Source: a bacterium | GTDB taxonomy: Bacteria; Cyanobacteriota; Vampirovibrionia; Gastranaerophilales; JBAXKC01 | Assembly (NCBI GenBank): GCA_037137535.1 | Contig: JBAXKC010000006.1 | Coordinates: 10,835 to 74,834, forward strand | Direction of reading: 5' to 3' | Length of the DNA stretch: 64,000 nucleotides | Shown: piece after piece, positions 1 to 64,000 of the stretch | How the letters are laid out: each line of letters starts with the position of its first letter | Numbering within the stretch: position 1 is the stretch's first letter | Notes under the pieces: model-generated | What the model was told of the DNA's origin: nothing | The model's input: only the letters and a program-made list of their open reading frames with translations | Databases searched by the model: none | Position numbers and translations under genes: made by a program

Positions 1-16
1 ATTAACTAATAAAAAT

Positions 17-610
17 TTGACTGGTAATATTAAAAATATACTTAAATCTATGCCAATTCCTGAGAGTAAAACAAATATCAGTAAAAAAATATTTACTAAA
101 GATGGAATTAAGTACACAAAAGATATTCTTGAGGATTTAAGTTTTTCTATAGGTGGAATTATTGCAGGTATTGTCGGCGGTCAAGCCATCGAGAAAGCTT
201 GTCCGATTAAAAAGAATAATATAAATTTTGCAAAATTAGATCCTGATTTAGAATTTTTATCAAATGCTGAAAATAGCTGGGATGGAACAGCAAAAGGATA
301 TACTTTTAACGGTGTTAAATTTGCAAGTAAATTCAATGCTCCAATGGCAACATTAGCAGGATATTCAATAGCTAAGCAAGATGGTATGAAAAATAAAATT
401 AAAGCCTCTGTTTATGAAGTTGTTGCAAATATAGCAATTCCAACAATGTTTATTCTTCCTACTTCAATGTTAGTTAAAAATCTTTCTAAGACAAAACAGT
501 TTATTGTAATACTTCCTGTTGCTCTTATGAGTTATTTTACAGGTGGAATTATCGGTACTAAGGTGAATGATAAACTTTTTAAAGATAAAGTCCAAGCAAA
601 AACAAAATAG
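17..610 (+). CDS. Hypothetical membrane protein, probably 5'-truncated by the window edge
   Basis: The frame stays open back to position 2. Several Gly-rich hydrophobic segments (IGGIIAGIVGG; VVANIAIPTMFILP; FIVILPVALMSYFTGGIIG). No recognised family. Confidence 0.65.
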   Translation: MTGNIKNILKSMPIPESKTNISKKIFTKDGIKYTKDILEDLSFSIGGIIAGIVGGQAIEKACPIKKNNINFAKLDPDLEFLSNAENSWDGTAKGYTFNGVKFASKFNAPMATLAGYSIAKQDGMKNKIKASVYEVVANIAIPTMFILPTSMLVKNLSKTKQFIVILPVALMSYFTGGIIGTKVNDKLFKDKVQAKTK

Positions 611-709
611 ATTTTTTAGTTGCTGATTATCTGTTGTAATGGTTGTAAGCTTGATTTACAATCATTCTTGTATTTAAAATCCAATAAACATCAATAACGG
701 AGAACAATA

Positions 710-3700
710 ATGCCCCAACTCACCAGAGGCCATGCAGGAAGTGGTAAGACTCAAAAATTAATAGAAGATGTTTATGGATTATTAGAAACCATAAGTCCCT
801 ATCAAGTATTGGTTTTAGCTCTTACTCCCAGCCAAAAGCAAGAGTTGATAACCTTAAACCATAATAAAAAGAGTTCAAAATATCTCAATATTTGGTCGGT
901 TGATGAATTATATAAATATATTCTGAAAAAATCTCCTTTGCATTTGGAGAGTAAAACCTTGTCGGATTCTCTTGCGATAAATATAATTGGGGCTATTTGT
1001 AAGAGTGAATTTATTCAAAATAATGCTCTTAACAGTTTGACTAAGTCTAATGCTTTCTTTAGAGAGTTATATAACCTTTTTGGGTTGTTTAAAAACAATG
1101 AAATAGCCTGTGAAGAGATAGATAAAGCCGTTGATGAAGCAGATATAACAAATACGGACAAAATTAGACTTCGCATAATCTCAACCGTTTTTAAACGTTA
1201 TAATGAAACATTAAAGCAATTTAATTATCTTGATTATAGAGATTCAGTTATAGCTTCTATTAAGGCACTTGAAGAGAATAAAATTCTTTTAGATACATTG
1301 AAATCAAGGTTTAGCCATATTTTTATAGACGGTTTTGAAGATATAACTTATTTACAGTTCAAGTTGATAAAATTAATAACTAATCCAGAAAATTTTAATA
1401 TTTACGGTGACGAATTTTCAAGAATACAGGAATTTAGAGGAGCGTGGAAAGATAGTTTAATTCTTGATTCACTGAAAGAACATTTTGGTGATATTAAAGT
1501 TACTAATTTAGAATCAGCTCAAAGAAATGCTGAAATATTGCAAAGAGCAATTTGCCTTGTTAAAAAATATAATAATGAAGAACAAAATCATGAGTTTGAA
1601 AAAGCTGAAAGTATTAAATATATTGAGTTTGAAGATATTCAAGCCGAGGTCTCATACATTGCAGATGAGATTTTAGATAAAATCAAAAATGAAAGCCTTA
1701 ATTTCTCTGATTTTTCGATTTTAATAAGAGATTATGAGTCTAAACAAAAATTTATCGATCTTTTTAAAACGTACGGTATTCCAATAAATAGCGAATTATA
1801 CAATGAAGATTATCAGAATTTTAGATTAAAACTTACAAGGTATCTCAATGTATGTAATATTTGTGAAAAGCTCGGAATTAAAGAGTTTTCGCAAGAGAGT
1901 TTTGCTGAAATAAACATAAATTCACGAGCAGAACTTGAATTTATGTTTTCTGAATTAAATTTTTATATTGAAAATATTATATCTGAAGTATTAAAAGACC
2001 ATTACGCAAAAGACCGCTTTCTAAATATTCTTGAGGAATTTAAAAAGCCATCTTTGGTGAATGTGATATATGAAAACATTAGTATTCTAAAAGAAGATGA
2101 TAAAAAAACTATTTTAGATGAATTTGCAGATTTGAATAAAATTTATCAGAATTATAAAGAAAATAAATTTTTTGAACTTGTAGTTTTTGTGGCAAAAAAA
2201 GAACGTGAATTACTTAATAATGTTGAATTTAATACTATTTTTAGTAAACTTTTAACAAAAATAAATGAATTATGTGATATGTATTCAAACGTAATAAAAC
2301 AACGAGTGGATTTTAATACGATTAATGAGCTAATAAATTTATCATTTGAAGAACAATCTGATATGCAAAACTCTGTAAATCTTTTGACTTTCTTTAAAAC
2401 AGGCGGTTTAGAGTTTGAATACGTTTATATTCCTTGTCTTACAGAAAATAATTTCCCTAAGAAATCTAAATCAACATATTTTATTTCGCCTGATGCAAAT
2501 GAAAAACTTTCTACTTTGCTTAGAAAGTCAAATATAAACTTCAAAAATCTTATAGAGCTTGATGAAGAGGGAATTGAAGAAGAATCAAGGCTTTTTTATC
2601 TTGGAATGACAAGAGCAAAAACAAAATTACTTATTTCTACGCATAAATATGAGGAAAAAAAACAGGTTCAGCCGTCAATTTTCTTTCAAATGCTTGTAGA
2701 TAAAGATAATAAAAATTTTATTCAGTATGAAGCCGACAACGTCAAAAATATTGATAGTTTTAATTTTAATACGCAAGAAACAGAAAAAATTGAAAAATTA
2801 AAGGTAATTGACGAAAATGAGATTTTAAAACTTAATCCTTCCTCAATTGGGAATTTTCTGTCTTGTCCCAGAAAATTTTATTATAAAAATTTATTGAACT
2901 TAAAAGAAAAAAGTAATTTTTCAGCAAGTTATGGCTCGATTGTTCATGCGGTTTTAGAAGTTTTTAATAATAGCTGTCTTGATAAATATAATAAAGAAAA
3001 CCTGTTAAAACTCACTGATGTTTTATTTGAGAGTAAAAATAAACCTGAATCTGCAATTAATATTGGATTTAAAGAAAGAGATATCGAACTTATAACAGCT
3101 TCGGAGGATTTAAATCTTGCTGAAATGAAAGCGAATTTTTATGATGCTGTTGATAACTTAGAATTAAACAATTTTTTTAATGAAATTCCTGAAAAAATAT
3201 TTACTGAAAAAGGTTTTGAATATACTCTTGAAGAGCTTAAAAATGTTTTATTTGACGGAAGAGTTGACGCAATTTATAAATATGACGAATCTTATTGCGT
3301 TTTTGATTATAAAACAGGAAAAAACAAGAAAAAACCTCTTAGTTATTATTTGAGTGATTATGGTGTGAATTTTGAGGGTGATTATAAACAATATAAGGGA
3401 GTTTTTAACGAAAAAAACATTGCTTCATATGAATATCAAATTCCTCTATATTATCTCGCCTGCCAAAATTCTAAAGAACTTGAATCCTTTAAAGATAAGG
3501 TCGAAGTGCTGGGGTTAAAATATATCCGCCCAATCACCAAAGATGACGGATATAAAGAAGATTTGATAACTTCCTCTGAAATTGAAACGCGTAGAGAAAA
3601 ACTTATTAATAATCTTAAAGAAACTGTTGTTGATAAAATAAGAACAGAAGCAGAGTTTAAAAAAATAGATACAGGCTGGAATTGCGCTAACTGTTCATTT

Positions 3701-3748
3701 GGTTTTCTATGCGATAAAGAAGAGGGCAATGATGAAGACGAAGAATAA
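710..3748 (+). CDS. UvrD-like helicase-fold plus PD-(D/E)XK nuclease subunit (AdnA/AddB-like), probably ATPase-degenerate
   Basis: Walker A GHAGSGKT; degenerate Walker B FIDGFED; motif VI EESRLFYLGMTRAK; RecB-type nuclease GRVD...FDYKTG...QIPLY; four Cys (SCPRKFYY and CANCSFGFLC). Confidence 0.85.
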   Translation: MPQLTRGHAGSGKTQKLIEDVYGLLETISPYQVLVLALTPSQKQELITLNHNKKSSKYLNIWSVDELYKYILKKSPLHLESKTLSDSLAINIIGAICKSEFIQNNALNSLTKSNAFFRELYNLFGLFKNNEIACEEIDKAVDEADITNTDKIRLRIISTVFKRYNETLKQFNYLDYRDSVIASIKALEENKILLDTLKSRFSHIFIDGFEDITYLQFKLIKLITNPENFNIYGDEFSRIQEFRGAWKDSLILDSLKEHFGDIKVTNLESAQRNAEILQRAICLVKKYNNEEQNHEFEKAESIKYIEFEDIQAEVSYIADEILDKIKNESLNFSDFSILIRDYESKQKFIDLFKTYGIPINSELYNEDYQNFRLKLTRYLNVCNICEKLGIKEFSQESFAEININSRAELEFMFSELNFYIENIISEVLKDHYAKDRFLNILEEFKKPSLVNVIYENISILKEDDKKTILDEFADLNKIYQNYKENKFFELVVFVAKKERELLNNVEFNTIFSKLLTKINELCDMYSNVIKQRVDFNTINELINLSFEEQSDMQNSVNLLTFFKTGGLEFEYVYIPCLTENNFPKKSKSTYFISPDANEKLSTLLRKSNINFKNLIELDEEGIEEESRLFYLGMTRAKTKLLISTHKYEEKKQVQPSIFFQMLVDKDNKNFIQYEADNVKNIDSFNFNTQETEKIEKLKVIDENEILKLNPSSIGNFLSCPRKFYYKNLLNLKEKSNFSASYGSIVHAVLEVFNNSCLDKYNKENLLKLTDVLFESKNKPESAINIGFKERDIELITASEDLNLAEMKANFYDAVDNLELNNFFNEIPEKIFTEKGFEYTLEELKNVLFDGRVDAIYKYDESYCVFDYKTGKNKKKPLSYYLSDYGVNFEGDYKQYKGVFNEKNIASYEYQIPLYYLACQNSKELESFKDKVEVLGLKYIRPITKDDGYKEDLITSSEIETRREKLINNLKETVVDKIRTEAEFKKIDTGWNCANCSFGFLCDKEEGNDEDEE

Positions 3749-6700
3749 AATCGACATAACCGAAGGATTAAATGAACAACAGAAACAAGCTGTTTTAAAT
3801 CCGATTAATCATTGCACAAAAATAGTTGCAGGAGCAGGAACAGGCAAAACTAAGATTATATCTAAGCGATTCGTTAAACTTGTTAATGATTTGATTGATG
3901 AAAACATTGAAAATCCTGCTACAAGGCTTCTTGTAATAACTTTTACAGACAAAGCCGCTAATGAAATGAAAGGGCGGATTGTTCAAGAGCTAAAAGGCAA
4001 TAATATCGATTGTTTGGGGCAAGATTTATGGATTTCTACTTTTCATAGTTTTTGTAGCAGAATTTTAAGAAAACATTCCATTGAGGTCAATCTTTCGCCA
4101 TCTCTAAAAATGGGCGAAGAAAAACAGCTAAAAGATATATTTGACAATATTATAAAGAAAATCAAATATGATGAAGTCAATACAATTGAGGGCTTTGAAG
4201 AAACAGCTACATCATTAGATTTGACAACAGAGCTTTTAAGCATTAATAGCATTAATAAACTCAGTAAAATTAATGATTTAGATATTATATTTGATGATAT
4301 TTTTTCTGTAATTAAAAAGATAAAATCACTTGGTATTGAGGCAAAAGAATTTCTTGAAAAGTCGACAATATCAATAAAAAACTATTCACAAACAATAAAA
4401 ACACTTCCATTCCATTTAGAGTCTAAAGATGATTTTATAATTGAATGGGAAAAGCACTTAAATGCATATTCAGACGATTTTTGCCAATTTGAAAACTATA
4501 TAATGAATGCAAAAGGCAAAGAAGAAGATAAGGGCGCTTTTCAAGCTATTGCCGCTGCAAAACTGATTTTAGACAAGCAGGGTAAATCTAAAGCAGCTTT
4601 TTGGGTTGAAGCAGCTGCTTTTCCTCAAAATATTGACAAAATAGAAGAAATTGAGCTTCATTTTACTAAAATTGTTGCATTAATTTATGCTGTTTATCAA
4701 AAGGAGCTTGAAAAACTTGATTTAGTTGATTTTGACGATCTTATAAATAAAACTATTCAAATATTAAAGCAAAATGAAGTAATCAGATTATATTATCAGA
4801 AATTGTTTAAACATCTTATTATAGATGAGTTTCAAGATACTAACGGCTCTCAGCTCGAGCTAATAAAACTTTTGATTGATAATAATGAAGCTAATGTTAC
4901 TTTTGTAGGTGATAGAAAGCAGTCTATATATGGGTTTCGATTTGCTCAAATGGAAAATCTTGAAGTTTTACATAATCATGTCGAGAAAAAATACAAAAAG
5001 AAATATCCTGAAATAAAACTTATTACAAATTATCGCTCAACACCGCATGTTTTAGATGCGGTAAACCATGTAACGACAGATGCTCTTACTCTTGACGAAA
5101 AACTATTTGAAAATCCTTATAAAACCTATGATTTGAAAAATAAACACGTTAAAACTACTACATTAAGTGGTTTTGATGATGCCCAAAGTCATAAGACAGC
5201 TGAAGCAAAATATATTGCAAGTGAAATTATAAGACTTAAAAAAGAAGAAACTGCAAAATTCAAAGATATTGCAATACTTGTTAAATCTCACTCGCAGGCT
5301 GAAATAATCGAAAAACAACTCACAGAAGCAGGTATTCCTTCAATTAAAAAAGTAAACACAGGCTTTTTTCTCAATCCTATAATTAGAAATGTCACAGCAT
5401 TACTAAGATTGGCAAAAAATATTCGTGATGAGATTGCTTTAACAAGGATTTTAAATATAAATCTCTCTGATAGAGAATTATATAAACTAAAAATTGAAGC
5501 AGATAAAGAAGTCCTTAAAACAAAAGAGTTTAATGAACTTAGAAAACTTAATTTAGCTGAAAAACTGACCTATATTAAAGAAAGTGATCTTCTTAGTTAT
5601 CTTAATATAGATGAAAATACTAAATCTTACTTAAATGTGATTTTTGAAACGCTTATTGCAATTACCAAGCAAAAAAACACCTTATCACTTTTGCAGATTT
5701 ATTATAAATTGATAAATGAAATTAAACCTTATCATAACCTTATGGGGGTTGAGCAGTACAGGGCAGAGCTTAATTTAAGGATTTTTGAGAAGATAATTGC
5801 TGATTTTATGCAAGGTGAAAACTATGTAAGTATAAGCAGTTTCCTTGAATATATTGATAAAATAAAAGATGATAGAAGTTTTGAGTTGCCTATTCTAGCA
5901 GTTAAAGATATTGATGCTGTTCAGATTATAACTGTTCACGCCAGTAAGGGGCTTGAGTTTTCTTATACCTTTGTAACCAGTATTTCCACAAGTTCAAAAG
6001 GCGGAAGTGATTCAGCAACTGTTTCTTTTGATCTTCAATATGGAAACAAACCCGGATTTGGAATAATTGTACATAAATTTGAAGGAAAGCCAACACCAAA
6101 AGCACTTTTATATAAAGAAATATGGAAAAAACCTAGAGAAAAAAATGAAGCGCTTAGATTGTTTTATGTTGCAGTAAGTAGAGCAGAGAAGTATCTGAAT
6201 ATTTTAAATTTTGAACCTTATAAAACCTCAAAACCTGCTGAATATACAATAAATTTTCCTATGACTATATTAAATGAAAAAATTGATAGTGAAGAAATTA
6301 TTATTGAGAAGCAAGAGTTAAATCACTATTCACTTGCAGAAGCTACTAAAATTATTGATGCTAAGGTTGAAATTCCAATAATTAATCAGACTGATTATAA
6401 AATGAGTTTCAGTCAGATATATGCGTTTAACCATTGCTCAAATAAATATTTATTTAAATATAAATACAGATATCCCGAATATGCTGTTGAAAAAGAATCT
6501 TCTGTTATTGGAAGTATCGTTCATAATTTAATTTATAGCAGTTATCTTAATAATAAAGTCTTTAAACAATCGGATATTCCTGATTTTTTATCGGGTCTTT
6601 CACCTAATAGCAAAGATTTAACAAGAATAAACAGTTTATATTCTTCATTTTTAAACTCTGATTATTCTCCCGAAAAATTAGCTGCAAAAGAAATATTTCC

Positions 6701-7103
6701 TGAACGAAGTTTTAATTTTACTCATGTCGTTAAAGGTAAAAATATTGAATTTACAGGAGATATAGATCTTTTAATTAAACATTTGGATAATACATATTCA
6801 ATTATTGATTTTAAAACCAATAAAAATATAGAAAAGTCGCTTTTTGATTATTATAAACAGCTTTATTTGTATAAAATGGCTTTAATTAATGAGGGCTTAA
6901 AAATTAATGAGTTGAAAATTATTAATCTCACAGAAGATAAAACTAAAATTTTCGAGCCAAAAGATAAAGAATTAATTCAAGTTAAAACTGTTTTTGAGGA
7001 AGAAATAAATAACATTATTAATTTATCCTGCAATCCGTTATGTCTAAAGAAAGATAATGACGAAAAATGTTATGATTGCGGCTATAGTTATTTATGCCCT
7101 TGA
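3732..7103 (+). CDS. UvrD/SF1 ATP-dependent helicase plus PD-(D/E)XK nuclease (AdnB/AddA-like)
   Basis: Q motif LNEQQ, AGAGTGKT, ITFTDKAA, STFHSF, IIDEFQDT, VGDRKQSIYGFR, NYRS, TVHASKGLEF, LFYVAVSRA; nuclease GDID...IDFKT...QLYLY; Cys in HCSNKY and CYDCGYSYLC. Start moved from 3699 to the ATG after GAGGG; overlaps the upstream gene. Confidence 0.9.
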   Translation: MKTKNKIDITEGLNEQQKQAVLNPINHCTKIVAGAGTGKTKIISKRFVKLVNDLIDENIENPATRLLVITFTDKAANEMKGRIVQELKGNNIDCLGQDLWISTFHSFCSRILRKHSIEVNLSPSLKMGEEKQLKDIFDNIIKKIKYDEVNTIEGFEETATSLDLTTELLSINSINKLSKINDLDIIFDDIFSVIKKIKSLGIEAKEFLEKSTISIKNYSQTIKTLPFHLESKDDFIIEWEKHLNAYSDDFCQFENYIMNAKGKEEDKGAFQAIAAAKLILDKQGKSKAAFWVEAAAFPQNIDKIEEIELHFTKIVALIYAVYQKELEKLDLVDFDDLINKTIQILKQNEVIRLYYQKLFKHLIIDEFQDTNGSQLELIKLLIDNNEANVTFVGDRKQSIYGFRFAQMENLEVLHNHVEKKYKKKYPEIKLITNYRSTPHVLDAVNHVTTDALTLDEKLFENPYKTYDLKNKHVKTTTLSGFDDAQSHKTAEAKYIASEIIRLKKEETAKFKDIAILVKSHSQAEIIEKQLTEAGIPSIKKVNTGFFLNPIIRNVTALLRLAKNIRDEIALTRILNINLSDRELYKLKIEADKEVLKTKEFNELRKLNLAEKLTYIKESDLLSYLNIDENTKSYLNVIFETLIAITKQKNTLSLLQIYYKLINEIKPYHNLMGVEQYRAELNLRIFEKIIADFMQGENYVSISSFLEYIDKIKDDRSFELPILAVKDIDAVQIITVHASKGLEFSYTFVTSISTSSKGGSDSATVSFDLQYGNKPGFGIIVHKFEGKPTPKALLYKEIWKKPREKNEALRLFYVAVSRAEKYLNILNFEPYKTSKPAEYTINFPMTILNEKIDSEEIIIEKQELNHYSLAEATKIIDAKVEIPIINQTDYKMSFSQIYAFNHCSNKYLFKYKYRYPEYAVEKESSVIGSIVHNLIYSSYLNNKVFKQSDIPDFLSGLSPNSKDLTRINSLYSSFLNSDYSPEKLAAKEIFPERSFNFTHVVKGKNIEFTGDIDLLIKHLDNTYSIIDFKTNKNIEKSLFDYYKQLYLYKMALINEGLKINELKIINLTEDKTKIFEPKDKELIQVKTVFEEEINNIINLSCNPLCLKKDNDEKCYDCGYSYLCP

Positions 7104-7104
7104 T

Positions 7105-7527
7105 TTATTTAAGAAATTCGTCAAAAGTTTTTTCGGGATTGATTTTAAACCCGCAATAATCAGGTAATTGAACTCCCCACTTGACTTTATAATGAGGGTA
7201 TTTTCTGCACATTTTTAATCTGTTCTTATAATCTGTACAAAGTCCGTCTTTGCCTATTAAATTACAGGCAAATATAAAATTACCTTGTTCGTCCTTATCG
7301 ACAATATTAAAGCGTTTATATTTCGGAAAAAACTTTTTCATTAACTTGAAATCATCTTCTTCGTAAGTGTCAAAGCTATACATTCGTCTGCAACATTCAC
7401 CACATTTTTTACAATTGCCCGTAATTGAGTAATTGACTTTTTGTGGCACAAATAACGACCAAAGTTCATAGTAAAAAACTTTGAAGCTATCTATTATTTT
7501 TTTGAAAATAAAACTTAATATATTCAT
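7105..7527 (-). CDS. YkgJ family cysteine-cluster (putative Zn/Fe-S) protein
   Basis: CKKCGECC...ACNL...LCTDYKNRLKMCRKYP pattern. Start uncertain (ORF track 7575, ATG at 7527). Confidence 0.8.
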   Translation of the reverse strand: MNILSFIFKKIIDSFKVFYYELWSLFVPQKVNYSITGNCKKCGECCRRMYSFDTYEEDDFKLMKKFFPKYKRFNIVDKDEQGNFIFACNLIGKDGLCTDYKNRLKMCRKYPHYKVKWGVQLPDYCGFKINPEKTFDEFLK

Positions 7528-7694
7528 AAAATTTACAAAACTATAATTATCCTTTAAAATAAGAGCTATTCTCAAAAAAACCTTATAATATATATTGTAT
7601 CAAAAGTCATCTACATCATTTAATGGATGAAACAATACTAAAGTTTTAAATATTATTATTATACCAACATTTTAAAATTGGAGTTGTTTTTATA

Positions 7695-8258
7695 GTGAGA
7701 GCAAAAATATTATCAATTTTCTTGATAGTCTTATCAGTAGTTAGCCTTATATTTAACTTCCAAAATGTGGCCAATGCACAAAAAACGCTTATTGGTCCGA
7801 CTTTGGGCGGTATTTCATCAGGTTATGGAATGAGAGTTCATCCTATATCAGGACATTCAAAATTTCACTATGGAATAGATATTGCATCTCCATACGGTTC
7901 ACCAATTTATGCGCTACAAGAAGGTATAGTTACTTTTGCAGGTGAAAGTGGCGGTTATGGTACTTGTATAAGAATCGATCATTTTTATCAGGATGTGCCT
8001 CAAATACCTAGAGTTGAAATTACATACGGGCATAATTCTGTAAACTTTGTAAAAAGAGGTGATTATGTCAGGCCCGGCATGGTTGTCGGGCTTGTAGGCT
8101 CAACAGGTAATTCAACAGGACCGCATTTGCATTTTGAAGTCAAATATAAAGGAAGTACTTTAGATCCTATTGAATATTTAACAAAACTCCCGTCTTATCT
8201 TGACTATGTCGCTCAAGTAAGAGCAAGTAGGTCAAATGGATATTCCAGATATAGATAA
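7695..8258 (+). CDS. M23 family metallopeptidase with signal peptide
   Basis: HYGID (HxxxD), YGH, GSTGNSTGPHLHFEV (HxH); hydrophobic N-terminus. Confidence 0.92.
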   Translation: MRAKILSIFLIVLSVVSLIFNFQNVANAQKTLIGPTLGGISSGYGMRVHPISGHSKFHYGIDIASPYGSPIYALQEGIVTFAGESGGYGTCIRIDHFYQDVPQIPRVEITYGHNSVNFVKRGDYVRPGMVVGLVGSTGNSTGPHLHFEVKYKGSTLDPIEYLTKLPSYLDYVAQVRASRSNGYSRYR

Positions 8259-8276
8259 TTGATGAATTATTATAAT

Positions 8277-8310
8277 AACCGCCTTGCTTACTTTGAAAAG
8301 GCGGTTTTTT
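8277..8310 (+). terminator. Rho-independent terminator
   Basis: AACCGCCTT / AAGGCGGTT stem followed by a T run, just after the M23 stop. Confidence 0.8.
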
Positions 8311-8363
8311 AGTGCTATATTAAAGTAGAAAATGCTAAGCTTAATATATAACTGAGGTTTAAA

Positions 8364-10481
8364 ATGCATAAATCATCACAAAAAGGAAACGTATTAGTTG
8401 CAATGGTCATTATAATTGCGTTTCTACTTGCTTCAATGGCCGCAGCCGCTTTTTATTTTAATTCTCTTCCTCCTATTTCACAGTTGAAAAATTATCAGCC
8501 TACTTTTATGTCTGAAATAGTTTCAAGTGATGGAAAAGTTATTAAAACCTTCGGCGCATTAAAGTATAAAAAGACTACGATTGATGAAATTCCTGTCAAC
8601 TTAAAAGAAGCTATTATAGCAACTGAAGACAAGAATTTTTATCATCATATCGGATTTGATCCTTTAGCCCTTGTAAGATCAACCCTTTCAAACCTTAGAG
8701 CAGGGCATGTTGTTCAAGGTGCCAGTACAATCACTCAACAGCTTGCCAGAATATTGTTTTTATCAACAGAAAAAACAATGGATAGAAAAGTAAAAGAGCT
8801 TATAATCGCTTACAGGCTAGAAAAATCTTTACCGAAAGATAAAATTCTTGAAATGTACTTGAATAATGTATATTTGGGTGAAGGAGCTTATGGAGTAGCT
8901 TCAGCATCAGATATTTATTTCAATAAAAGTGCAGAAAAGCTTAACTTGGCTGAATGTGCTTTGATTGCAGGTTTACCTCAGGCTCCGTCTGTATATTCTC
9001 CTTTCCAGAATATGGATTTGGCAAAACAAAGAAGGCATCAAGTTCTTGAGCGTATGGTGAAAATGAACTTTATTACAGAAGCTCAAGCAGAAGAAGCAAA
9101 TAATGCACCTGTTCACTTGAGTCAAAATCATAGACCTTCTGCAATTAATAGAGCTCCTTATTTCGCAGATTATGCGATGAAAGAGCTTAGAGATGAAATT
9201 GGAATAACCGAACAAGAAATAATTCAGGGTGGTTATAAGATTTTCACTACCTTAGATTATAAAGCACAATTAGAAGCTCAAAAAAGTATAAGAGATAATC
9301 TTTCTAAATGGGGATTAACAAGACATTCAGATGAAGCCTCATTTGTTTCTCTTGATTCAGCTACAGGAAAAATTCTTGCGTACTTAGGCGGAAAAGATTA
9401 TGACATAAGCCAATATGACAGAGCTTCTCAATCAATAAGACAGCCTGGTTCAGCGTTTAAAGTTCTTGTTTACATTACTGCAATCGAAAGAGGGTTAAAG
9501 CCTGATTCACTATATGACGACAGACCTTTAACCATAGGCAATTGGTCGCCACACAATTATAGCCATAGATACAGAGGTAAAATAAAATTATCTGATGCAC
9601 TTGCATTTTCTTCAAACGTTGTTGCCGTAAGACTTATAACTGATCTTGGCGTTGATAGCGTAATCAGCATGGCTAGAAGACTTGGATTAACAACACCGAT
9701 TGCAACTGATCCTACTATTGCATTAGGTTCAAGTGGTGTTAAAAATATAGAGATGACTACTGCGTATGGAGTTCTTGCAAATGGTGGAATAAGAGTAAAA
9801 CCTCACGCTATTGAAAGAATTGAAACCGCTAACGGACAGGTAATATATGAAGCATCTAATGTCGGAGAAAGAGTTTTAAGTCCTGAAACCGTATCCCAAG
9901 TTGTACAAATGATGAAAGGTGTCATGAAAAAAGGTACAGCCAGATCAGCCAATCTTGGAAGACCTTGTGCCGGTAAAACAGGCACGACAGATAGTTATAA
10001 AGATGCATGGTTTATAGGATTTACTCCTGAAGTTGTTACAGGTGTATGGGTTGGAAATGATAATAATGCCCAACATCATGGATTAACAGGGGGGACTGCT
10101 CCTGCTGCTATATGGAAAGAATACATGACTTCAGTTATGGCAAATAAACCTGTTACTGACTTCACAAATCCTGGAGTTCCTATAACTGCTAATAACAAGG
10201 TTCAGCAAGACACTTCAATGCAGGATTTACAGAATTTTGAAAATAGTAACCCAGCTGAAAGTGTTCCTGCTAATTCAGTTAATCCTGAAACAGTTGATGT
10301 GAATAATGCTGATGTAAATGAAAATTACAATAATAACTCCTCTCAAGGCAGCAGTGCTCCAGTTCCACAGGCTAGACCTCAGCAGACAAAAACGATTCAG
10401 CAACCTAAAGTCCAATATAATCAGCCTAGCACTACTGTTGGGCCACCAGTTCCCGAGAGTACAGACAATTCGGAAAACTAA
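8364..10481 (+). CDS. Class A penicillin-binding protein (PBP1A family)
   Basis: N-terminal TM; GT51 motifs EDKNFYHH, GASTITQQL, RKVKE, YLN; transpeptidase SAFK, SSN, KTG; low-complexity C-tail. Confidence 0.95.
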   Translation: MHKSSQKGNVLVAMVIIIAFLLASMAAAAFYFNSLPPISQLKNYQPTFMSEIVSSDGKVIKTFGALKYKKTTIDEIPVNLKEAIIATEDKNFYHHIGFDPLALVRSTLSNLRAGHVVQGASTITQQLARILFLSTEKTMDRKVKELIIAYRLEKSLPKDKILEMYLNNVYLGEGAYGVASASDIYFNKSAEKLNLAECALIAGLPQAPSVYSPFQNMDLAKQRRHQVLERMVKMNFITEAQAEEANNAPVHLSQNHRPSAINRAPYFADYAMKELRDEIGITEQEIIQGGYKIFTTLDYKAQLEAQKSIRDNLSKWGLTRHSDEASFVSLDSATGKILAYLGGKDYDISQYDRASQSIRQPGSAFKVLVYITAIERGLKPDSLYDDRPLTIGNWSPHNYSHRYRGKIKLSDALAFSSNVVAVRLITDLGVDSVISMARRLGLTTPIATDPTIALGSSGVKNIEMTTAYGVLANGGIRVKPHAIERIETANGQVIYEASNVGERVLSPETVSQVVQMMKGVMKKGTARSANLGRPCAGKTGTTDSYKDAWFIGFTPEVVTGVWVGNDNNAQHHGLTGGTAPAAIWKEYMTSVMANKPVTDFTNPGVPITANNKVQQDTSMQDLQNFENSNPAESVPANSVNPETVDVNNADVNENYNNNSSQGSSAPVPQARPQQTKTIQQPKVQYNQPSTTVGPPVPESTDNSEN

Positions 10482-10496
10482 AACAATACATAATAA

Positions 10497-10526
10497 AATA
10501 AAGCGGGATGTAAGTCCCGCTTTATT
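10497..10526. terminator. Bidirectional terminator
   Basis: Perfect inverted repeat AATAAAGCGGGA / TCCCGCTTTATT between convergent genes. Confidence 0.8.
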
Positions 10527-10543
10527 CGTTATAAGAAAAAAAT

Positions 10544-10813
10544 TTAATTGTTTGCGTTTTCAGATTCTTTTGCAATAGCTTCCTGTACTTTTTTTAATAG
10601 ATCATCTCCTTTTTTTTGAATTTCATCCATTACATCAGAAGCCTTTGCTTGTAAATCTTTTAAAGATGACTCTGTATTTGCTTTAACATCGCCGGATGTT
10701 TTTGCTATCAGGTCTCTAGTTTCTTCACCTGATCTCGGTGCAAGAATTACACCAAAAACACCGCCTACTAATCCACCAATTACGAAACCTGCTAAGAATT
10801 TTCCTACTGACAT
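10544..10813 (-). CDS. YtxH domain-containing protein
   Basis: FLAGFVIGGLVGGVFGVILAPRSGEETR signature followed by an amphipathic helix; AGGAG RBS. Confidence 0.88.
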   Translation of the reverse strand: MSVGKFLAGFVIGGLVGGVFGVILAPRSGEETRDLIAKTSGDVKANTESSLKDLQAKASDVMDEIQKKGDDLLKKVQEAIAKESENANN

Positions 10814-10836
10814 AGTATACTCCTTATATTTATGTA

Positions 10837-11232
10837 TTACTTAGACTTTCTTCTATTTTCTAATAAAACTTTAAAGCCTGCTAATAGTCCTTCTTTCAAA
10901 CTAGAAGCTACAACTTTTGCTTTATTTGCAATATTCTCAGCTGAATCTGAAACGGCATTTAAGCTGGTGCTGAACGCACTATTTATTTTATTTACATTTC
11001 CGTCCATGCTGAGTGTTACTGAATTTATATTTGCCAGTGTATATTTTAATTCTTTTAATGTCGGTTCAATTTCCTTCTTGAATAAGGTTGTTAATACTTG
11101 CAGTGACTTTGCAAGATTTGAAAGATCCATTAATAGTTTTACTAAAAAAACTGAAATAAATATTAGCATTACTATTGTTGTATATATCATAAACTCTAGC
11201 GGTTGCTGAATATTTTGTGATAAATTTTCCAC
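10837..11232 (-). CDS. DUF948/YoxC-like membrane coiled-coil protein
   Basis: N-terminal TM, then KKEIEPTLKELK heptad region; lies between two YtxH genes. Confidence 0.7.
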   Translation of the reverse strand: MENLSQNIQQPLEFMIYTTIVMLIFISVFLVKLLMDLSNLAKSLQVLTTLFKKEIEPTLKELKYTLANINSVTLSMDGNVNKINSAFSTSLNAVSDSAENIANKAKVVASSLKEGLLAGFKVLLENRRKSK

Positions 11233-11244
11233 AGAATTTTTCTC

Positions 11245-11562
11245 CTAGACACTATAATCTGATTCAAGCTCTTCTTTTCTTTTAGCCGCAGCTAATTTAG
11301 CAGCCTTAATAGCATTATTTATTTTGCCAAACTGACTTTCAAAGCTATATTTAAGTTTTACAATCATTTCTTTACTTTTGGCTTCTGTTGTTCTATATTC
11401 TTCAGGCATATCATCTACAAATCTGTTTAAAGTAGCTTTAAGCTCTTGCCTGACTTCTTCTCCTGATTTTGGAGTGGTCAAAAGTGCTGCTACGGCTCCA
11501 GCTGCTACGCCCGCTAATAAACCAATACCGAATACTACCGCACAGTCAGAAGATTTTGACAT
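11245..11562 (-). CDS. YtxH domain-containing protein
   Basis: FGIGLLAGVAAGAVAALLTTPKSGEEVR. Start set at the ATG downstream of GGAGGT. Confidence 0.85.
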   Translation of the reverse strand: MSKSSDCAVVFGIGLLAGVAAGAVAALLTTPKSGEEVRQELKATLNRFVDDMPEEYRTTEAKSKEMIVKLKYSFESQFGKINNAIKAAKLAAAKRKEELESDYSV

Positions 11563-11624
11563 TTTTACCTCCAATCTAAAAAAAACTCTCAACTGATTAA
11601 CATTTTGTTACAATAATAAATATA

Positions 11625-12026
11625 TCACAACGAATTGATTATTGTAGTCATTATTCTTTTTCTATAGTTCCATAGCTTTGAAACGAGAGAAAAAACGACA
11701 AATTTATTTTTAATTAGGCCCCCGCCTTTAAATTTCCATTTAATTATTGCTGAAACAATTACACCTGCCAGATAACCTAATTCTTGTGAATCTAACGGTT
11801 TTATTTTGAATTTATCATCGATTTCATCATTTAAAACAGATAAATTCTTTCTAAACTCAATCATTTTATAAGGCATTTCGTATAATAATTCATCAACAAG
11901 TTCTTGTTTTTCCTGAACCCATTTACTTGCTTTAAATATTGAGTAAATTATAAGATAGAAAACAGCAACTTCTATAAAAATAGCTATTATAATATGATTG
12001 TGTGTAATCATAAGTAACGAAATCAA
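11625..12026 (-). CDS. Hypothetical membrane protein
   Basis: 133-aa ORF with hydrophobic segments, co-oriented with the YtxH cluster. Confidence 0.6.
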   Translation of the reverse strand: MISLLMITHNHIIIAIFIEVAVFYLIIYSIFKASKWVQEKQELVDELLYEMPYKMIEFRKNLSVLNDEIDDKFKIKPLDSQELGYLAGVIVSAIIKWKFKGGGLIKNKFVVFSLVSKLWNYRKRIMTTIINSL

Positions 12027-12238
12027 CCCTTTCTTGACATACTTTTGTTTTTTAAAATTTATTATAACATATAAAATTCAAATGAGTTTAAATCTTAAGG
12101 TAAAAATGATTTTAAAAAAATTACCTGATTATACTAATTTTAGATATAATAAATATGGTCAACATAGCTAAAGGCTTTAATAACAATAAAATTAAACTTG
12201 CACACCTGATGAATATAATTTATAAATGGCAGATAAAA

Positions 12239-13624
12239 ATGAACAAAAAAATCGTTTACAAAACTTCAATATTAATGACAAAATTATCAGATTTAATTTT
12301 AAAAACAATTAATCCTGCAGGCGGAACAAGCCTTCCCGGTATGGTTGCAAGAAAAATATCTCCTGATATTTTATCTTATCTTGTTTCTCAGCGAAAAAAA
12401 GAATTAATCAGCATTACAGGCACTAACGGTAAAACTACTACATCGGGTTTTATTGCTTCAATTATTAAAAATAACGGATTTACACTTGCTCATAACAGAA
12501 AAGGAGCAAATATGCTGAATGGCATTACTGCGGCAATTGTAAAAGAAAGTTCGTTAAATGCTACTCTTGATGTTGATTATTGCTTATTAGAATCTGATGA
12601 GGCTTATCTGCCCAAACTTACCAATGAAATTAAGCCTGATATTATACTGGTAACAAATTTATTTAGGGATCAACTTGATAGATACGGTGAGCTTGACACG
12701 ACAGCAAAAAAAATACGTGAAGCAATAAATAATACTTCATCTGCAAAGCGGTTTAAACTTCTATTGAATGCAGATGACCCTATTGTTAGTAATATTACGC
12801 CTGATGATAAGAATATAAATAAAATTTATTATGGTCTTGAGGAAGTAATAATCAAAAATAGCAATGAAGAAGTTGAATCTCCTAAAGAAATTGCAAGTTG
12901 TGCTTGCGGTCAAAAGTTTCAATATGAAAAGATTTTTTATGGACATTTAGGTTTTTATTATTGTAGTTGCGGTATTAAAAGACCTTTACCTCATATAAAA
13001 GCTAAGGCTGTTGTTGACACTGATTGTTCAACTTTAGACATATCAACGGAAAGTGGAGAAGTATTTTCTGTTAAAATTGATATGCCTGGTCTTTACAATA
13101 TTTATAATGCATTGGGAGCTATTGCCACTGCGTTAGAGCTGGGTATAGCTCCCAATGACATTGCTAAAGGTTTAAGCAGTTATGATACTGTTTTTGGAAG
13201 AGCTGAAAATATCAGCTTAAATGGAAAACAGGCTATTATTCAGCTTATTAAAAACCCTATCGGAGCAACAGAAGTACTCAGAACCGTAAATATTGACCCA
13301 AATTCAAGACTTTTAATTATAATCAATGATAATTATGCTGATGGGCGAGATGTTTCATGGCTGTGGGATGCTAATTTTGAGCTTTTAAGTAATCATGTCA
13401 ATGAAATAGTGGTTAGCGGAGTAAGGGCTTCAGATATGGCTGTAAGGCTCAAATATGCGGGTATTGATCCAGATAGAATAAAAGTAATTGAAAATATGGA
13501 TAAAGCTTTGGATTATTCCGTAAAAGTGACTAATAACGATGAAAAACTTTATATTTTACCTACTTACACTGCATTATTAAAACTTCAGGGAATTCTAAGA
13601 AAATATAATAAAAAGTCTTTCTAA
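12239..13624 (+). CDS. murT: MurT-type Mur ligase with C-terminal DUF1727 (lipid II isoglutaminyl synthase subunit)
   Basis: GGTSLPG, TGTNGKTTT, NLFRDQLDRYGE, LNADDP, Cys zinc-finger insert, LIKNPIG, DGRDVSWLWD, PTYTA. Start uncertain (12155 or 12239). Confidence 0.88.
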   Translation: MNKKIVYKTSILMTKLSDLILKTINPAGGTSLPGMVARKISPDILSYLVSQRKKELISITGTNGKTTTSGFIASIIKNNGFTLAHNRKGANMLNGITAAIVKESSLNATLDVDYCLLESDEAYLPKLTNEIKPDIILVTNLFRDQLDRYGELDTTAKKIREAINNTSSAKRFKLLLNADDPIVSNITPDDKNINKIYYGLEEVIIKNSNEEVESPKEIASCACGQKFQYEKIFYGHLGFYYCSCGIKRPLPHIKAKAVVDTDCSTLDISTESGEVFSVKIDMPGLYNIYNALGAIATALELGIAPNDIAKGLSSYDTVFGRAENISLNGKQAIIQLIKNPIGATEVLRTVNIDPNSRLLIIINDNYADGRDVSWLWDANFELLSNHVNEIVVSGVRASDMAVRLKYAGIDPDRIKVIENMDKALDYSVKVTNNDEKLYILPTYTALLKLQGILRKYNKKSF

Positions 13625-13638
13625 AAGAAAGACTTTTT
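13610..13638. terminator. Probable bidirectional terminator
   Basis: AAAAAGTCTTTCT / AGAAAGACTTTTT inverted repeat at the convergent murT/GGDEF junction. Confidence 0.6.
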
Positions 13639-13660
13639 AAAAAGAATTAAAGTTTGCTGT

Positions 13661-15286
13661 TTAATATGCGGTTACATCTTGAATAATATAGCAATCATCT
13701 TGATTAAATTCAGCTACGCAGTTTTTGCCGTTTCTTTTTGCAAAATATAATGCTTTATCAGCTTTAGAAATAATTTCTTCTTGAGTATTTGCATCATCAG
13801 GAAAAGATGAGATACCAACACTTATTGTTGGTCTGACGATGCTGCCGTCTTTTGTCGTTACAGCAATTTCTTCAATATGATGTCTTAATCTTTCAGCAAT
13901 TTTTCTTGAACTTTCTTTTGCCGTTTCAGGTAAGATAATTGCGAATTCTTCACCACCATATCTGCAAGCCATGTCAATTTTCCTAACAGTTCTTAATATG
14001 ACCTGTGAAGTCTGTCTGAGGACTTCATCGCCAACTTGATGTCCATAAGTATCATTTATGTTTTTAAAATTGTCTATATCCATCATGAGCAGGCTTACTT
14101 TGTGTCTATACCTGTTAGAACGACGAATTTCGTTATCTAATAAATAATGGAAATGTCTGTATATAAATAATTTTGTAAGACCATCAGTAGTTGCAAGCTC
14201 ATAAAGTTGAGCATTATTAATAGCTATAGCTGCCTGATTTGCTAAAGCGCCCATAAAATCAAGATCATCTTGATTAAAGAATTTTCCATCCTGTTTATTG
14301 GTAATGTTTATTACTCCGATAACTTCTTCTTTAACTATTAAAGGAATACAAAGAATAGAATCTACTTTTGATTCGGTTGATTGTTTAAATCTAGGGTCAT
14401 CAGAACCTAAATTTGTAATAATAGCTCTTTTTGATTGAAATACATTTCCTGCAATTCCTTCGCCGATTTTAATTCTTGTACATTCAAAGATGCCTTCATT
14501 AATTTTCTCTTCAACTTCTTTATCGGGAATTCCATAAACAACCTTGACGGCTAAATCTTCCGTTGTAGCATCATATAGCATTAAAGAGCCTTTTTGCGCT
14601 CCTATATTCTGTACTGCTTTGCCAAGAATAATTTTTAACAGTTTTTTTAAATCATCAATAAAGTTCATCGCTTGACCGATGTTGTAGAGAATAGAAATAT
14701 TGTGAAGTGTTTTTTGTAGTTCGGTCGTTTGAGATTCACGAGCTTCATGTTGTTTATGTTTCCATAAAGGGCTTGAAATCTGACTTGATGCCTTTTTGAT
14801 AAAGCTTATATCTTCTTCTGTATATCTCTCAGATTGATTTTTTCTTCCTAATGTAAGAATGGCAATGACTTCACCTTCTTGAACAAAAGGAACCCATAAC
14901 ATTGAGTGAAGATCGTTTAATTTATTTCTTTCAAAAAACTGATTATAAATATTTTTTTCTTCCTCATCAATAACTAGAAAAGGAATTCCATTCTCTATAA
15001 TTTGCCAAATACCTTCACCCTTATTGATAAATTCAAATGAGCAAAAATCACTTAGGTTTTCATCACAAAGAACTTTAAATTTATCTCCATCAGGAGCAAA
15101 AAAGGCAACGCCTTGCGGATCATAATGTAATTTTATGAACTTAATGAATTTTTCAGCTAAAGTGTAAAAACTATCTGTGCTGTTAATTAGATTATTAACT
15201 TCAAATAGTTTGTTCAATTCAAAGACTTCTCTTTTAAGTTTTATAAAATTTTGAAAAAAACTTTCACTTGATAAAGGATCCGACAT
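13661..15286 (-). CDS. GAF-GAF-GGDEF diguanylate cyclase
   Basis: Two GAF domains; TDGLT, DIDNFKNINDTYGH, RKID I-site (RxxD), GGEEF active site, KRNGKN. Confidence 0.93.
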   Translation of the reverse strand: MSDPLSSESFFQNFIKLKREVFELNKLFEVNNLINSTDSFYTLAEKFIKFIKLHYDPQGVAFFAPDGDKFKVLCDENLSDFCSFEFINKGEGIWQIIENGIPFLVIDEEEKNIYNQFFERNKLNDLHSMLWVPFVQEGEVIAILTLGRKNQSERYTEEDISFIKKASSQISSPLWKHKQHEARESQTTELQKTLHNISILYNIGQAMNFIDDLKKLLKIILGKAVQNIGAQKGSLMLYDATTEDLAVKVVYGIPDKEVEEKINEGIFECTRIKIGEGIAGNVFQSKRAIITNLGSDDPRFKQSTESKVDSILCIPLIVKEEVIGVINITNKQDGKFFNQDDLDFMGALANQAAIAINNAQLYELATTDGLTKLFIYRHFHYLLDNEIRRSNRYRHKVSLLMMDIDNFKNINDTYGHQVGDEVLRQTSQVILRTVRKIDMACRYGGEEFAIILPETAKESSRKIAERLRHHIEEIAVTTKDGSIVRPTISVGISSFPDDANTQEEIISKADKALYFAKRNGKNCVAEFNQDDCYIIQDVTAY

Positions 15287-15444
15287 TTCTCTTCCTAATT
15301 CTTGCCCTAAAAATCGTTACTTTTTGATTATAAATAATTATATCCTAAATGTCTATTTTAAACTAAAATAGGAGATTATTATGTAGAGATATAGTCTAAT
15401 TATATGATATTTTAAGAATTATAGAATAAAGTTTAGGTGGATTT

Positions 15445-16575
15445 ATGATGAATTTTGAAGAAATAAGAGAACATTTTCCTGTATGCCGTAACTTGATTTA
15501 CTTTGATAACGCAGCTGTTGCTCCAATTCATACATTAAGCATTAAATATGCTGATGATTATTTAGATCATTTTTTAAATTACGGATTTAGAGATTATGAT
15601 ACATGGTTCAATAAATACGAAGAAATAAGAGAAGGTCTTGGAAAATTTATAGGAGCTAAAAAATCTGAAATAGCTTTTATAAAAAATACTTCTGCGGGGA
15701 TTTCTGTTTTTGCAAATGGTGTGGACTTTAAAGATGGCGATAATGTTATAATTCCAAATATTGAATACCCTGCAAATGTTTATCCATGGTTAAATCTAGC
15801 ATCCAAAGGTGTTAAAACTAAGTTTTTAAAAGCTGATAACGGTTACATTGATCTTAATGCATTAAGTGCACTTATTGACTGTAATACACGAGTTCTTTCA
15901 ATCAGTTGGATAGAATTTGTAAATGGATTTAAAAATGATTTAAAAGCTATATCAGAACTTTGCATGCAAAAATCTTTAGAGTATGGAAGAAAAATTTACT
16001 TTTGTGTAGATGCTATTCAAGGCTTAGGGGCTTTTGATATTGATGTAAAGGCTTTAAATATTGACTTTTTAGCGGCTGACGGACACAAATGGTTTTTAGC
16101 TCTTGAAGGAGCAGGATTTTTATATTGTTCTGAAGACATAATTGATGAAATTAAACCTGCATCTGTGGGCTGGAAAAGTGTTGAAAATCCTTTGGATTTT
16201 ACTGATATTAATTTTACTCTTCAAAAGACAGCTAATAAATTTGAAGAAGGTACTTTAAATGTTGTTGGTATTCTTTCACTTGGTGCAAGTTTAGATCTTT
16301 TTAATTCAATAGGCATAAAGAATATTGAGGATAGAATACTCTCTCTAAGTAATTATGCAGTTGAAAAAATCTCTCAAAAAGCTGAATTGAAAAGTTATCG
16401 GCAAGAAAAGCATCGTTCGGGAATCATATCATTTGTTACAAAAGATATTGAGAAAGATTTCTTAAAGCTGCTTGCAAACAAAGTACAGCTATCAAAACGA
16501 GGCGAGATGTTAAGAATTTCTCCGCACTTCTATAATACTCATGAGGAAATTGATAGATTTGTGGATATGCTTTAA
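15445..16575 (+). CDS. Class V PLP-dependent aminotransferase-fold enzyme
   Basis: YFDNAA, EYPAN, VDAIQ, ADGHKW (PLP Lys), FEEGT, LRISPHFYN. No Cys in the C-terminal persulfide loop region. Confidence 0.88.
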   Translation: MMNFEEIREHFPVCRNLIYFDNAAVAPIHTLSIKYADDYLDHFLNYGFRDYDTWFNKYEEIREGLGKFIGAKKSEIAFIKNTSAGISVFANGVDFKDGDNVIIPNIEYPANVYPWLNLASKGVKTKFLKADNGYIDLNALSALIDCNTRVLSISWIEFVNGFKNDLKAISELCMQKSLEYGRKIYFCVDAIQGLGAFDIDVKALNIDFLAADGHKWFLALEGAGFLYCSEDIIDEIKPASVGWKSVENPLDFTDINFTLQKTANKFEEGTLNVVGILSLGASLDLFNSIGIKNIEDRILSLSNYAVEKISQKAELKSYRQEKHRSGIISFVTKDIEKDFLKLLANKVQLSKRGEMLRISPHFYNTHEEIDRFVDML

Positions 16576-16643
16576 GTTTTATACATCAAAAGAGCTACCC
16601 CTTTAGTTATGCTATTGTCAATATCGAAGTATGCTTTTGGATA

Positions 16644-16763
16644 GGACGATTGGGGAATACGTCCATGAGAATGAATTTGGTTTTATATAGTCAGTGCATA
16701 TTCCACTCTCACTCATAAACTGTTTTCTTAAAGATCGGATTTACTTTTCTGGTCTTTTTTTTT
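16644..16763 (+). other. Candidate structured leader or small RNA containing a 17-codon ORF (16665-16718)
   Basis: Hairpin GGACG...CGTCC enclosing GGGGAA; second imperfect stem ATGAG...CTCAT; then an intrinsic terminator. No match to a riboswitch consensus I know. Confidence 0.4.
16730..16763 (+). terminator. Rho-independent terminator upstream of the nitrogenase-like operon
   Basis: AAAGATCGGA pairs with TCTGGTCTTT (two G-U pairs), followed by a long T run. Confidence 0.75.
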
Positions 16764-16823
16764 ATCTTTAAATAAGTATGATAATTCTTTTAACTAAAAA
16801 ATTAAAATAAATATTGAGTCATT

Positions 16824-17408
16824 ATGGAAAATAACTATCTAAAAATAAATATTGTTGATGTAAATGAAATAATTTTAAGTTTACAAACTAATAAAAATGA
16901 CTTTATAAAAAATCACATTAAACATACTAAAATTAAAAATATTGAATTTACTGTTAATAACTGTGTTTATGGGCAAGAAGTTATTTCATTTTGCTGTTTT
17001 ATTAAAATACCTGTTTGGGAATTAAAATTGAGAGAACTGCTAAAGCCATTTCAACTGATAGATTTAGGTAATCAAATATTTGAAATAAAGTTTAACGATA
17101 AACACGTTAGTTATTTAAAATATCAGAAAAATTTTGGTATATATATTTTTAATGGACGACCTGATCTCTTTTCAAAAATGAAAAAAGAGAACTTTATTAA
17201 TATAAATTATTTTGAAGAAACATTTCAAAATACCATTAATTTTGTGGAATTATTTTTAAATCTGATATATAAAGATAATATTCATTCTAAATTAGAAATA
17301 ATGCCCTCAGCTAATAGAAAAAAAACAGAAACATTGGAATATAAAAAAACAAAAGAACTTCCTGAATCACTAAAACGCTTTTATAAAAGAATTGGACACA
17401 ATCAATGA
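16824..17408 (+). CDS. Hypothetical protein, first gene of the nitrogenase-like operon
   Basis: 194-aa ORF whose stop overlaps the next start (ATGA at 17405-17408). No recognised motif. Confidence 0.65.
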   Translation: MENNYLKINIVDVNEIILSLQTNKNDFIKNHIKHTKIKNIEFTVNNCVYGQEVISFCCFIKIPVWELKLRELLKPFQLIDLGNQIFEIKFNDKHVSYLKYQKNFGIYIFNGRPDLFSKMKKENFININYFEETFQNTINFVELFLNLIYKDNIHSKLEIMPSANRKKTETLEYKKTKELPESLKRFYKRIGHNQ

Positions 17409-18250
17409 GCAAAAAAATCAGACAAATAGCTATATACGGAAAAGGCGGCATCGGAAAATCAACCACTTCTTCAAATTTAACTGCTGCGATTAGCTATATG
17501 AATTTCAACCTTGCTCAAGTCGGTTGTGACCCTAAATCTGATTCTGTTAATTCACTTGTAAAGGGTGAATTTATAAAGACTGTTTCAGATTTAGTTAGAG
17601 ATTATGGAGAAAGTGAAGAAACTTTATTAGAGTCAGTAAGGCAAGGTTTTAATAATATTTCTTGTATTGAATCAGGCGGACCAGAACCGGGACAAGGATG
17701 TGCAGGCAGAGGTGTTTTAGTTGCGCTGAATTTAATTGAAAAATATAAAATTTATAAAAAATTCAATATAGATTTTGTTGTATATGACGTACTTGGGGAT
17801 ATTGTCTGTGGTGGCTTTGCTCAGCCTGTAAGGCAAGGTTTTGCTGAAGAGATATACATTGTGACCAGCGGTGAATATATGTCGCTTTATGCGGCTAATA
17901 ATATTGCTAAAAGTATTAAATCCTTTGCTGAAAGTGGATTGAATTCCAGACTTTGCGGAATAATTGCAAACTTGAAAAATACTGAAAACGAAAAAGATAC
18001 TATTGAAGAATTCTCAAAAAAACTTAATGTTCCTGTTATACATTATGTTCCACGTTCTAAATTGGTACAGGATGCAGAATTTCAAGGAATGACAGTTATT
18101 GAGGCTTTTCCTGACTCAGAACAGGCTGAACAATACTTTGAATTGGCTCATAATATAATAAATAATACAGTTAAAAACATTCCAACTCCTTTAAATAAAG
18201 AGGAATTGCTTAATTTAACACAAAAATATAGGCAAAATTATGTCAGATAA
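17405..18250 (+). CDS. nflH: Nitrogenase iron-protein-like ATPase/reductase (NifH/BchX/BchL/CfbC family)
   Basis: YGKGGIGKSTT, GCDPKSDS, ESGGPEPGQGCAGRG, YDVLGDIVCGGFA; both [4Fe-4S] cysteines present. Confidence 0.95.
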   Translation: MSKKIRQIAIYGKGGIGKSTTSSNLTAAISYMNFNLAQVGCDPKSDSVNSLVKGEFIKTVSDLVRDYGESEETLLESVRQGFNNISCIESGGPEPGQGCAGRGVLVALNLIEKYKIYKKFNIDFVVYDVLGDIVCGGFAQPVRQGFAEEIYIVTSGEYMSLYAANNIAKSIKSFAESGLNSRLCGIIANLKNTENEKDTIEEFSKKLNVPVIHYVPRSKLVQDAEFQGMTVIEAFPDSEQAEQYFELAHNIINNTVKNIPTPLNKEELLNLTQKYRQNYVR

Positions 18251-19727
18251 AATAAAAACGAAATATAATTGGGTAAAAGTTTCTGAAATGTATGACGAAA
18301 CTCCTAATCTTAACTCCAATTATGCTAAAAATTGCACACATAAAGGCTATGAGGGTTTGTGGTGTAAACTAATTAAAGCAGTAACCTCTTATGGAATGAC
18401 CAACGACTGCGTAGCGGTAATCCATGGGCCTACTAACTGTGCCTGGGCTGTTAGGAATTTCTGTTCTACCAATTATAGCCTATATTACGGTAATTCTTTC
18501 TTGCATATGCCTACAACTGCTTTGAATAACAGTTCAATAGTAAATGGCGCTGAAAAAGAACTTATAGACACTCTAATTGAGGTGGATAAAACTTATAAAC
18601 CTCAACACATAGCAGTTTTTGATACTTGTTCTACCTCTTTAATAGGCGATAATATTCAAAATTGTATTAACGAAGCTCAATTAAAATGTGCGGCTAAAAT
18701 TAATTTTATTGAGGGAGCAGGGTTTTCTTCACCTCCATTAGGGCAATCTATTCAGGAAACTGCTGTAAAATACGGTGAAATCATGGAAAAACCTGTGCAC
18801 ATAATTCCTAAATCCGTTAATATTCTTGGACAATACAAAGAGGGGCATTGCAATAAAAAAAAGAAAAAAAGGGGTAAATATCCCGATGATGCTCAAGAGT
18901 TAGTGAGATATATCGAGGCATTAGGGCTTAATATTCATAGAGTTCTGATATCAGGCGATTATGAATATATTAAAACAGCACCAGAGGCTTTAGTAAATGT
19001 GATAAGTTGCCCAACATGGGGACTACCACTTGCTAAGACAATGAAAGACATGTTTGATACTCCTTATTTGCCGCATTCTGTTCCGACAGGCATTGAGTCA
19101 ACTTGCAGGTGGATAAGGGATTTGGCCTATTTTACGGATACGGTTGATGAAGCTGAAATTCTTATAAATAAAGAATTAGAGCTACTTAATTTGATTTTTG
19201 AAAAAGCAAAAACTCTTGTAAATGGAAAAACAGCCCTCATTGAATGTGGAAGAAATTCTATGACAGCCTTTGCAAGGCCGATGGCATTGGCAAGATTTCT
19301 TCAAGAGCTTGGAATGAAGCCGTATTTGTTCGGATTGCATCCGTTTGAGCTTAAAGCTAAAGGCATTGACCTTGATTATTTCTTGTGGGATGGCTTTAAT
19401 CCTATGATTTTAAGCGATCCGTATCATTATCAAAATCCCACTAATATTGCTAATGTGATAAAAGATCTTGAATTAAAAGAAGAAGATTATGTCTATTTTT
19501 CACAAGATGTTTTTCCTATGGCAAAATCGGGAGAGTTTGACCCGTCCTCAAATGCTAAGGTTGAAGTAAGTGTTCATTTAAGAAGAGTTTTTAATTCGCC
19601 CGGTAGAGGTGTCGGTTTTAAGGGAGCTGAAGCACTTTGTCAGAATATTATAGAGTCGGTTTTAATGGCATCAAGAAAAACAAAACCAACTCTTTATGGT
19701 AGAGTTCACGGTGAATTTTATGATTAA
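18240..19727 (+). CDS. nflD: Nitrogenase component-1-like alpha subunit (NifD-like, non-canonical)
   Basis: Cys42 (WCKL), Cys67 (HGPTNC), Cys130 (DTCSTSLIGDN), GAGF, VNILG, Cys257 (NVISC), C-terminal GFKGA. Lacks the NifD SQSLGHH motif. Confidence 0.88.
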   Translation: MSDKIKTKYNWVKVSEMYDETPNLNSNYAKNCTHKGYEGLWCKLIKAVTSYGMTNDCVAVIHGPTNCAWAVRNFCSTNYSLYYGNSFLHMPTTALNNSSIVNGAEKELIDTLIEVDKTYKPQHIAVFDTCSTSLIGDNIQNCINEAQLKCAAKINFIEGAGFSSPPLGQSIQETAVKYGEIMEKPVHIIPKSVNILGQYKEGHCNKKKKKRGKYPDDAQELVRYIEALGLNIHRVLISGDYEYIKTAPEALVNVISCPTWGLPLAKTMKDMFDTPYLPHSVPTGIESTCRWIRDLAYFTDTVDEAEILINKELELLNLIFEKAKTLVNGKTALIECGRNSMTAFARPMALARFLQELGMKPYLFGLHPFELKAKGIDLDYFLWDGFNPMILSDPYHYQNPTNIANVIKDLELKEEDYVYFSQDVFPMAKSGEFDPSSNAKVEVSVHLRRVFNSPGRGVGFKGAEALCQNIIESVLMASRKTKPTLYGRVHGEFYD

Positions 19728-21120
19728 GAATAATTTTAAAGACTTAATGCAACCCGGAAGTTTTATAGGAGCAACTTTAACTGCTTCGGGTATTAAAAAC
19801 GCCATTATAATTTTTCATGGGATTGCAGGCTGTAATATCGAGGCAATACATTTCAGATCAGACCAGATTCCGGGTGGGCATTATGTTCCTATAATACCGA
19901 CAGGTTTAAACCAGACAGATTGCCTTTATGGGGGCTATGAAAAACTTATTACCACTTTGAGGGATACTTTAAATTCTTCTATAAAACGAGGGCGACCACC
20001 AGAAGTTGTATTTATTTTTACAAGCGATGCTACTTCGATAATAGGTGATGATATAGAACGAGCCGCTAATGTTATAGAAGCTGAAACAAGTATTAAAACT
20101 ATAGCAATTGATTGTCCCGGATTTGCAGGCGGAACAGCTCATGGTTGCGATATTACGGCTGAGGCTATTTTTGAAAAATTCTTATACGAAAATAATTCTG
20201 AATTAAAGGATAAAAATGGAATTAACATAGTTTTCCCATATTTAATGGGTTCAAAAAACTGGGTTAATGACCATGATGAAATTGTAAGACTTCTTGAAGC
20301 CTGTGATGTTAAAGTAAATACAGTTTTATCAAGAAATTTAAAGATAAAAGAATTAGACAAATTTTTTAATTCTAAAGCAAATTACAATCCTTCCTCAGAG
20401 AATATCCCTTCTCTGGAAAAATATTCAGAAACTTATGACATAAAAACCATTAATAACAGCATACCTTTGCCTATTGGTATAGCAAATACCGAAGAATGGC
20501 TTGTATATATGGCAAAAAATTATGGAAATTTCGAAAAAGCTAAAGAAATTTTAAAGCAGGATGCAGATTTTATAAATTCTCAACTTAGATATAACTATAA
20601 TTTCAGCTGGATAAGCACGTTAATGCATGGAAAATATTGTTCAATTTTAGCTCATGCTAATTTTGCGGCATCACTAGCCAGATGTTTATATTGGGATTTT
20701 GGGATAATTACTAAAGTTATCGGTATTGTTGCAGAAACTCAACAGGCAATAGATAATGCTTTAGAGCTTTTAGAGCCACTTAAAGAGTTTTTTGATATGG
20801 AAATCCTTATTAATCCGACTTATCATGAATATGGTCAAATGATGACTTCTAAAAACGTTGATTTTTCTATTGGGGCAATTCAAGATAAACCTTTATCTTT
20901 GGGATTAAAAGTGCCTCATTTATCTCTTGGTGGATATTACTTTTATAATCAATATAATTTTATTCCTTATCCAAATATGGGAATAAGAGGAGTATTAGGA
21001 ATTATTACAGAACTATCAAGAGTTTTAGAAGATGCTTTTTATTTAAAAGATATGTTGTCTGAATATTCATACAAGGGCAGGGAGGAAAATATTGAAAGCA
21101 GCTGTTCTACACCAAAATAA
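19720..21120 (+). CDS. nflK: Nitrogenase component-1-like beta subunit (NifK/BchZ-like, non-canonical)
   Basis: QPGSFIGA, HGIAGC, YGGYEKL, TSDATSIIGDD, CPGFAGG, PIGIANTEEW, PNMGIRG; only one of the three NifK P-cluster Cys. The ATG at 19720 overlaps the upstream stop. Confidence 0.87.
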   Translation: MIKNNFKDLMQPGSFIGATLTASGIKNAIIIFHGIAGCNIEAIHFRSDQIPGGHYVPIIPTGLNQTDCLYGGYEKLITTLRDTLNSSIKRGRPPEVVFIFTSDATSIIGDDIERAANVIEAETSIKTIAIDCPGFAGGTAHGCDITAEAIFEKFLYENNSELKDKNGINIVFPYLMGSKNWVNDHDEIVRLLEACDVKVNTVLSRNLKIKELDKFFNSKANYNPSSENIPSLEKYSETYDIKTINNSIPLPIGIANTEEWLVYMAKNYGNFEKAKEILKQDADFINSQLRYNYNFSWISTLMHGKYCSILAHANFAASLARCLYWDFGIITKVIGIVAETQQAIDNALELLEPLKEFFDMEILINPTYHEYGQMMTSKNVDFSIGAIQDKPLSLGLKVPHLSLGGYYFYNQYNFIPYPNMGIRGVLGIITELSRVLEDAFYLKDMLSEYSYKGREENIESSCSTPK

Positions 21121-22114
21121 TAATTTTTTAACGATAGAAGAAGTCGAGCTTCCTCTAATTAATGATGATGAAATTCTTGTAAAAGTAATCGCATGTGGTG
21201 TTTGCCATACAGATTTGCACTATATAGATCATGGAGTGGATACTTTTCAATCAAAGCCTGTTATTTTAGGGCATGAAATATCTGGAATAGTTGAAGATAG
21301 TAAATCAGAGTATTTTGAAATTGGTGATAAAGTCTTATTACCTGCTGTTTACACCTGTGGAGAATGTTCATTCTGCTTGAAAGGAAGAGAAAACCTATGT
21401 AAAAACTTTACTATGCTTGGTAATTCTATCAATGGAGGCTTTGCCGAATATATTAAAGTAAAAGCAAAAGATTCTATAAAACTTCCTGATTCTATGCTTT
21501 TAGAGGAAAGTTGCATCATTGCAGATGCTGTTTCAACCCCATATTATGCAGTTGTACACAGAGCTAAAGTTGCAAAATATGAAAATGTTTTAATAGTAGG
21601 TTGTGGTGGTGTTGGAATAAATGCTGTTCAAATTGCTTCAATGCTTGGGGCAAATGTAATAGCGTGTGATATTAATGATAATAAGCTGAAAATTGCCAAA
21701 GAATTAGGTGCAAAACATACAGTGAACTTGGCAAAAGATGATTTAAAAACGTTCTTAAAAGATAATAAAATTACTATAAATAAAGCGTTTGAAATAATCG
21801 GGCAGCCCAAAACGATTGAGCTGGCTTATAAAATGTTAGGAGTTGGCGGAAAACTTTGTATAATTGGCTATACTAATCAAAATATCAATATAAATCCTGC
21901 TAAAATTATGTTCTATGAGCAAGAAATAATTGGCTCATGCGGATGTCCTCCACGAATATATCCTGAAATTATTGAATTGGTTGAAAAAGGTAAATTAAAT
22001 CTATCAAAAGTGATAAATAATAAATACTCTCTGGATGCTGTTAATAAAGCTTTTGACGAGCTAAGAAGCGGAAAGATTCTGCGTAATATCATCTTGCCTA
22101 ATAGTAAAATATAG
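21092..22114 (+). CDS. Zn-dependent medium-chain dehydrogenase, 6-hydroxycyclohex-1-ene-1-carbonyl-CoA dehydrogenase (Had/BamQ)-like
   Basis: CGVCHTDLHYIDHGV, GHE, structural Zn CGECSFC...C, ADAVSTPY, GCGGVG, GCPPRIYP. TTG start with GGAGG RBS overlapping nflK. MDR family is certain; the Had subfamily call rests on recalled motifs. Confidence 0.85.
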   Translation: MKAAVLHQNNNFLTIEEVELPLINDDEILVKVIACGVCHTDLHYIDHGVDTFQSKPVILGHEISGIVEDSKSEYFEIGDKVLLPAVYTCGECSFCLKGRENLCKNFTMLGNSINGGFAEYIKVKAKDSIKLPDSMLLEESCIIADAVSTPYYAVVHRAKVAKYENVLIVGCGGVGINAVQIASMLGANVIACDINDNKLKIAKELGAKHTVNLAKDDLKTFLKDNKITINKAFEIIGQPKTIELAYKMLGVGGKLCIIGYTNQNININPAKIMFYEQEIIGSCGCPPRIYPEIIELVEKGKLNLSKVINNKYSLDAVNKAFDELRSGKILRNIILPNSKI

Positions 22115-22233
22115 TCTTTAGCCAGAAATATATTACTCTATCTGATAAGCTACTGGCTAATTTGAAATTTAAGATATATCTGAAAAAATATTGTTGGCTC
22201 AAACTATGAGCATTAAATATTTTAGAGGGTGAA

Positions 22234-22953
22234 ATGGTAGAAGTATTAGATAAATCGATTGCAAGCATGTTAATTAATTCAGAAATTCAAATTATAGATT
22301 GTCGGATTGAATTTATTACTTATCTAAAACAAATTTTTATAAAAAACTTAGCTAGGGCTGTTGATTGGAATAAAATTTTTGATTTTAGTCTTAATTTTCT
22401 CTTGAAAATGAACTTAATTTCTATAAAAGTTAAAAATATAGAAAATTTAAGTTTTGCTCAGGCTAAATATCCGGATATTTATTATTGCCTACAAGGAAGA
22501 ACTTTAGATTTAATAATAAGTTATATTTTATCAAAACATGTTATTTGCTCTCAGATGATGTTGAATTTTGATAGTAAAAAAGAACTTAATGAAGCAAATA
22601 ATTTATATTCTTGCATAGAATTTCTTAGAAGAAATAAAGGTTCTGTATGGGTTGGTATTGATAAAAAACCTACTGATAAAATAGCAGAAGCTTATTCTTA
22701 TGGTGATAATATGTCGTATATTTGCTCAAATCTAAGCGGAATAAATATATTACCGATTTCTCATAAATTTAAAATAAGTAAAAAAATTGAGATATATTTT
22801 GAAGTTGGTAAACCAATAATATTAGGCTCAAATGATTTCAATGAAGAAGAACTGTCTGCTATATTTGAACAAGAAATTAAATCATTAGCCAATCAACAAA
22901 AAGAACAAATTATTAATAATGATTTTAGCGGTTATGATTATTCTTTAATATAA
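22234..22953 (+). CDS. Hypothetical protein, possibly a degenerate lysophospholipid acyltransferase (PlsC-like) fold
   Basis: GAGGGTG RBS. The C-half (ILPIS..., EIYFEVGKPI, ...IINNDFSGYD) resembles LPLAT C-termini, but the HxxxxD position reads QGRTLD. Confidence 0.5.
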   Translation: MVEVLDKSIASMLINSEIQIIDCRIEFITYLKQIFIKNLARAVDWNKIFDFSLNFLLKMNLISIKVKNIENLSFAQAKYPDIYYCLQGRTLDLIISYILSKHVICSQMMLNFDSKKELNEANNLYSCIEFLRRNKGSVWVGIDKKPTDKIAEAYSYGDNMSYICSNLSGINILPISHKFKISKKIEIYFEVGKPIILGSNDFNEEELSAIFEQEIKSLANQQKEQIINNDFSGYDYSLI

Positions 22954-22962
22954 TTTCTTCAT

Positions 22963-23007
22963 AAAAAAGAGTTTTGCCATTTTCTTTTATGCAAAACTCT
23001 TTTTTTT
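22963..23007. terminator. Bidirectional terminator
   Basis: AAAAAAGAGTTTTGC / GCAAAACTCTTTTTT between convergent genes; closes the nfl locus. Confidence 0.8.
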
Positions 23008-23027
23008 ATAAAATTAAATATGTTTAT

Positions 23028-23561
23028 TTAATAATCTGAATTAGAAACGTAATCTTCTTCATCTTTAAGACTGGATAAATCATCTTGATAGATTGCTTCA
23101 AATCCGTCAGGTAACATATCTTCATCTGGCCAAACAGTTGTATCATCAAAAATACATTCAGTTAAATTTTGAGTGGTACTTAGATCACTACTTGAAATGT
23201 CTGCACTTGAAAGGTCAGCACCGCTGAAGTCAGCTTCTTCAAATTCACATTTTTGAAGAATTGTGCTCATAAATTTAATTCCGTTAAGAATTGAATTAGT
23301 AAAATCACAATTTTTCATTGTAGTACCGGTTAAATCTATAGAGGTTAAATCACTGCCGATAAATTTTACATTTTTAACATACATATCTGTAAAATCCGAA
23401 CCAGTTAAATCGCAGTTGCTTAAATCAGCATCTTTCAACTCACATCCTCTAAAATCAAGTTCTGTAAGGTCTAACAAATCAGATACATCGTTAGGTCTTA
23501 CTTTGTTGAACTCATCAATTGAGCCATTTCTTAAGAGTTGAAATAAATCATCTTTCTTCAT
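23028..23561 (-). CDS. Pentapeptide repeat protein
   Basis: Tandem ADLSN/CDLTG/SDFTD/ADFSG/ADLSS units; acidic tail. Confidence 0.92.
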   Translation of the reverse strand: MKKDDLFQLLRNGSIDEFNKVRPNDVSDLLDLTELDFRGCELKDADLSNCDLTGSDFTDMYVKNVKFIGSDLTSIDLTGTTMKNCDFTNSILNGIKFMSTILQKCEFEEADFSGADLSSADISSSDLSTTQNLTECIFDDTTVWPDEDMLPDGFEAIYQDDLSSLKDEEDYVSNSDY

Positions 23562-23571
23562 AAAAAACCTC

Positions 23572-24204
23572 TTAAATTAAAATATTCATTTGCATCGCTA
23601 GGAGTACAGCCTGTGTTCTATTTGAAACGTTTAATTTTTTGAAAATGCTGTTCAGGTGAGTTTTGACAGTCACCTCTCTTACAAAGAGTTTATCAGCTAT
23701 GTCTTGATTGTTTGCACCCTGAGCAACCATTTTTAAAACTTCTTTTTCTCTTGTTGTAAGCGGTGCAATTGGCTCATTTGTAGTGAATGGAAGGTTTAAC
23801 GCTTTTGATTGTGTTTGTTTACTGTTCCAGTTTGATCTTCTTAAAAGAGCTTCTACTCTAGCCAATAGATTTGGTAACGCAAACGGTTTGACTATATAGT
23901 CATCAGCTCCAAATTTCAAGCCTGAAATTTGTTTTTGTTCACTATCTATTGCCGTAAGCATAATGATAGGAATATCTTCAATTTCTTTAGTATTTCTTAT
24001 TGCCTTTAATGTTTCCCAGCCGTCCATATTTGGCATCATAACATCAAGAATTATCATATCAATACTATTATTTGGTGCTGATATGATTTTTAGTGCCTGC
24101 AATCCATCAGTAGCAACTACAATTTCGTAACCGTACATCGGAAGCACATCGCTTAGGTATTTTGGATTATCATCTACAATTAAAATTTTAGCTATGGAAG
24201 ACAT
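23572..24204 (-). CDS. Response regulator (receiver plus LuxR HTH)
   Basis: VDD, LDVMMP, GADDYIVKPF; LTTREKEVL...TVKTHLNSIFKKL. Confidence 0.93.
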   Translation of the reverse strand: MSSIAKILIVDDNPKYLSDVLPMYGYEIVVATDGLQALKIISAPNNSIDMIILDVMMPNMDGWETLKAIRNTKEIEDIPIIMLTAIDSEQKQISGLKFGADDYIVKPFALPNLLARVEALLRRSNWNSKQTQSKALNLPFTTNEPIAPLTTREKEVLKMVAQGANNQDIADKLFVREVTVKTHLNSIFKKLNVSNRTQAVLLAMQMNILI

Positions 24205-24270
24205 TTAATACTATCCTAATGTTATATAAAACTACGCTACCAAATATTATAGCAGGATTTGAATAAATTG

Positions 24271-24972
24271 TTAAACTATACCATCTTTTAATGCTTTTAT
24301 TGCAGCTTGAGTCCTGTCATCAACAGATAGCTTTTGAAGTATATTACAAACATGAGCTTTTGCGGTATGTATACTTACAAAAAGTTTTTCTGCTATCTCT
24401 GCATTACTAAAGCCATCAACAATAAGTTTAAGAACTTCTAATTCTCTTTCTGTCAACTGGATTTTTTCAGAAGGTTCTTCATCTAAAGCATTTTCAGTTG
24501 TTTTATTTCCTCCTATTTCCACCGATGTTAAACACTTACCACTTTTTATTGATTTTAAAACTACATCTGCAATAGCAGGATCTAACCATGCTGCACCATC
24601 ATAAACTGATTCTATTACATGAAGAAGTCTGTCAGGTTCTATATCTTTCAGGCAATATGCATTAGCACCTGCTGTCAATGCTGTCCATACTTCGCTTTCA
24701 TTGTTGTGAGAGGTAAGAATAATGACTTTTGTTTTAGTGTCATTATTCTTAATTTCTTTTGTCGCCTGAATACCGTTTATTCCCGGTAAGCCAAGATCCA
24801 TAAGGATAATATCAGGTTTTATTTCTTTAGCTAATTGAACACCTGTTTCACCATCTTCAGCTTCATAAATATTTGTAATATTGCCTAATGATTCTAGTGC
24901 AGTTTTAAGCCCAAACCTTGTTAGGGTATGGTCTTCTATGATTAATACGCGTATGTTTTTAATTTTATTCAA
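24271..24972 (-). CDS. NarL/LuxR family response regulator
   Basis: IEDH, MDLGLP, LTSH, GANAYCLK; LTERELEVL...TAKAHVCNILQKL; TTG start. Confidence 0.93.
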   Translation of the reverse strand: MNKIKNIRVLIIEDHTLTRFGLKTALESLGNITNIYEAEDGETGVQLAKEIKPDIILMDLGLPGINGIQATKEIKNNDTKTKVIILTSHNNESEVWTALTAGANAYCLKDIEPDRLLHVIESVYDGAAWLDPAIADVVLKSIKSGKCLTSVEIGGNKTTENALDEEPSEKIQLTERELEVLKLIVDGFSNAEIAEKLFVSIHTAKAHVCNILQKLSVDDRTQAAIKALKDGIV

Positions 24973-25236
24973 TCTGTCATCCTATGTACATAAAATAATA
25001 CCTGATCTGTCTATTTTATTTTAATTGATTTATGGCAATCTATCAATTGTAAATGTGTTTTAAATTTACATTTTTACAGATAAATAATAAGTTTGCAGAT
25101 TATTTATGAGGCTATAGTCTACAAGTTGTAGTGCTTAAATATAAATTTATAAAGCTATCCATTTTTTATAATTTTCAGTTTTATTTTAATTTAATTTGAA
25201 AGATTGTTTTTTTATTGAAAATAAACGTAATTTTGC

Positions 25237-25261
25237 TGTGATTTTTATTAAAAAAATCACA
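25237..25261. promoter_or_regulatory. Inverted repeat, candidate operator
   Basis: TGTGATTTTT-N5-AAAAATCACA in the long divergent intergenic region. Confidence 0.3.
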
Positions 25262-25526
25262 TATAGCCAATTGTGGAATGTTCTTTCAAAATTTTACGAT
25301 TAATATAATTACTGAAATTCATAATCATTTAGAATAAATATAGTCGCTATAAAATATTTGGCAGTAATTAATATTAAATTAATAAATATTTACAAAAAAA
25401 ATAACTTTTTAACTATTCATTTTTTTTATATTTGGTTTTTATGCACATGGATATTTTGAATGAGTTAGAAAAACACACAAAGTTACTTTGTACTAGTCTA
25501 TGTTACAAAGAGAAGGAGACCTTTAA

Positions 25527-25682
25527 ATGATCACATTGAAAAAAAGAGAAACTGAAAGAGAAACATTACGTAATTCAGACGAATTTGAAAAGTATTTAAA
25601 GGAACAACGTTCAAAGACAACCTGCAATGGTATGGAATTGGCTCCATTCAGCTGGTACATGAAGGCATTAGGCTTATCATAA
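25527..25682 (+). CDS. Small protein (51 aa) not in the ORF track
   Basis: AAGGAG RBS upstream of ATG; MITLKKRETERETLRNSDEFEKYLKEQRSKTTCNGMELAPFSWYMKALGLS*; followed directly by a terminator. Confidence 0.75.
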   Translation: MITLKKRETERETLRNSDEFEKYLKEQRSKTTCNGMELAPFSWYMKALGLS

Positions 25683-25697
25683 CTTCTAAATAAAATT

Positions 25698-25738
25698 AAA
25701 AAAAATGACTCTGTTTTTAATACAGAGTCATTTTTTTT
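25698..25738. terminator. Bidirectional terminator
   Basis: AAAAAAAATGACTCTGT / ACAGAGTCATTTTTTTT. Confidence 0.85.
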
Positions 25739-25739
25739 G

Positions 25740-27521
25740 TTACTTCTTTTTTAATTTACTTATGAAAATTGGTTCTTTGCTTTTCTTTTTTTGAAGCGTT
25801 TTATGGTTTTTGATCAGATAATCAATCATTATTTTAAATTCTTTAGTATGAACTTCTTCAAAAATTAATTTATTCAAATCAATTTCATTAAGTTTTTTTA
25901 TTATATTTAATCTGTATTCGTCTTCATTGATTAGCTTTAAAATTAAATTTATATATTCTTCGTCATTATGAGTTATTAATTCTTCTAATCCTAAAATTCT
26001 TAATAAAGATGAAGCTGATCTGTTGAAAAACTTTTTCCCTTCATATGCAACCAAGGGTTTTCTCAGATAAACCATATCTACAGCTGTATTGTATCCTCCA
26101 TAAGGGTAGGAATCAATTGATATATCGGATTCTTCAATTAATGACATATAGGTATTATAGTTTACATTGCGGATAAGCTCAAAATTTTCTATGCCTAATA
26201 CTGAAGCAATTTCATTTTTAAGAGGAATAAAGCAATTATATCTGGTGGGACCTGATGCGCCATAAATACGGAATAATACTTTTTTCTCTGATTTGTCTAT
26301 AATTTTCTTTAAATTTTGCAGCATAGGATAATTTATTTTCATAGCACCCCATGAGCAGGAGATTATAAATTTATCAGTCTTGTTTTGAATATTTTTAATT
26401 TCATATTGAGGAAGTGCGGGCGGAGATGCATTTCCCGGCAGAAGAACAAGTCTTTCAGCATAATTTTCTTCAGCAAGTTCAGCAAATTCTACTTCTTCTC
26501 CACCGATGAAATAATCTATTTCAGATCCGTAAGTGCTGACTGGATGACCATAGCCTGCAATTTGTATCGGAGCTATCCTTAGATTTGAAAGATAGATACT
26601 TTCCGCTCCTAGTCCAATATCAGGGTAATAAATTAGCATATAATCATTGTCTATAACAGCACTTAAATCTAATTTTCCATTAATAAATTTTATGTTTTTT
26701 ACTTCATTGAACAAACCTTTCTCTATTTCGGGATAAGGCTCTCCTGTATTGATAAGAGTAAGCTCATAATTATCTTTCAATGATTCTACAAATCCGTAAC
26801 ACGTCCTGTATATTGAGGATCTTGCATTCCATCTTTTTGTTATTACTGCAATTTTCTTTTTATTATGTGAATTATTTATTGTCAGGTTTTTAAACATAGT
26901 TTTAATCAGTTCATTAATTTTGCCTTTGATTTTTTTATCAAGTCCGTCGCCATAATAAGAGCTTATTTGATAGGCAACATGTATTTGATAATGCATGGGG
27001 ACAAATCTTTCATCAATGTTTTTTAAATGATAAATAAAATTGTCATACATTAATTCATTTACATATCCGCCTATAAAAAAGTAAGCAAGATACCAGCGTA
27101 AACCAAATTCGATGTTTGCATCAAAAAGTTCTTTAATATTTATTCTAATAGTATTTCGTGCAGAATATAAAATTAATATTTTTAAATAATTATTTGGTTG
27201 GTTTTGTAAAATTTCTATATAAGTATCTGTATTTTTAAGGCGAGTCATTGCCACTAAATTAGATATAACCATATTTAAGTCTATAAGTGTTCTAGCATAA
27301 TCCACTCTTACAATATAGTCAGGCTTAGTGAAAAAATACATTAAATTTTCGACAAATATATTTATAAAGTAATAAGAAGAATCATCCATTTTAAAAAGAG
27401 TATTGTTTTTGTAATAGACGAGTACTTCTATAAATTTTTGAGTTATTTGGTCATAATTTTTATTCAAATATAACTTCATTAACTCGTCAGAATTAAAACT
27501 TCCCACTTTTGAAATATTCAT
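25740..27521 (-). CDS. GT41 family protein glycosyltransferase (HMW1C/OGT-like)
   Basis: YPDIG, RIAPIQIAGYGHPVST, IDYF, MKIN, DSYPYGGYNT; no obvious TPR array. Confidence 0.82.
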   Translation of the reverse strand: MNISKVGSFNSDELMKLYLNKNYDQITQKFIEVLVYYKNNTLFKMDDSSYYFINIFVENLMYFFTKPDYIVRVDYARTLIDLNMVISNLVAMTRLKNTDTYIEILQNQPNNYLKILILYSARNTIRINIKELFDANIEFGLRWYLAYFFIGGYVNELMYDNFIYHLKNIDERFVPMHYQIHVAYQISSYYGDGLDKKIKGKINELIKTMFKNLTINNSHNKKKIAVITKRWNARSSIYRTCYGFVESLKDNYELTLINTGEPYPEIEKGLFNEVKNIKFINGKLDLSAVIDNDYMLIYYPDIGLGAESIYLSNLRIAPIQIAGYGHPVSTYGSEIDYFIGGEEVEFAELAEENYAERLVLLPGNASPPALPQYEIKNIQNKTDKFIISCSWGAMKINYPMLQNLKKIIDKSEKKVLFRIYGASGPTRYNCFIPLKNEIASVLGIENFELIRNVNYNTYMSLIEESDISIDSYPYGGYNTAVDMVYLRKPLVAYEGKKFFNRSASSLLRILGLEELITHNDEEYINLILKLINEDEYRLNIIKKLNEIDLNKLIFEEVHTKEFKIMIDYLIKNHKTLQKKKSKEPIFISKLKKK

Positions 27522-27611
27522 TCGTTATTCCTAAAAAGCTATTCTCTCATTGTGATAACCGCATTATATACTTCTATTCAAAATAACGCTAATAATATTT
27601 ACTTATATAAG

Positions 27612-27642
27612 TAAACAGGACGATATTTTTTCGCCCTGTTTA
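27612..27642. terminator. Probable terminator hairpin
   Basis: TAAACAGG / CCTGTTTA stem with inner CGA/TCG, downstream of the 27664 gene. Confidence 0.55.
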
Positions 27643-27663
27643 TTTTTTATCTTTCAATAAGAA

Positions 27664-28473
27664 TTATAATTTATAAAAGTTTTTAATTCTATCAGTAATC
27701 ATTTTTAGCCCGTCTTTAAAGTTGTCTTTTGCCTCTTCATTTTGCTTCGGTATAAATGTATTTTCAGGATAGTCCTCAATACAAACTTTAGGTGAATTTG
27801 GTTTTATGTAACTTGAATTTTCAATTTCAGGAGGAGTAGGATCGCAATCCAAACTATTTCTTTCTTGTTTTGTTTTGATAATTTTATCTAAAACTTCATC
27901 ATTGAAAGTAGCATCATGTTTCTGATAAATATCAATAAATGATGGTCTGTTTTGTCCTTTTGTCGGCTTAGTCGTTAAATTCATTAAATCATCAAATGAA
28001 ATACCGGGATGAGCGTTACCTTCTTTATCAATACCTGTTCCATCTTTTTCATAAGGACAAGCAGAAGATAAAAGATTAAAAGTGTCTTTTTCTAAAATTT
28101 GTTTCATATGAGGAGGTTTTGCCATTAAGTCTGCTTTTAGCTGATCTATTCTTGTCTTAACAAGAGTAAGTTCATAATTGAGCTTTCCAATTTTAGAAAG
28201 GTTTATTTCATCCTCTGACTTTGCTTCTTCTTTTGCAATTTTAGCTTCTAGTTCTTTTTTCTCATTTTTTTTAGCTTTTAATTCTTTTTCTCTTTCGATA
28301 TTTTGTGCTTTTACAGGATCAAAGGAATCCTGATACTTTTCAAGTTCTTTGCGCGTTATTTTACCGTCAAGTTTTCTTTCTTGTCCTTCAGAAAGACCTA
28401 GTGTCTGGAAATTATCGCTCATGTTTGTGAATACACCTCTTAAGGTGTATGTGTGATTTAATAAATTTGTCAT
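27664..28473 (-). CDS. Hypothetical coiled-coil protein
   Basis: K/E-rich heptad region; DGKITRKEL EF-hand-like segment. Start set at the ATG after GGGGG (ORF track 28491). Confidence 0.65.
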   Translation of the reverse strand: MTNLLNHTYTLRGVFTNMSDNFQTLGLSEGQERKLDGKITRKELEKYQDSFDPVKAQNIEREKELKAKKNEKKELEAKIAKEEAKSEDEINLSKIGKLNYELTLVKTRIDQLKADLMAKPPHMKQILEKDTFNLLSSACPYEKDGTGIDKEGNAHPGISFDDLMNLTTKPTKGQNRPSFIDIYQKHDATFNDEVLDKIIKTKQERNSLDCDPTPPEIENSSYIKPNSPKVCIEDYPENTFIPKQNEEAKDNFKDGLKMITDRIKNFYKL

Positions 28474-28568
28474 TTGACCCCCACTATTCATAATTATTTG
28501 GTTTTATCCAAAAGTATATCTATTTAAAATCCAAATATGATAATAGTGAATAATATTTGGATTGAATT

Positions 28569-29207
28569 TTAATATTTCTTAATTTTATCCATAATGTTTT
28601 GATAATCGGGAATGTCTAAAATAATCCATTCATATAACATTCTTATTTCTTTAAAGTCAACTTCGGTAAAAGCTTTAATTAATGAAGAGTAACTGACGTC
28701 ATAGGCTTTAGGCATTGTTTTATACTCAAGTTCTTTAATTTTTTTATTAGAAAATCCACTTGTTTCATAATCCCAAATATTTGCATAATTCAAATTTAAG
28801 TTAATGCAATATGGCAAATTTTCTTTTCCCAGTGATGTGTCTATTGAAATTAAACCGTAGGTTCTACATAAAATGGGGCGATATTCATATATAGTACAGC
28901 TATTTTCTTTATTAAAAGGGCAAGTATATGCAAAATCATGGATATTACTATTATTTTTGATGAAAATTTGTCTGTTTTTATAGATTTCCCAAACTTTTTC
29001 ATTTAACTCTTTAATATCTTCTTTTGAGAATAAAAGATTAATTCCTTTTTTAATATAGTCATATTCTATGTTTGATATTGGGTAATAAGCGTTTGAACAG
29101 CAGTATCCGCACCCTATTTTACATTTAATGTAATCTTTTTGCTCTTTAAAATATGAATTTAATTTATTTGTGATTTCATTAAGCTGTAATTCGTATGTTT
29201 TTAACAT
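28569..29207 (-). CDS. YkgJ family cysteine-cluster protein
   Basis: CKIGCGYCC...CPF...CTIYEYRPILCRTYG. Confidence 0.88.
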   Translation of the reverse strand: MLKTYELQLNEITNKLNSYFKEQKDYIKCKIGCGYCCSNAYYPISNIEYDYIKKGINLLFSKEDIKELNEKVWEIYKNRQIFIKNNSNIHDFAYTCPFNKENSCTIYEYRPILCRTYGLISIDTSLGKENLPYCINLNLNYANIWDYETSGFSNKKIKELEYKTMPKAYDVSYSSLIKAFTEVDFKEIRMLYEWIILDIPDYQNIMDKIKKY

Positions 29208-29275
29208 TAAGACCTTTAATATATTTAAACCTGTTAGCTATTATTTACTTATACAATAAATAAAACTCTTTTTTA

Positions 29276-29818
29276 TTAAAAATATAGCGATTCAGCTAAT
29301 TTATTTAAAATTTTCATTTTTTCTTCTTGCTCTCTATCTTCTAAAAGCATGTTTATAGCATTTTTATAATCAAGTTTAGATGCTTTTTCTTCATCTAAAA
29401 TTTGTTCATTAATATTATATTTTTTGCATAATTGTTTAAAATAATAAATTTGTCTGTTTGTTGCTTTGTCTTTAGACATTTTAAATTCTTGAACTTTTTT
29501 TCTCTGTATTTTGGCATAATCTTTTTGTTTTTGAATTAATGGAGCTAATTTTTCTTTCTGAGTGAATTTATATTTATTTTCATAAATATATTTTTTACTA
29601 TCAGCTAAAAAGTTTTCTTCATTTATAAATGCTTCAATCCATGGCATACGAGAACAGTTAATTTCAAGATAGTAACTTTCTTCTTCAATAAGATTATCTA
29701 AAATTTCTTCAGTAGATAAAGTATAGTTTTTCTTTGTGAAAATTTGAATGTGTTTACAAAATTCAGATTTTTGGTGACTGGTAAGATAATTGAATATTTT
29801 GGACTTTACGCTGAACAT
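29276..29818 (-). CDS. Hypothetical protein
   Basis: 180-aa ORF abutting the upstream ORF; contains a KATNRQIYY segment. Confidence 0.65.
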   Translation of the reverse strand: MFSVKSKIFNYLTSHQKSEFCKHIQIFTKKNYTLSTEEILDNLIEEESYYLEINCSRMPWIEAFINEENFLADSKKYIYENKYKFTQKEKLAPLIQKQKDYAKIQRKKVQEFKMSKDKATNRQIYYFKQLCKKYNINEQILDEEKASKLDYKNAINMLLEDREQEEKMKILNKLAESLYF

Positions 29819-30025
29819 TTAGAATAAATCTTCAGGTCTGAAGCTGGAAGTATAATCATCATTTTTGTTTTTTATTTCAGTATGAACAAATTTCGCCAAT
29901 CTTGTTTTGATTGGATTTGAATGATTAAAAGAAAAGTTTTTAAATGAGTTATTAAGCTCTTCTTTTTCTTTTAATTCTTTATTTTTTGAGAAATCCGCAA
30001 AAATTATTTTATCTTTATTATTCAT
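29819..30025 (-). CDS. Hypothetical small protein
   Basis: 68-aa ORF whose stop directly abuts the next ATG. Confidence 0.55.
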   Translation of the reverse strand: MNNKDKIIFADFSKNKELKEKEELNNSFKNFSFNHSNPIKTRLAKFVHTEIKNKNDDYTSSFRPEDLF

Positions 30026-30187
30026 TAATTATTTATCCATCTGACTTTATTTAATATTTTATACCGTACTCGTTAAAATTAGTACCCCCTATATATATAA
30101 AGTATTGAAGAAAATTTTTTTTGCCTGTTAATTTTTTTTGAAATAATATTATTTCTATTAACAATAAAATTCACGCTGTTTTGGAGT

Positions 30188-31285
30188 ATGAAATTGAGCT
30201 TAAATAATAAAAAAATTCTTATATCGGGTTACTATGGTTTTAATAATTTTGGCGATGACGCCATTTTGCACGTTATTATTGAAGATATAAAGAAAAATAT
30301 TCCCGAAGCTGATATTACTGTTTTATCGGCAACACCACAAAGAACAGAAGCTGTATACGGAGTTAAAGCAGTAAATCGCTTTGACTTAAAGAAAGTTTTT
30401 TCTGCCATTAAATATACTGATGTGTTTGTGAGTGGCGGTGGCAGTCTTTTGCAGGATATTACAAGCTTTAAAAGTCTGGTTTATTATTTAGGTCTGATTT
30501 TTACCGCCAAAATGTTAACTAAAAAGGTTTTCATATATGCTCAAGGCATTGGCCCAATAGATAGCAAAATAGGAAGAGTTTTAACACATTTTGTTCTTAA
30601 AAGAGCAGATGTTGTTACCGTAAGGGATAATGACAGTAAAAACTTCCTTGATTACCTTGATGTTAATGCAGATGTAACAGCTGATCCTGTTTGGAAAGCG
30701 TTAAATCCAGATTCTTTTGATTTTGAAAAATTCGGAATTAAACAAGATAAAATTAAAGTAGGCGTTCAGTTAAGAAACTGGAAAACACTTGATGATAAAG
30801 CTACAGAGCTGTTAGCTAAAGCTGTTAATAAAACCTTTGGCGATATGTCCTATCAGATAGTTTTACTATCTTTGCAAGATTCCCAGGATTTAGCTGTTTC
30901 TAAGTTGTTTGAATCTAAATTAAAAGTTTTAAATCCTGTAATTGACACAAAAATAGTTTCAAATTTATCAGTACTGGACGGATTAGCAGTAATTTCACAA
31001 ATGGATTTCATGGCAGCAGTAAGATTTCACGCTGCATTATGTGCTATGAAGTTTAATATACCTACCTTTTGCATTTCTTATGATCCTAAAGTCTCTACAT
31101 TAGCCGAAGAAGCAGGAGCTCCATGGGCATCAATCAATAAATTAAACTTGGAAGAAATTGAAGCTAAGCTAGAAGATCTTTCGATTAATAAAAGTTTACA
31201 TGAGGAAAGATTAAGACTTTTCTCAAATAAGAAGCAGCAATTGGCAAATAAAAATGTTGATTTTCTTATGAACATGTTAAAATAA
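30188..31285 (+). CDS. csaB: Polysaccharide pyruvyl transferase CsaB
   Basis: ISGYYGFNNFGDDAIL, SGGGSLLQDITS, AQGIGP, VRD, ADP, RFHA, SYDPKV. Confidence 0.92.
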   Translation: MKLSLNNKKILISGYYGFNNFGDDAILHVIIEDIKKNIPEADITVLSATPQRTEAVYGVKAVNRFDLKKVFSAIKYTDVFVSGGGSLLQDITSFKSLVYYLGLIFTAKMLTKKVFIYAQGIGPIDSKIGRVLTHFVLKRADVVTVRDNDSKNFLDYLDVNADVTADPVWKALNPDSFDFEKFGIKQDKIKVGVQLRNWKTLDDKATELLAKAVNKTFGDMSYQIVLLSLQDSQDLAVSKLFESKLKVLNPVIDTKIVSNLSVLDGLAVISQMDFMAAVRFHAALCAMKFNIPTFCISYDPKVSTLAEEAGAPWASINKLNLEEIEAKLEDLSINKSLHEERLRLFSNKKQQLANKNVDFLMNMLK

Positions 31286-31329
31286 TATTAAAATTTATTA
31301 CATTTCTTGTACTCAGGGTGGGAGATATT

Positions 31330-32097
31330 GTGAACAATAATGAAACCATAAATACTGAAAGAGCCTTAATTCTTGGTTATCCTGTTGATTTGGTAAATAT
31401 GGAGCAGGCTTTAAATATTGTAGAAAACTGGAAAAATACTTCCAGCGGTGGGCAAGTTGTTACAATAAACCCTGAAATGATAATGTTTGGCGAGCAAAAC
31501 CTTGAATTGTCCGATATTTTAAAAAGTGCTGACCTGATAATACCTGATGGTGCAGGAATTATAACCTCTTTAAAAAAATTAAACATTCATAATATAAAAA
31601 GATTACCTGGGATCGAATTGTCTGAAGAAATCATTAAAACAGGTGCTGAAAAAGGTTATAAATTTGCATTTTTAGGAGCAGGACCAAAAGTTGCAGAAGA
31701 TGCATCTATTTGTTTATGTCAAAAATATTCAGGTTTGAACTTTGTATATATACGAGACGGTTATTTTACCGATAACGATGAACAGTCTATTATCGATGAA
31801 ATCAAACAAGCCGCTCCGGATGTTCTGTTTGTTGCACTTGGTGTACCTAAGCAAGAACTTTTTATAAAAAAATACAGAAATGAATTAAAATCTGTAATAA
31901 TGATAGGAGTTGGCGGAAGTTTTGATGTTTGGTCAGGACGAATAAACAGAGCTCCTTTGATTTATAGAAAGTTAGGACTTGAATGGTTTTATAGGCTGAT
32001 ATGTCAGCCATCACGATTTAGCAGAATGTTCCCGACTATACCTTTGTTTTTTATAAAAGTGTTTTTGGACAAGAAAAATACAAGAAAAGAGAGTTAA
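31330..32097 (+). CDS. WecB/TagA/CpsF family glycosyltransferase (GT26)
   Basis: TINPEM, PDGAG, RLPGIEL, DGYF, VALGVPKQE, GVGGSFD, GLEWFYRL. GTG start after GGAG (ORF track 31318). Confidence 0.93.
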   Translation: MNNNETINTERALILGYPVDLVNMEQALNIVENWKNTSSGGQVVTINPEMIMFGEQNLELSDILKSADLIIPDGAGIITSLKKLNIHNIKRLPGIELSEEIIKTGAEKGYKFAFLGAGPKVAEDASICLCQKYSGLNFVYIRDGYFTDNDEQSIIDEIKQAAPDVLFVALGVPKQELFIKKYRNELKSVIMIGVGGSFDVWSGRINRAPLIYRKLGLEWFYRLICQPSRFSRMFPTIPLFFIKVFLDKKNTRKES

Positions 32098-32099
32098 AA

Positions 32100-32957
32100 A
32101 TGTCAGAATTCGTATCGCTAAGCAATGAAGAATTGAATGAATTAGCTGCAAGAGCTAAAAATGTCAGACAAAACATTATGAAAATGGTGTCAAATTCAAA
32201 ATCAGGTCATATCGGCGGCTCAATGTCCTCTGCCGATATTATTACTACACTTTATTTTAAACACATGAGACATTATCCTGACTGGAAAAATAATGCAGAT
32301 TGGGATAAAAGAGACAGATTTGTTTTATCTAAAGGTCATGCTTCACCTGTATTGTACTCTGTGCTTGCAGAATGTGGTTATATTCCTCAAGAACAATTAA
32401 TGACTTTTAGAAAATTACATACAAAACTTCAAGGGCATCCTGCTTATGGCTATATCCCTGGTGTTGAAGCGACCACAGGCTCTTTAGGGCAAGGTCTTTC
32501 AATTGCTAACGGTATTGCTTTAGCATTAAAACTGGATAATTCAAAATCAAGAGTTTATGCTCTAACAGGTGACGGAGAATTGCAGGAAGGTCAAATCTGG
32601 GAAGCTGCAATGACTTCTGCTCACTATAACCTCGGAAATTTAACAGTTATTGTTGATAGAAATACACTCCAAATTGATGGTTGCACAGAAAAAGTAATGG
32701 GGGTTGATCCTGTTGATCAAAAATTTAAAGCTTTCGGTTGGGAAGTTTTAACAATTGACGGACATGATTTGAATCAGATTTTTGTAGCTTTGAAACAAGC
32801 TGAAAAAATCGGAAATGAAAAACAAAAACCTGTTGCTATCGTAGCTAAAACTGTTAAGGGCAAAGGCGTTTCCTTTATGGAAAATAACAGCGGCTGGCAT
32901 GGTAAAGCTCCAAACGAGAGCGAATTTGTTGCAGCTATGGAAGAATTGTCTAAATAA
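32100..32957 (+). CDS. tkt: Transketolase, N-terminal (TPP-binding) subunit
   Basis: SGHIGGSMS, RDRFVLSKGH, LQGHP, TGSLGQG, GDGELQEGQIWE, WHGKAP. Confidence 0.95.
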   Translation: MSEFVSLSNEELNELAARAKNVRQNIMKMVSNSKSGHIGGSMSSADIITTLYFKHMRHYPDWKNNADWDKRDRFVLSKGHASPVLYSVLAECGYIPQEQLMTFRKLHTKLQGHPAYGYIPGVEATTGSLGQGLSIANGIALALKLDNSKSRVYALTGDGELQEGQIWEAAMTSAHYNLGNLTVIVDRNTLQIDGCTEKVMGVDPVDQKFKAFGWEVLTIDGHDLNQIFVALKQAEKIGNEKQKPVAIVAKTVKGKGVSFMENNSGWHGKAPNESEFVAAMEELSK

Positions 32958-32970
32958 GGAGTATAGAGAG

Positions 32971-33930
32971 ATGTTAGTTGATAAATCAAAATTAAGTTCG
33001 TTAAGAGGCATTTATGGGGAAACTCTTGTTGAACTAGGTGCTGAAAATAAAGATATAGTTGTGTTAGATGCAGATTTATCCTGCTCAACACAAACCTGTA
33101 AGTTTGCAAAAGCTTACCCTGAAAGGTTTTTTAACATCGGAATAGCTGAACAAGATTTAGTCGGAACCGCTGCGGGATTTGCGGCCGCTGGTAAAATTCC
33201 TTTTTTAAGCACATTTGCTATTTTTGCATCAGGAAGAGCATGGGATCAAGTAAGAAACGGAATTGCATACCCGAAATTTAACGTTAAAATTGTTGGTACA
33301 CATGGCGGAATTACTGTAGGAGAAGATGGTGCAACCCACCAAGCTCTTGAAGATATAAGCCTTATGCGTTCTATTCCAAACATGACCGTTATTGTGCCTT
33401 CTGACGCAAGAGAAGTAAGAGCTGCTATCAAGTTTGCGGCTGAATATGAAGGACCTATGTATATAAGACTGCCTAGAGGCAATTGTCATGATATTTTTGA
33501 TGAATCATATTCATTTGAATATCCAAAAGCTCAAGTTTTGACCGAGGGAATTGATGTTACAATCGTTTCTAACGGTGAAACAATGTATGAAGCGGTTGCT
33601 TGCGCTGAAAAACTTTCCCAGAAAGGTATTTTAGCTGAAGTAATCAATGTTCCTGTTGTAAAACCTTTAGATGAAGAAACAATTCTGAAAAGCGTAAGAA
33701 AAACAGGTGCAATTGCTGTCATAGAAAACCATTCCATTATCGGTGGACTGGGTAGTGCCGTATCAGAGTGTTTAAGCGAAAATTATCCTGCGTTTGTAAA
33801 ACGTATCGGTACTCGTGATACATTCGGGCAAAGTGGTAAGGATACTGAGCTTTTAGCTGAGTATGGACTTACTGCCGATAAATTTATTGACGATATTTAT
33901 AGGTTAATCGAGAGAAAAAACGGAATATAG
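32971..33930 (+). CDS. tkt: Transketolase, C-terminal subunit
   Basis: DADL, GIAEQ, GEDGATHQ, GPMYIR, KPLD, ENHSIIGGLG. Start moved to ATG 32971 after AAGGAG. Confidence 0.95.
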   Translation: MLVDKSKLSSLRGIYGETLVELGAENKDIVVLDADLSCSTQTCKFAKAYPERFFNIGIAEQDLVGTAAGFAAAGKIPFLSTFAIFASGRAWDQVRNGIAYPKFNVKIVGTHGGITVGEDGATHQALEDISLMRSIPNMTVIVPSDAREVRAAIKFAAEYEGPMYIRLPRGNCHDIFDESYSFEYPKAQVLTEGIDVTIVSNGETMYEAVACAEKLSQKGILAEVINVPVVKPLDEETILKSVRKTGAIAVIENHSIIGGLGSAVSECLSENYPAFVKRIGTRDTFGQSGKDTELLAEYGLTADKFIDDIYRLIERKNGI

Positions 33931-34605
33931 ATGATTAGGCTCAAAAACGTAACTAAAAGCTATGGCGATTTAGTCGCTGTAAATGATATGGATCTCCATA
34001 TTAAGGTAGGAGATTTTGTTTTCCTTGTCGGTCAAAGTGGTGCTGGAAAGTCAACTTTGATGAGACTTATTTATAGAGAAGAGATTGCTGACGAAGGTCA
34101 GGTATTAATTGGCGGCGTTGACGTTTCCCACATTAAGCATTCTCAAGTTCCAAGACTGAGAAGATGTATGGGAATAGTCTTTCAAGACTTTAAACTTCTG
34201 CCTAAGCAAACAGCTCATGATAATGTCGCTTATGTTATAAGAGCATTGGGAATGAGTTCAAGTGAAATCGACAGAAGAGTTAAAGGTGCTTTAAAGGTTG
34301 TTGGTCTTGCTGATAAAGAGTTTTCATATCCGAATGAATTATCAGGCGGAGAACAGCAAAGAATTGGTATTGCTAGAGCAATCGTCAATGGTCCGCCTTT
34401 ATTAATAGCTGATGAACCTACAGGAAACCTTGATCCTCAAAATTCATTTGAAATTATGGAAATTTTGGAGCAAATTAACCAAAGAGGTACAACTGTCGTG
34501 GTTTCTACTCATGATGAAGCAATAGTAAATCATTATAAAAAAAGAGTAGTAAAACTTGAAAAAGGCAGAATAATCAGTGACGTTTACTCAGGAACATACC
34601 AGTAG
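33931..34605 (+). CDS. ftsE: Cell division ATP-binding protein FtsE
   Basis: GQSGAGKST, VFQDFKLL, LSGGEQQR, ADEPTGNLDP; directly upstream of ftsX. Confidence 0.93.
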   Translation: MIRLKNVTKSYGDLVAVNDMDLHIKVGDFVFLVGQSGAGKSTLMRLIYREEIADEGQVLIGGVDVSHIKHSQVPRLRRCMGIVFQDFKLLPKQTAHDNVAYVIRALGMSSSEIDRRVKGALKVVGLADKEFSYPNELSGGEQQRIGIARAIVNGPPLLIADEPTGNLDPQNSFEIMEILEQINQRGTTVVVSTHDEAIVNHYKKRVVKLEKGRIISDVYSGTYQ

Positions 34606-34610
34606 AGGGT

Positions 34611-35498
34611 TTGGGAATGCTATTTATTATACCTTTAAGCATAATGACGGAATTTAGAATTATAAACAGACTAATTTGTGAAACTTATAAAGGTTTAACA
34701 AGAACGGGTCTGATGAATGTAATTATCATTGGTACAATGGCTGCGATATTAAGTATTTTTGGCTGTTTATTTCATACAAGTCTCGGAATTTCAAATTTTG
34801 TTCAAAATTTGGGTTCTGAAATGCAAATATCAGCATATTTAAAGGATGGAGCCTCTGCGGATAAAGTTTCAAAAAATATAGTCAATGATATTGCCTATAT
34901 TAAAGAAGTTAGAATTATTCCAAAAGAAAAAGCCTGGGATGATTTAAAAAAACAGATGGATGTTCCTAGCATTACTAATCCTTTGCCTGATACTTTACGT
35001 ATTAAAGTAACTGATAATAAACATATTGATATGGTTGTTGCTAGAATTAAAGCTATGCGTGGTGTTGAGAGTATTCAATATGCTCAGCAGTTAGCTAGAA
35101 AAATTCAGACGATTGCTGATATTACAAAAATTGCAGCTCTTGTAATACTTGTATGTCTTGGAAGTTTGACACTTTTTATTATAAGCAATACAATTCAGCT
35201 TGTTATTCAAGCGAGAAAACAGGAAATTGAAATTCTTAGAATGATGGGTGTAAGCAACTGGTATATAAAATCACCTTATATTTTACAGGGGGCATTTTAT
35301 GGACTGACAGGAGCATTGATTTCATTAATACCTTTATATGTTGCTCAAAACTATCTAAATCAGTTCTTCAATTTTTTTCAGGTCGGAGCAGGTACGTCAG
35401 TAAATTCTGATATTGTAGTATTTACCCTCTTGATGATGGGTGTTCTGGTTGGGTCAGGCGGAAGTATTATTTCTGTCAGAAAATATCTTAAAGTATAA
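34611..35498 (+). CDS. ftsX: Cell division permease FtsX
   Basis: Four TMs, NPLPD, ISNTIQL...RKQEIEILRMMG...IKSPYILQG. Confidence 0.92.
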   Translation: MGMLFIIPLSIMTEFRIINRLICETYKGLTRTGLMNVIIIGTMAAILSIFGCLFHTSLGISNFVQNLGSEMQISAYLKDGASADKVSKNIVNDIAYIKEVRIIPKEKAWDDLKKQMDVPSITNPLPDTLRIKVTDNKHIDMVVARIKAMRGVESIQYAQQLARKIQTIADITKIAALVILVCLGSLTLFIISNTIQLVIQARKQEIEILRMMGVSNWYIKSPYILQGAFYGLTGALISLIPLYVAQNYLNQFFNFFQVGAGTSVNSDIVVFTLLMMGVLVGSGGSIISVRKYLKV

Positions 35499-35504
35499 TA
35501 TGAC

Positions 35505-35535
35505 TTAAAATGTCCTTTTTATAAGGGCATTTTAA
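35505..35535 (+). terminator. Probable terminator hairpin after ftsX
   Basis: TTAAAATGTCCTT / AAGGGCATTTTAA. Confidence 0.6.
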
Positions 35536-35594
35536 ATAGTTATTGAGCTTCTTTAAATTTAATTTATATTATTTCCAAATCGGAGGCAGTTTTC

Positions 35595-37367
35595 ATGAAT
35601 AGTAAAAATAATGTTGCAAAAAAGTTTATGGCTTCCGCTTTGGTTATATCAGCTTTTTTTTCAATGAATACTCAATCTTTTGCTTCAAATATAAGTATTT
35701 TAAACAATAAAAAACAGGCTTATGTCGAAATTACAAAAGTAATTTATGATAAATCAATTTATACTCCTTATAAGATTGAATTGCTAAGACGATTTGCAGT
35801 TTTAAATGGAATAAATATAAATTCTGATAATCAAGAGCCGCATGATGTCAGTATTCAAAATGATAAGTCTTTAAAGGATATAGAAGATTTCAAAAAATTT
35901 GAAAATAGTTACTTAAATAAAAAAATTAATAATAAAACTTATTTTTCTTGTTTAATTAAAGAACTTTCTCATTCAGAAGATCAATCTATGAAAGATTTTG
36001 CAGGAAATATTTTAGAAACAGTTAAAGCGGATGATTATTTTTCACTTTTTGAATCATTGTTAAACTCTGATAAAGTGGAACAAAGAATAATAGCTATTAA
36101 AGGACTTTCAAGGATTGGCGATGATAAATCTCTTAATTTACTTATAGAAAGATATAAAAAAGCTGATTTTGCAGAAAAGAAAGAATTAACCTTTTATATT
36201 GGAAAATTCAAGAATAAAAAAGCTGTTTTATTTTGTGAAAATGCTATTAAATCAGAGGCTAAGCCTGAATTATTAATTAATTTATATGTAAATATGATTA
36301 ATTATGGTAAAAGCGACTATTTGGCATATTATAGAGTGAAATTATATGATAAGGATTATAATACATCTAAATATGCACTTTTAAAATTAAATGATGTTGT
36401 GCCTGATATTGATTTTAAGTATCTTAAACAATTGATGTATCTTAATGATGGTGTTTCTAGGCTTGCTATAACTTCTTATTTTGAAAAAAGATTAAATAAT
36501 AGTGCATATAAACCTTATAATTCTGAAATAATTCAGCAATTAGCTAAATATGCTTCCGATAATGCAGTTATATTAAAAATAGCTGCTGTTAAAGATCTTT
36601 CGCTTACAAATAATCCTGAAGTATGCAATGTTTTAAGACCTTTACTTAAAGATCCTCAATTAGGCGATACGATTATAAATATAATTCTTTCATCAAAAAA
36701 TCCTGCTCTTCTACCTTTGATTAAAGATATTGCAAAGATTGATAATGAAATAGTTAAGTTTTATTCAGCTCTTTCACTTTTAGATGTAGATAATAATATT
36801 TCTTTAGAATTGTTTACTCAACTTTCAAAAGACAGTGAAAGTGATAATATTCGTTTAGTTTCTACTTATATATTAGATAAATTATCCAGCCCGAGTTTAC
36901 CTCCATTTAGTAAAAATACAAAATTATTTATTAATTATGTAAAAAACTTTGAAAATACAGATGATTTACTAGATATAATTTATGAAACAATTAATAATGT
37001 AAAAATTGATAATTTTAACATTAAAACCCGTCTTGCAAGCAGATCAGCGCAGTTTTTGCCATATACTATTTCATCTGCTGAAATATCAAGTTACTTAAAT
37101 TCCGATGATAACTGGATAAAACTTAATGCGGCTTTAAATCTTATTAAAAGAGGTGATAAATCTGCGTTAAACACAGTCAGAGATATTATAAAGCAGAATA
37201 AAGACCCAAAAGTCCTTTCTGCTGCCATTGAAATTATTGGTGATTATGGAGATATGTCTGATATTGAAAATCTTTCTAAAACTATGAATAATGCTTCTTA
37301 CGCTAGAATAAGAGGCAATTCGGCACTTGCTATTTTAGAGATTACAAAACGAGTTAATTTGGATTAG
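35595..37367 (+). CDS. Exported HEAT-repeat protein
   Basis: Signal peptide ending SFA; HEAT-like repeats (RIIAIKGLSRIGD, AAIEIIGDYG, RIRGNSALAI); GGAGG RBS. Confidence 0.75.
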   Translation: MNSKNNVAKKFMASALVISAFFSMNTQSFASNISILNNKKQAYVEITKVIYDKSIYTPYKIELLRRFAVLNGININSDNQEPHDVSIQNDKSLKDIEDFKKFENSYLNKKINNKTYFSCLIKELSHSEDQSMKDFAGNILETVKADDYFSLFESLLNSDKVEQRIIAIKGLSRIGDDKSLNLLIERYKKADFAEKKELTFYIGKFKNKKAVLFCENAIKSEAKPELLINLYVNMINYGKSDYLAYYRVKLYDKDYNTSKYALLKLNDVVPDIDFKYLKQLMYLNDGVSRLAITSYFEKRLNNSAYKPYNSEIIQQLAKYASDNAVILKIAAVKDLSLTNNPEVCNVLRPLLKDPQLGDTIINIILSSKNPALLPLIKDIAKIDNEIVKFYSALSLLDVDNNISLELFTQLSKDSESDNIRLVSTYILDKLSSPSLPPFSKNTKLFINYVKNFENTDDLLDIIYETINNVKIDNFNIKTRLASRSAQFLPYTISSAEISSYLNSDDNWIKLNAALNLIKRGDKSALNTVRDIIKQNKDPKVLSAAIEIIGDYGDMSDIENLSKTMNNASYARIRGNSALAILEITKRVNLD

Positions 37368-37412
37368 ATTGAGTTATAGAGTATTATTATAATCAGTTCT
37401 GCTTTTTCAGTT

Positions 37413-37841
37413 TTATTTATTTAATATCCAATCAGGTAAAATTGCATTTGGTGTATTTTCTTTTATACTAGAAACAAAGTTTTTAATTATAATTTCAGGA
37501 ATTTTTTTTATTTCTTCAATATTTAAAATTGTTTCTGTTTTAAATTCATCTCTTTTAAAATTTGTATTTGAATCTATATCGTAAATCTTCTTTCTTTTTT
37601 CGGAAATTACTAAGCTATCACCATGATTGGTAACAGCAAGTACACTAATCCCTTTTTTATTACTAACTAAAACTTTGTCATCATCACCAATAGGAATTCC
37701 ATTTAAATCAATTGTAGTTTGAGCAATTAAAGCTTGATCTTCTTCTTGAGAAGTTTGTTTTAAACAAACAACCTCCTTTGTTCGTAAATTTGTTTCACGT
37801 TGAATACCTTTAAAAGATAAATTTAAACTATTTATTAGCAT
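37413..37841 (-). CDS. Hypothetical protein
   Basis: Start set at ATG 37841 (MLINSLNLSFKG) after AGGAGA; the ORF-track extension runs into a terminator. Confidence 0.65.
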   Translation of the reverse strand: MLINSLNLSFKGIQRETNLRTKEVVCLKQTSQEEDQALIAQTTIDLNGIPIGDDDKVLVSNKKGISVLAVTNHGDSLVISEKRKKIYDIDSNTNFKRDEFKTETILNIEEIKKIPEIIIKNFVSSIKENTPNAILPDWILNK

Positions 37842-37965
37842 AATCAATTCTCCTTTTTTAAAGTATCTAATAAACTTAAAAAAAATAAACTTTAATTGCT
37901 TTTTTATCATTAATATTAAAATTTCTGAATGAATTATCCTTAGTTCATGTTGACAATGTTTTAAT

Positions 37966-38003
37966 AAAAAAAAGCCCACCTGATTACATGAAAAAGGTGG
38001 GCT
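37966..38003 (-). terminator. Terminator of the glutaredoxin gene
   Basis: AGCCCACCT / AGGTGGGCT stem with a T run on the minus strand. Confidence 0.7.
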
Positions 38004-38022
38004 ATTTTATATTATTTTTATC

Positions 38023-38280
38023 TTATTTAAGTAATTCTTCTACTTTTCCTGCTTTATCCAATTTTTCTAAATCAGACCAACCGCCAATAAGTTTTCCGTT
38101 TATAAATATTTGAGGAACAGTTCTGCCTACGCCATTTGTGGCTTCGCTTACTATTTCTCTCATATTTCTTTCTTCGGTTAAATCTATATCGGTATATTTA
38201 ATGCCTTTTTCATCAAAATATTTTTTTGCTTTTTTACAATAAGGGCAATAGTCAACTGTATACATTTTTATCTCTGCCAT
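38023..38280 (-). CDS. grxC: Glutaredoxin 3
   Basis: CPYC, RTVPQIFING, IGG; ATG after GGAG. Confidence 0.9.
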   Translation of the reverse strand: MAEIKMYTVDYCPYCKKAKKYFDEKGIKYTDIDLTEERNMREIVSEATNGVGRTVPQIFINGKLIGGWSDLEKLDKAGKVEELLK

Positions 38281-38482
38281 AGGTTTCTCCAATATTTTTT
38301 AATGTTCTTGTTAAATTGTATGTAAAAAGTTAAATATATTAAATTACTCATATGTATAATCTTTGTGGTTCTTGATTCTTTAAAAATATATATAATTAAA
38401 AATTTGAATTCAAGGCAATATTCAAATCTATAATGTTTTTATAAATATACTAAAGATGTAAAATCGTATGGGGTACTAAAAT

Positions 38483-40174
38483 ATGTTAAACTCAAGACTA
38501 AATGCTATGAGTATCAATTCTCAATCAAACTTAAAAATTAATCAGAAACGTGATAATAAAATTGCATTATCCAGTAATCTCACTAATAAAGGCGATGAAG
38601 TTTCTTTTAGCGGCATAAATAAAAAAGCAGCTAAATCTTTTACTCAAAAATTGGGAGAATTAATTAATGATAAGCTTGCTGCTCTTGCAGAAAGTTTATC
38701 ATTAATATCAAAGACAACAGGTAAAAAACTTTCAATAAAAAACACAGGTATAGAAGAAATAAAACGAACTATACATGGGGGTTATGTTCTTGATAACACT
38801 CCTAAAGTTATTCTTTACAAAGATAAAGATGCTACAAATTTATTAAAGAAACTCACTCATTTTAAAAAAGATACTCAAATTTTAAACTACGAAGGTGGAG
38901 AAATTAGAGTAACAATAGGAAAAGAAAGCATGCTTCTTTCCAAAAAAGGTGCAATACAAATTGGTGCAGGAACAAAAGATGTTAAGATCGAAGTTTTAAA
39001 AGGAAATCCTGTTGTTGTTACAACAGGCGATAAACTTCCTGCTTGGTATAGCCCTTATAAGTCTTGTGAAAGACATGTAGCTAAATTCGATGAGCAAATT
39101 GTCGCTAATAGATATCATTATACAGGTTATATTAGTAAGGGACATTTCTCAGCTGAGGATTTAGAAAAAATGCTTCAAAATGGTATTGCAGAAGCTACTG
39201 ATAATCCAAAGTTTGTAAAATTTAAAGAATTTGAAACTCCTGAAAAGATAGAGCTTGCATTAAAAAATGCTGAAGTTAAAGATAGTAATATTAGCGGCAT
39301 TATTACTCAATGGAGTAATTCAAAACAACGTATGCTTTCAGGTTTGAATTTAGGAACATTTAGTATAAAAAATGATCTAGCAGGACTATCAGAAAATTCC
39401 CTTCAAGCTTTAAAGGAAAATGGAATATTTGTTCAAAATTTACCCGAGATAAATACAGATACGCTTACTTGGGCAAAATTTCATACAAAGGATGAACTTA
39501 CACAGCTTATGAATAAATCCGGTATTGTAGATAAAGATCAAAAAATAATTTTAAATACTTATGATAAAACATATAAAGCAGGTTATGACTTTTCAGGTCT
39601 TGCTTTTGAACCTCAAAACGGAAAGCCTGTCACTGTATATGAAGATGAATTCAGAATAATAGTACCTAATCAAAAGAAAACAGAATGGATATTAAACTCT
39701 ACTGTTTGGCCGGGAAAAGAAAGAACTGGTTTTGTTACAGGTGAATCATGGGTAAATTATTCCCGACCTGACGGAAAAACGGGCTTATTCCCAAGAGGTG
39801 CTGAACAATTACATATACATCCGGATGATGAGTTCGGAAGTCAATCAGAAATTTATCTTGTTCAAGGAAAAGCTCCGGCATCATTATCCGTTTTTCCTAA
39901 TGGTGAAATGCAACATGTTGTAATGGAAAATGGTGATATGGTAAAAGTTAATCCTATGTTGGCTCATCAAGTTTCTGCAGAAGCTGGAGATGGTGAATAT
40001 AGACACTCTTTATTTCAAACAAGATGTGCTTTTCATCAAACATACGATGGTTTAGGTGAACCTTTACCTACTTTTAAAGTTAATAAAAATGCTGAAGATT
40101 ATGGGACAACCGCTGAGGCTATAATTCAAGGTGGTATTGATGCTATTAATAATCTAAAGAATAAATCTGAATAA
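38483..40174 (+). CDS. Hypothetical protein with C-terminal cupin-like domain
   Basis: LHIHP...QSEIYLV...GDMVKVNPMLAHQV matches cupin motifs 1 and 2; S/N-rich N-terminus ending DEVSFSG. Confidence 0.65.
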   Translation: MLNSRLNAMSINSQSNLKINQKRDNKIALSSNLTNKGDEVSFSGINKKAAKSFTQKLGELINDKLAALAESLSLISKTTGKKLSIKNTGIEEIKRTIHGGYVLDNTPKVILYKDKDATNLLKKLTHFKKDTQILNYEGGEIRVTIGKESMLLSKKGAIQIGAGTKDVKIEVLKGNPVVVTTGDKLPAWYSPYKSCERHVAKFDEQIVANRYHYTGYISKGHFSAEDLEKMLQNGIAEATDNPKFVKFKEFETPEKIELALKNAEVKDSNISGIITQWSNSKQRMLSGLNLGTFSIKNDLAGLSENSLQALKENGIFVQNLPEINTDTLTWAKFHTKDELTQLMNKSGIVDKDQKIILNTYDKTYKAGYDFSGLAFEPQNGKPVTVYEDEFRIIVPNQKKTEWILNSTVWPGKERTGFVTGESWVNYSRPDGKTGLFPRGAEQLHIHPDDEFGSQSEIYLVQGKAPASLSVFPNGEMQHVVMENGDMVKVNPMLAHQVSAEAGDGEYRHSLFQTRCAFHQTYDGLGEPLPTFKVNKNAEDYGTTAEAIIQGGIDAINNLKNKSE

Positions 40175-40216
40175 TTTTTAGAATTATATATTGATAAAAT
40201 CATTATTAATTCAACA

Positions 40217-40259
40217 AATAATCCTGCCAAGTTACGTTAAGTTCCTTGTCAGGATTATT
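40217..40259. terminator. Hairpin or bidirectional terminator between convergent genes
   Basis: AATAATCCTG / CAGGATTATT with inner CAAG/CTTG. Confidence 0.6.
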
Positions 40260-40310
40260 GTATTTAAAATCATATGGTAATACAGCACTTAATAAAACAT
40301 TATGCTTTGC

Positions 40311-40772
40311 TTATGTTAAGCCAACACCTAATTGCATATTTATATCATCTACTGTGAATTGAAGTAATATAATCATAGGAGCTGAAACTTTAATTGTTCC
40401 ATTTTTACCAAAGATAAGCGTTGGGGGCGATATATCCAGTCCATTAACACCAATTTGAGATAAATTAGTACAAGCGTTAGCACAAACAATATTACTCATT
40501 TCGGCTAGGGCACTTTGCGAAATTTCATCAAATTCGTTAACTTCCATTCCCATCATCATTTTAGATGCAAATTTTTTTGCTGAATCAACGTCCATTAAAA
40601 AAACAATAGATCCCTTTAGTTGCCCAATAACACCAATATTAATAACTACACCGGGATTTTGTATAAATGACCCCGAGGCCTTTACTCCTGTTTTAGTTAT
40701 TGATTCAAAACCTAGTTGCGGAATAACCGACAACATTGCATCTACAACTGCATTTATATTATTTACATCCAT
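40311..40772 (-). CDS. cheX: Chemotaxis phosphatase CheX
   Basis: IGVIGQLKG, SALAEMSNI (ExxN), DISPPT. Confidence 0.88.
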   Translation of the reverse strand: MDVNNINAVVDAMLSVIPQLGFESITKTGVKASGSFIQNPGVVINIGVIGQLKGSIVFLMDVDSAKKFASKMMMGMEVNEFDEISQSALAEMSNIVCANACTNLSQIGVNGLDISPPTLIFGKNGTIKVSAPMIILLQFTVDDINMQLGVGLT

Positions 40773-41623
40773 AAAATTGAACCCTTTTGAAATCCATAAC
40801 TCAATTCAATATCACCAAAATTAGTTTTTGCTATTATAGCATGAGTTTCTACCTGAGGATGAACGACTTCTGTTGAAGGTCCGCAGAAAATACTTGGAGG
40901 TGAAACTCTTAAACTTAACGACTTTTCTTTTTTATTAAGCATTGAGCAGGCGATACCGCCAATAATATTAGCAAATTCTGAAAACATTGAAATTATTTCA
41001 TCATTATTTTTAGCCGGTCTTTTTAAAATAACTTCAGTCATTTTAGAAGCTGTTTCAAGAGAAGTATCCATTACGATTATTCCTGAATACATTCCTATTA
41101 CACCGATTACAACAGTAATTCCTCTTGACATATTTACTTTAGCTAATTTTTTATCTTCGTCAGATATTTCAGCAGTTGTTTTTGTTAGTCTTGTAATATT
41201 TTGAGATAAAGCTTCTCTAAAAACAGTTGAACTCCAAGAGCTTAATTTGTCGTATATAGTATCAGGCGTTAAGATTTTATTGATAATATCAACTAAACTT
41301 TCTTCTTCCGCAGGTTTTTGAAGATACCCCGAAAAGCCAAGATGTTTTGCTTTTAAAATGGTTTCTTCATCTTTCATAGAGCTTATTAATAATATTTTTG
41401 CAGTTTTATCCTGTAATAATATTTCTTTTCCACATTCAAAACCATCTTTACCAGGCATTGCTATATCCATAGTAACAAGATCAGGCTTACAATTATTGTA
41501 TGTTTCCATTAATCCATCAAAAGACTCTGCCTCGCCAACTACTTCATGTCCATTTTCTTCAAGAGTTCCAGCCAGAATTGTCCTCGAAAATGCTGAATCA
41601 TCAACAATCATAACTTTTGCCAT
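40763..41623 (-). CDS. CheY-like receiver fused to a CheX domain
   Basis: VDDSAFSR, TMDIAMP, QKP; C-terminal IGVIG, SEFANIIGG, VSPP. Confidence 0.87.
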   Translation of the reverse strand: MAKVMIVDDSAFSRTILAGTLEENGHEVVGEAESFDGLMETYNNCKPDLVTMDIAMPGKDGFECGKEILLQDKTAKILLISSMKDEETILKAKHLGFSGYLQKPAEEESLVDIINKILTPDTIYDKLSSWSSTVFREALSQNITRLTKTTAEISDEDKKLAKVNMSRGITVVIGVIGMYSGIIVMDTSLETASKMTEVILKRPAKNNDEIISMFSEFANIIGGIACSMLNKKEKSLSLRVSPPSIFCGPSTEVVHPQVETHAIIAKTNFGDIELSYGFQKGSILWM

Positions 41624-41791
41624 ACTAATTATACCTCAACTTTATAAGTACAAACAAATTATAGCAATAATTTCAGAATAAATAAAGTTCTAAATTATAT
41701 TTGAATTAATAAATTATAAAAATAATATAAATATATATAAATATATATTGCTCTTGACTTTTGTATTTTAATTTATAGTTGACTATAAAGT

Positions 41792-42115
41792 CTAGCTAAA
41801 ACTTTTGATTAAATCTTCAAGTTGGTATTTATGTAAAAATCCTGTAATGGTATTTATTGTTTTTCTATTCTTTACCAATAAGAAGGTTGGAATTGAGTTT
41901 ATTTTATATTCAGAGGATTTAATCGGATTTTCATTAGTATTTACAGTTACAAATCTAACTTTTTCTTTATATTTTAAAAATAATTCTTTATAAAGTGGTA
42001 TCTCATTTCTGCAATATCCGCAATTTTTTGAATAAAAGAATACAATAACAGGCAGAGTTGATCTTTTTACTTCCTGTTCAAAAGTATTATCTGTAGCTTC
42101 AATAATTTCTATCAT
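41792..42115 (-). CDS. Thioredoxin family protein
   Basis: CGYC, SIPT cis-Pro motif; start at the ATG after AGGTGA. Confidence 0.85.
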   Translation of the reverse strand: MIEIIEATDNTFEQEVKRSTLPVIVFFYSKNCGYCRNEIPLYKELFLKYKEKVRFVTVNTNENPIKSSEYKINSIPTFLLVKNRKTINTITGFLHKYQLEDLIKSFS

Positions 42116-42236
42116 ATTTGTCACCTATAAAAGAAGTTATATTCAAATAACAGTATATAATATTTTTTATCCTATTGGCTATTAACATTAATGCTTATAT
42201 TTGATAAGATTTAAGTTCGAAATAAAAGAGGTAAAT

Positions 42237-42821
42237 ATGATTAAATTAAATAAGAATATCTGGATATTATCTGTTTTTCTGATTTTTATAACTACAATTA
42301 CTTCCGCATATTCTATTTTAGATAACTTTTATTCCAATACTCCCGATAAAACATTAGTTACAAAACAACTAGGGGATTTTTCAGTTTTACCGAAAAATTA
42401 TAAGTTAATAAAATATGTAAATTTGTTTGGAGTGTCGGCTGTCTTTGCTGAAAATAATCAAAATAAACAAAAGATAGGAATAATAAATCCTGGTTCGTTT
42501 CTCGTTGTTTCTAAACAAAATATTGAAAATAATATTATTGATCAACAATTAAATAATTTGAATTCACAAATTCCTTTTCAGCTTGTAAATCTTCAAAATC
42601 TAAATATTATAAAAAAGGGATCTTTTAATGTAAATCAACAAAAAGTTCCTTATATAAAAATAAATGTTCAGCTTGCTGGTTTTGTGAATTGCAAAATAGA
42701 AGGTATTTTGGGCGTGATTGAAGCAAAAAACAAGAAAAATAATTTTATTTTTGCGGTAAATAATCCAGGTGAATATAATCAAAACATGACTGAATCTTTT
42801 ATTAAATCTACAGCTAAATAG
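42237..42821 (+). CDS. Hypothetical exported or membrane-anchored protein
   Basis: N-terminal hydrophobic segment; GAGG RBS before ATG 42237. Confidence 0.65.
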   Translation: MIKLNKNIWILSVFLIFITTITSAYSILDNFYSNTPDKTLVTKQLGDFSVLPKNYKLIKYVNLFGVSAVFAENNQNKQKIGIINPGSFLVVSKQNIENNIIDQQLNNLNSQIPFQLVNLQNLNIIKKGSFNVNQQKVPYIKINVQLAGFVNCKIEGILGVIEAKNKKNNFIFAVNNPGEYNQNMTESFIKSTAK

Positions 42822-42849
42822 TTATAATGTAATTCAATATAGTAGTATA

Positions 42850-43290
42850 TTATTTATTTTGTTTTGTATTAAGAAACTCCGCAAAGTCTTTATCTAATCC
42901 TATTAAATGATTATGTAACCATTCAAACATAGTGGAGCATAAATGTATTGCAAATACTCGAGTTAATTCTTTCTTAGGAGAATCATTAAACTCAAGATAA
43001 TAATAATTATATCTTATTTTTTCATACACGTTTTTAAAATTAGCATGGGCAGCTTGATGATTATTAATATCTTTAAAGTTATATAATTTCATATAACTTT
43101 CTTCTGTGTTGAAATGGTTATTTATATAAGTATCAAGTTTTTCTATTAATTCGATTATGATGGCTCTGTCCATGTCTTCTTCTATGGCATCGTATAAATC
43201 ATTGACTGATTGCACAACATCTTTATGTTGCTCGTCAATCTCTTTTACGCCTAAACAAAGCATATCACTCCACACAATTTTATTATTCAT
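42850..43290 (-). CDS. Bacteriohemerythrin
   Basis: W...GVKEIDEQH, HFNTEE, HQAAH, WLHNHLIGLD di-iron ligand pattern. Confidence 0.92.
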   Translation of the reverse strand: MNNKIVWSDMLCLGVKEIDEQHKDVVQSVNDLYDAIEEDMDRAIIIELIEKLDTYINNHFNTEESYMKLYNFKDINNHQAAHANFKNVYEKIRYNYYYLEFNDSPKKELTRVFAIHLCSTMFEWLHNHLIGLDKDFAEFLNTKQNK

Positions 43291-43506
43291 TTTAACCCTT
43301 TTAACTTGATCGCCACTAATTAGTAGTATTTTATCAAATATATCGTTTTATATGTACTTTTACATTGATTAATTTTTAATTTTAATTATACACTTTAACC
43401 ATTATATAAAATAAATAATCTGATATTAATGTCCAATTGGCTGATACTACTGTGGGACAAAGAAGTAAAAATAAATAGTATTAATAAATATTTAAGAGGT
43501 AAACAA

Positions 43507-43983
43507 ATGACTTCTTATGAAATACTACCTGAAAAATTAGCCGATTCTATTTCAAATTGGAAGGATAAAAAAGGCAGTTTAATCATGATTTTACATGATG
43601 TTCAGGATTTTTACGGTTATGTTCCAAAAAATCTATGTTTTACACTGGCTAAAACTCTTAAAATTCCTCTTGCCAGAATTTATGAAGTTTTAACGTTTTA
43701 TAACTATTTTAGGCTTAAAAAACCTGCAAAAAATAAAATTTCAATTTGTATGGGTACGGCATGTTATTTAAAAGGTGCTCCTCTCCTTCTTGAAACAATA
43801 AAAGAACAATTAAAGATTAACGAAGGTCAAATAACTGCAGATGGACAATTTGGATTAGAAAATGTCCGATGTGTCGGCTGTTGCGGCTTATCTCCTGTTG
43901 TTGCCGTAAACGGTAAAATTTATGGAAAACTTGATAAAGTAAAAATATTAAATATATTAAATGAATATAAAAAGGAAGGGTAA
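43507..43983 (+). CDS. hydC: [FeFe]-hydrogenase NuoE-like [2Fe-2S] subunit (HydC/HndA)
   Basis: CMGTAC...CVGCC; TFYNYF; ATG 43507 after GAGGT. Confidence 0.9.
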   Translation: MTSYEILPEKLADSISNWKDKKGSLIMILHDVQDFYGYVPKNLCFTLAKTLKIPLARIYEVLTFYNYFRLKKPAKNKISICMGTACYLKGAPLLLETIKEQLKINEGQITADGQFGLENVRCVGCCGLSPVVAVNGKIYGKLDKVKILNILNEYKKEG

Positions 43984-43988
43984 GCTGC

Positions 43989-45782
43989 ATGCCAAAATTA
44001 ACAAAAAACTTTCCTGATAAATATATTGAAAATAATGAACAGGATTTTATAAAAGTCGGAATGAGTAGTTGTGGTATTGCGGCCGGTGCTGATGAAATAT
44101 ATGAGGCTTTACTAAATAAGGTAAAAGAAGAAAACCTTCCGATTGAAATTAAAAAATGCGGTTGCCTTGGAATGTGTTATGCAGAACCGATTATAGAGGT
44201 TAAAACAGGTAATACTCCTTCAGTTAAATATAGAAATCTGGATGTTGAAAAATCTCTAAATATCCTTGAAAATACAGTATTAAATAAAGAATATGATAAA
44301 AACCTTTTAATAAAAGAAAATGGCAAACAGAAAAAAGTTGTTCTTCAACATTGCGGAATAATTGATCCTGAAAATATCGAAGATTATCTTTCGATAAAAG
44401 GTTATCAATCTTTAAGAAAAGTTCTTTTTGAACTTGGGGCAGATAAAACGCTTGAAGAAGTTAAAAAAAGTGGTTTAAGAGGTCGTGGTGGAGCAGGTTA
44501 TCCTACATGGCAAAAATGGACCGTAGCAAAAGAAATTAAGACAGCCGAAAATAAATTTATAATCTGTAACGGTGATGAAGGTGATCCCGGTGCTTATATG
44601 GATAGAAGTATGCTTGAGGGTGATCCGCATTCTGTGATTGAAGGACTTATGATTGCAGGTTATACAATAGGAGCTTCTAAAGGTATTTTTTACATTAGAG
44701 CAGAATATCCTCTTGCCGTAGAACGTGTTCAAAAAGCATTAGATCAATGTTATGAATATGGATTACTCGGAGAAAATATTCTTGAATCAGGTTTTAAATT
44801 TGATGTTGAAATAAGACTTGGCGCAGGGGCGTTTGTTTGCGGCGAAGAAACAGCTCTTATTGCTTCAATAGAAGGTAAAAGAGGTTATCCACGTCCACGT
44901 CCTCCTTTTCCTGCAACTCAAGGCTTGTGGGATATGCCTACAATTATAAATAACGTTGAAACGCTCTCTAATCTTCCTTATCTGATTTCTAACGGAGGAG
45001 GATTTTTTGCTCAAATCGGAACTGAAAAATCAAAAGGAACTAAAGTTTTTGCCTTAACAGGAAAAGTAAAAAAGCCAGGGCTTGCAGAAGTCCCAATGGG
45101 CACAACATTAAGAGATATTATTTATGCTATCGGCGGCGGGATAAGCAAAGATAAAGAATTTAAGGCAGTACAAACAGGCGGACCATCAGGTGGTCTTATT
45201 CCTAAAGAGCTTTTAGATACAGAGGTCAGCTATGAAAGTCTTGTAGAACTTGGCTCAATTATGGGGTCAGGCGGGATGATTATTATGGATGAAGATGATT
45301 GCGTTGTCGATATTGCAAAATTCTTTATTGAATTTTCCGTTGATGAATCCTGTGGGAAATGCGCACCTTGTAGAATTGGCAGCACTCAATTATTAAAAAT
45401 CTTAGAACGTATTTCTGACGGAAAAGGCAAGCTTGAAGATTTAGATAAATTGAAAAAAATTTCTATTGCAATGCAAAAGGCTTCACTTTGTGGACTTGGA
45501 CAAACAGCTCCTAAACCCGTACTTTCAACATTAAGATACTTTGAAGAGGAGTATATTGAGCATATTACAGCTAAAAAATGTAGAGCCGGTCAATGTGTTG
45601 CTTTAAAAAAATATTCAGTTGATCAACATCATTGCGTGAAATGTGGAGCTTGCTTCAAAGAATGTCCTGTATCAGCTATTAAAGGAAACAGGCAGGAAGG
45701 TTATGAAGTTATTTCCGAGAAGTGCATAAAATGCGGTAAATGTTATGACGCTTGTAAGTTTGATGCGATAAAAAGGAATTAA
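43989..45782 (+). CDS. hydB: [FeFe]-hydrogenase NuoF-like FMN/NADH subunit (HydB/HndC)
   Basis: N-terminal thioredoxin-like Fe-S domain, GRGGAG, NGDEGDPGAYMDR, GAFVCGEETAL, ESCGKCAPCR...SLCGLG, C-terminal 2x[4Fe-4S]. Confidence 0.93.
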   Translation: MPKLTKNFPDKYIENNEQDFIKVGMSSCGIAAGADEIYEALLNKVKEENLPIEIKKCGCLGMCYAEPIIEVKTGNTPSVKYRNLDVEKSLNILENTVLNKEYDKNLLIKENGKQKKVVLQHCGIIDPENIEDYLSIKGYQSLRKVLFELGADKTLEEVKKSGLRGRGGAGYPTWQKWTVAKEIKTAENKFIICNGDEGDPGAYMDRSMLEGDPHSVIEGLMIAGYTIGASKGIFYIRAEYPLAVERVQKALDQCYEYGLLGENILESGFKFDVEIRLGAGAFVCGEETALIASIEGKRGYPRPRPPFPATQGLWDMPTIINNVETLSNLPYLISNGGGFFAQIGTEKSKGTKVFALTGKVKKPGLAEVPMGTTLRDIIYAIGGGISKDKEFKAVQTGGPSGGLIPKELLDTEVSYESLVELGSIMGSGGMIIMDEDDCVVDIAKFFIEFSVDESCGKCAPCRIGSTQLLKILERISDGKGKLEDLDKLKKISIAMQKASLCGLGQTAPKPVLSTLRYFEEEYIEHITAKKCRAGQCVALKKYSVDQHHCVKCGACFKECPVSAIKGNRQEGYEVISEKCIKCGKCYDACKFDAIKRN

Positions 45783-45785
45783 TAA

Positions 45786-47558
45786 ATGATAAATGCAAAT
45801 ATCAACGGAATAAATATACAGGTTGAAGAAGGTACAACAATTCTTGAAGCGGCAAAGCTTGCAAATATAAAAATACCGTCATTATGTAAACATAGTGACC
45901 TTGACGCCACAGCAGCCTGTGGAATTTGTGTTGTTAAAGTTAAAGGTGTTGAGCGAATGATAAGATCTTGCTGTACCGCTTTAACTGAAGGAATGGAAAT
46001 TTTAACACATACCCCTGAAGTAATCGATATAAGAAAAACTGTTTTAGAATTAATTCTTTCAAACCACCCTAACAGCTGTCTGACATGCGGAAGAAATCAA
46101 AACTGTGAGCTTCAATCACTTGCCGCAGAATTTGGAATAAAAGAGGAAGAGTTTGGCAAAATATTAAAAGATTTTGAAATTGATGACTCAATAAAAACAA
46201 TCGTATTAGAGCCTAATAAATGTATTAAATGCGAACGATGTATTCAGGCATGCCAGAATATGCAGAATGTTTGGGCTTTATCTTTCGTTGATAGAGGTAT
46301 AAAAACAAGAATAGCACCTGCTGCTGATTTCAAACTAAGTGAATCGCCTTGCGTAAGCTGTGGTCAATGTGCCGCTCATTGCCCTGTCGGTGCTATTTAT
46401 GAATATGATGAAACGGCTAAAGTGTGGGATGCTCTTAATGATAGTTCAAAATATTGCGTTGTTCAGATAGCTCCTGCCGTAAGAGTTGCTATTGGGGAAT
46501 CTTTCGGGATACAAAGCGGTGAGGTTGTTACTAAAAAACTATATACATTATTAAGAAGAATGGGGTTTGAAGCTGTTTTTGATACTAATTTCGGGGCTGA
46601 TATCACTATAATTGAAGAATCTACTGAATTTGTAAAAAGGCTGACGTCAAAAAACTCTGTATTACCTTTAATTACAAGTTGTTGCCCTGCGTGGGTTGAT
46701 TTTATGGAAAAATTTCATTCTGATATGATTCCTAACTTCTCAACATGTAAATCTCCTCATGAAATGCTTGCAACACTTGCTAAAACATACTATCCGCAAC
46801 AAGCAAATATTAATCCTTCCAATATATTTATGGTTTCTATTATGCCCTGTATCGCCAAAAAGTTTGAAATTCACAGAAGTCAGGATATGTATGCTTCAGG
46901 CTATCAGGATGTTGATGTATCCATTACCACAAGGGAATTAGTAAGAATGATAAAGCAGACAGGTCTTGATTTTGCTTCACTTCCCGAAAGCGAAGCAGAT
47001 TCTCTCCTTGCTGATTACTCCGGAGGTGGCACAATATTTGGAAATACGGGCGGAGTTATGGAAGCAGCTCTAAGAACCGTTAATTATTATGTAACAGGTG
47101 AAAACCTTGCAAATCTTGAACTTAATGAAGTAAGAGGTTTAAAAGGTGTTAAAGAAGCTGAAATTAAGGTTGGTGAATATAATGTTAAAATTGCAGTTGC
47201 ACATGGATTAAGTAATGTTGAATATGTTGTAAATAAAATAAGAAAAGCAAAAGAAAATGGCGAAGAACCTCCATATCACTTTGTAGAAGTTATGGCATGC
47301 CCTGGTGGTTGTATAGGTGGTGGTGGACAGCCAAGAAATGTTAATAATGAAGTAAGGTTGCTGAGAGCAAAAGGGCTTTATATCGATGATAAAAATCGTA
47401 AATTCAGAAATTGCCACGAAAATCCACAAATTCATAAGCTTTATGATGAATTTTTAGGTAAAGCAGGCGGAGAAAAAAGTCATGAATTACTCCATCTCTA
47501 TTATCAGCAAAGAGAGCCTTATATAGATTATCGAGAAACAGATAATCTCAATGATTGA
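45786..47558 (+). CDS. hydA: Group A [FeFe]-hydrogenase catalytic subunit (HydA/HndD)
   Basis: H-cluster motifs TSCCPAW, MPCIAKKFE, EVMACPGGCIGGGGQP; N-terminal [2Fe-2S], His-ligated [4Fe-4S] and 2x[4Fe-4S]. Confidence 0.96.
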   Translation: MINANINGINIQVEEGTTILEAAKLANIKIPSLCKHSDLDATAACGICVVKVKGVERMIRSCCTALTEGMEILTHTPEVIDIRKTVLELILSNHPNSCLTCGRNQNCELQSLAAEFGIKEEEFGKILKDFEIDDSIKTIVLEPNKCIKCERCIQACQNMQNVWALSFVDRGIKTRIAPAADFKLSESPCVSCGQCAAHCPVGAIYEYDETAKVWDALNDSSKYCVVQIAPAVRVAIGESFGIQSGEVVTKKLYTLLRRMGFEAVFDTNFGADITIIEESTEFVKRLTSKNSVLPLITSCCPAWVDFMEKFHSDMIPNFSTCKSPHEMLATLAKTYYPQQANINPSNIFMVSIMPCIAKKFEIHRSQDMYASGYQDVDVSITTRELVRMIKQTGLDFASLPESEADSLLADYSGGGTIFGNTGGVMEAALRTVNYYVTGENLANLELNEVRGLKGVKEAEIKVGEYNVKIAVAHGLSNVEYVVNKIRKAKENGEEPPYHFVEVMACPGGCIGGGGQPRNVNNEVRLLRAKGLYIDDKNRKFRNCHENPQIHKLYDEFLGKAGGEKSHELLHLYYQQREPYIDYRETDNLND

Positions 47559-47586
47559 CTTTTATAACAATCCAACTTATTTTATG

Positions 47587-47632
47587 ATAAAAGAAGCAAA
47601 AAGGCTCACTATAAGCTATTTGCTTCTTTTAT
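47587..47632. terminator. Terminator after the hydrogenase operon
   Basis: ATAAAAGAAGCAAA / TTTGCTTCTTTTAT. Confidence 0.7.
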
Positions 47633-47752
47633 TAAGAATTATTTTGTTTTGAGTAAATCATTGAGTAATTAACTAATTTTAATAAAGATAAAAAGAAGTT
47701 CAGTATTACGTTTTTATAAGGCATAAAGTGAATCAGCTTCAATCGATTTACT

Positions 47753-48667
47753 TTATGCAGGCATTTTAAAAAGCCATGCAAAAACTACATTCATGGTGAA
47801 TTTTGTTATTTTAAAGTAATTTAACAGTATTGTAGGATCTAAGATTATACATTTAACTAAATATTTAAAAGTTTTATCGCTTACTCTTTTATTATCTTTA
47901 TAAAAATGTCTTGCAGCTTGATTATAGTAAATCATTGCATAAGCTTTATTTTTTAAATATTCGTATTCTTTATTATTTCTAAAAAAATTATATAAAATTT
48001 TCTCATGAGTTTTACGCTCAAAATCAAAATCAATTGTTCTTGTAATACTGTTTTTGGAGGTTAACCGTTTAGTTAATGGTCTATCAACGCATTTAACCTT
48101 AGTTTTAGGGTAAATTTTTAGCCATAAATCCCAGTCTTCTCCAATCCTTAGATTTTGGTCAAACCCTCCTGTTTCTAATAATAGATCTTTTTTTACTAAA
48201 ACAGTACTTGGGAAAGCAATATTATTAAAAGGATCGGTAAGTAGTGTTACTAAATATTTTGTTGATTCTCTTTCTTTAAAGCTAATCAATTTCGATTCTT
48301 TACCTTGAGGCTCTAGAATAAATGATCCGTAAAGCATGCCTGCATTTGCTTCAGACAATAGCTGTAAACTGATTTCAAGTTTATTTGGCATATAAATATC
48401 ATCCGCATCTAAAAAAGCGATATATTCACCGCTTGCTATATCTATTGCCGTATTTCTAGCCTTTGAAGGTCCTGAATTTTGTTGATATATATATTTGACT
48501 CTTTTATCTTTAAATGCTTGAACAATTTCTCTTGTATTATCTGTTGAACCATCATCCACAATGATTATTTCAAAATTTTGATATGTTTGATTTAATACAG
48601 AGTCGATAGCTTTTCCTATATTTTTTTCTTCATTATAAGCTGGTATAACTACGCTAATCATTTTCAT
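47753..48667 (-). CDS. Glycosyltransferase family 2
   Basis: SVVIPAYN, VDDGSTD, ARN, FLDADD, GEDWDLW. Confidence 0.93.
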   Translation of the reverse strand: MKMISVVIPAYNEEKNIGKAIDSVLNQTYQNFEIIIVDDGSTDNTREIVQAFKDKRVKYIYQQNSGPSKARNTAIDIASGEYIAFLDADDIYMPNKLEISLQLLSEANAGMLYGSFILEPQGKESKLISFKERESTKYLVTLLTDPFNNIAFPSTVLVKKDLLLETGGFDQNLRIGEDWDLWLKIYPKTKVKCVDRPLTKRLTSKNSITRTIDFDFERKTHEKILYNFFRNNKEYEYLKNKAYAMIYYNQAARHFYKDNKRVSDKTFKYLVKCIILDPTILLNYFKITKFTMNVVFAWLFKMPA

Positions 48668-48761
48668 AAATCGTTTCTTTATTTCAATTAAGTCATTTAT
48701 TATTTAAGCCTAAATTATAAATTTATTAACCTATCTAAGTAACCTATAATTAAGGCTAATA

Positions 48762-48791
48762 AAAAGAGCCGTAAGCGTTTACGACTCTTTT
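48762..48791 (-). terminator. Terminator of the radical SAM gene
   Basis: AAAAGAGCCGTAA / TTACGACTCTTTT. Confidence 0.65.
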
Positions 48792-48809
48792 GTCAAATAT
48801 TAAGCTATA

Positions 48810-49715
48810 TTATTTTAAAGCCCATTCATTATTAAACATAGGCTTATTATGAAGATTACATGTAAAACAAGCGCTTGTTTCAAGAAAAGTCTTTGTCGCA
48901 GAATCTTTAAGAGTATTACCAACTTTTCCTCTCGGGTCATTAACCAGAGCAGGACAAGAGTAAACTCCTTTTGCAGTTACTACCCTTGAATATGCACAAT
49001 CAAAACGACAAGTTGATTGATCGGCAAGAGTTTTTTCTGTTACAAATTCTTCGTCTTTATAGCCTTCATTATTTTTAGCATATTCACCAACTTTTAATGC
49101 CGGAATAATATTAACATTAAACTCTGCAGGCTCTAATCCACATTTGTTCAAAATACTTAAAAAGCCTTCCTTTAATTCTTCAACATCTTCATTCCATAAA
49201 TTTACACAATTTATAATAGGATTAAATCCATAATTAATAAGATGTTGAATAGCGGCAACAGCTTTTTTAAAAGAGCCTTTTCCTCTTATATCATCATTCT
49301 TTTGCTCATTATAATGGTCAAGACTGATTTTAAATACAAGTTCATGTTCATTATTGTGTTCTTGTTCGATTTGTCTTAAAAAACGAGCTTTTTTGTCATT
49401 AATAAGAATTCCGTTTGAAAGTATAGTAACATTTGCTTTTTTAAGACAAAGTCTGATAATGCTGTTAATATCAGGATGTAAAAGAGGTTCTCCACCTGTA
49501 AGATAGATATAATCTAATTTATTACCTTCTATATCAGCTAAAGAGTTTTTGATTTTCTCCATCCCCAAAAAACTTTTAATTTTTGTTGTCGGTTGACAAC
49601 CAAGATAACAATGTTTACATTTTAAATTACAGTTTACATCTGAGAGTTGGAACCATAAATTATTAAACATTTTTAATTCAACGCACGGCGCTTTAAAACT
49701 CAATTGAGTTACCAT
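48810..49715 (-). CDS. Radical SAM protein with C-terminal Cys motif
   Basis: CNLKCKHC, TGGEP, SNG, ISLD; C-terminal DC...YSCP...ACFTC; AAGGAGG RBS. Confidence 0.9.
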   Translation of the reverse strand: MVTQLSFKAPCVELKMFNNLWFQLSDVNCNLKCKHCYLGCQPTTKIKSFLGMEKIKNSLADIEGNKLDYIYLTGGEPLLHPDINSIIRLCLKKANVTILSNGILINDKKARFLRQIEQEHNNEHELVFKISLDHYNEQKNDDIRGKGSFKKAVAAIQHLINYGFNPIINCVNLWNEDVEELKEGFLSILNKCGLEPAEFNVNIIPALKVGEYAKNNEGYKDEEFVTEKTLADQSTCRFDCAYSRVVTAKGVYSCPALVNDPRGKVGNTLKDSATKTFLETSACFTCNLHNKPMFNNEWALK

Positions 49716-50002
49716 TTCTTCAACCTCCTTGACTATATTAGTATTCTAGTAAAGACCATGCCCGTTTGGAAATAACACAACCGAGCTAATCACAAGCTAT
49801 AACCATGAGATTAATATTCAAATCTCGTAATAATACAAATGATGTAGAAAACTTAAGCCTAAGACTTTTAAAAGCTTTAACAACGTTGATTTTTGGTCGG
49901 TCTTTTAAATAAAATTTTTTGAAATATAATTAAAGTATATGTAAAGATTCTTTTAACTGTAGTTACTTAATACAACAGTTTTTTCAAAAGAAAGGTAGAG
50001 CT

Positions 50003-52072
50003 GTGGCTAAATATTTACTTGAGATCGGGACGGAAGAACTTCCTTATAAATTTGTTCCTACTGCCATGGAGCAGCTTAAAGAACAGGTATCCAAGATACT
50101 AACTGAAAATAGAGTTACTTTTGGTGAAATTACAACCTATGGAACTCCGAGAAGACTTTCCTTAATAATTGATAACATTTCGGAATCCCAACCTGACCTA
50201 ACAAGAAAAATCAAAGGCCCACCTGCAAATGTTGCTTTTGACAAAGATAAAAACCTTACCCCTGCGGGTTTAGGCTTTGCTAAAAAACAAAATCTTTCTG
50301 CTGATATTCTCTTTATTGAAAAAAGCGGTGAAATAGAGTATGTCTTCGCAGAAATTAAAGAAGAGGGAAAACCTGTATCTGAAGTTTTATCACAGTTAAT
50401 ACCACAAGCAGTTTTAAGCCTTCAAGGTTCTCACTTTATGAGATGGGCTGATCTTGATATAAAATTCCAAAGACCTATCAGATGGATTGTTTCTTTACTT
50501 GATGAAAAAGAAGTAAAAATGCAGATCGGAAATGCAAAATCTGGTCGTATCTCAAGAGGGCATAGATTTGCTCAATACAGTCAAGTTGAAATTAGCTCCG
50601 TTGACAGTTATTTAGAAGATTTATCAACTGTAAACGTAATCGTAAATCAGGACGAAAGAAAAAATATAATAAGAAAACAAGTAAATGAAAAAGCTGAAGC
50701 AGTAGGCGGAAAAGCTTATATTGACGAACGTCTTTTAGATGAAGTTACTTATCTTGTTGAATATCCTGTTGCATTTTTAGGCGAATTTGAAGAAAAATAT
50801 CTTGAAATACCTCAATCGGTTGTAACTACTGTTATGGCTGCTCATCAAAGATATTTCCCTGTATTTGCCCAAAATTCCGAAAATATTTTAAATTATTTTA
50901 TTACGATCACAAATTATCTTGGTGATAATTTTGAAAATATTAAAAAAGGAAATGAGAGAGTTATCAAAGCCAGACTTGATGATGCTATTTTCTTCTGCGA
51001 AGAGGATAAAAAGAAAACTCTTGTTTCAAGAATTGAAGAATTAAAAGGTGTAACCTTTCAAAAAGGTCTTGGAACAATGTTTGATAAGACTGAAAGAATT
51101 AAAAAAATAGCCTGTGTTGCTGCTAAAAAACTTAATCTTGATGAAGCCTTGACTCAAAAAATCGAGAAAACAGCGTCATTATGTAAAGCAGACCTTGTAA
51201 CCAGCCTTGTAAGAGAATTTACAGAGCTTCAAGGTATAATCGGCGGTGATTATGCTTTAAAAGAAGGTGAAGATTCACTTGTCGCAAATGGTGTAAGAGA
51301 ACATTACCTTCCTATTTCTGTTGATAGCGGTCTTGCCAATTCTTTAACAGGTCAAATAGTTGGTATTTCTGATAAAATTGATACTATTGTTGCAGTTTTC
51401 GCAATTGGAAAAGCTCCTACAGGTTCTGCTGATCCTTTAGCACTTAGAAGAGCAGCTCTTGGGATTATTCAGACTGTTTTAGAAAAAGATATTAATTTGA
51501 ATATTGCAGAATTAATAAATAACGCTATTGAACTTTTAACAGTTAAAATTCAAGATAAAAACAAACTTTGTAGCGATATAAGTGAGTTTATAATTCAAAG
51601 ATTTAGAGTTTACTTGAATGATAAATATAAATATGATGTTGTTGAAGCTGCTCTTTCCTCTCATAATCCTCTTGAATGCCTTACTGATGTTTTAAAAAGA
51701 GCTGAAGTATTAACTAATCTGGTCAGTAGAGAAAATTATGCTTCATTCCATGAAGCAGCAAATCGTATAATCAGAATTATTAAGGATAAAGAAGATTTAC
51801 AACTTCCTAATGCAGAATTATTTGTTATTAATGAAGAAAAAGTTCTTTATGAGGCCATCAATAAAATAAATGATGAGAAACTTGCTGATAATGGCGAATA
51901 TACTCAACTAATTGCAGAGCTTGAAGCTTGTATTCCTGCTATTGATAAGTTCTTTGAGCATGTTCTTGTTATGGACGAAAATCTTGATATAAGACAAAAT
52001 AGAATGAAACTTTTGACTTTTGCTAAGTTAAAGTTCCAAAAAATAGCAGATTTTAGCAAAATAGTTGCATAA
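50003..52072 (+). CDS. glyS: Glycine--tRNA ligase beta subunit
   Basis: LLEIGTEELP, TPRRL, MRW...FQRPIRW, HQRYFP, GNERVIKARLDDA, KADL, EFTELQG, GSADPLALRR, DALR tail FFEHVLVM. Confidence 0.96.
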   Translation: MAKYLLEIGTEELPYKFVPTAMEQLKEQVSKILTENRVTFGEITTYGTPRRLSLIIDNISESQPDLTRKIKGPPANVAFDKDKNLTPAGLGFAKKQNLSADILFIEKSGEIEYVFAEIKEEGKPVSEVLSQLIPQAVLSLQGSHFMRWADLDIKFQRPIRWIVSLLDEKEVKMQIGNAKSGRISRGHRFAQYSQVEISSVDSYLEDLSTVNVIVNQDERKNIIRKQVNEKAEAVGGKAYIDERLLDEVTYLVEYPVAFLGEFEEKYLEIPQSVVTTVMAAHQRYFPVFAQNSENILNYFITITNYLGDNFENIKKGNERVIKARLDDAIFFCEEDKKKTLVSRIEELKGVTFQKGLGTMFDKTERIKKIACVAAKKLNLDEALTQKIEKTASLCKADLVTSLVREFTELQGIIGGDYALKEGEDSLVANGVREHYLPISVDSGLANSLTGQIVGISDKIDTIVAVFAIGKAPTGSADPLALRRAALGIIQTVLEKDINLNIAELINNAIELLTVKIQDKNKLCSDISEFIIQRFRVYLNDKYKYDVVEAALSSHNPLECLTDVLKRAEVLTNLVSRENYASFHEAANRIIRIIKDKEDLQLPNAELFVINEEKVLYEAINKINDEKLADNGEYTQLIAELEACIPAIDKFFEHVLVMDENLDIRQNRMKLLTFAKLKFQKIADFSKIVA

Positions 52073-53829
52073 TGAAATCATCAGAAGCTAATATTAAGCT
52101 CGAACTTCTCAATAAAGTTACAGAGTCTGATATAAAACTTCAAAAAATAAAAAGACAGATTATTATTAATACTTTAATTAGTTTTATAATACTGTCTTTT
52201 ATTTTTTCCCTTGTTTTAACTTGTTATATTTCGAGTAAATTAAAATATAAGCATTTAGATAAAGAAATTTTTAATATTTTATACTCAAAAAATTTCTTAA
52301 TTTATGATGAGAAAAATATTCCTGTTGCTGTTGGTAATAATAAAAATTATCAGATTTATCTTTCTCCCGAAGAAATTTCACCCTATTTAAAAAAAGAGAT
52401 TGTCTTATTGCAGGATAAAAGTTTTTATCAGACTAAAGGCTTAAATTTATCTTATTTAATTAGTAATGTTTTAAATCTTATGCATAACAAACCTATTGAT
52501 AAGGAAACTATTTCAACAAAACTTGTTAAATCATTTCCTTCTGAATGCAAAAACATATTAAATAAAAAACTATTTCAAATTATTTATTCTTTAGACTTAG
52601 AACATAAGTTTTCTAAAGATCAAATAATAACAATTTATTTGAATAATATTAGTTTGAAAAATACAGGCAAAGGACTTGATGAAAATTCAAAACTTTATTT
52701 TGGAAAATTTGCGTCTGAGCTTAATCAAGAAGAAAGTGAACTTTTTGTTCTTATGCTTTTTGGCAAAGGACAACTTGAAAAAATAACACCTAGAGATAAT
52801 ATTTCTAAATATTCATATTTTATAGATTATTCAATCGCAGAAGCTAAAGATCTTACACATTGTTCAAATCTTAACGGACTAAAAATATATACTAAATTAA
52901 ATAGAAAATTACAGATAAAAAGTGAAGATGTTATTAAAAAACGTTTAACTCAAATATCTATTAATAATAAACAAACTCAATCAGCTGTTTTATTAACAGA
53001 CACTAATAGTAGCTCAATTATTACAATAATAGGCGGAAAAGACTTTATCAAAGGCGATTTTAATAGAGCTTATCAATCAAAAAGAAACATAGGTTCAACT
53101 TTTAAGCCTATTATTTATCTTATTGCACTTGAGAAAGGACTAATAACACCAAAAACCATATTTAAAGACGAACCTGTCGAATTTATGGGCAATAAACAAT
53201 CTTGGAAACCTAGAAATTGGGATGGCAAATATCTTGGAAATATTGACATTCAACAATCAATTGCTCTTTCAAGAAATACTGTTGCAATAAAGCTTGCTTC
53301 ACAAATCGGTGTAAAAGAATTGATTAACAAATCAAGGCAATTGGGAATAACAGACAAATTACCCGAAAATTTAACTATTTCAATAGGCTCGGCAAGTTTA
53401 ACATTAAAAGAACTTACAGGTATTTATTCTACTTTTGGAAGAGAAGGTTTATATATAAATCCCCATGCTGTAAATAAAATTCAAATAGGGAAAATAATAT
53501 TAACTCCTAATATTCAGAAGAAGCAGGTGATTGAGAAAGCACCTACAAGAGAATTAAATAAAATCTTATCAACTACTTTAGATAAGGAAATAGTTCAAGA
53601 TTTCAATAAACAAAAAATTATGGTCAGCGGAAAGACAGGAACGTCTGATGAGTCTAAAGATTTATGGTTTGCTGGATATAATAAGGATTTAACAGGTATT
53701 GTCTGGATTGGAAATGATAAAAATAAGCCGATGAATGATATTTATAGCAAAAGTTGTGCCGAAATATGGGCAGATTTGGCAAAGAATTATTATTATTCTT
53801 CTTTAGATAGCAATAAGTCCAGATACTAG
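52072..53829 (+). CDS. Class A PBP-like protein with degenerate transglycosylase and intact transpeptidase motifs
   Basis: TM anchor; LQDKSFY in place of EDxxF; transpeptidase STFK, SRN, KTG, DLWFAG, VWIGND. Confidence 0.82.
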   Translation: MKSSEANIKLELLNKVTESDIKLQKIKRQIIINTLISFIILSFIFSLVLTCYISSKLKYKHLDKEIFNILYSKNFLIYDEKNIPVAVGNNKNYQIYLSPEEISPYLKKEIVLLQDKSFYQTKGLNLSYLISNVLNLMHNKPIDKETISTKLVKSFPSECKNILNKKLFQIIYSLDLEHKFSKDQIITIYLNNISLKNTGKGLDENSKLYFGKFASELNQEESELFVLMLFGKGQLEKITPRDNISKYSYFIDYSIAEAKDLTHCSNLNGLKIYTKLNRKLQIKSEDVIKKRLTQISINNKQTQSAVLLTDTNSSSIITIIGGKDFIKGDFNRAYQSKRNIGSTFKPIIYLIALEKGLITPKTIFKDEPVEFMGNKQSWKPRNWDGKYLGNIDIQQSIALSRNTVAIKLASQIGVKELINKSRQLGITDKLPENLTISIGSASLTLKELTGIYSTFGREGLYINPHAVNKIQIGKIILTPNIQKKQVIEKAPTRELNKILSTTLDKEIVQDFNKQKIMVSGKTGTSDESKDLWFAGYNKDLTGIVWIGNDKNKPMNDIYSKSCAEIWADLAKNYYYSSLDSNKSRY

Positions 53830-53846
53830 CCGATTTCTTTGATAAC

Positions 53847-53891
53847 TATAAAGCAAATTATCCGCTAATAAACGTGATAATTTGCTTTATA
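53847..53891. terminator. Long hairpin or bidirectional terminator
   Basis: 16-bp perfect inverted repeat TATAAAGCAAATTATC / GATAATTTGCTTTATA. Confidence 0.65.
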
Positions 53892-53906
53892 TACTAAATT
53901 AACTTA

Positions 53907-54923
53907 TTAAACTGATAAAAGTTCTTTTTTTACTTCTCTTGCAACCGCTTCAGCTAATTCAAACGTAGAAGAAGTTCCGCCAAGGTCAAAAGTTGTGTGT
54001 TTGCCTTCGCCTATAACTTTAATTACTGAATTATGTAGAGCTTTAGAAGCTTTATGTTCACCGATATGACTTAACATTAATGATGCGGAAAGAATTAATG
54101 CAGTTGGATTAGCTTTATGTAAACCTTTTAAAGTTGGAGAACTGCCATGAACAGGTTCAAATACAGCTACTGCTTCACCAATATTAGCCCCTGGTGCAAC
54201 TCCTAGACCGCCTACCAATCCTGCGGCAAGATCAGAAACAATATCACCGTATAGATTTGGCATAACTAGCACATCATAAAGTTCGGGATTTTGAACTAAT
54301 TGCATGCACATATTGTCTACTAGAATTTCATCATAAGCTATTTCAGGGTAATTTTTTGCTATTGTTCTAACTGAATCAAGAAAAAGGCCGTCTGTAAGTT
54401 TACATATGTTGGCTTTTGTTAATGCGGTAACTTTTTTTCGTCCTTCTCTTATCGCATAATCAAAAGCATATTGTGCAATTCTTTCAGAAGCTCCTCTTGT
54501 TATTATTTTAATCGACTCGGCTGTGTTTTCATCAATTTGTCTTTCTATTCCTGCATAAAGGTCTTCTGTATTTTCTCGGACTATTACTAAATCAACATCT
54601 TCATATCTTGATTTAACACCTTTAATTGTTTTTGCCGGTCTTAAATTAGCGTATAAATTCAATTCTTTTCTTAATGTCACGTTTACGCTTCTGAAACCTG
54701 TTCCGATTGGGGTTGTTATAGGTCCTTTAAGGGCAACTTTGTTTTTTTTAATTGAATCTATTACATTTTGAGGAAGTGGAGTGCCTTCGGTTTCAATAAA
54801 ATCAGAACCTGCGTTGACTACTTCCCAATTTATTTTTACGCCTGTTGCTTCAATGGCAATTTTTGCCGCTTCCGTAATTTCAGGACCAATACCATCACCA
54901 GGAATTAAAGTAATATTATACAT
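53907..54923 (-). CDS. Isocitrate/isopropylmalate dehydrogenase family protein (probably NAD-dependent IDH)
   Basis: PGDGIGPE, KGPITTP, SVNVTLR (isocitrate-type Ser/Asn), RENTEDLY, KANI, NLYGDIVSD, FEPVHGS. Confidence 0.9.
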   Translation of the reverse strand: MYNITLIPGDGIGPEITEAAKIAIEATGVKINWEVVNAGSDFIETEGTPLPQNVIDSIKKNKVALKGPITTPIGTGFRSVNVTLRKELNLYANLRPAKTIKGVKSRYEDVDLVIVRENTEDLYAGIERQIDENTAESIKIITRGASERIAQYAFDYAIREGRKKVTALTKANICKLTDGLFLDSVRTIAKNYPEIAYDEILVDNMCMQLVQNPELYDVLVMPNLYGDIVSDLAAGLVGGLGVAPGANIGEAVAVFEPVHGSSPTLKGLHKANPTALILSASLMLSHIGEHKASKALHNSVIKVIGEGKHTTFDLGGTSSTFELAEAVAREVKKELLSV

Positions 54924-54949
54924 TTTTACCTCGATAAATTTTTTATGTA

Positions 54950-55450
54950 CTAAACAAGTTGAAAATCGCCATGTTTTTCAATATGTTTCGCAAGTCCGCC
55001 TTCGTTAAGAATTTTAATCATTACGTCAGGAAGCGGAGTGATTTGAATATCAATATTTTTGGTGATATTTCTCACAATACCTCCTGATAAATCCACTTCA
55101 ATTTTATCACCTTCATCAATAAGGTCGGTATTACATTCAACTAATGGAAGTCCTACATTTATTGCGTTTCTGAAAAATATTCTCGCAAAAGATTTTGCTA
55201 AAACTGCATTTACTCCTGCAATTTTGATAATGGTTGGGGCATGTTCTCTTGAAGATCCTAATCCGAAATTTTTACCCGCTACAACAAAGTCGCCTTGCTC
55301 CATATTTGGTGCAAAATCTTCCCTTGCATCTTCAAGAACGTGTTTTGCAAGTTCAGGTAAATTTGTTCTGAGGTGAAATAATCTTCCCGGTGCAATATGG
55401 TCTGTACTTATATCATCGCCGAATTTCCAGGCTTTACCGTTCATTAACAT
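54950..55450 (-). CDS. LeuD/HacB-type (iso)citrate/isopropylmalate dehydratase small subunit
   Basis: FGDDISTDHIAPG, NFGLGSSREHA, SFARIFFRNAINVGLP. Confidence 0.92.
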   Translation of the reverse strand: MLMNGKAWKFGDDISTDHIAPGRLFHLRTNLPELAKHVLEDAREDFAPNMEQGDFVVAGKNFGLGSSREHAPTIIKIAGVNAVLAKSFARIFFRNAINVGLPLVECNTDLIDEGDKIEVDLSGGIVRNITKNIDIQITPLPDVMIKILNEGGLAKHIEKHGDFQLV

Positions 55451-55462
55451 TATTTAAAACTC

Positions 55463-56752
55463 CTAAGCGTTGTTTGTAGCTAAAACTTTTTCATTAGAAG
55501 AGAATAATTCTCTAGGATCTGCAATATAACCTTTAAGTGCTGTATATGCAGCTATTGCAGGTGAAGCAAGGTAAATAAATCCTTTGGTGTTACCCATTCT
55601 TCCTTGGAAATTTCTGTTTTGAGTAGCAACACAGACTTCATCATCACCTAAAATACCTGCATGCACTCCCACACAAGGACCACAACCAGGTGTATTGATT
55701 GTTCCACCTGCTTTTAGAATGGTTTCAATTAAACCTTCACTAATTGCATTTATTAAAATTTCTCTTGAAGCAGGAACAACAATTAACCTTACATCTGGGT
55801 TTATTTTTTTATCTTTTAAAATTTCAGCAGCAATTCTTAAATCTTCGATTCTTCCGTTTGTACAACTACCAATAAAGACCTGATCAACTTTAATTTCTTT
55901 TAATTCGCTGACTACTTTTGTATTGTCCACTGTATGAGGACATGAAACGGTTGGCTCAAGTGTTGCCACATCTATTTCAATAATTCTCTCGTATATTGCG
56001 CCTTCATCAGCATTTATTTCTCTGAATTTATCAGCTCTTCCTCTTGAATTCAAATATTCCCTTGTTATTTCATCTGAAGCAATAAGCCCAGCTTTAGCTC
56101 CTGCTTCAACAGCCATATTTGACAATGTAAACCTGTCAGTCATTGCCATTTTTTCAATAGTTTCGCCGCAAAATTCAAGAGCTTTATATGTTGCGCCATC
56201 AGCCCCAATGATTCCAATAAGATGTAAAATAAGGTCTTTAGGGTAAACTCCTTTTGGAAATTCTCCTGTAACCAATATTTTATAGGTTTCGGGTACTTTA
56301 AGCCATGTTTTGCCTAATGCAATAGCTATTCCCACGTCCGTAGAGCCCATTCCAGTTGCAAAAGCACCTAATGCTCCTGATGTGCAAGTATGAGAGTCTG
56401 CACCTACAAGGATTTCACCTGGATTTACATAATCTTCGACTAATCTTTGGTGACATACGCCTTCGCCCGATTCAGAAAGAATTACACCAGTTTTCTTTGC
56501 AAACTCTCTAAGTATTTTATGAGCATTAGAAAGCTCTTTACGAGGACTTGGTGCAGCGTGGTCAATGAAAAATATTGTTCTTGATGGGTTTGCCGCTTTT
56601 TCAAGGTTAATTTTCTGCATCTCTTGTACTGTCAGAGGTCCTGTTCCATCTTGAACAGCCGCTACATTAACATTTGCTACTACTATTTCGCCTGCGGTTA
56701 CTTCTCTACCACAGTGTTCACCAATTATTTTTTCTGCAATCGTTTTAGCCAT
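55463..56752 (-). CDS. LeuC/HacA-type dehydratase large subunit (aconitase superfamily)
   Basis: DH, GVCHQ, GADSHTCT, GSCTNGR, PGCGPCVG, NRNFQGRMG. Confidence 0.93.
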   Translation of the reverse strand: MAKTIAEKIIGEHCGREVTAGEIVVANVNVAAVQDGTGPLTVQEMQKINLEKAANPSRTIFFIDHAAPSPRKELSNAHKILREFAKKTGVILSESGEGVCHQRLVEDYVNPGEILVGADSHTCTSGALGAFATGMGSTDVGIAIALGKTWLKVPETYKILVTGEFPKGVYPKDLILHLIGIIGADGATYKALEFCGETIEKMAMTDRFTLSNMAVEAGAKAGLIASDEITREYLNSRGRADKFREINADEGAIYERIIEIDVATLEPTVSCPHTVDNTKVVSELKEIKVDQVFIGSCTNGRIEDLRIAAEILKDKKINPDVRLIVVPASREILINAISEGLIETILKAGGTINTPGCGPCVGVHAGILGDDEVCVATQNRNFQGRMGNTKGFIYLASPAIAAYTALKGYIADPRELFSSNEKVLATNNA

Positions 56753-56782
56753 GTTTAAATCCTTTTTATAATAGATAAATCA

Positions 56783-58102
56783 CTATTTTATTACAGCTTC
56801 TTCTTTATTTGGGCTTGTAACTTCAACTCTTTTTTTTATTTCACCGACAGGCATATAATAAGGAGTTACAGTCATTAATTTTGCTGCAATATCGGGATGA
56901 TTGTATATAAACTTCAATTCTGTTTCTACAAGTGGCTTTTGGGTGTGTACGTTTGCATATCTTGCTAATTCAAGTACGTTTCTGGCTTCGTCTTCATCAT
57001 GAAACTCAACTTCCATTTTCTCATAGACGTTTCTGAAACCTTTAATACCACCATATTCGCCAATTGTAATCATACGGCCTGTTTCAACTATTTCAGGTTC
57101 GCCTCTTCCAAGTTCTTCATAGTCGTATAATTCATAATTTCTTCTGTCTTTTAATGCTCCGTCAGCGTGAATACCCGATTCATGAGCAAAAGCATTATCA
57201 CCCACAGCTACTTGATTTATAGGGATTGGAACACCAAAAGCATAGGACGTGTATTTTGCAAGTTGCCATGCTTTGCTAAGATCAATATTTGTATCAAGTT
57301 TGTAGGTGTCTTTAAATCCGCTTGATTTTACAACTGCAAGAATACAGGACACAAGGTCGGCATTTCCTGCTCTTTCGCCCATTCCGTTAATCGCTGTATT
57401 TATATAAGCATCAACCCCTGCATCAATAGCAGCTTTAGCACCCATTATCGAGTTAGCTGTTGCCATTCCCAAATCGTTATGGAAATGCATTTCAACAGGC
57501 ATACCAACTGATTTGGCTATATTATAAATCTTTGTATAAACTGTATTTGGATCGTCATAACCCAGAGTATCGCAATATCTTATTCTGTCAGCTCCGTTAT
57601 CTCTTGCGGATTTTGCAAATTTAATCAGAAATTCTAAATCAGTTCTTGATGCATCTTCGGCATTTATTCCGACTGTTTGAGCACCACAGGTTCTAGCTGC
57701 TTTTATCGCATCATTTGCTTGCCTGATAATGTCATCTTTATCTTTTCTTCCGCCAAATTTGCCCATGATCATTTGATCAGAAGTTGATATAGATAAATTT
57801 ACATGTTTAAGTCTCGGTACATTTTGAAAGGATTGAAACACATCACTTTCCAAGGCTCTCATCCATCCACCAAGTTTAGTTTTAGTAAGAACACCTCTAT
57901 CAACAAGTTCCAGGTTTGCATTCAAATAGTTGATCTCATGCTTTGTATTTGGAAATCCGAACTCTGATTGAGTTATCCCCATTTCATTAAGCATAAGGTT
58001 AATTATAGTTTTTTGAAGTTTTGCAAGTCCTAATCTTGACGTTTGAACTCCATCCCTGTTGGTTACATCTACAATGTAGATTGTATTGTTCTTTTTGGTC
58101 AT
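56783..58102 (-). CDS. DRE-TIM acyltransferase of the homocitrate-synthase family, probably Re-citrate synthase (Dehalococcoides type)
   Basis: DVTNRDGVQTSRLGL, EFGFP, NAEDASRT, YCDTLG, HFHNDLG, NGMGERAGNA, HESGIHADG; ATG after GGAGG. Confidence 0.85.
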   Translation of the reverse strand: MTKKNNTIYIVDVTNRDGVQTSRLGLAKLQKTIINLMLNEMGITQSEFGFPNTKHEINYLNANLELVDRGVLTKTKLGGWMRALESDVFQSFQNVPRLKHVNLSISTSDQMIMGKFGGRKDKDDIIRQANDAIKAARTCGAQTVGINAEDASRTDLEFLIKFAKSARDNGADRIRYCDTLGYDDPNTVYTKIYNIAKSVGMPVEMHFHNDLGMATANSIMGAKAAIDAGVDAYINTAINGMGERAGNADLVSCILAVVKSSGFKDTYKLDTNIDLSKAWQLAKYTSYAFGVPIPINQVAVGDNAFAHESGIHADGALKDRRNYELYDYEELGRGEPEIVETGRMITIGEYGGIKGFRNVYEKMEVEFHDEDEARNVLELARYANVHTQKPLVETELKFIYNHPDIAAKLMTVTPYYMPVGEIKKRVEVTSPNKEEAVIK

Positions 58103-58276
58103 ACCAGCCTCCACCTTTTATAAAATCAATGAAATTGTTTATTTTAAGGATTTAATGTTAATTATTCATTTTTTAATATTTAACTTTGTAAGTATAGCAA
58201 ATTTTTTGTATTTTGAGTGTAATTTTTACATTTCTTTGATATTTGCTTAATACTTTAGTAATTATTTTAAATGATT

Positions 58277-58690
58277 TTAATTTGCAAGGGCTGCGGGTCG
58301 ACTAAAATCGTAAAAAACATTAGAAAGTAATTCATTTTTCTGATTACGATATGAAATTACAACTCTGCGTAAAATAACAATATTACTGCTATTTCTTTGT
58401 AAATTAGTTGATGATACAGTAACATCAAATCTACCGTTGTCTGTATAGGTTGAATCTACAGCAACTAAATCCCCTTTGTCATAGTTAAATTGCATTAACC
58501 AGTTAAGCTCTTGTTCTTTTATGTAAGCTTTAGTTAAATTATTTGCTTTTACTATATCATTATTTTTAACTGAAATAAAAAGACTATTATACATATTTAA
58601 GCTGAGTGCAACAGCTAATATGCTAATCATAACCATAGAAATAGCAATTTCTATTATAGAAAATCCTTTTTTAGTATTTTTTTTACTCAA
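58277..58690 (-). CDS. Type IV minor pilin or pseudopilin (PilV/GspI-like)
   Basis: Class III signal KKG|FSIIEIAISM; probable TTG start at 58690 overlapping the upstream stop. Confidence 0.82.
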   Translation of the reverse strand: MSKKNTKKGFSIIEIAISMVMISILAVALSLNMYNSLFISVKNNDIVKANNLTKAYIKEQELNWLMQFNYDKGDLVAVDSTYTDNGRFDVTVSSTNLQRNSSNIVILRRVVISYRNQKNELLSNVFYDFSRPAALAN

Positions 58691-59345
58691 TAAATCTTGG
58701 CACATTATTTGAATTTCCATATATAGTTATTTCCTCATTGCCATTTTTATTAACTTCTATATCCCATTGAACTCTGCTTATAAGGGCTTTACTGGAAGTA
58801 ACGGAAGTTGATGATATGCCACCTTTTAATGCTGTGTCAGCTATTCCATTATTATAATTAAGAGTATAGCTCAACTGAGAATTATTGCTGTTAATATTGC
58901 TGGCAATTACTTGAGAAGTTCCTGTAATTGAGTTCATCGTTTCCGCAGGGACTGCATTTTTTGCCCAAGTGTATTGATTTGTGCTGTGCATTTCCATTAA
59001 ATTTACGTTAGTACCGCTATCACTAAAATAAAAAGCAGTAAATCTATAAATGAGTTTTGTCTTGTCAACAGGTATTAATAAGGCTATCGCACTGTCAGTA
59101 TTTATGTTTTTACCTGTAATTGCTATCGTTACAGAAGCAGGATAAATATATTCAGCTTTTTTAATTTCATCAATTACTCTTTCAACGGTAAATCTAGTGA
59201 AATTAACTTTCTCCAGCTGTTGACAATTAATAAATGAAGCATTAGTAAATTGGGACATGAATTCAGCTAAGCTGATGCTTATTACGCTAAGCATTATCAT
59301 AGAAATAAGTAATTCTATTAACGTTACACCTTTTCTACTTATCAT
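58683..59345 (-). CDS. Type IV minor pilin or pseudopilin (PilW/GspJ-like)
   Basis: RKG|VTLIELLISM. Confidence 0.85.
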   Translation of the reverse strand: MISRKGVTLIELLISMIMLSVISISLAEFMSQFTNASFINCQQLEKVNFTRFTVERVIDEIKKAEYIYPASVTIAITGKNINTDSAIALLIPVDKTKLIYRFTAFYFSDSGTNVNLMEMHSTNQYTWAKNAVPAETMNSITGTSQVIASNINSNNSQLSYTLNYNNGIADTALKGGISSTSVTSSKALISRVQWDIEVNKNGNEEITIYGNSNNVPRFIE

Positions 59346-59820
59346 AAATTATATTTCCCGATACTGCTTCTAACGTTAATGTTTTTTGAAGTCCATGCAT
59401 ATAGCCGACTTTAATAATGCAATCACTTGAAAGTGAAACACCTGTGGAATTAACAGGAGTACCGTCTACATAAAAATAAATCTTTGGACATGTATTATTA
59501 ATTATTTCTACATCAGTTGGTAACTTCCCCGATGATGAATCAAAAATTTTCTCATTAGTAAGAATTGTAGTACCTGATTTTATCTGATATGAATTATCGC
59601 CTGCATTTGCATCAAATTCTGTATTAATTCCATTAATTCTTGAATAATGTCTTGCTTGTTTAATTGCATATACCATTTGTTGGACACCGCAATTTACATT
59701 TTCATTTTCTATAACAGAATTAAAACTTGTAAATCCAATTAGAAAAATAATGCTCATTATTGACATAGTTATTAATAATTCAAGTAAAGTAACACCTTTT
59801 TTATTTTTAGTGGGCTTCAA
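59335..59820 (-). CDS. Type IV minor pilin or pseudopilin (FimT/GspH-like)
   Basis: KKG|VTLLELLITM; ARHYS helix; IYFYVDG. Confidence 0.85.
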   Translation of the reverse strand: MKPTKNKKGVTLLELLITMSIMSIIFLIGFTSFNSVIENENVNCGVQQMVYAIKQARHYSRINGINTEFDANAGDNSYQIKSGTTILTNEKIFDSSSGKLPTDVEIINNTCPKIYFYVDGTPVNSTGVSLSSDCIIKVGYMHGLQKTLTLEAVSGNIIYDK

Positions 59821-61633
59821 TTAAAGTCGCCTCCTGTTTATTTATTTGACTCCAACCTGAATAAATAATGCCTATACTTACGCTAGGAAATAAATTAACA
59901 TATTCAGGAGGAAGATTATTTAAATCGGAGAATCTGTCTTCTTCTTGCCATACTCTGGTAGGTGCTTGATAATATGTGCCATTCCATTGTCCTGTTGCAT
60001 ATTTACTTCTATATAATTGAATAAAACTGCCTGAAATATTAATTTGTTTTCCTGCCCAGTTTTCTAAAAAGTGTGGCAAATTTTCTAATCCGCCATTATA
60101 CTGACCCACTTTTGTCGGTAAATTTCCTGTTATAAAAGCAACATTATATTCTCCGTTTACTGCAACAGGCATAGGTTGACCAGATGTTTTATTAACAGTT
60201 GGGTCTTTCCAGTTGCTTTTTGCATCGCTCCAACTGTCTGAAAGTAATGTAACTGCATCTGCAACAACTGCTGATGGTTGCCATTTATCAATCGAGGGAG
60301 TTGTTGAGGTATGTTTATTATAGCTTCCTTGTATGTAAACAGGTAAATTTGAAATAAAAGTTGTCGGACCACTTAAAGTAGCTCCATTAATAACTTTAAA
60401 TGCAGATATTTTTCTATTGATATCAGTTGTAAAATCATTTCCATCATTATCAGGAACGGCATCATCACGAGTCATATAGACAAGGCCTGAACCTGTTGTA
60501 TAGCCTAATTTTGTTTTTAATAAATTAATATCTATATTTGTCGCTTTTATTGCAGTATTTTTAGCAGGTTTGCTTCCTGACGGATATTCTTTATAGTCAT
60601 AAATTTGAGTTTCAGCTAAAGCACCTCCGAGTTCTGCGCTTGTATAACTTGTAGTTATACCATTAAACGTAATTTTATATGGTTTTGCTGCTGCTGTGAT
60701 TACTTCAACTTTAATCGCCGCATTTTTGTCATAATAACCGCCAGGCTGAAAAGATTCTAACTTTGGAGGCTCTAGTACTGATGCACCCAAAGATTTATCT
60801 TTAACTGTTCCTGCCCATTTTGAGCTGGCAATAGATTCCCATGAAGAACTTGTGGAATCATTACCTGCAAACATCTCGGTGGGTGTTCCTGTTTTAGATC
60901 CTGTTGTAATTTTAACATGACCTGTTGCCGTAGATTGATCCAGCCTGCCTCTTATCAGATTACCTGCCGCTGATAATGAATCAGTGCTGATAGTAAGAGT
61001 ATTATCGGAATTCAAGTATAAATTCTGATTAGTATGAATTAAACCTGTTAAGTTGAAATTTGGACCAGGTAAAATTTCTAAATCATTTGCATAAAAAATG
61101 TGATACATAAATAAAGTCATTCTTTTGGCAAAAACATTTTCTTTCATTCCAACCCACCCATACCCAGGGGAGTATGCAATTGCCTCAATATTCATTTTAT
61201 TAGTCGTATCAATGCTGGATCTTTTCCAGCTATTTGTCGCATTATCTTCTTTAATACTGTATTGAACATAGATGTTTAAATTATTTTCATTAGAATGATA
61301 AGTATACATATAATAACCAGGTGTTCCAAAGGTGAATGATTCATCTGCGAATATTTTATCTTTAGGATTATTTCCTGTGTCATCAGTTTTATTATCTTGA
61401 AAAGTAACATAAGGCTCAAATTTAGTAAGATTTTTATTATTAAAAGAATCTTCAACCTTAGTTTTTGCTCTTCTGATTCCTGATTCGCAAGCAAGTTCAA
61501 GTTTAGTTCTTATGGTTTCTTTATTGGTAACATCTGCATCAGAAGTAGAATTAACAGAAGCAAGTATCGCTGTTGTCATCAACAGTGATAAAATCATAGT
61601 AATCATTACTAATGCAGAACCTTTACGTTTCAT
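59807..61633 (-). CDS. Large PilX/GspK-like pilin with extended C-terminal domain
   Basis: RKG|SALVM (no Glu5), LACESGI; C-terminal GLIHTN, NLPVYIQG, NGGLENLPHFLENW. Confidence 0.78.
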   Translation of the reverse strand: MKRKGSALVMITMILSLLMTTAILASVNSTSDADVTNKETIRTKLELACESGIRRAKTKVEDSFNNKNLTKFEPYVTFQDNKTDDTGNNPKDKIFADESFTFGTPGYYMYTYHSNENNLNIYVQYSIKEDNATNSWKRSSIDTTNKMNIEAIAYSPGYGWVGMKENVFAKRMTLFMYHIFYANDLEILPGPNFNLTGLIHTNQNLYLNSDNTLTISTDSLSAAGNLIRGRLDQSTATGHVKITTGSKTGTPTEMFAGNDSTSSSWESIASSKWAGTVKDKSLGASVLEPPKLESFQPGGYYDKNAAIKVEVITAAAKPYKITFNGITTSYTSAELGGALAETQIYDYKEYPSGSKPAKNTAIKATNIDINLLKTKLGYTTGSGLVYMTRDDAVPDNDGNDFTTDINRKISAFKVINGATLSGPTTFISNLPVYIQGSYNKHTSTTPSIDKWQPSAVVADAVTLLSDSWSDAKSNWKDPTVNKTSGQPMPVAVNGEYNVAFITGNLPTKVGQYNGGLENLPHFLENWAGKQINISGSFIQLYRSKYATGQWNGTYYQAPTRVWQEEDRFSDLNNLPPEYVNLFPSVSIGIIYSGWSQINKQEATLIEAH

Positions 61634-62074
61634 AATTATTCTTCTTTTAAATCATATCTGATATAATTATTATATACTTTTTTTGTTATAATAGAATAAT
61701 ATTTCTGATTTGACAAAATATATTTTTACAAATTGAAATATTTCTATTTGCCTTGAGCTTATTTTTCGTTAGATTGATATGTAATTATTTGCATTTTATT
61801 TGAAATTTCCTAACAATATTCTAGCTGTTGCCTATAGCAAAGGAGGCAGTTCACCAGCACTTGAACAGCTTGTTATATCACCAATTACAGGTAATATTGA
61901 GTAAATAAAATAATTAGTTGAATTTATAAAAAAACATATAGCAGAACCATTTGTCTTAATAATATAAAAACAAATATTTCATTTATTGAATTATAATGTT
62001 AATATTTAAACTTAGTACCGAAATAATTTTGCTATTGTACTATAATAAATAAAGGTAGCGTATTGGAGAAATCA

Positions 62075-62824
62075 ATGAAGGATATTGTTATACACAATTA
62101 TTCAGACTCTATTAACTTTGAGGAGTTGAATTATAGAGAGAAAATACAGCCTACCGAAAAAAGTTTTGCGAATATTGATAATTGGATAAAAGCAATTACT
62201 CCTAAATTAAAAACAATTCCTGCATTATTGAAAGTTACAGAAATTAAAGGAACTATACTTGAGCTTGGAGCAGGATCTTGCTGGTTTTCCGGTGAATTGT
62301 CAAAACTAGAGACTGTAAACGAGATTTATTGCCTTGATATAAGTCCTTATGTTCTTGAGAATGTTGCTCCTCCTCTTATGTCTCACCTTGAAGCAAAAGT
62401 AGATAAAATAAATAGAATTGTGGGCGATTTTAATAACTTGCAATTTGAAAATATTGATATGGTTGTTTTTGATGGAGCAATGCACCATATTCCCGAAAAA
62501 GATTTTAATAGTGTTTTATTGCAAATTCATAAAGTCCTTAATCCTCAAGGTAAGGTTTTAGCTATATTTGAACCTTTCTTAGGCAGTAATCCATTAATTA
62601 ATATTCTTAGAAAATATCAATTTGGACGACATGAAAGAAGATTTGGCGTTACTGAAAACATATTTTCAAAAAATGAATGGACTGAAATGTTTAATAAGGC
62701 AGGATTTAAAGCTAACTTTATTAGACATTCTTATCAAGCAGAAAGTAATTCTTTAAAAACTCTTATTAAGAAAATGTTTAAAGGCTTATTTCCTGAATAT
62801 ATTATTATTTTAGAAAAAAACTAA
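62075..62824 (+). CDS. Class I SAM-dependent methyltransferase
   Basis: ILELGAGSCW, LDIS, GDF, AMHHI, LNPQG; ATG after GGAG (ORF track TTG 62063). Confidence 0.88.
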   Translation: MKDIVIHNYSDSINFEELNYREKIQPTEKSFANIDNWIKAITPKLKTIPALLKVTEIKGTILELGAGSCWFSGELSKLETVNEIYCLDISPYVLENVAPPLMSHLEAKVDKINRIVGDFNNLQFENIDMVVFDGAMHHIPEKDFNSVLLQIHKVLNPQGKVLAIFEPFLGSNPLINILRKYQFGRHERRFGVTENIFSKNEWTEMFNKAGFKANFIRHSYQAESNSLKTLIKKMFKGLFPEYIIILEKN

Positions 62825-62837
62825 AACGTTATAAGTT

Positions 62838-63722
62838 TTATAATGAAACACTTATTCTGTAGAGCTTAACGTCTTTATAGAAATAACCTAATATCTGATA
62901 TGCATTATATCCCAGATTTGCCATGTTGTTTGCGCCATATTGCGACATGCCTATGCCATGCCCCATTTTTCGGACTGCACCATCAAAAGAAGGTACTGAT
63001 TTCAAATAAGGTAAATCTCGCATCCATACATCGCCCGAATTTAAAGTATAACCGCCTGCGCTGGCACAATAAAATGCGGGAATTACTCTGTTTCCTTGAA
63101 TTAGCACTTGTCCTGATGTTTCAACTACTGCTTTATTTGTTCTTAAACTTTCTGAAGATGCTCCGCCATAGGCTTGGTCTTCGGGGGTATCTTTTAAATC
63201 ATAGCCGTATTTTTTTCGTTTGCCTAAATTAGCAACAGCATAGCTTCTTGCAGCAATTGCTTGAGCTTTATGCGCTTCATAGTTCCATGTTCTTGGCATT
63301 TCAGAAGGAACAACGCCTAATAAGTAATCTTCAAGACTAATGTTATTAACAACAATTACACCTGTATAATTGTTATAAATATAAATTTGTCCTCTGTACC
63401 ACTTTCTTTTGGCAGAAACATAACCTGATTGATACGTTTTAATTACTGCAAAATTAGTTCCTAAAGGGTAGGTCTGTCCATTAATTGTAATTCCTAGAGT
63501 AGTACCAATTTTTTTAATGTTATAAGGTCTTAACGCATTTAACTGCATTATAAGTTTGCCTGTTAACCCGTCAAAAATCCCCCCATTATTTGAAATTCCG
63601 ATCATTGCGGTTTTTACATTTGTTTGGAGTCCAATTTTAATTGCATTTGCCTGCTTTGTATCAAATATAAAAGATGAAACAATTAATAACAGGAAAATAG
63701 CAATTATTTTAAATTTATTCAT
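62838..63722 (-). CDS. SpoIID/LytB domain lytic transglycosylase
   Basis: Signal peptide; WYRG, LEDYLLGVVPSEMP, KAQAIAARSYA, DQAYGG, GHGIGMSQYGA, ILGYFY. Confidence 0.93.
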   Translation of the reverse strand: MNKFKIIAIFLLLIVSSFIFDTKQANAIKIGLQTNVKTAMIGISNNGGIFDGLTGKLIMQLNALRPYNIKKIGTTLGITINGQTYPLGTNFAVIKTYQSGYVSAKRKWYRGQIYIYNNYTGVIVVNNISLEDYLLGVVPSEMPRTWNYEAHKAQAIAARSYAVANLGKRKKYGYDLKDTPEDQAYGGASSESLRTNKAVVETSGQVLIQGNRVIPAFYCASAGGYTLNSGDVWMRDLPYLKSVPSFDGAVRKMGHGIGMSQYGANNMANLGYNAYQILGYFYKDVKLYRISVSL

Positions 63723-63738
63723 AATGTCCGACTAGGTT

Positions 63739-64000
63739 TTATATTTGTTCTAACTCAAGATTATAGAGATAATTTATCATATCTAAAGCAACTTTTTTCT
63801 GTATATCAGTAGGGCAATGTCTTAATACTTCCATTGCATTAGATAACTTTTCATCAGAATCATACCATCTATTTTTAAATAATCCAAATCCTTTAAAAGT
63901 TCTTGTTGTTACTTCAATTCCTAGCTCTACACCTTTATCTTTAATTAAATTAAATACTAAGGTTTGTTTGTCTTGGGACGCATTTCTCAGAAGACTTATT
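63739..64000 (-). CDS. Partial hypothetical protein (5' end outside the window), not in the ORF track
   Basis: Open minus-strand frame from the edge: ISLLRNASQDKQTLVFNLIK...NRWYDSDEKLSNAMEVLRHCP...ELEQI*. Confidence 0.65.
   Translation of the reverse strand, partial: ISLLRNASQDKQTLVFNLIKDKGVELGIEVTTRTFKGFGLFKNRWYDSDEKLSNAMEVLRHCPTDIQKKVALDMINYLYNLELEQI

What the first reader, a model, noticed from the sequence alone, without database searches (positions are those of the whole stretch)
16824..23007. Self-contained nitrogenase-like reductase operon of unknown function (orphan, NflH, NflD, NflK, Had-like dehydrogenase, acyltransferase-like)
Seen: five genes have overlapping stop/start regions (16824-22114), a sixth co-oriented gene follows, and terminators bracket the block at 16730 and 22963. 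Established: characterised nitrogenase-fold systems are Nif/Vnf/Anf, DPOR (BchLNB), COR (BchXYZ), CfbCD and the methylthio-alkane reductase MarHDK. This locus has no nifENB, bch/chl, cfb, methionine-salvage or metal-transport genes, and NflD lacks the Gln191/His195 region. Inference: an ATP-driven low-potential reductase for a new organic substrate whose product passes to an NAD-linked dehydrogenase, in what looks like a non-photosynthetic relative of cyanobacteria. Best candidate for an undescribed system in this window.
Basis: partly seen in the sequence, partly recalled or inferred. Interest (0 to 1): 0.92.

Follow-up and report, generated by a model that had tools for sequence, protein, structure and literature searches.

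The report
Nitrogenase-like reductase tied to acyl-CoA enzymes
A non-photosynthetic relative of cyanobacteria carries an undescribed branch of the nitrogenase enzyme family that travels with enzymes resembling those that open aromatic rings without oxygen, so it may be a new way to reduce such compounds.

Summary
The operon is real: orf1-nflH-nflD-nflK-MDR dehydrogenase with overlapping stops and starts, a sixth co-oriented gene, and stable hairpins at both ends. NflD belongs to a small monophyletic family, about 20 full-length clusters at 50% identity. It is at most 26% identical to anything outside that family, and it is not MarD, NifD or canonical NifE.

The locus is not self-contained. The genome has a radical-SAM-only NifB-like gene and two crotonase genes on another contig. 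One crotonase is Dch-like and the other is BadI/Oah/MenB-like. In 201 genomes of the order these genes, the dehydrogenase orthologue and NflD were found only in the same 15 genomes. They are also adjacent in different combinations in different lineages.

The ligand pattern is NifEN-like: 3 Cys in D, 1 Cys in K, and the Cys275 equivalent kept.

Best reading (0.4): an ATP-driven reductase with a NifB-made cluster acts on a cyclic or aromatic acyl-CoA. Its product then passes through a hydratase, a dehydrogenase and a ring hydrolase. The substrate is unknown.

The parts
16730..16757 (+). Terminator-like hairpin with T-run ending the upstream aminotransferase gene. It marks the 5' limit of the operon.
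   Evidence: Found by the scan. Fold -10.8 kcal/mol, z -5.5.
16824..17408 (+). orf1, 194 aa, of no known family, translationally coupled to nflH by a 4-nt overlap. It is a conserved small protein with two adjacent Cys and a conserved basic C-terminal helix. Possibly an accessory protein.
   Evidence: No Pfam or NCBIfam hit. Two full-length homologues at 46-48% identity and one fragment. None in 200 other genomes of the order. AlphaFold pLDDT 38.6. Atlas search uninformative.
17405..18250 (+). nflH, the Fe-protein (ATPase and electron donor), 281 aa.
   Evidence: PF00142 E 4.6e-96. TIGR01287 nifH 371.5 bits against a cut-off of 394.35, and CfbC 350 against 402. The Walker A motif and the two cluster-Cys motifs are seen by eye in the translation. 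It is the only strong NifH-family gene in the genome.
18240..19727 (+). nflD, the catalytic alpha-like subunit, 495 aa. It has Cys42, Cys67 and Cys130 at the three NifD P-cluster positions and Cys257 at the Cys275 position. It has no Gln191 or His195 and no invariant His.
   Evidence: PF00148. Invariant Cys in 27 of 27 homologues. Positions mapped against named NifD, NifE and VnfE sequences. Family placement.
19696..21120 (+). nflK, the beta-like subunit, 474 aa (real start probably near 19720). At the three NifK P-cluster positions it has only Cys46, with Gly and Asp111 at the other two.
   Evidence: PF00148. Alignment of 11 NflK sequences: Cys46 in 11 of 11, Asp111 in 10 of 11, with Cys in G204.
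21092..22114 (+). Zn-dependent MDR dehydrogenase, 340 aa, TTG start. Its nearest curated model is Had (6-hydroxycyclohex-1-ene-1-carbonyl-CoA dehydrogenase), below the cut-off.
   Evidence: ADH_N and ADH_zinc_N. TIGR03201 268.8 bits against 338.65, next model 197 bits. PDB: 1RJW 193 bits, Had 7QUY 185 bits. Co-occurrence and adjacency with nfl genes.
22234..22953 (+). orf6, 239 aa, a diverged member of a PlsC-type acyltransferase family. Probably a passenger and not specific to the system.
   Evidence: No family hit for the window copy. 26-27% identical to the gene at the same place in G005 and G013, and that gene matches PF01553. Weak homologues in 74 of 201 genomes, including Nfl-less families.
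22963..23005 (.). Strong hairpin flanked by A-run and T-run. It is a two-way terminator between the operon and the convergent pentapeptide-repeat gene.
   Evidence: Sequence. Fold -16.3 kcal/mol, z -6.4.

Best explanation
NflH, NflD and NflK form a two-component, ATP-driven, low-potential reductase of the nitrogenase family.

Inferred metal sites: a [4Fe-4S]-type cluster at the D/K interface, held by three Cys of NflD and one Cys of NflK as in NifEN. A second cluster is inferred at Cys257 of NflD, made by the stand-alone radical-SAM NifB-like protein encoded on another contig and similar to the L-cluster.

Inferred substrate: a cyclic or aromatic (or otherwise conjugated) acyl-CoA thioester. 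The reduced product would be hydrated by a Dch-like crotonase and oxidised by the operon's NAD-type Zn dehydrogenase. It would then be opened by a BadI/Oah/MenB-like crotonase. This is the logic of the anaerobic benzoyl-CoA pathway, with the nitrogenase-like enzyme in the place of benzoyl-CoA reductase.

Shown here: the families, the ligand pattern, the co-occurrence and the gene linkage. Inferred: the clusters, the CoA-ester substrate, the order of the steps and their direction. orf1 is a conserved accessory of unknown role. orf6 is probably unrelated.
For: Family and uniqueness:
- NflD hits fall from 38% identity (E 1e-102) to 26% (E 1e-17).
- In 1.84 billion representatives the family scores 385-852 bits, and the next hit scores 230 bits.
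- In the tree the family has support 1.0. Its sister (support 0.97) is a small clade that includes a Nostoc plasmid VnfE.

Clusters:
- NflD has Cys at the positions of NifD Cys62, Cys88, Cys154 and Cys275 in all members examined.
- NflK has Gly, Cys and Asp at the three NifK positions, like Sinorhizobium NifN, which has Ser, Cys and Ala.
- The NifB-like gene at G000:C15:3716-4489 scores 239.9 bits on TIGR01290 (E 4.5e-71), and the next model, MoaA, scores 59 bits.
- A NifB gene sits between nflH and nflD in G201.

Co-occurrence in 201 genomes of the order:
- NflD is in 15 genomes.
- Of the 14 other than the window's genome, the MDR orthologue is in 13, one as a fragment.
- NifB-like is in 10, the Dch-like crotonase in 10 and the BadI/Oah-like crotonase in 10.
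- None of these was found in any of the 186 NflD-negative genomes at the thresholds used.
- G020, in family f6, lacks all four tested.
- A control gene, the aminotransferase next to the operon, has a different pattern and occurs in 4 Nfl-less genomes.

Outside the order, 4 more distant NflD-positive genomes all have NifB-like. 3 of the 4 have the MDR orthologue at 47-51% identity. 2 of the 4 have the second crotonase at 66-69% identity.

Gene linkage:
- H-D-K-MDR in the window, G005, L163 and L170. K-MDR in G013 and D-K-MDR in L173.
- Crotonase-GNAT-H-NifB-NifX-D-K in G201.
- Crotonase next to NifB-like in G202 and G203.
- The two crotonases in tandem in G000, G005 and G019.
- MDR next to a crotonase in G204.
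- A 4HBT thioesterase near nfl genes in 5 loci.

Enzyme resemblances:
- MDR best model is Had.
- The crotonases of G201, G202 and G203 have Dch as best model, at 165, 142 and 139 bits.
- The second crotonase scores almost equally on MenB, BadI and Oah (194, 192 and 182 bits).

No rival ring reductase was seen. There is no AOR family gene, and HGD-D hits are only 21-29 bits.
Against: - Every pathway resemblance is below the curated cut-offs.
- For the window's own genome the first crotonase scores a generic enoyl-CoA hydratase model (138 bits) as high as Dch (135 bits).
- The MDR matches an ordinary alcohol dehydrogenase (193 bits) as well as Had (185 bits) among solved structures.
- The MDR family is far wider than the Nfl family: 3780 proteins at E<=1e-40, many in other phyla. 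It therefore does not need Nfl.
- The co-occurrence is confounded by descent. All positives lie in families f1, f5 and f6. Only one Nfl-less genome inside them (G020, 88% complete) and one control gene speak to that.
- MDR adjacency was seen in only 3 of the 11 metagenome loci that extend about 1 kb or more beyond nflK, and in none of the 16 loci.
- No CoA ligase or transferase was found beside any of the genes.
- NifB-like was not found in 4 NflD-positive genomes, one of them 97% complete.
- Energetics argue against a catabolic role. DPOR spends 4 ATP per 2 electrons (review PMC13474568, section 2.3), which is costly for a fermenter.
Confidence: 0.4

Rival explanations
1. A reductive C-S (or other C-heteroatom) bond-cleaving enzyme for sulfur acquisition, like methylthio-alkane reductase or isethionate reductase. 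The dehydrogenase would make or remove a hydroxy or aldehyde intermediate.
For: MAR and ISR are the only characterised NFL systems with a NifB homologue, and IsrB is radical-SAM-only like the protein here (review PMC13474568, sections 2.3.5-2.3.6 and 9.4). MarD is the best solved relative of NflK (62 bits) and of the basal family members P0096 and P0098 (69-74 bits). A SufS-like class-V aminotransferase lies just upstream. The mBio 2026 paper (passages seen) says nearly all Group IV-A, D, E and F systems sit beside sulfur genes.
Against: No sulfur-assimilation or transporter genes were found beside the nfl genes in any of the loci annotated. The upstream aminotransferase is separated by a terminator and has a different phyletic pattern. 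The ISR ligand pattern is the reverse of the one here: one Cys in D, three in K and no Cys275 equivalent. The recurrent partners are CoA-ester enzymes.
Confidence: 0.15
2. A NifEN-like scaffold, not a catalyst. NifB-like protein, NflH and NflDK would build and mature an L-cluster-type cofactor that is handed to another, unrelated enzyme.
For: NifE or VnfE is the best named relative everywhere. In the PDB, NifE is best at E 2.4e-15. In NCBIfam, nifE scores 109 bits. In a tblastn against plasmids, 250 records matched. The best was a Nostoc VnfE at 30% identity (E 5e-36), and NifE was the annotated feature under most of the 40 rows listed. The tree gives a VnfE-containing clade as sister at 0.97. 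The 3+1 Cys pattern and the kept Cys275/NifE-type Cys without a His ligand fit this role. L-like clusters are now known outside nitrogenase (review passage).
Against: The genome has no other PF00148 protein to receive a cofactor. NflD scores far below the nifE cut-off (109 against 505 bits). The divergent family member G204 keeps all six P-cluster Cys, as catalytic enzymes do. This reading does not explain the linkage to the dehydrogenase and crotonases.
Confidence: 0.12
3. An unusual nitrogenase or small-molecule reductase (N2, acetylene-like or CO-like substrates), as proposed for Group IV-A Nfa. The CoA-enzyme genes would share only ancestry with it.
For: The NfaBHDK-type gene content (B, H, D, K) is present. 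NflH is only 23 bits below the nifH cut-off. NifEN with NifH can reduce N2 at very low turnover (review passage).
Against: Two of the three NifK P-cluster Cys are missing, as are Gln191, His195 and any conserved His ligand. No PII, nifV or nifEN genes lie beside the system. The gene linkage to CoA enzymes in several lineages would be left unexplained.
Confidence: 0.06
4. A tetrapyrrole or cofactor ring reductase, like DPOR, COR, CfbCD or the proposed Group VI systems.
For: All NFL systems that carry only a [4Fe-4S] cluster reduce tetrapyrroles. NflK has an Asp at a cluster-ligand position, which recalls BchB.
Against: No porphobilinogen synthase was found in a genome that is 100% complete by marker genes. 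NifB-like and the Cys275 equivalent are present here, while DPOR and Group VI lack both. The BchN, BchB, BchY, BchZ and CfbD models score far below their cut-offs. No radical-SAM suite lies nearby.
Confidence: 0.05

Closest known systems
NifEN / VnfEN (nitrogenase cofactor scaffold)
   Same: It is the best-scoring named relative of NflD. A VnfE-containing clade is sister in the tree at 0.97. There are three Cys in the alpha-like subunit and one in the beta-like subunit at the interface positions, as in Sinorhizobium NifE/NifN. The Cys that holds the L-cluster or FeMo-co is kept, with no His ligand. It works with NifB and an Fe-protein.
   Different: Identity to VnfE is only 30%, and the nifE model score is 109 against a cut-off of 505 bits. 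There is no NifDK in the genome to serve. It is linked to a dehydrogenase and crotonases rather than nif genes.
Methylthio-alkane reductase MarBHDK (Group IV-C)
   Same: An NFL enzyme with a NifB homologue and a Cys at the FeMo-co Cys position (review). It acts on an organic substrate. It is the best solved relative of NflK and of basal family members.
   Different: Scores are only 39-74 bits. MarDK has a P-cluster and a His ligand, while NflK here lacks two of the three Cys and NflD has no conserved His. There is no sulfur gene context.
Isethionate reductase IsrBHDK (Group IV-F)
   Same: It has a radical-SAM-only NifB homologue and only four Cys at the six P-cluster positions (review section 9.4).
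   Different: The distribution of Cys is reversed: IsrD has 1 and IsrK has 3, while here D has 3 and K has 1. IsrD lacks the Cys275 equivalent, and NflD keeps it.
Benzoyl-CoA reductases with Dch, Had and Oah (or BadK, BadH and BadI)
   Same: The pathway logic is the same: an ATP-driven low-potential reductase, then a crotonase-type hydratase, a Zn-MDR dehydrogenase and a crotonase-type ring hydrolase. The partner genes have the Dch, Had and BadI/Oah models as best or near-best hits.
   Different: The reductase belongs to the nitrogenase family, not the BcrABCD or BamB families. All partner scores are below the equivalog cut-offs. The genes are scattered in the genome. No CoA ligase was seen.
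Group VI NFL of Elusimicrobia (Meheust et al. 2020)
   Same: An uncharacterised NFL clade found in uncultured groundwater bacteria, with at most four Cys at the P-cluster positions.
   Different: Group VI genomes lack NifB and the Cys275 equivalent, and their genes sit among radical-SAM genes. Here both are present, and the partners are CoA-ester enzymes.

Membership tests
Nitrogenase superfamily (component 1 PF00148 and Fe-protein PF00142) | Significant match over the curated Pfam cut-off for H, D and K | tested here: met
   PF00142 321.9 bits. PF00148 159.3 and 171.3 bits against a cut-off of 28.6.
True nitrogenase (Nif/Vnf/Anf) | Six P-cluster Cys (3 in D, 3 in K) | tested here: not met
   NflD has 3 of 3. 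NflK has 1 of 3 (Gly, Cys, Asp) in 10 of 11 members.
True nitrogenase (Nif/Vnf/Anf) | FeMo-co ligands Cys275 and His442, and the Gln191/His195 pair | tested here: not met
   The Cys275 equivalent is present. There is no invariant His in 27 homologues. Leu and Ile stand at positions 191 and 195. The His442 column itself could not be aligned.
True nitrogenase (Nif/Vnf/Anf) | Equivalog model scores, and nifEN in the genome | tested here: not met
   nifD 73.5 bits against a cut-off of 653.55 and nifK 48.6 bits against 427.3. The genome has only two PF00148 genes.
MAR (Group IV-C) | Close sequence similarity to R. rubrum MarD and MarK (PDB 9D9U and 9FMG) | tested here: not met
   NflD 39 bits and NflK 62 bits. 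Basal family members score 69-74 bits. The PDB identities are confirmed in the review.
MAR (Group IV-C) | NifB homologue required | tested here: met
   A NifB-like gene is in the genome, unlinked. Whether it is required was not tested.
ISR (Group IV-F) | Cys only at NifD-88 and at NifK-70, 95 and 153, with no Cys275 equivalent (review section 9.4) | tested here: not met
   The opposite pattern is seen, and the Cys275 equivalent is kept.
DPOR/COR (Group V) and CfbCD (IV-B) | No NifB, a tetrapyrrole substrate, and equivalog model scores | tested here: not met
   NifB-like is present. ALAD is absent from the genome. BchB 62 bits against a cut-off of 490, BchN 19 bits against 420 and CfbD 41 bits against 268.
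Group VI NFL | No NifB in the genome and no Cys275 equivalent (review section 7) | tested here: not met
   Both are present. No Group VI reference sequence was available for a tree.
Groups IV-A, IV-D and IV-E (named, mostly uncharacterised) | Placement inside those clades in a tree with their reference sequences | not testable with these tools
   The reference lists are in supplements, which are closed. No named member could be fetched. The mBio 2026 passages name six example classes among those screened. A term search of that paper found no mention of Melainabacteria or Cyanobacteria.
NifEN/VnfEN scaffold | 3+1 Cys interface pattern and the L-cluster Cys | tested here: met
   Alignment with named NifE, NifN and VnfE sequences. 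That this pattern binds a [4Fe-4S] cluster in NifEN is recalled from the literature, not tested here.
NifEN/VnfEN scaffold | Equivalog score and a nitrogenase to serve | tested here: not met
   nifE 109.2 bits against a cut-off of 505.1. There is no NifDK in the genome.
Had (6-hydroxycyclohex-1-ene-1-carbonyl-CoA dehydrogenase, TIGR03201) | Score over the equivalog cut-off | tested here: not met
   268.8 bits against 338.65. It is the best model by 71 bits. Solved Had scores 185 bits against 193 for an ADH.
Dch (TIGR03189) and Oah/BadI (TIGR03200/TIGR03210) | Score over the equivalog cut-offs | tested here: not met
   Dch 135-165 bits against 292.5. BadI 186-192 bits against 467.6. Oah 177-182 bits against 464.45.

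The most novel reading that the evidence does not exclude
This would be the first member of the nitrogenase family that reduces the ring of an aromatic or alicyclic acyl-CoA. It would be a third, evolutionarily independent class of benzoyl-CoA-type dearomatising reductase. It would use a NifEN-like protein with a NifB-made iron-sulfur-carbide cluster as the catalyst, in the non-photosynthetic sister lineage of cyanobacteria.
Probability: 0.22. Interest if true: 0.95.

Novelty: new variant of a known kind. Interest (0 to 1): 0.8.

Why it matters
Only a few functions are known for the nitrogenase family: N2 fixation, chlorophyll and F430 ring reduction, and C-S cleavage. The 2026 review names the uncharacterised clades as the field's main gap.

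This clade looks catalytic yet NifEN-like. It keeps NifB and has a reproducible set of partner enzymes, which gives a concrete list of substrates to test.

If the acyl-CoA reading holds, it extends L-cluster chemistry to C=C or aromatic reduction of thioesters. It also adds a new route for anaerobic ring metabolism.

It bears on the idea that NifEN-like proteins were early catalysts. It also corrects the view that Melainabacterial nif-like genes mean N2 fixation.

Tried and rejected
- orf1 structure: AlphaFold on the 3-sequence alignment gave pLDDT 38.6, so no fold search was made. The Atlas search gave a best score of 0.77 and TM at most 0.41, which is uninformative.
- orf1 against the ORFs that sit upstream of nflH in G202 and G203: only a short shared motif. 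BLASTP E 0.72 and hhalign probability 0.7%. Homology is not shown.
- The loose motif scan hit many unrelated proteins and was dropped.
- The His442 column could not be aligned.
- The gene after nflK in 7 loci of one lineage is pilin-like and has no Pfam family. It was judged irrelevant.
- The QueD gene after the MDR in four loci, the sigma factor, thioredoxin, LepA and similar genes were treated as lineage synteny.
- The upstream class-V aminotransferase was considered as a NifS-like partner. It was rejected because of its different distribution and the terminator between it and the operon.
- Expression: no RNA holder was listed, and read laying was not used.
- A fully labelled tree with NfaD, IsrD, CfbD, BchN and the IV-D/E references could not be built. 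Supplements are closed and no such sequences could be fetched. Labels rest on four plasmid records and on PDB scores.
- Rows dropped before the tree: representatives shorter than 380 or longer than 620 aa. 126 of 150 were kept.
- Literature searches that found nothing on this system:
  - 'Melainabacteria' with 'nitrogenase-like'
  - 'Melainabacteria' with nifH and nifD
  - 'nitrogenase-like' with 'benzoyl-CoA'
  - 'Melainabacteria' with 'benzoyl-CoA'
  - 'nitrogenase-like' with 'enoyl-CoA hydratase'
  - NflD, NifB and 'Group IV'
- The nif genes of ACD20 in Di Rienzi 2013 are a group III nifHDKENB set, a different system (passages).

Papers seen:
- PMC13474568: outline, sections 2.3, 2.4, 7 and 9 (part 1), and passages.
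- Passages only: 10.1101/765248, PMC3787301, PMC6349859, PMC9435057, PMC13753814, PMC5017805, PMC8674449.
- 10.64898/2026.08.20.746119: a term search with no hits.
- PMC4071322: search listing only.

Recalled and not taken from any call: the enzymology of the benzoyl-CoA pathway and the cluster coordination in A. vinelandii NifEN.

Full report
**What is there.** Window 16824-22953 holds six genes on the + strand.
- orf1: 194 aa, no family.
- NflH: PF00142, E 4.6e-96.
- NflD and NflK: both PF00148.
- A zinc MDR dehydrogenase.
- orf6: 239 aa, no family.

The first five genes overlap by 4, 11, 32 and 29 nt. Homologues of NflK start at an internal Met, so that overlap is probably 8 nt. The TTG start of the dehydrogenase is backed by homologues that align from residue 1.

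Hairpins at 16730-16757 and 22963-23005 fold far better than shuffled sequence (z -5.5 and -6.4, 0 of 200 shuffles each).

The flanking genes are unrelated. They are MurT, a GAF-GGDEF protein and a SufS-like aminotransferase upstream. Downstream are a pentapeptide-repeat protein, two LuxR-type response regulators and a glycosyltransferase.

**Host.** All named relatives of NflD come from Melainabacteria, Gastranaerophilales or 'Cyanobacteriota' MAGs, plus a few records with evidently wrong labels. The window's genome has 2.95 Mb in 81 contigs and is 100% complete by marker genes. It holds exactly one D, one K and one strong H gene. It has no porphobilinogen synthase. The DNA occurs in freshwater metagenome runs, and no RNA run was listed.

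**A distinct family.**
- NflD homologues run from 81% down to 38% identity and then drop to 26% (E 1e-17).
- A profile search of 1.84 billion representatives gave about 20 full-length clusters at 385-852 bits, then 230 bits and a long tail.
- I built a FastTree LG+gamma tree of 153 sequences and 454 columns. It used 126 of the 150 best representatives, 14 Nfl sequences and 13 named Nif/Vnf proteins from four plasmid records.
- In this tree the NflD family is monophyletic (support 1.0). Its sister (0.97) is a small clade with the VnfE of a Nostoc plasmid.
- Canonical NifE groups with NifD and VnfD elsewhere. NflK is monophyletic (1.0), but its position is unresolved.
- The best solved relative of NflD is NifE (59 bits). 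R. rubrum MarD scores 39 bits.
- The basal family members P0096 and P0098 reach only 69-74 bits on MarD. That 9D9U and 9FMG are MarDK is stated in the review.

I could not test membership of the named but uncharacterised Groups IV-A, IV-D and IV-E, because their reference lists are in closed supplements.

**Metal sites.**
- In 27 NflD sequences, Cys42, Cys67, Cys130 and Cys257 are invariant, and no His is invariant.
- Aligned with named proteins, these Cys are the NifD Cys62, Cys88 and Cys154 positions and the Cys275 (FeMo-co / NifE L-cluster) position.
- NflK has Gly, Cys46 and Asp111 at the three NifK positions. Sinorhizobium NifN has Ser, Cys and Ala.
- Asp111 is present in 10 of 11 NflK sequences. 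The most divergent member (G204) has all three Cys.
- Gln191 and His195 are replaced by Leu and Ile.

This is a NifEN-type pattern. It differs from ISR, which has one Cys in D, three in K and no Cys275 equivalent (review section 9.4). It differs from Group VI, which has no NifB and no Cys275 equivalent (section 7). It also differs from DPOR, which has no NifB (section 2.3.2).

**Not self-contained: NifB.**
- In a distant relative (G201, locus L010) the order is crotonase, GNAT, nflH, nifB (radical SAM plus NifX domain, TIGR01290 370 bits), a NifX-like gene, nflD, nflK.
- Searching that NifB in the window's genome found a 258-aa radical-SAM-only protein at C15:3716-4489. It scores 239.9 bits on TIGR01290 (E 4.5e-71), and the next model, MoaA, scores 59 bits.
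- The genome has no NifX-type domain.

**Partners.**
- The crotonase of G201, and the crotonases that sit beside the NifB-like gene in G202 and G203, have cyclohexa-1,5-dienecarbonyl-CoA hydratase (Dch) as best curated model. They score 165, 142 and 139 bits against a cut-off of 292.5.
- The window's genome has the orthologue at C15:31021-31770. Dch scores 135 bits there, level with a generic hydratase model at 138 bits.
- Directly upstream lies a second crotonase of 317 aa with a C-terminal zinc ribbon (the ribbon was scored on the G005 orthologue). The two are also tandem in G005 and G019.
- Its G005 and G019 orthologues score almost equally on MenB (194 and 191 bits), BadI (192 and 186) and Oah (182 and 177), all far below the cut-offs. 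MenB is its best solved relative (163 bits).
- The operon's dehydrogenase has Had as best model: 268.8 bits against 338.65, with the next model at 197 bits. Among solved structures a Bacillus ADH (193 bits) and Had (185 bits) are level.

**Co-occurrence.** I searched 201 genomes of the order.
- NflD is in 15: the window's own genome (the only one of family f1 in the sample), f5 12 of 12, and f6 2 of 3. It is in 0 of 167 genomes of the large family f3.
- Among the 14 other positives:

| Gene | Found in (of 14) | Notes |
|---|---|---|
| MDR orthologue (58-65% identity) | 13 | one only as a fragment; missing in G045, 70% complete |
| NifB-like | 10 | not found in G012, G013, G035, G043 |
| Dch-like crotonase | 10 | |
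| Zinc-ribbon crotonase | 10 | 77-81% identity, the best conserved of all |

- None of the 186 NflD-negative genomes had any of them at the thresholds used. Their best MDR paralogue is at most 35% identical (E 8.4e-44 at best).
- G020 (f6, 88% complete) lacks all four.
- As a control, the aminotransferase next to the operon is in f4 3 of 3, f6 3 of 3 (including G020) and f5 only 3 of 12.
- Of four more distant NflD-positive genomes, 4 have NifB-like, 3 have the MDR orthologue (47-51% identity) and 2 have the second crotonase (66-69%).

These genomes are kin, so the counts overstate independence. The thresholds were chosen after seeing the score gaps.

**Linkage.**
- The nfl genes themselves are often scattered. 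K is unlinked to H-D in 5 genomes searched.
- In the first 16 loci no MDR, orf1 or orf6 homologue lay within reach.
- H-D-K-MDR-acyltransferase recurs in G005, L163 and L170. K-MDR-acyltransferase occurs in G013 and D-K-MDR in L173.
- That is 3 of the 11 metagenome loci that extend about 1 kb or more past nflK.
- Seven NflD hits and seven MDR hits share identical longest-contig lengths. This suggests the same contigs, but it is an inference.
- A 4HBT thioesterase lies near nfl genes in 5 loci.

**orf1 and orf6.**
- orf1 is a real gene. It has two 194-aa homologues at 46-48% identity with strongly conserved blocks. None was found in 200 other genomes of the order. No fold or family could be assigned.
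- orf6 is a diverged copy of the PF01553 acyltransferase that follows the MDR in G005 and G013. Its family occurs in 74 of 201 genomes, including Nfl-less families. I treat it as a passenger.

**Mechanism.**
- Shown: an Fe-protein, a D/K pair with a NifEN-like ligand set, a NifB-like maturase, and a reproducible association with a Zn dehydrogenase, two crotonases and sometimes a thioesterase.
- Inferred: an ATP-driven reductase with an interface [4Fe-4S] cluster and a NifB-made cluster at Cys257. It would reduce a cyclic, aromatic or conjugated acyl-CoA. Hydration, NAD-linked oxidation and hydrolytic ring opening would follow, as in the benzoyl-CoA pathway. That pathway's enzymology is established knowledge, recalled here.
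- The genome has no AOR-family (BamB-type) gene, and its HGD-D matches are only 21-29 bits. No conventional ring reductase is evident.

Against this reading:
- All pathway resemblances are sub-threshold.
- The MDR family is much wider than Nfl.
- No CoA ligase was seen.
- An enzyme that may cost 4 ATP per 2 electrons (the DPOR figure) is a poor catabolic choice for a fermenter. This argues for a low-flux or biosynthetic role, or for the reverse direction.

I put this reading at 0.4. The rivals are C-S cleavage as in MAR or ISR (0.15), a NifEN-like maturase (0.12), an Nfa-like small-molecule reductase (0.06) and tetrapyrrole reduction (0.05).

**Novelty.**
- Six literature searches found no description of this system.
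- A term search of the 2026 review found no mention of Melainabacteria, and the review lists the uncharacterised NFL clades as the main open problem.
- The nitrogenase reported for the Melainabacterium ACD20 is a group III nifHDKENB set, a different system.
- I rate this a new variant of a known kind, with high interest because it comes with a testable substrate hypothesis.

Noticed in passing
G025:C8:48187-49377 (L041/L042) and G025:C7:40410-41246: In one family-f5 genome the NflK match is split by an in-frame TGA, and the zinc-ribbon crotonase orthologue carries a TAA. This could be joint decay of the pathway or assembly error.
   Followed up: no
G004:C289:43230-50468 (L043, L087): A second set of PF00148-like genes lies beside a 414-aa NifB in a Gastranaerophilales genome. 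It is probably a true nif cluster, separate from the Nfl system.
   Followed up: no
L012:7283-8146 and L013:7374-8141: ORFs of 287 and 255 aa directly upstream of nflH in two distant genomes are homologous to each other (E 3e-8). Each carries a PExLKR-type motif twice, and the same motif ends orf1 of the window. Homology to orf1 is not shown.
   Followed up: partly
window 18850-18885 (NflD residues about 205-215); columns 213-240 of alignment A1: A variable insertion rich in Lys, Gly and Cys in NflD. It is 8-30 residues long and has paired Cys in some members. Its function is unknown.
   Followed up: no
window 15445-16575: A SufS-like class-V aminotransferase lies just upstream of the operon, separated from it by a terminator. 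Its distribution differs from that of Nfl (f4 3/3, f6 3/3, f5 3/12), so it is not a NifS-type partner.
   Followed up: yes
L072:10042-10398, L075, L079, L081: A QueD/PTPS gene follows the MDR orthologue in four family-f5 loci.
   Followed up: partly
L069:1330-2373; G000:C16:15897-16735: A Fur-family regulator and a 4HBT thioesterase form a conserved pair. The pair sits beside the Nfl-MDR-acyltransferase block in G005, G013, L163 and L170, and lies elsewhere in the window's genome.
   Followed up: partly
L161:5821-6765 and 6 other loci: A 300-aa gene with a prepilin-type N-terminus follows nflK in one lineage. It has no Pfam family and is judged unrelated.
   Followed up: partly
L150:11968-15225 (Nostoc sp. 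C052 plasmid): The cyanobacterial VnfE after vnfDGK does not group with canonical NifE in my tree. It groups next to the Nfl family (support 0.97). This may be long-branch attraction.
   Followed up: no

Follow-up and report, generated by a model that had tools for sequence, protein, structure and literature searches.

The nflHDK locus

The window, by which we mean the whole stretch of 64,000 nucleotides that was analysed, comes from a relative of the cyanobacteria that does not photosynthesise. It contains three genes on the same strand, nflH, nflD and nflK, whose ends overlap (Table 1). NflH has the P-loop GKGGIGKS, and its Cys99 and Cys135, whose codons were checked, are at the positions of NifH Cys97 and Cys132. 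It scores 321.9 bits against Pfam Fer4_NifH, 371.5 bits against TIGR01287 (nifH, cut-off 394.35) and 350.1 bits against CfbC (cut-off 402). In 13 of 15 related loci nflH is found beside nflD.

Table 1. Features of the nflHDK locus, in window positions; single residues were located by exact residue count.
Feature	Position	Strand	Remarks
Hypothetical protein, 194 aa	16824..17408	+	stop overlaps nflH start
NflH	17405-18250	+	NifH-type ATP-dependent reductase; ORF list, Pfam/NCBIfam profiles
NflD, 495 aa	18240-19727	+	alpha-type subunit; ORF, conservation, alignments
NflD Cys42	18363-18365	+	predicted interface cluster ligand
NflD Cys67	18438-18440	+	predicted interface cluster ligand
NflD Cys130	18627-18629	+	predicted interface cluster ligand
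NflD basic Cys loop, residues 202-213	18843..18878	+	GHCNKKKKKRGK, with Cys204; family-specific
NflD Cys257	19008-19010	+	predicted cofactor site; in ALVNVISCPTW 250-260
NflD His446	19575-19577	+	followed by Arg448 and Arg449; GFKG at 459-462
NflK, 474 aa	19696-21120	+	beta-type subunit; ORF, conservation, alignments
NflK Cys46	19831-19833	+	predicted bridging position; in HGIAGC 41-46
NflK Asp111	20026-20028	+	where NifK has Cys153; in TSDATS 109-114
Zn-dependent alcohol dehydrogenase	21092..22114	+	Pfam ADH_N and ADH_zinc_N; overlaps nflK end by 29 nt

The hypothetical gene upstream of nflH, which has no Pfam or NCBIfam match, is probably part of the nflHDK transcription unit in this genome. 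The same slot in two related genomes (G001 and G008) is occupied by unrelated-looking hypothetical genes, whose similarity to the 194-residue protein is not significant (E 0.72). The best NCBIfam match of the alcohol dehydrogenase is TIGR03201 (268.8 bits, cut-off 338.65); no homologue of it was found beside NflHDK in 17 other loci examined, so that the association is specific to this genome. Enoyl-CoA hydratase genes occur beside nifB or nflH in three genomes, a weak link, as the best matches include one genome without NflD. No sulfur-metabolism genes were seen next to the NflHDK loci.

Family placement and predicted structures

Profiles and trees place NflHDK in the nitrogenase superfamily, in a clade of its own that is mostly found in Melainabacteria, and it would act as a two-component reductase driven by ATP. 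NflD scores 73.5 bits against the NCBIfam nifD model (cut-off 653.55) and 109.2 against nifE (505.1). Scores against nifK (48.6, cut-off 427.3) and nifN (37.9, cut-off 326.8) are likewise below cut-off, as are those against the Group V models BchB (62.4, cut-off 490.35) and BchZ (31.7, cut-off 529), with BchN also far below. NflD forms its own clade with support 100, outside both the NifD plus NifE clade and the Mar-like clade, and NflK also forms its own clade with support 100. The NflD profile matches Mar-like D proteins with an hhalign E value of 2.1e-49 and NifD with 5.5e-27, while its best single-sequence match in the PDB is NifE (E 2.4e-15). The AlphaFold2 models have an overall pLDDT of 85.8 for NflD and 85.4 for NflK. 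Both resemble several superfamily members to much the same extent, NflD with Z scores of 24-26.5 to NifEN, BchB, MarD and NifD, and NflK with 31.5-33.6 to BchB, NifEN, MarK and NifD.

Predicted ligand residues of NflD

The initial annotation had proposed, from an alignment by eye, that NflD keeps three interface cysteines as well as a cysteine at the position of NifD Cys275, and both proposals hold up well. Conservation was assessed over 69 homologues of 38-100% identity, the denominators being the number of rows with a residue at that position. All four cysteines are invariant (Cys42 67/67, Cys67 68/68, Cys130 69/69, Cys257 69/69), and His446 is kept in 63/66, being replaced by Pro in two and Asn in one. 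Conservation at this level rules out chance as the origin of the predicted ligand pattern. Cys67, Cys130 and Cys257 align with NifE Cys62, Cys124 and Cys250 (9ian_A, native numbering), and Cys42 with the first NifE interface cysteine. Cys257 also aligns with the cysteine of LNLVQC in C. pasteurianum NifD, and shares a column with the cysteine of Mar-like D proteins. By alignment, then, NflD has the three interface cysteines and also the one to which the 8Fe cofactor is bound in NifD, NifE and MarD.

The equivalence of His446 to NifD His442, also suggested initially, is not confirmed as an exact match. A conserved histidine is indeed present in the same strand-loop element, but the exact register does not agree, since His446 is placed five residues upstream of His442 in two alignments (MAFFT and hhalign) and two residues downstream in one. 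The model is of lower confidence here, with block pLDDT values of 51-66 at residues 421-450. We also considered whether His446 corresponds to the Arg428/His429 motif of MarD, and rejected this, because hhalign gives the motif no counterpart in NflD: the Mar-like R-H-G-G is an insertion, where NflD reads YFS/QDVFP.

NflD has in addition a basic, cysteine-bearing loop, which includes HCNKKKKKRGK (residues 203-213). It is present in 69/69 sequences, with a length of 8-42 residues (median 19) and a net charge of +1 to +8 (median +5). Cys204 is kept in 66/66 homologues, and the loop contains one cysteine in 36 sequences, two in 32 and three in one. It is missing from the NifD and Mar-like profiles, against both of which hhalign opens a gap at this point, and residues 205-212 have a pLDDT below 50. 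It was originally suggested that the loop may bind an anionic substrate such as CoA; it is a variable feature of the whole family, and nothing links it to CoA.

Predicted ligand residues of NflK and the P-cluster site

The beta-type subunit was likewise read correctly as keeping only the middle of the three P-cluster cysteines. Cys46 is present in 21/21 sequences (22 K homologues were aligned). Gly21, in PGSFIGA (20-26), stands where NifK has Cys70, and this position is Cys in 3/20 homologues and Gly, Ser or Leu in 17/20. At site 111, 15 of the 22 homologues have Asp, 6 have Cys and one has Thr, and TSDAPS was read in five further, unlinked K genes. This alternation with Cys across the family gives Asp111 a possible role as a ligand, as had been suggested. 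His52, Arg54 and Asp56, directly after Cys46, are also conserved.

A cysteine elsewhere in NflK, such as that in DCPGF (139-143), could in principle complete a normal P-cluster. No other conserved cysteine was found in NflK, Cys140 (DCPGF) being present in 1/22 and Cys151 in 2/22, which means that a six-Cys P-cluster is not completed in this way. With three cysteines from NflD and one from NflK, a canonical six-Cys P-cluster would be impossible, as first noted. Seven D/K pairs were found together, with identities as low as 43% and under three different organism labels, and every one of them keeps the full pattern in both subunits.

In the alignment of NflK to MarD, HGIAGC falls on Cys91 and TSDATS on TSCPTA (Cys158); against the NifN half of a fused NifEN, the same two motifs pair with HGAQGC and TSGLTE, respectively. 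Cysteines at sites 21, 46 and 111 are for the most part retained in distant and outgroup K-type proteins, and the K members with three cysteines branch basally. The predicted 3+1(+Asp) site thus looks derived, within the family, from a six-Cys P-cluster site: as distant relatives keep Cys111, and some of them all three cysteines, the clade containing this NflK would have simplified it.

NifB and genome context

The search for nifB, proposed alongside the initial annotation, was positive. The genome encodes a NifB-core protein of 258 residues (contig C15), unlinked to nflHDK, which matches TIGR01290 with 239.9 bits over positions 7-276 and M. thermoacetophila NifB (6y1x_A) with an E value of 5e-59, the HPC, CxxxCxxC, CxSTNG and CxxCRxDA motifs being aligned. 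No NifX-type domain was found in this genome. Of 201 genomes sampled from the class, three (G000, G001 and G008) have both NflD and the NifB-like gene, and the other 198 have neither. TIGR01290 also matches in 6 of 10 further NflD-bearing MAGs, and gave no match in the other 4, which may not be complete. In one locus (L029) the gene is inside the operon, in the order ECH-GNAT-NflH-NifB(+NifX domain)-NifX-like-NflD-NflK. It is concluded that the NifB-core radical-SAM gene travels with NflHDK, although the co-occurrence represents two or three independent lineages only.

The genome, which is rated 100% complete, contains only two PF00148 proteins and no match to nifD (TIGR01282); there is therefore no nitrogenase here for a scaffold to serve.

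Assignment to known groups

NflDK was compared with each of the known groups in turn. It is not a nitrogenase (NifDK, VnfDK or AnfDK), as it does not have the six P-cluster cysteines and its nifD and nifK scores are below cut-off. Membership of the NifEN family is contradicted by the curated scores, the clade position and the lack of a nitrogenase client. It shares with the Mar/Nfa type the association with a NifB homologue and an equivalent of MarD Cys270, but has neither the Arg428/His429 motif nor the six-Cys P-cluster site. Assignment to Group V (DPOR/COR) was rejected given the low curated scores, the presence of Cys257, and the presence and co-occurrence of the NifB-core gene. Group VI (the Elusimicrobia type) was compared by description only, as given in PMC13474568, and was rejected because NifB is present in the genome and NflD has residues at Cys275 and in the His442 region.

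Proposed mechanism and alternatives

The reading that we prefer, and consider moderately probable from the ligand residues and their conservation, the alignments to NifE and NifN and the NifB evidence, is that NflHDK would be an ATP-driven reductase that combines a [4Fe-4S] relay with an 8Fe cofactor made by NifB. A [4Fe-4S] cluster where D and K meet would receive electrons from NflH and would be bound in the manner of the NifEN O-cluster by three cysteines from NflD and Cys46 from NflK, with Asp111 as a second-sphere, tuning or exchangeable fifth ligand. The electrons would then move to an L-cluster-type [8Fe-9S-C] cofactor in NflD, held at one end by Cys257 and at the other most likely by His446, with Arg448/Arg449 nearby, and substrate would be reduced there. 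The basic cysteine-bearing loop may assist in taking up or inserting the anionic cofactor. This model does not by itself account for the conserved Asp111, because a plain NifEN-type [4Fe-4S] cluster needs no fifth ligand, NifN having Gly at this site.

A first alternative is that the interface cluster is a variant P-cluster (8Fe or similar), with Asp111 in place of NifK Cys153 and with Cys70 substituted by a backbone or solvent ligand or by a residue other than Cys, the cofactor site being unchanged. Apart from one Thr, site 111 alternates strictly between Asp and Cys, as a ligand position would, whereas NifN, with [4Fe-4S] only, has Gly; the basal family members keep all six cysteines, conserved residues (His52, Arg54, Asp56) stand just after Cys46, and in DPOR, as described in PMC13474568, Asp is able to act as a ligand to clusters of this kind. 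We nevertheless regard this as unlikely, because it has only five conserved candidate ligands to draw on, with Gly, Ser or Leu usual at the first site and neither Cys140 nor Cys151 conserved, and because NifEN, the sole known proteins with the exact 3+1 cysteine pattern, hold [4Fe-4S] according to the account in PMC13031127.

The 3+1 pattern would also suit a reductase of the DPOR/COR/CfbD kind, with one [4Fe-4S] cluster and an organic substrate in the NflD pocket, where Cys257 and His446 would serve in substrate binding or proton delivery and the NifB-like protein would make something else. In this genome nifB is unlinked and no NifX domain was found, and the enoyl-CoA hydratase genes and the overlapping alcohol dehydrogenase hint at an organic, possibly CoA-linked substrate; however, the former link is weak and the latter is not a conserved neighbour. 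The groups with simple clusters are described as having no Cys275 equivalent (PMC13474568), yet Cys257 is invariant in NflD, and NifB co-occurs in 3/3 genomes against 0/198 and lies with a nifX-like gene inside the L029 operon, which together make such an enzyme distinctly improbable. Still harder to accept, and in our view very improbable, is a NifEN-like maturase or scaffold that stores or matures the NifB product for some other client. The ligand pattern equals that of NifEN, the best PDB match of NflD is NifE, and the basic loop recalls Cys15/Cys25 at the tunnel mouth of NifEN (PMC13031127). Against this, the genome has no other PF00148 protein and no nifD, and so offers no known client; NflD is placed outside the NifD/NifE clade and scores far below the nifE cut-off; and most loci retain a dedicated NflH next to nflD.

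To our knowledge, the L-type 8Fe nitrogenase-like enzymes (MAR, and probably Nfa) all have a P-cluster alongside, and the pairing of an L-type cofactor with [4Fe-4S] is known only in NifEN scaffolds. We suggest, as a reading somewhat less likely than not, that NflHDK may be what L-cluster-loaded NifEN with NifH would be as a natural, independent catalyst: an ATP-driven reductase whose carbide cluster, made by NifB, is fed from a plain [4Fe-4S] cluster rather than a P-cluster. It would have been reached by simplification of a six-Cys site in an NFL clade that had not been classified before, comprising Melainabacteria and a few other lineages. Organisms without nitrogenase would then possess a stand-alone enzyme whose clusters are those of NifEN, and nature would already have built the minimal O-cluster-plus-L-cluster enzyme that has been put forward, from laboratory studies of NifEN, as a model for a primordial nitrogenase. 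Such an enzyme would make it possible to test directly whether carbide-cluster chemistry needs a P-cluster, and would provide a natural system for the proposal, made in PMC13245594, that early nitrogenases were NifEN-like. Six cysteines versus four cysteines plus Asp within one family would be a defined pair of states for following the evolution of the site, and the change from Cys to Asp in NflK and the basic loop in NflD would be new devices for cluster tuning and cofactor loading. NflHDK also bears on an older claim, as it appears in PMC3787301, that Melainabacteria fix nitrogen, which might have rested on this gene family.

Comparison with known systems

The asymmetric interface [4Fe-4S] of DPOR (BchNB/ChlNB) and COR (BchYZ), with three cysteines and a single ligand from the other subunit, resembles the site predicted here. 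In DPOR the Asp occupies the place of NifK Cys95, the middle one of the three; NflK has Cys in the middle and Asp at the third site. Ligation of a cluster by Asp thus has a precedent in DPOR, and PMC13474568 describes DPOR and COR as having [4Fe-4S] only, without conserved ligands for a cofactor in the region of Cys275/His442. In the same account the simple-cluster groups (DPOR, COR, CfbD, ISR and Group VI) are without a Cys275 equivalent and have no true NifB, and the Group VI NFL are without NifB in the genome, the Cys275/His442 positions being missing.

In IsrHDK (isethionate reductase, Group IV-F) the P-cluster is also predicted to be replaced by a four-Cys [4Fe-4S] site, but in a mirror pattern, with one cysteine in IsrD and three in IsrK against three in NflD and one in NflK. 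IsrD does not have the Cys270/His429 ligands, whereas NflD keeps Cys257, and IsrB has the radical-SAM domain only, where the partner of NflHDK is a true NifB core. MarBHDK, the Group IV-C NFL methylthio-alkane reductase of R. rubrum (PDB 9FMG, 9D9U), is nitrogenase-like without fixing N2, has a NifB homologue without a NifX domain, and binds an L-like 8Fe cluster in MarDK, where MarD Cys270 corresponds to NflD Cys257. It differs in that MarDK has the full six-Cys P-cluster, in place of which NflK has one Cys plus Asp; the Arg428/His429 motif of MarD is reported to be conserved in nearly all Group IV systems (PMC13474568).

NifEN was compared using the A. vinelandii maturase (PDB 3PDI, 9ONK, 9IAN) and fused NifEN (9I0G). 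As set out in PMC13031127, NifE Cys37/62/124 and NifN Cys44 hold the [Fe4S4] O-cluster, NifE Cys250 holds the L-cluster, surface Cys15/Cys25 are ligands at the opening of the cluster tunnel, and NifEN works with NifH as an ATP-dependent reductase. NflDK differs from it in having His446 where NifE has Gln419, a conserved Asp111 where NifN has Gly, an extra basic cysteine loop, and no nitrogenase to serve. The interface ligands, three alpha and one beta cysteine, are at the same alignment positions; NflK matches the NifN cysteine pattern position by position, without the first and third P-cluster cysteines; NifE Cys250 is matched by NflD Cys257; and a NifH-type reductase and a NifB product go with the system, as in the NflHDK genomes. 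The combination of ligands was first described as a hybrid, but it is not unprecedented, since NifEN has the same complement. The 3+1 interface site originally matched to COR is retained, but COR is not its best precedent: on these alignments the closest known ligand pattern for NflDK is that of NifEN.

Genes and family placement

The window lies on contig C6 of a 2.95-Mb Gastranaerophilales genome (completeness rating 100%). In it, the genes for the reductase NflH and for the alpha-type and beta-type subunits NflD and NflK form a run of overlapping reading frames (see the table). The curated NCBIfam cut-offs of all named families are far above the scores of the three proteins. NflD scores 109.2 bits against nifE (cut-off 505.1) and 73.5 against nifD (cut-off 653.55), and NflK scores 48.6 bits against nifK (cut-off 427.3). 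Fold searches with AlphaFold2 monomers gave indistinguishable results for NifEN, BchB, MarD/K and NifD (Z 24-26.5 for NflD and 31.5-33.6 for NflK). The named relatives of NflHDK are Melainabacteria/Gastranaerophilales MAGs. The genome contains only two PF00148 proteins; a profile search of it gave no match to nifD, and no NifX-type domain was found in it. The number of sites in a promoter and terminator scan was not above chance expectation.

Features of the locus and the NifB-core gene of the same genome
Feature	Position	Strand	Remark
Class-V aminotransferase, SufS/cysteine-desulfurase kind	15445-16575		upstream of the nfl genes; sufS 180.8 bits (cut-off 475.1)
Terminator-like hairpin	16730-16757		between aminotransferase and nfl genes
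Hypothetical protein, 194 aa	16824-17408	+	ORF, overlapping run with nfl genes
NflH	17405-18250	+	NifH family (Pfam, NCBIfam)
NflD	18240-19727	+	'nitrogenase component 1' family (Pfam, NCBIfam)
NflK	19696-21120	+	'nitrogenase component 1' family (Pfam, NCBIfam)
Zn-dependent alcohol dehydrogenase (ADH)	21092-22114	+	overlaps nflK end
NifB-core radical-SAM protein, 258 aa, stand-alone, without NifX domain	contig C15:3716-4489 (= L001:1498-2274)	-	outside the window

Conservation of the ligand residues

The residue numbers of the initial annotation were all exact when rechecked against the sequence. Conservation in NflD was assessed in 69 homologues (38-100% identity), counting at each position only rows with a residue there. 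The interface cysteines Cys42 (67/67), Cys67 (68/68) and Cys130 (69/69) and the cofactor-site Cys257 (69/69) are invariant. His446 is kept in 63 of 66, being replaced by Pro in two and Asn in one, and is followed by Arg448 (65/65) and Arg449 (64/65).

Among 22 NflK homologues Cys46 is kept in 21/21, and the first site is Cys in 3 of 20. At site 111, where the Asp had been proposed as a possible ligand, the residue is Asp in 15, Cys in six and Thr in one. The possibility that other NflK cysteines complete a normal P-cluster, which would have counted against the initial reading, is not borne out, because the remaining ones in the window protein are poorly kept (C140 in 1/22, C151 in 2/22). The whole ligand pattern is present in all seven loci that have both D and K, down to 43% identity; one of these is labelled Chloroflexi. 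The third-site sequence TSDAPS occurs in five K genes unlinked from nflD. The NflK pattern (PGS.VGA, middle Cys and third-site Asp) was also seen in P0106, a K-type protein that falls outside NflK and represents distant membership of the family or else convergence.

The basic insert of NflD, for which a role in binding CoA had been suggested, is a variable, Cys-bearing feature of the whole family, and the CoA role is without support. The loop (residues 202-213) is present in all 69 homologues with a length of 8-42 residues, is net positive in every one, and always has at least one Cys, with two in 32. It is missing from NifD and Mar-like D proteins in profile comparisons, and is disordered in the AlphaFold2 model. 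It may serve to catch or insert an anionic cluster.

Neighbourhood

Related loci were gathered with the D alignment, and neighbours were compared in 17 other loci (blastp 1e-8; phmmer E<=1). The only conserved neighbours are H, D and K. None of these 17 loci has, next to NflHDK, a homologue of the ADH, of the aminotransferase or of either hypothetical gene in the window, and these genes were set aside as clues to the substrate. No sulfur-metabolism genes were seen among the neighbours. Enoyl-CoA hydratase (ECH) is a weak candidate for a partner: besides those in the three genomes that carry NflD, its best matches include one in a genome without NflD (G169, 9.5e-44). Between the aminotransferase gene and the nfl genes there are 249 bp, with the hairpin.

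In three genomes the start of nflH is overlapped by a hypothetical gene that matches no family (window 16824-17408, L025:6283-7146 and L026:6374-7141). The similarity of the 194-aa protein to the hypothetical proteins in the corresponding position in G001 and G008 is not significant (E 0.72). Overall the three proteins show no significant likeness, but each has a short P-E-x-L-K/L motif at its end, and the longer ones have it twice.

Five Gastranaerophilales-type MAGs carry nflK away from nflHD, on another contig (L016, L018, L019, L021, L024 versus L067-L072). The K match in genome G288 has an in-frame TGA, and the K of locus L023 is in two ORFs (9408-9749, 9728-10744); both are possible frameshifts or assembly errors.

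Evolution of the clade

A quick, unrooted IQ-TREE tree was made of 51 D- and K-type proteins. NflD forms its own clade (support 100) on a long stem, outside both the NifD+NifE clade and the Mar-like clade. NflK is also a clade (support 100), sister to other K-type proteins (support 99). Within it, in the unrooted tree, the three-Cys members are basal and the Asp-type members nested. All three sites are Cys in most of the K-type outgroup, and therefore one Cys appears to have been lost in the NflK clade and another changed to Asp.

The text passages covered by a name-based search of the literature on nitrogenase-like genes and Melainabacteria contain no description of this ligand pattern, and a further name-based search found no paper joining Melainabacteria nifH with Group IV. 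The part of the PMC13753814 supplements covered contains no Melainabacteria or cyanobacterial names. Several MAGs with the melainabacterial-type operon bear the record title 'uncultured Gammaproteobacteria bacterium', so that name-based searches of published lists can miss the clade.

NifB in this and related genomes

A genome search for nifB, which the initial annotation had proposed, was positive. The NifB-core gene is far from nflHDK, between genes for a RecJ-like and a Gln-rich protein. The protein scores 239.9 bits against the nifB profile, over core positions 7-276 of 441, and matches the solved M. thermoacetophila NifB with E 5e-59, the HPC, CxxxCxxC, CxSTNG and CxxCRxDA motifs being aligned. 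When 201 genomes were sampled evenly from the class, three had both NflD (E<=1e-30) and a NifB-like protein (E<=1e-20), and the other 198 had neither. The independent events are few, because two of these three genomes are members of a single family. Matches to the nifB family were also found in six of ten further NflD-bearing MAGs, whose completeness is not established. The NifB-like gene of G001 and of G008 is directly 3' of an ECH gene (L012:6231-6992, L013:8070-8831). In locus L029, which lies on a contig of 955 kb from an uncultured bacterium and has a D protein 49% identical, the order within one operon is ECH-GNAT-NflH-NifB (with NifX domain)-NifX-like-NflD-NflK (L029:4244-10876). The NifB matches, the co-occurrence and this operon are the strongest evidence in favour of a putative NifB-derived cluster at the Cys257 site.

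Comparison with known nitrogenase-like enzymes

His446 had been equated with the cofactor ligand His442 of NifD. The HMMER profile alignment of NflD stopped short of the C-terminal third, and a phmmer search of the PDB with the C-terminal 155 residues gave no relevant match. With GFKG anchored on GYDG (MAFFT and hhalign, 21 NifD sequences), His446 is five residues before the His442 column; the alignment with Mar-like proteins pairs the preceding strands, and His446 would then fall two residues after it. The AlphaFold2 model is weak here (residues 421-450, block pLDDT 51-66). Thus His446, which is conserved, sits in the expected structural element and is, by position, a candidate counterpart of His442, its exact column depending on the alignment.

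According to a review (PMC13474568), methylthio-alkane reductase (MAR) and nearly all of Group IV use MarD Cys270 with His429, preceded by Arg428, and not the His442 position. NflD differs in having no counterpart of the R-H-G-G stretch of Mar-like D, which is an insertion relative to NflD in the hhalign comparison of the NflD profile with Mar-like D. A D-type clade (P0137, P0148, P0165 and P0184) keeps the middle interface Cys alone and lacks a Cys275 equivalent, as the review describes for the isethionate reductase subunit IsrD.

The three interface cysteines and the Cys275 equivalent are kept in every aligned D-type group except the IsrD-like one, and by these alignments K is the unusual subunit of the NflDK pair. 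NflD Cys67, Cys130 and Cys257 align with NifE Cys62, Cys124 and Cys250 (phmmer against solved structures; native numbering of 9ian_A). In the family profile Cys257 falls on the cofactor-binding cysteine in C. pasteurianum NifD, and MAFFT places Cys42 on the first of the P-site cysteines in NifD and NifE. In NflK, HGIAGC, TSDATS and PGSFIGA align with HGAQGC, TSGLTE and SPALGA in the NifN portion of a NifEN fusion; NflK also aligns with MarD Cys91 and Cys158.

According to a cryo-EM study (PMC13031127), NifH and NifEN form a two-component ATP-dependent reductase. NifEN has a permanent [Fe4S4] O-cluster held by NifE Cys37, Cys62 and Cys124 and NifN Cys44, and an L-cluster held by NifE Cys250 (equivalent to NifD Cys275) and Gln419, which replaces His442. 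The residues in the initial reading, a COR-like 3+1 Cys arrangement combined with nitrogenase-type cofactor ligands, are exact and conserved; as a model for them, COR is poorer than NifEN, which fits by alignment. Taken with the published NifEN ligands, the alignments lead to the conclusion that, as judged from the aligned residues, the 'hybrid' ligand pattern of NflDK is the NifEN pattern.
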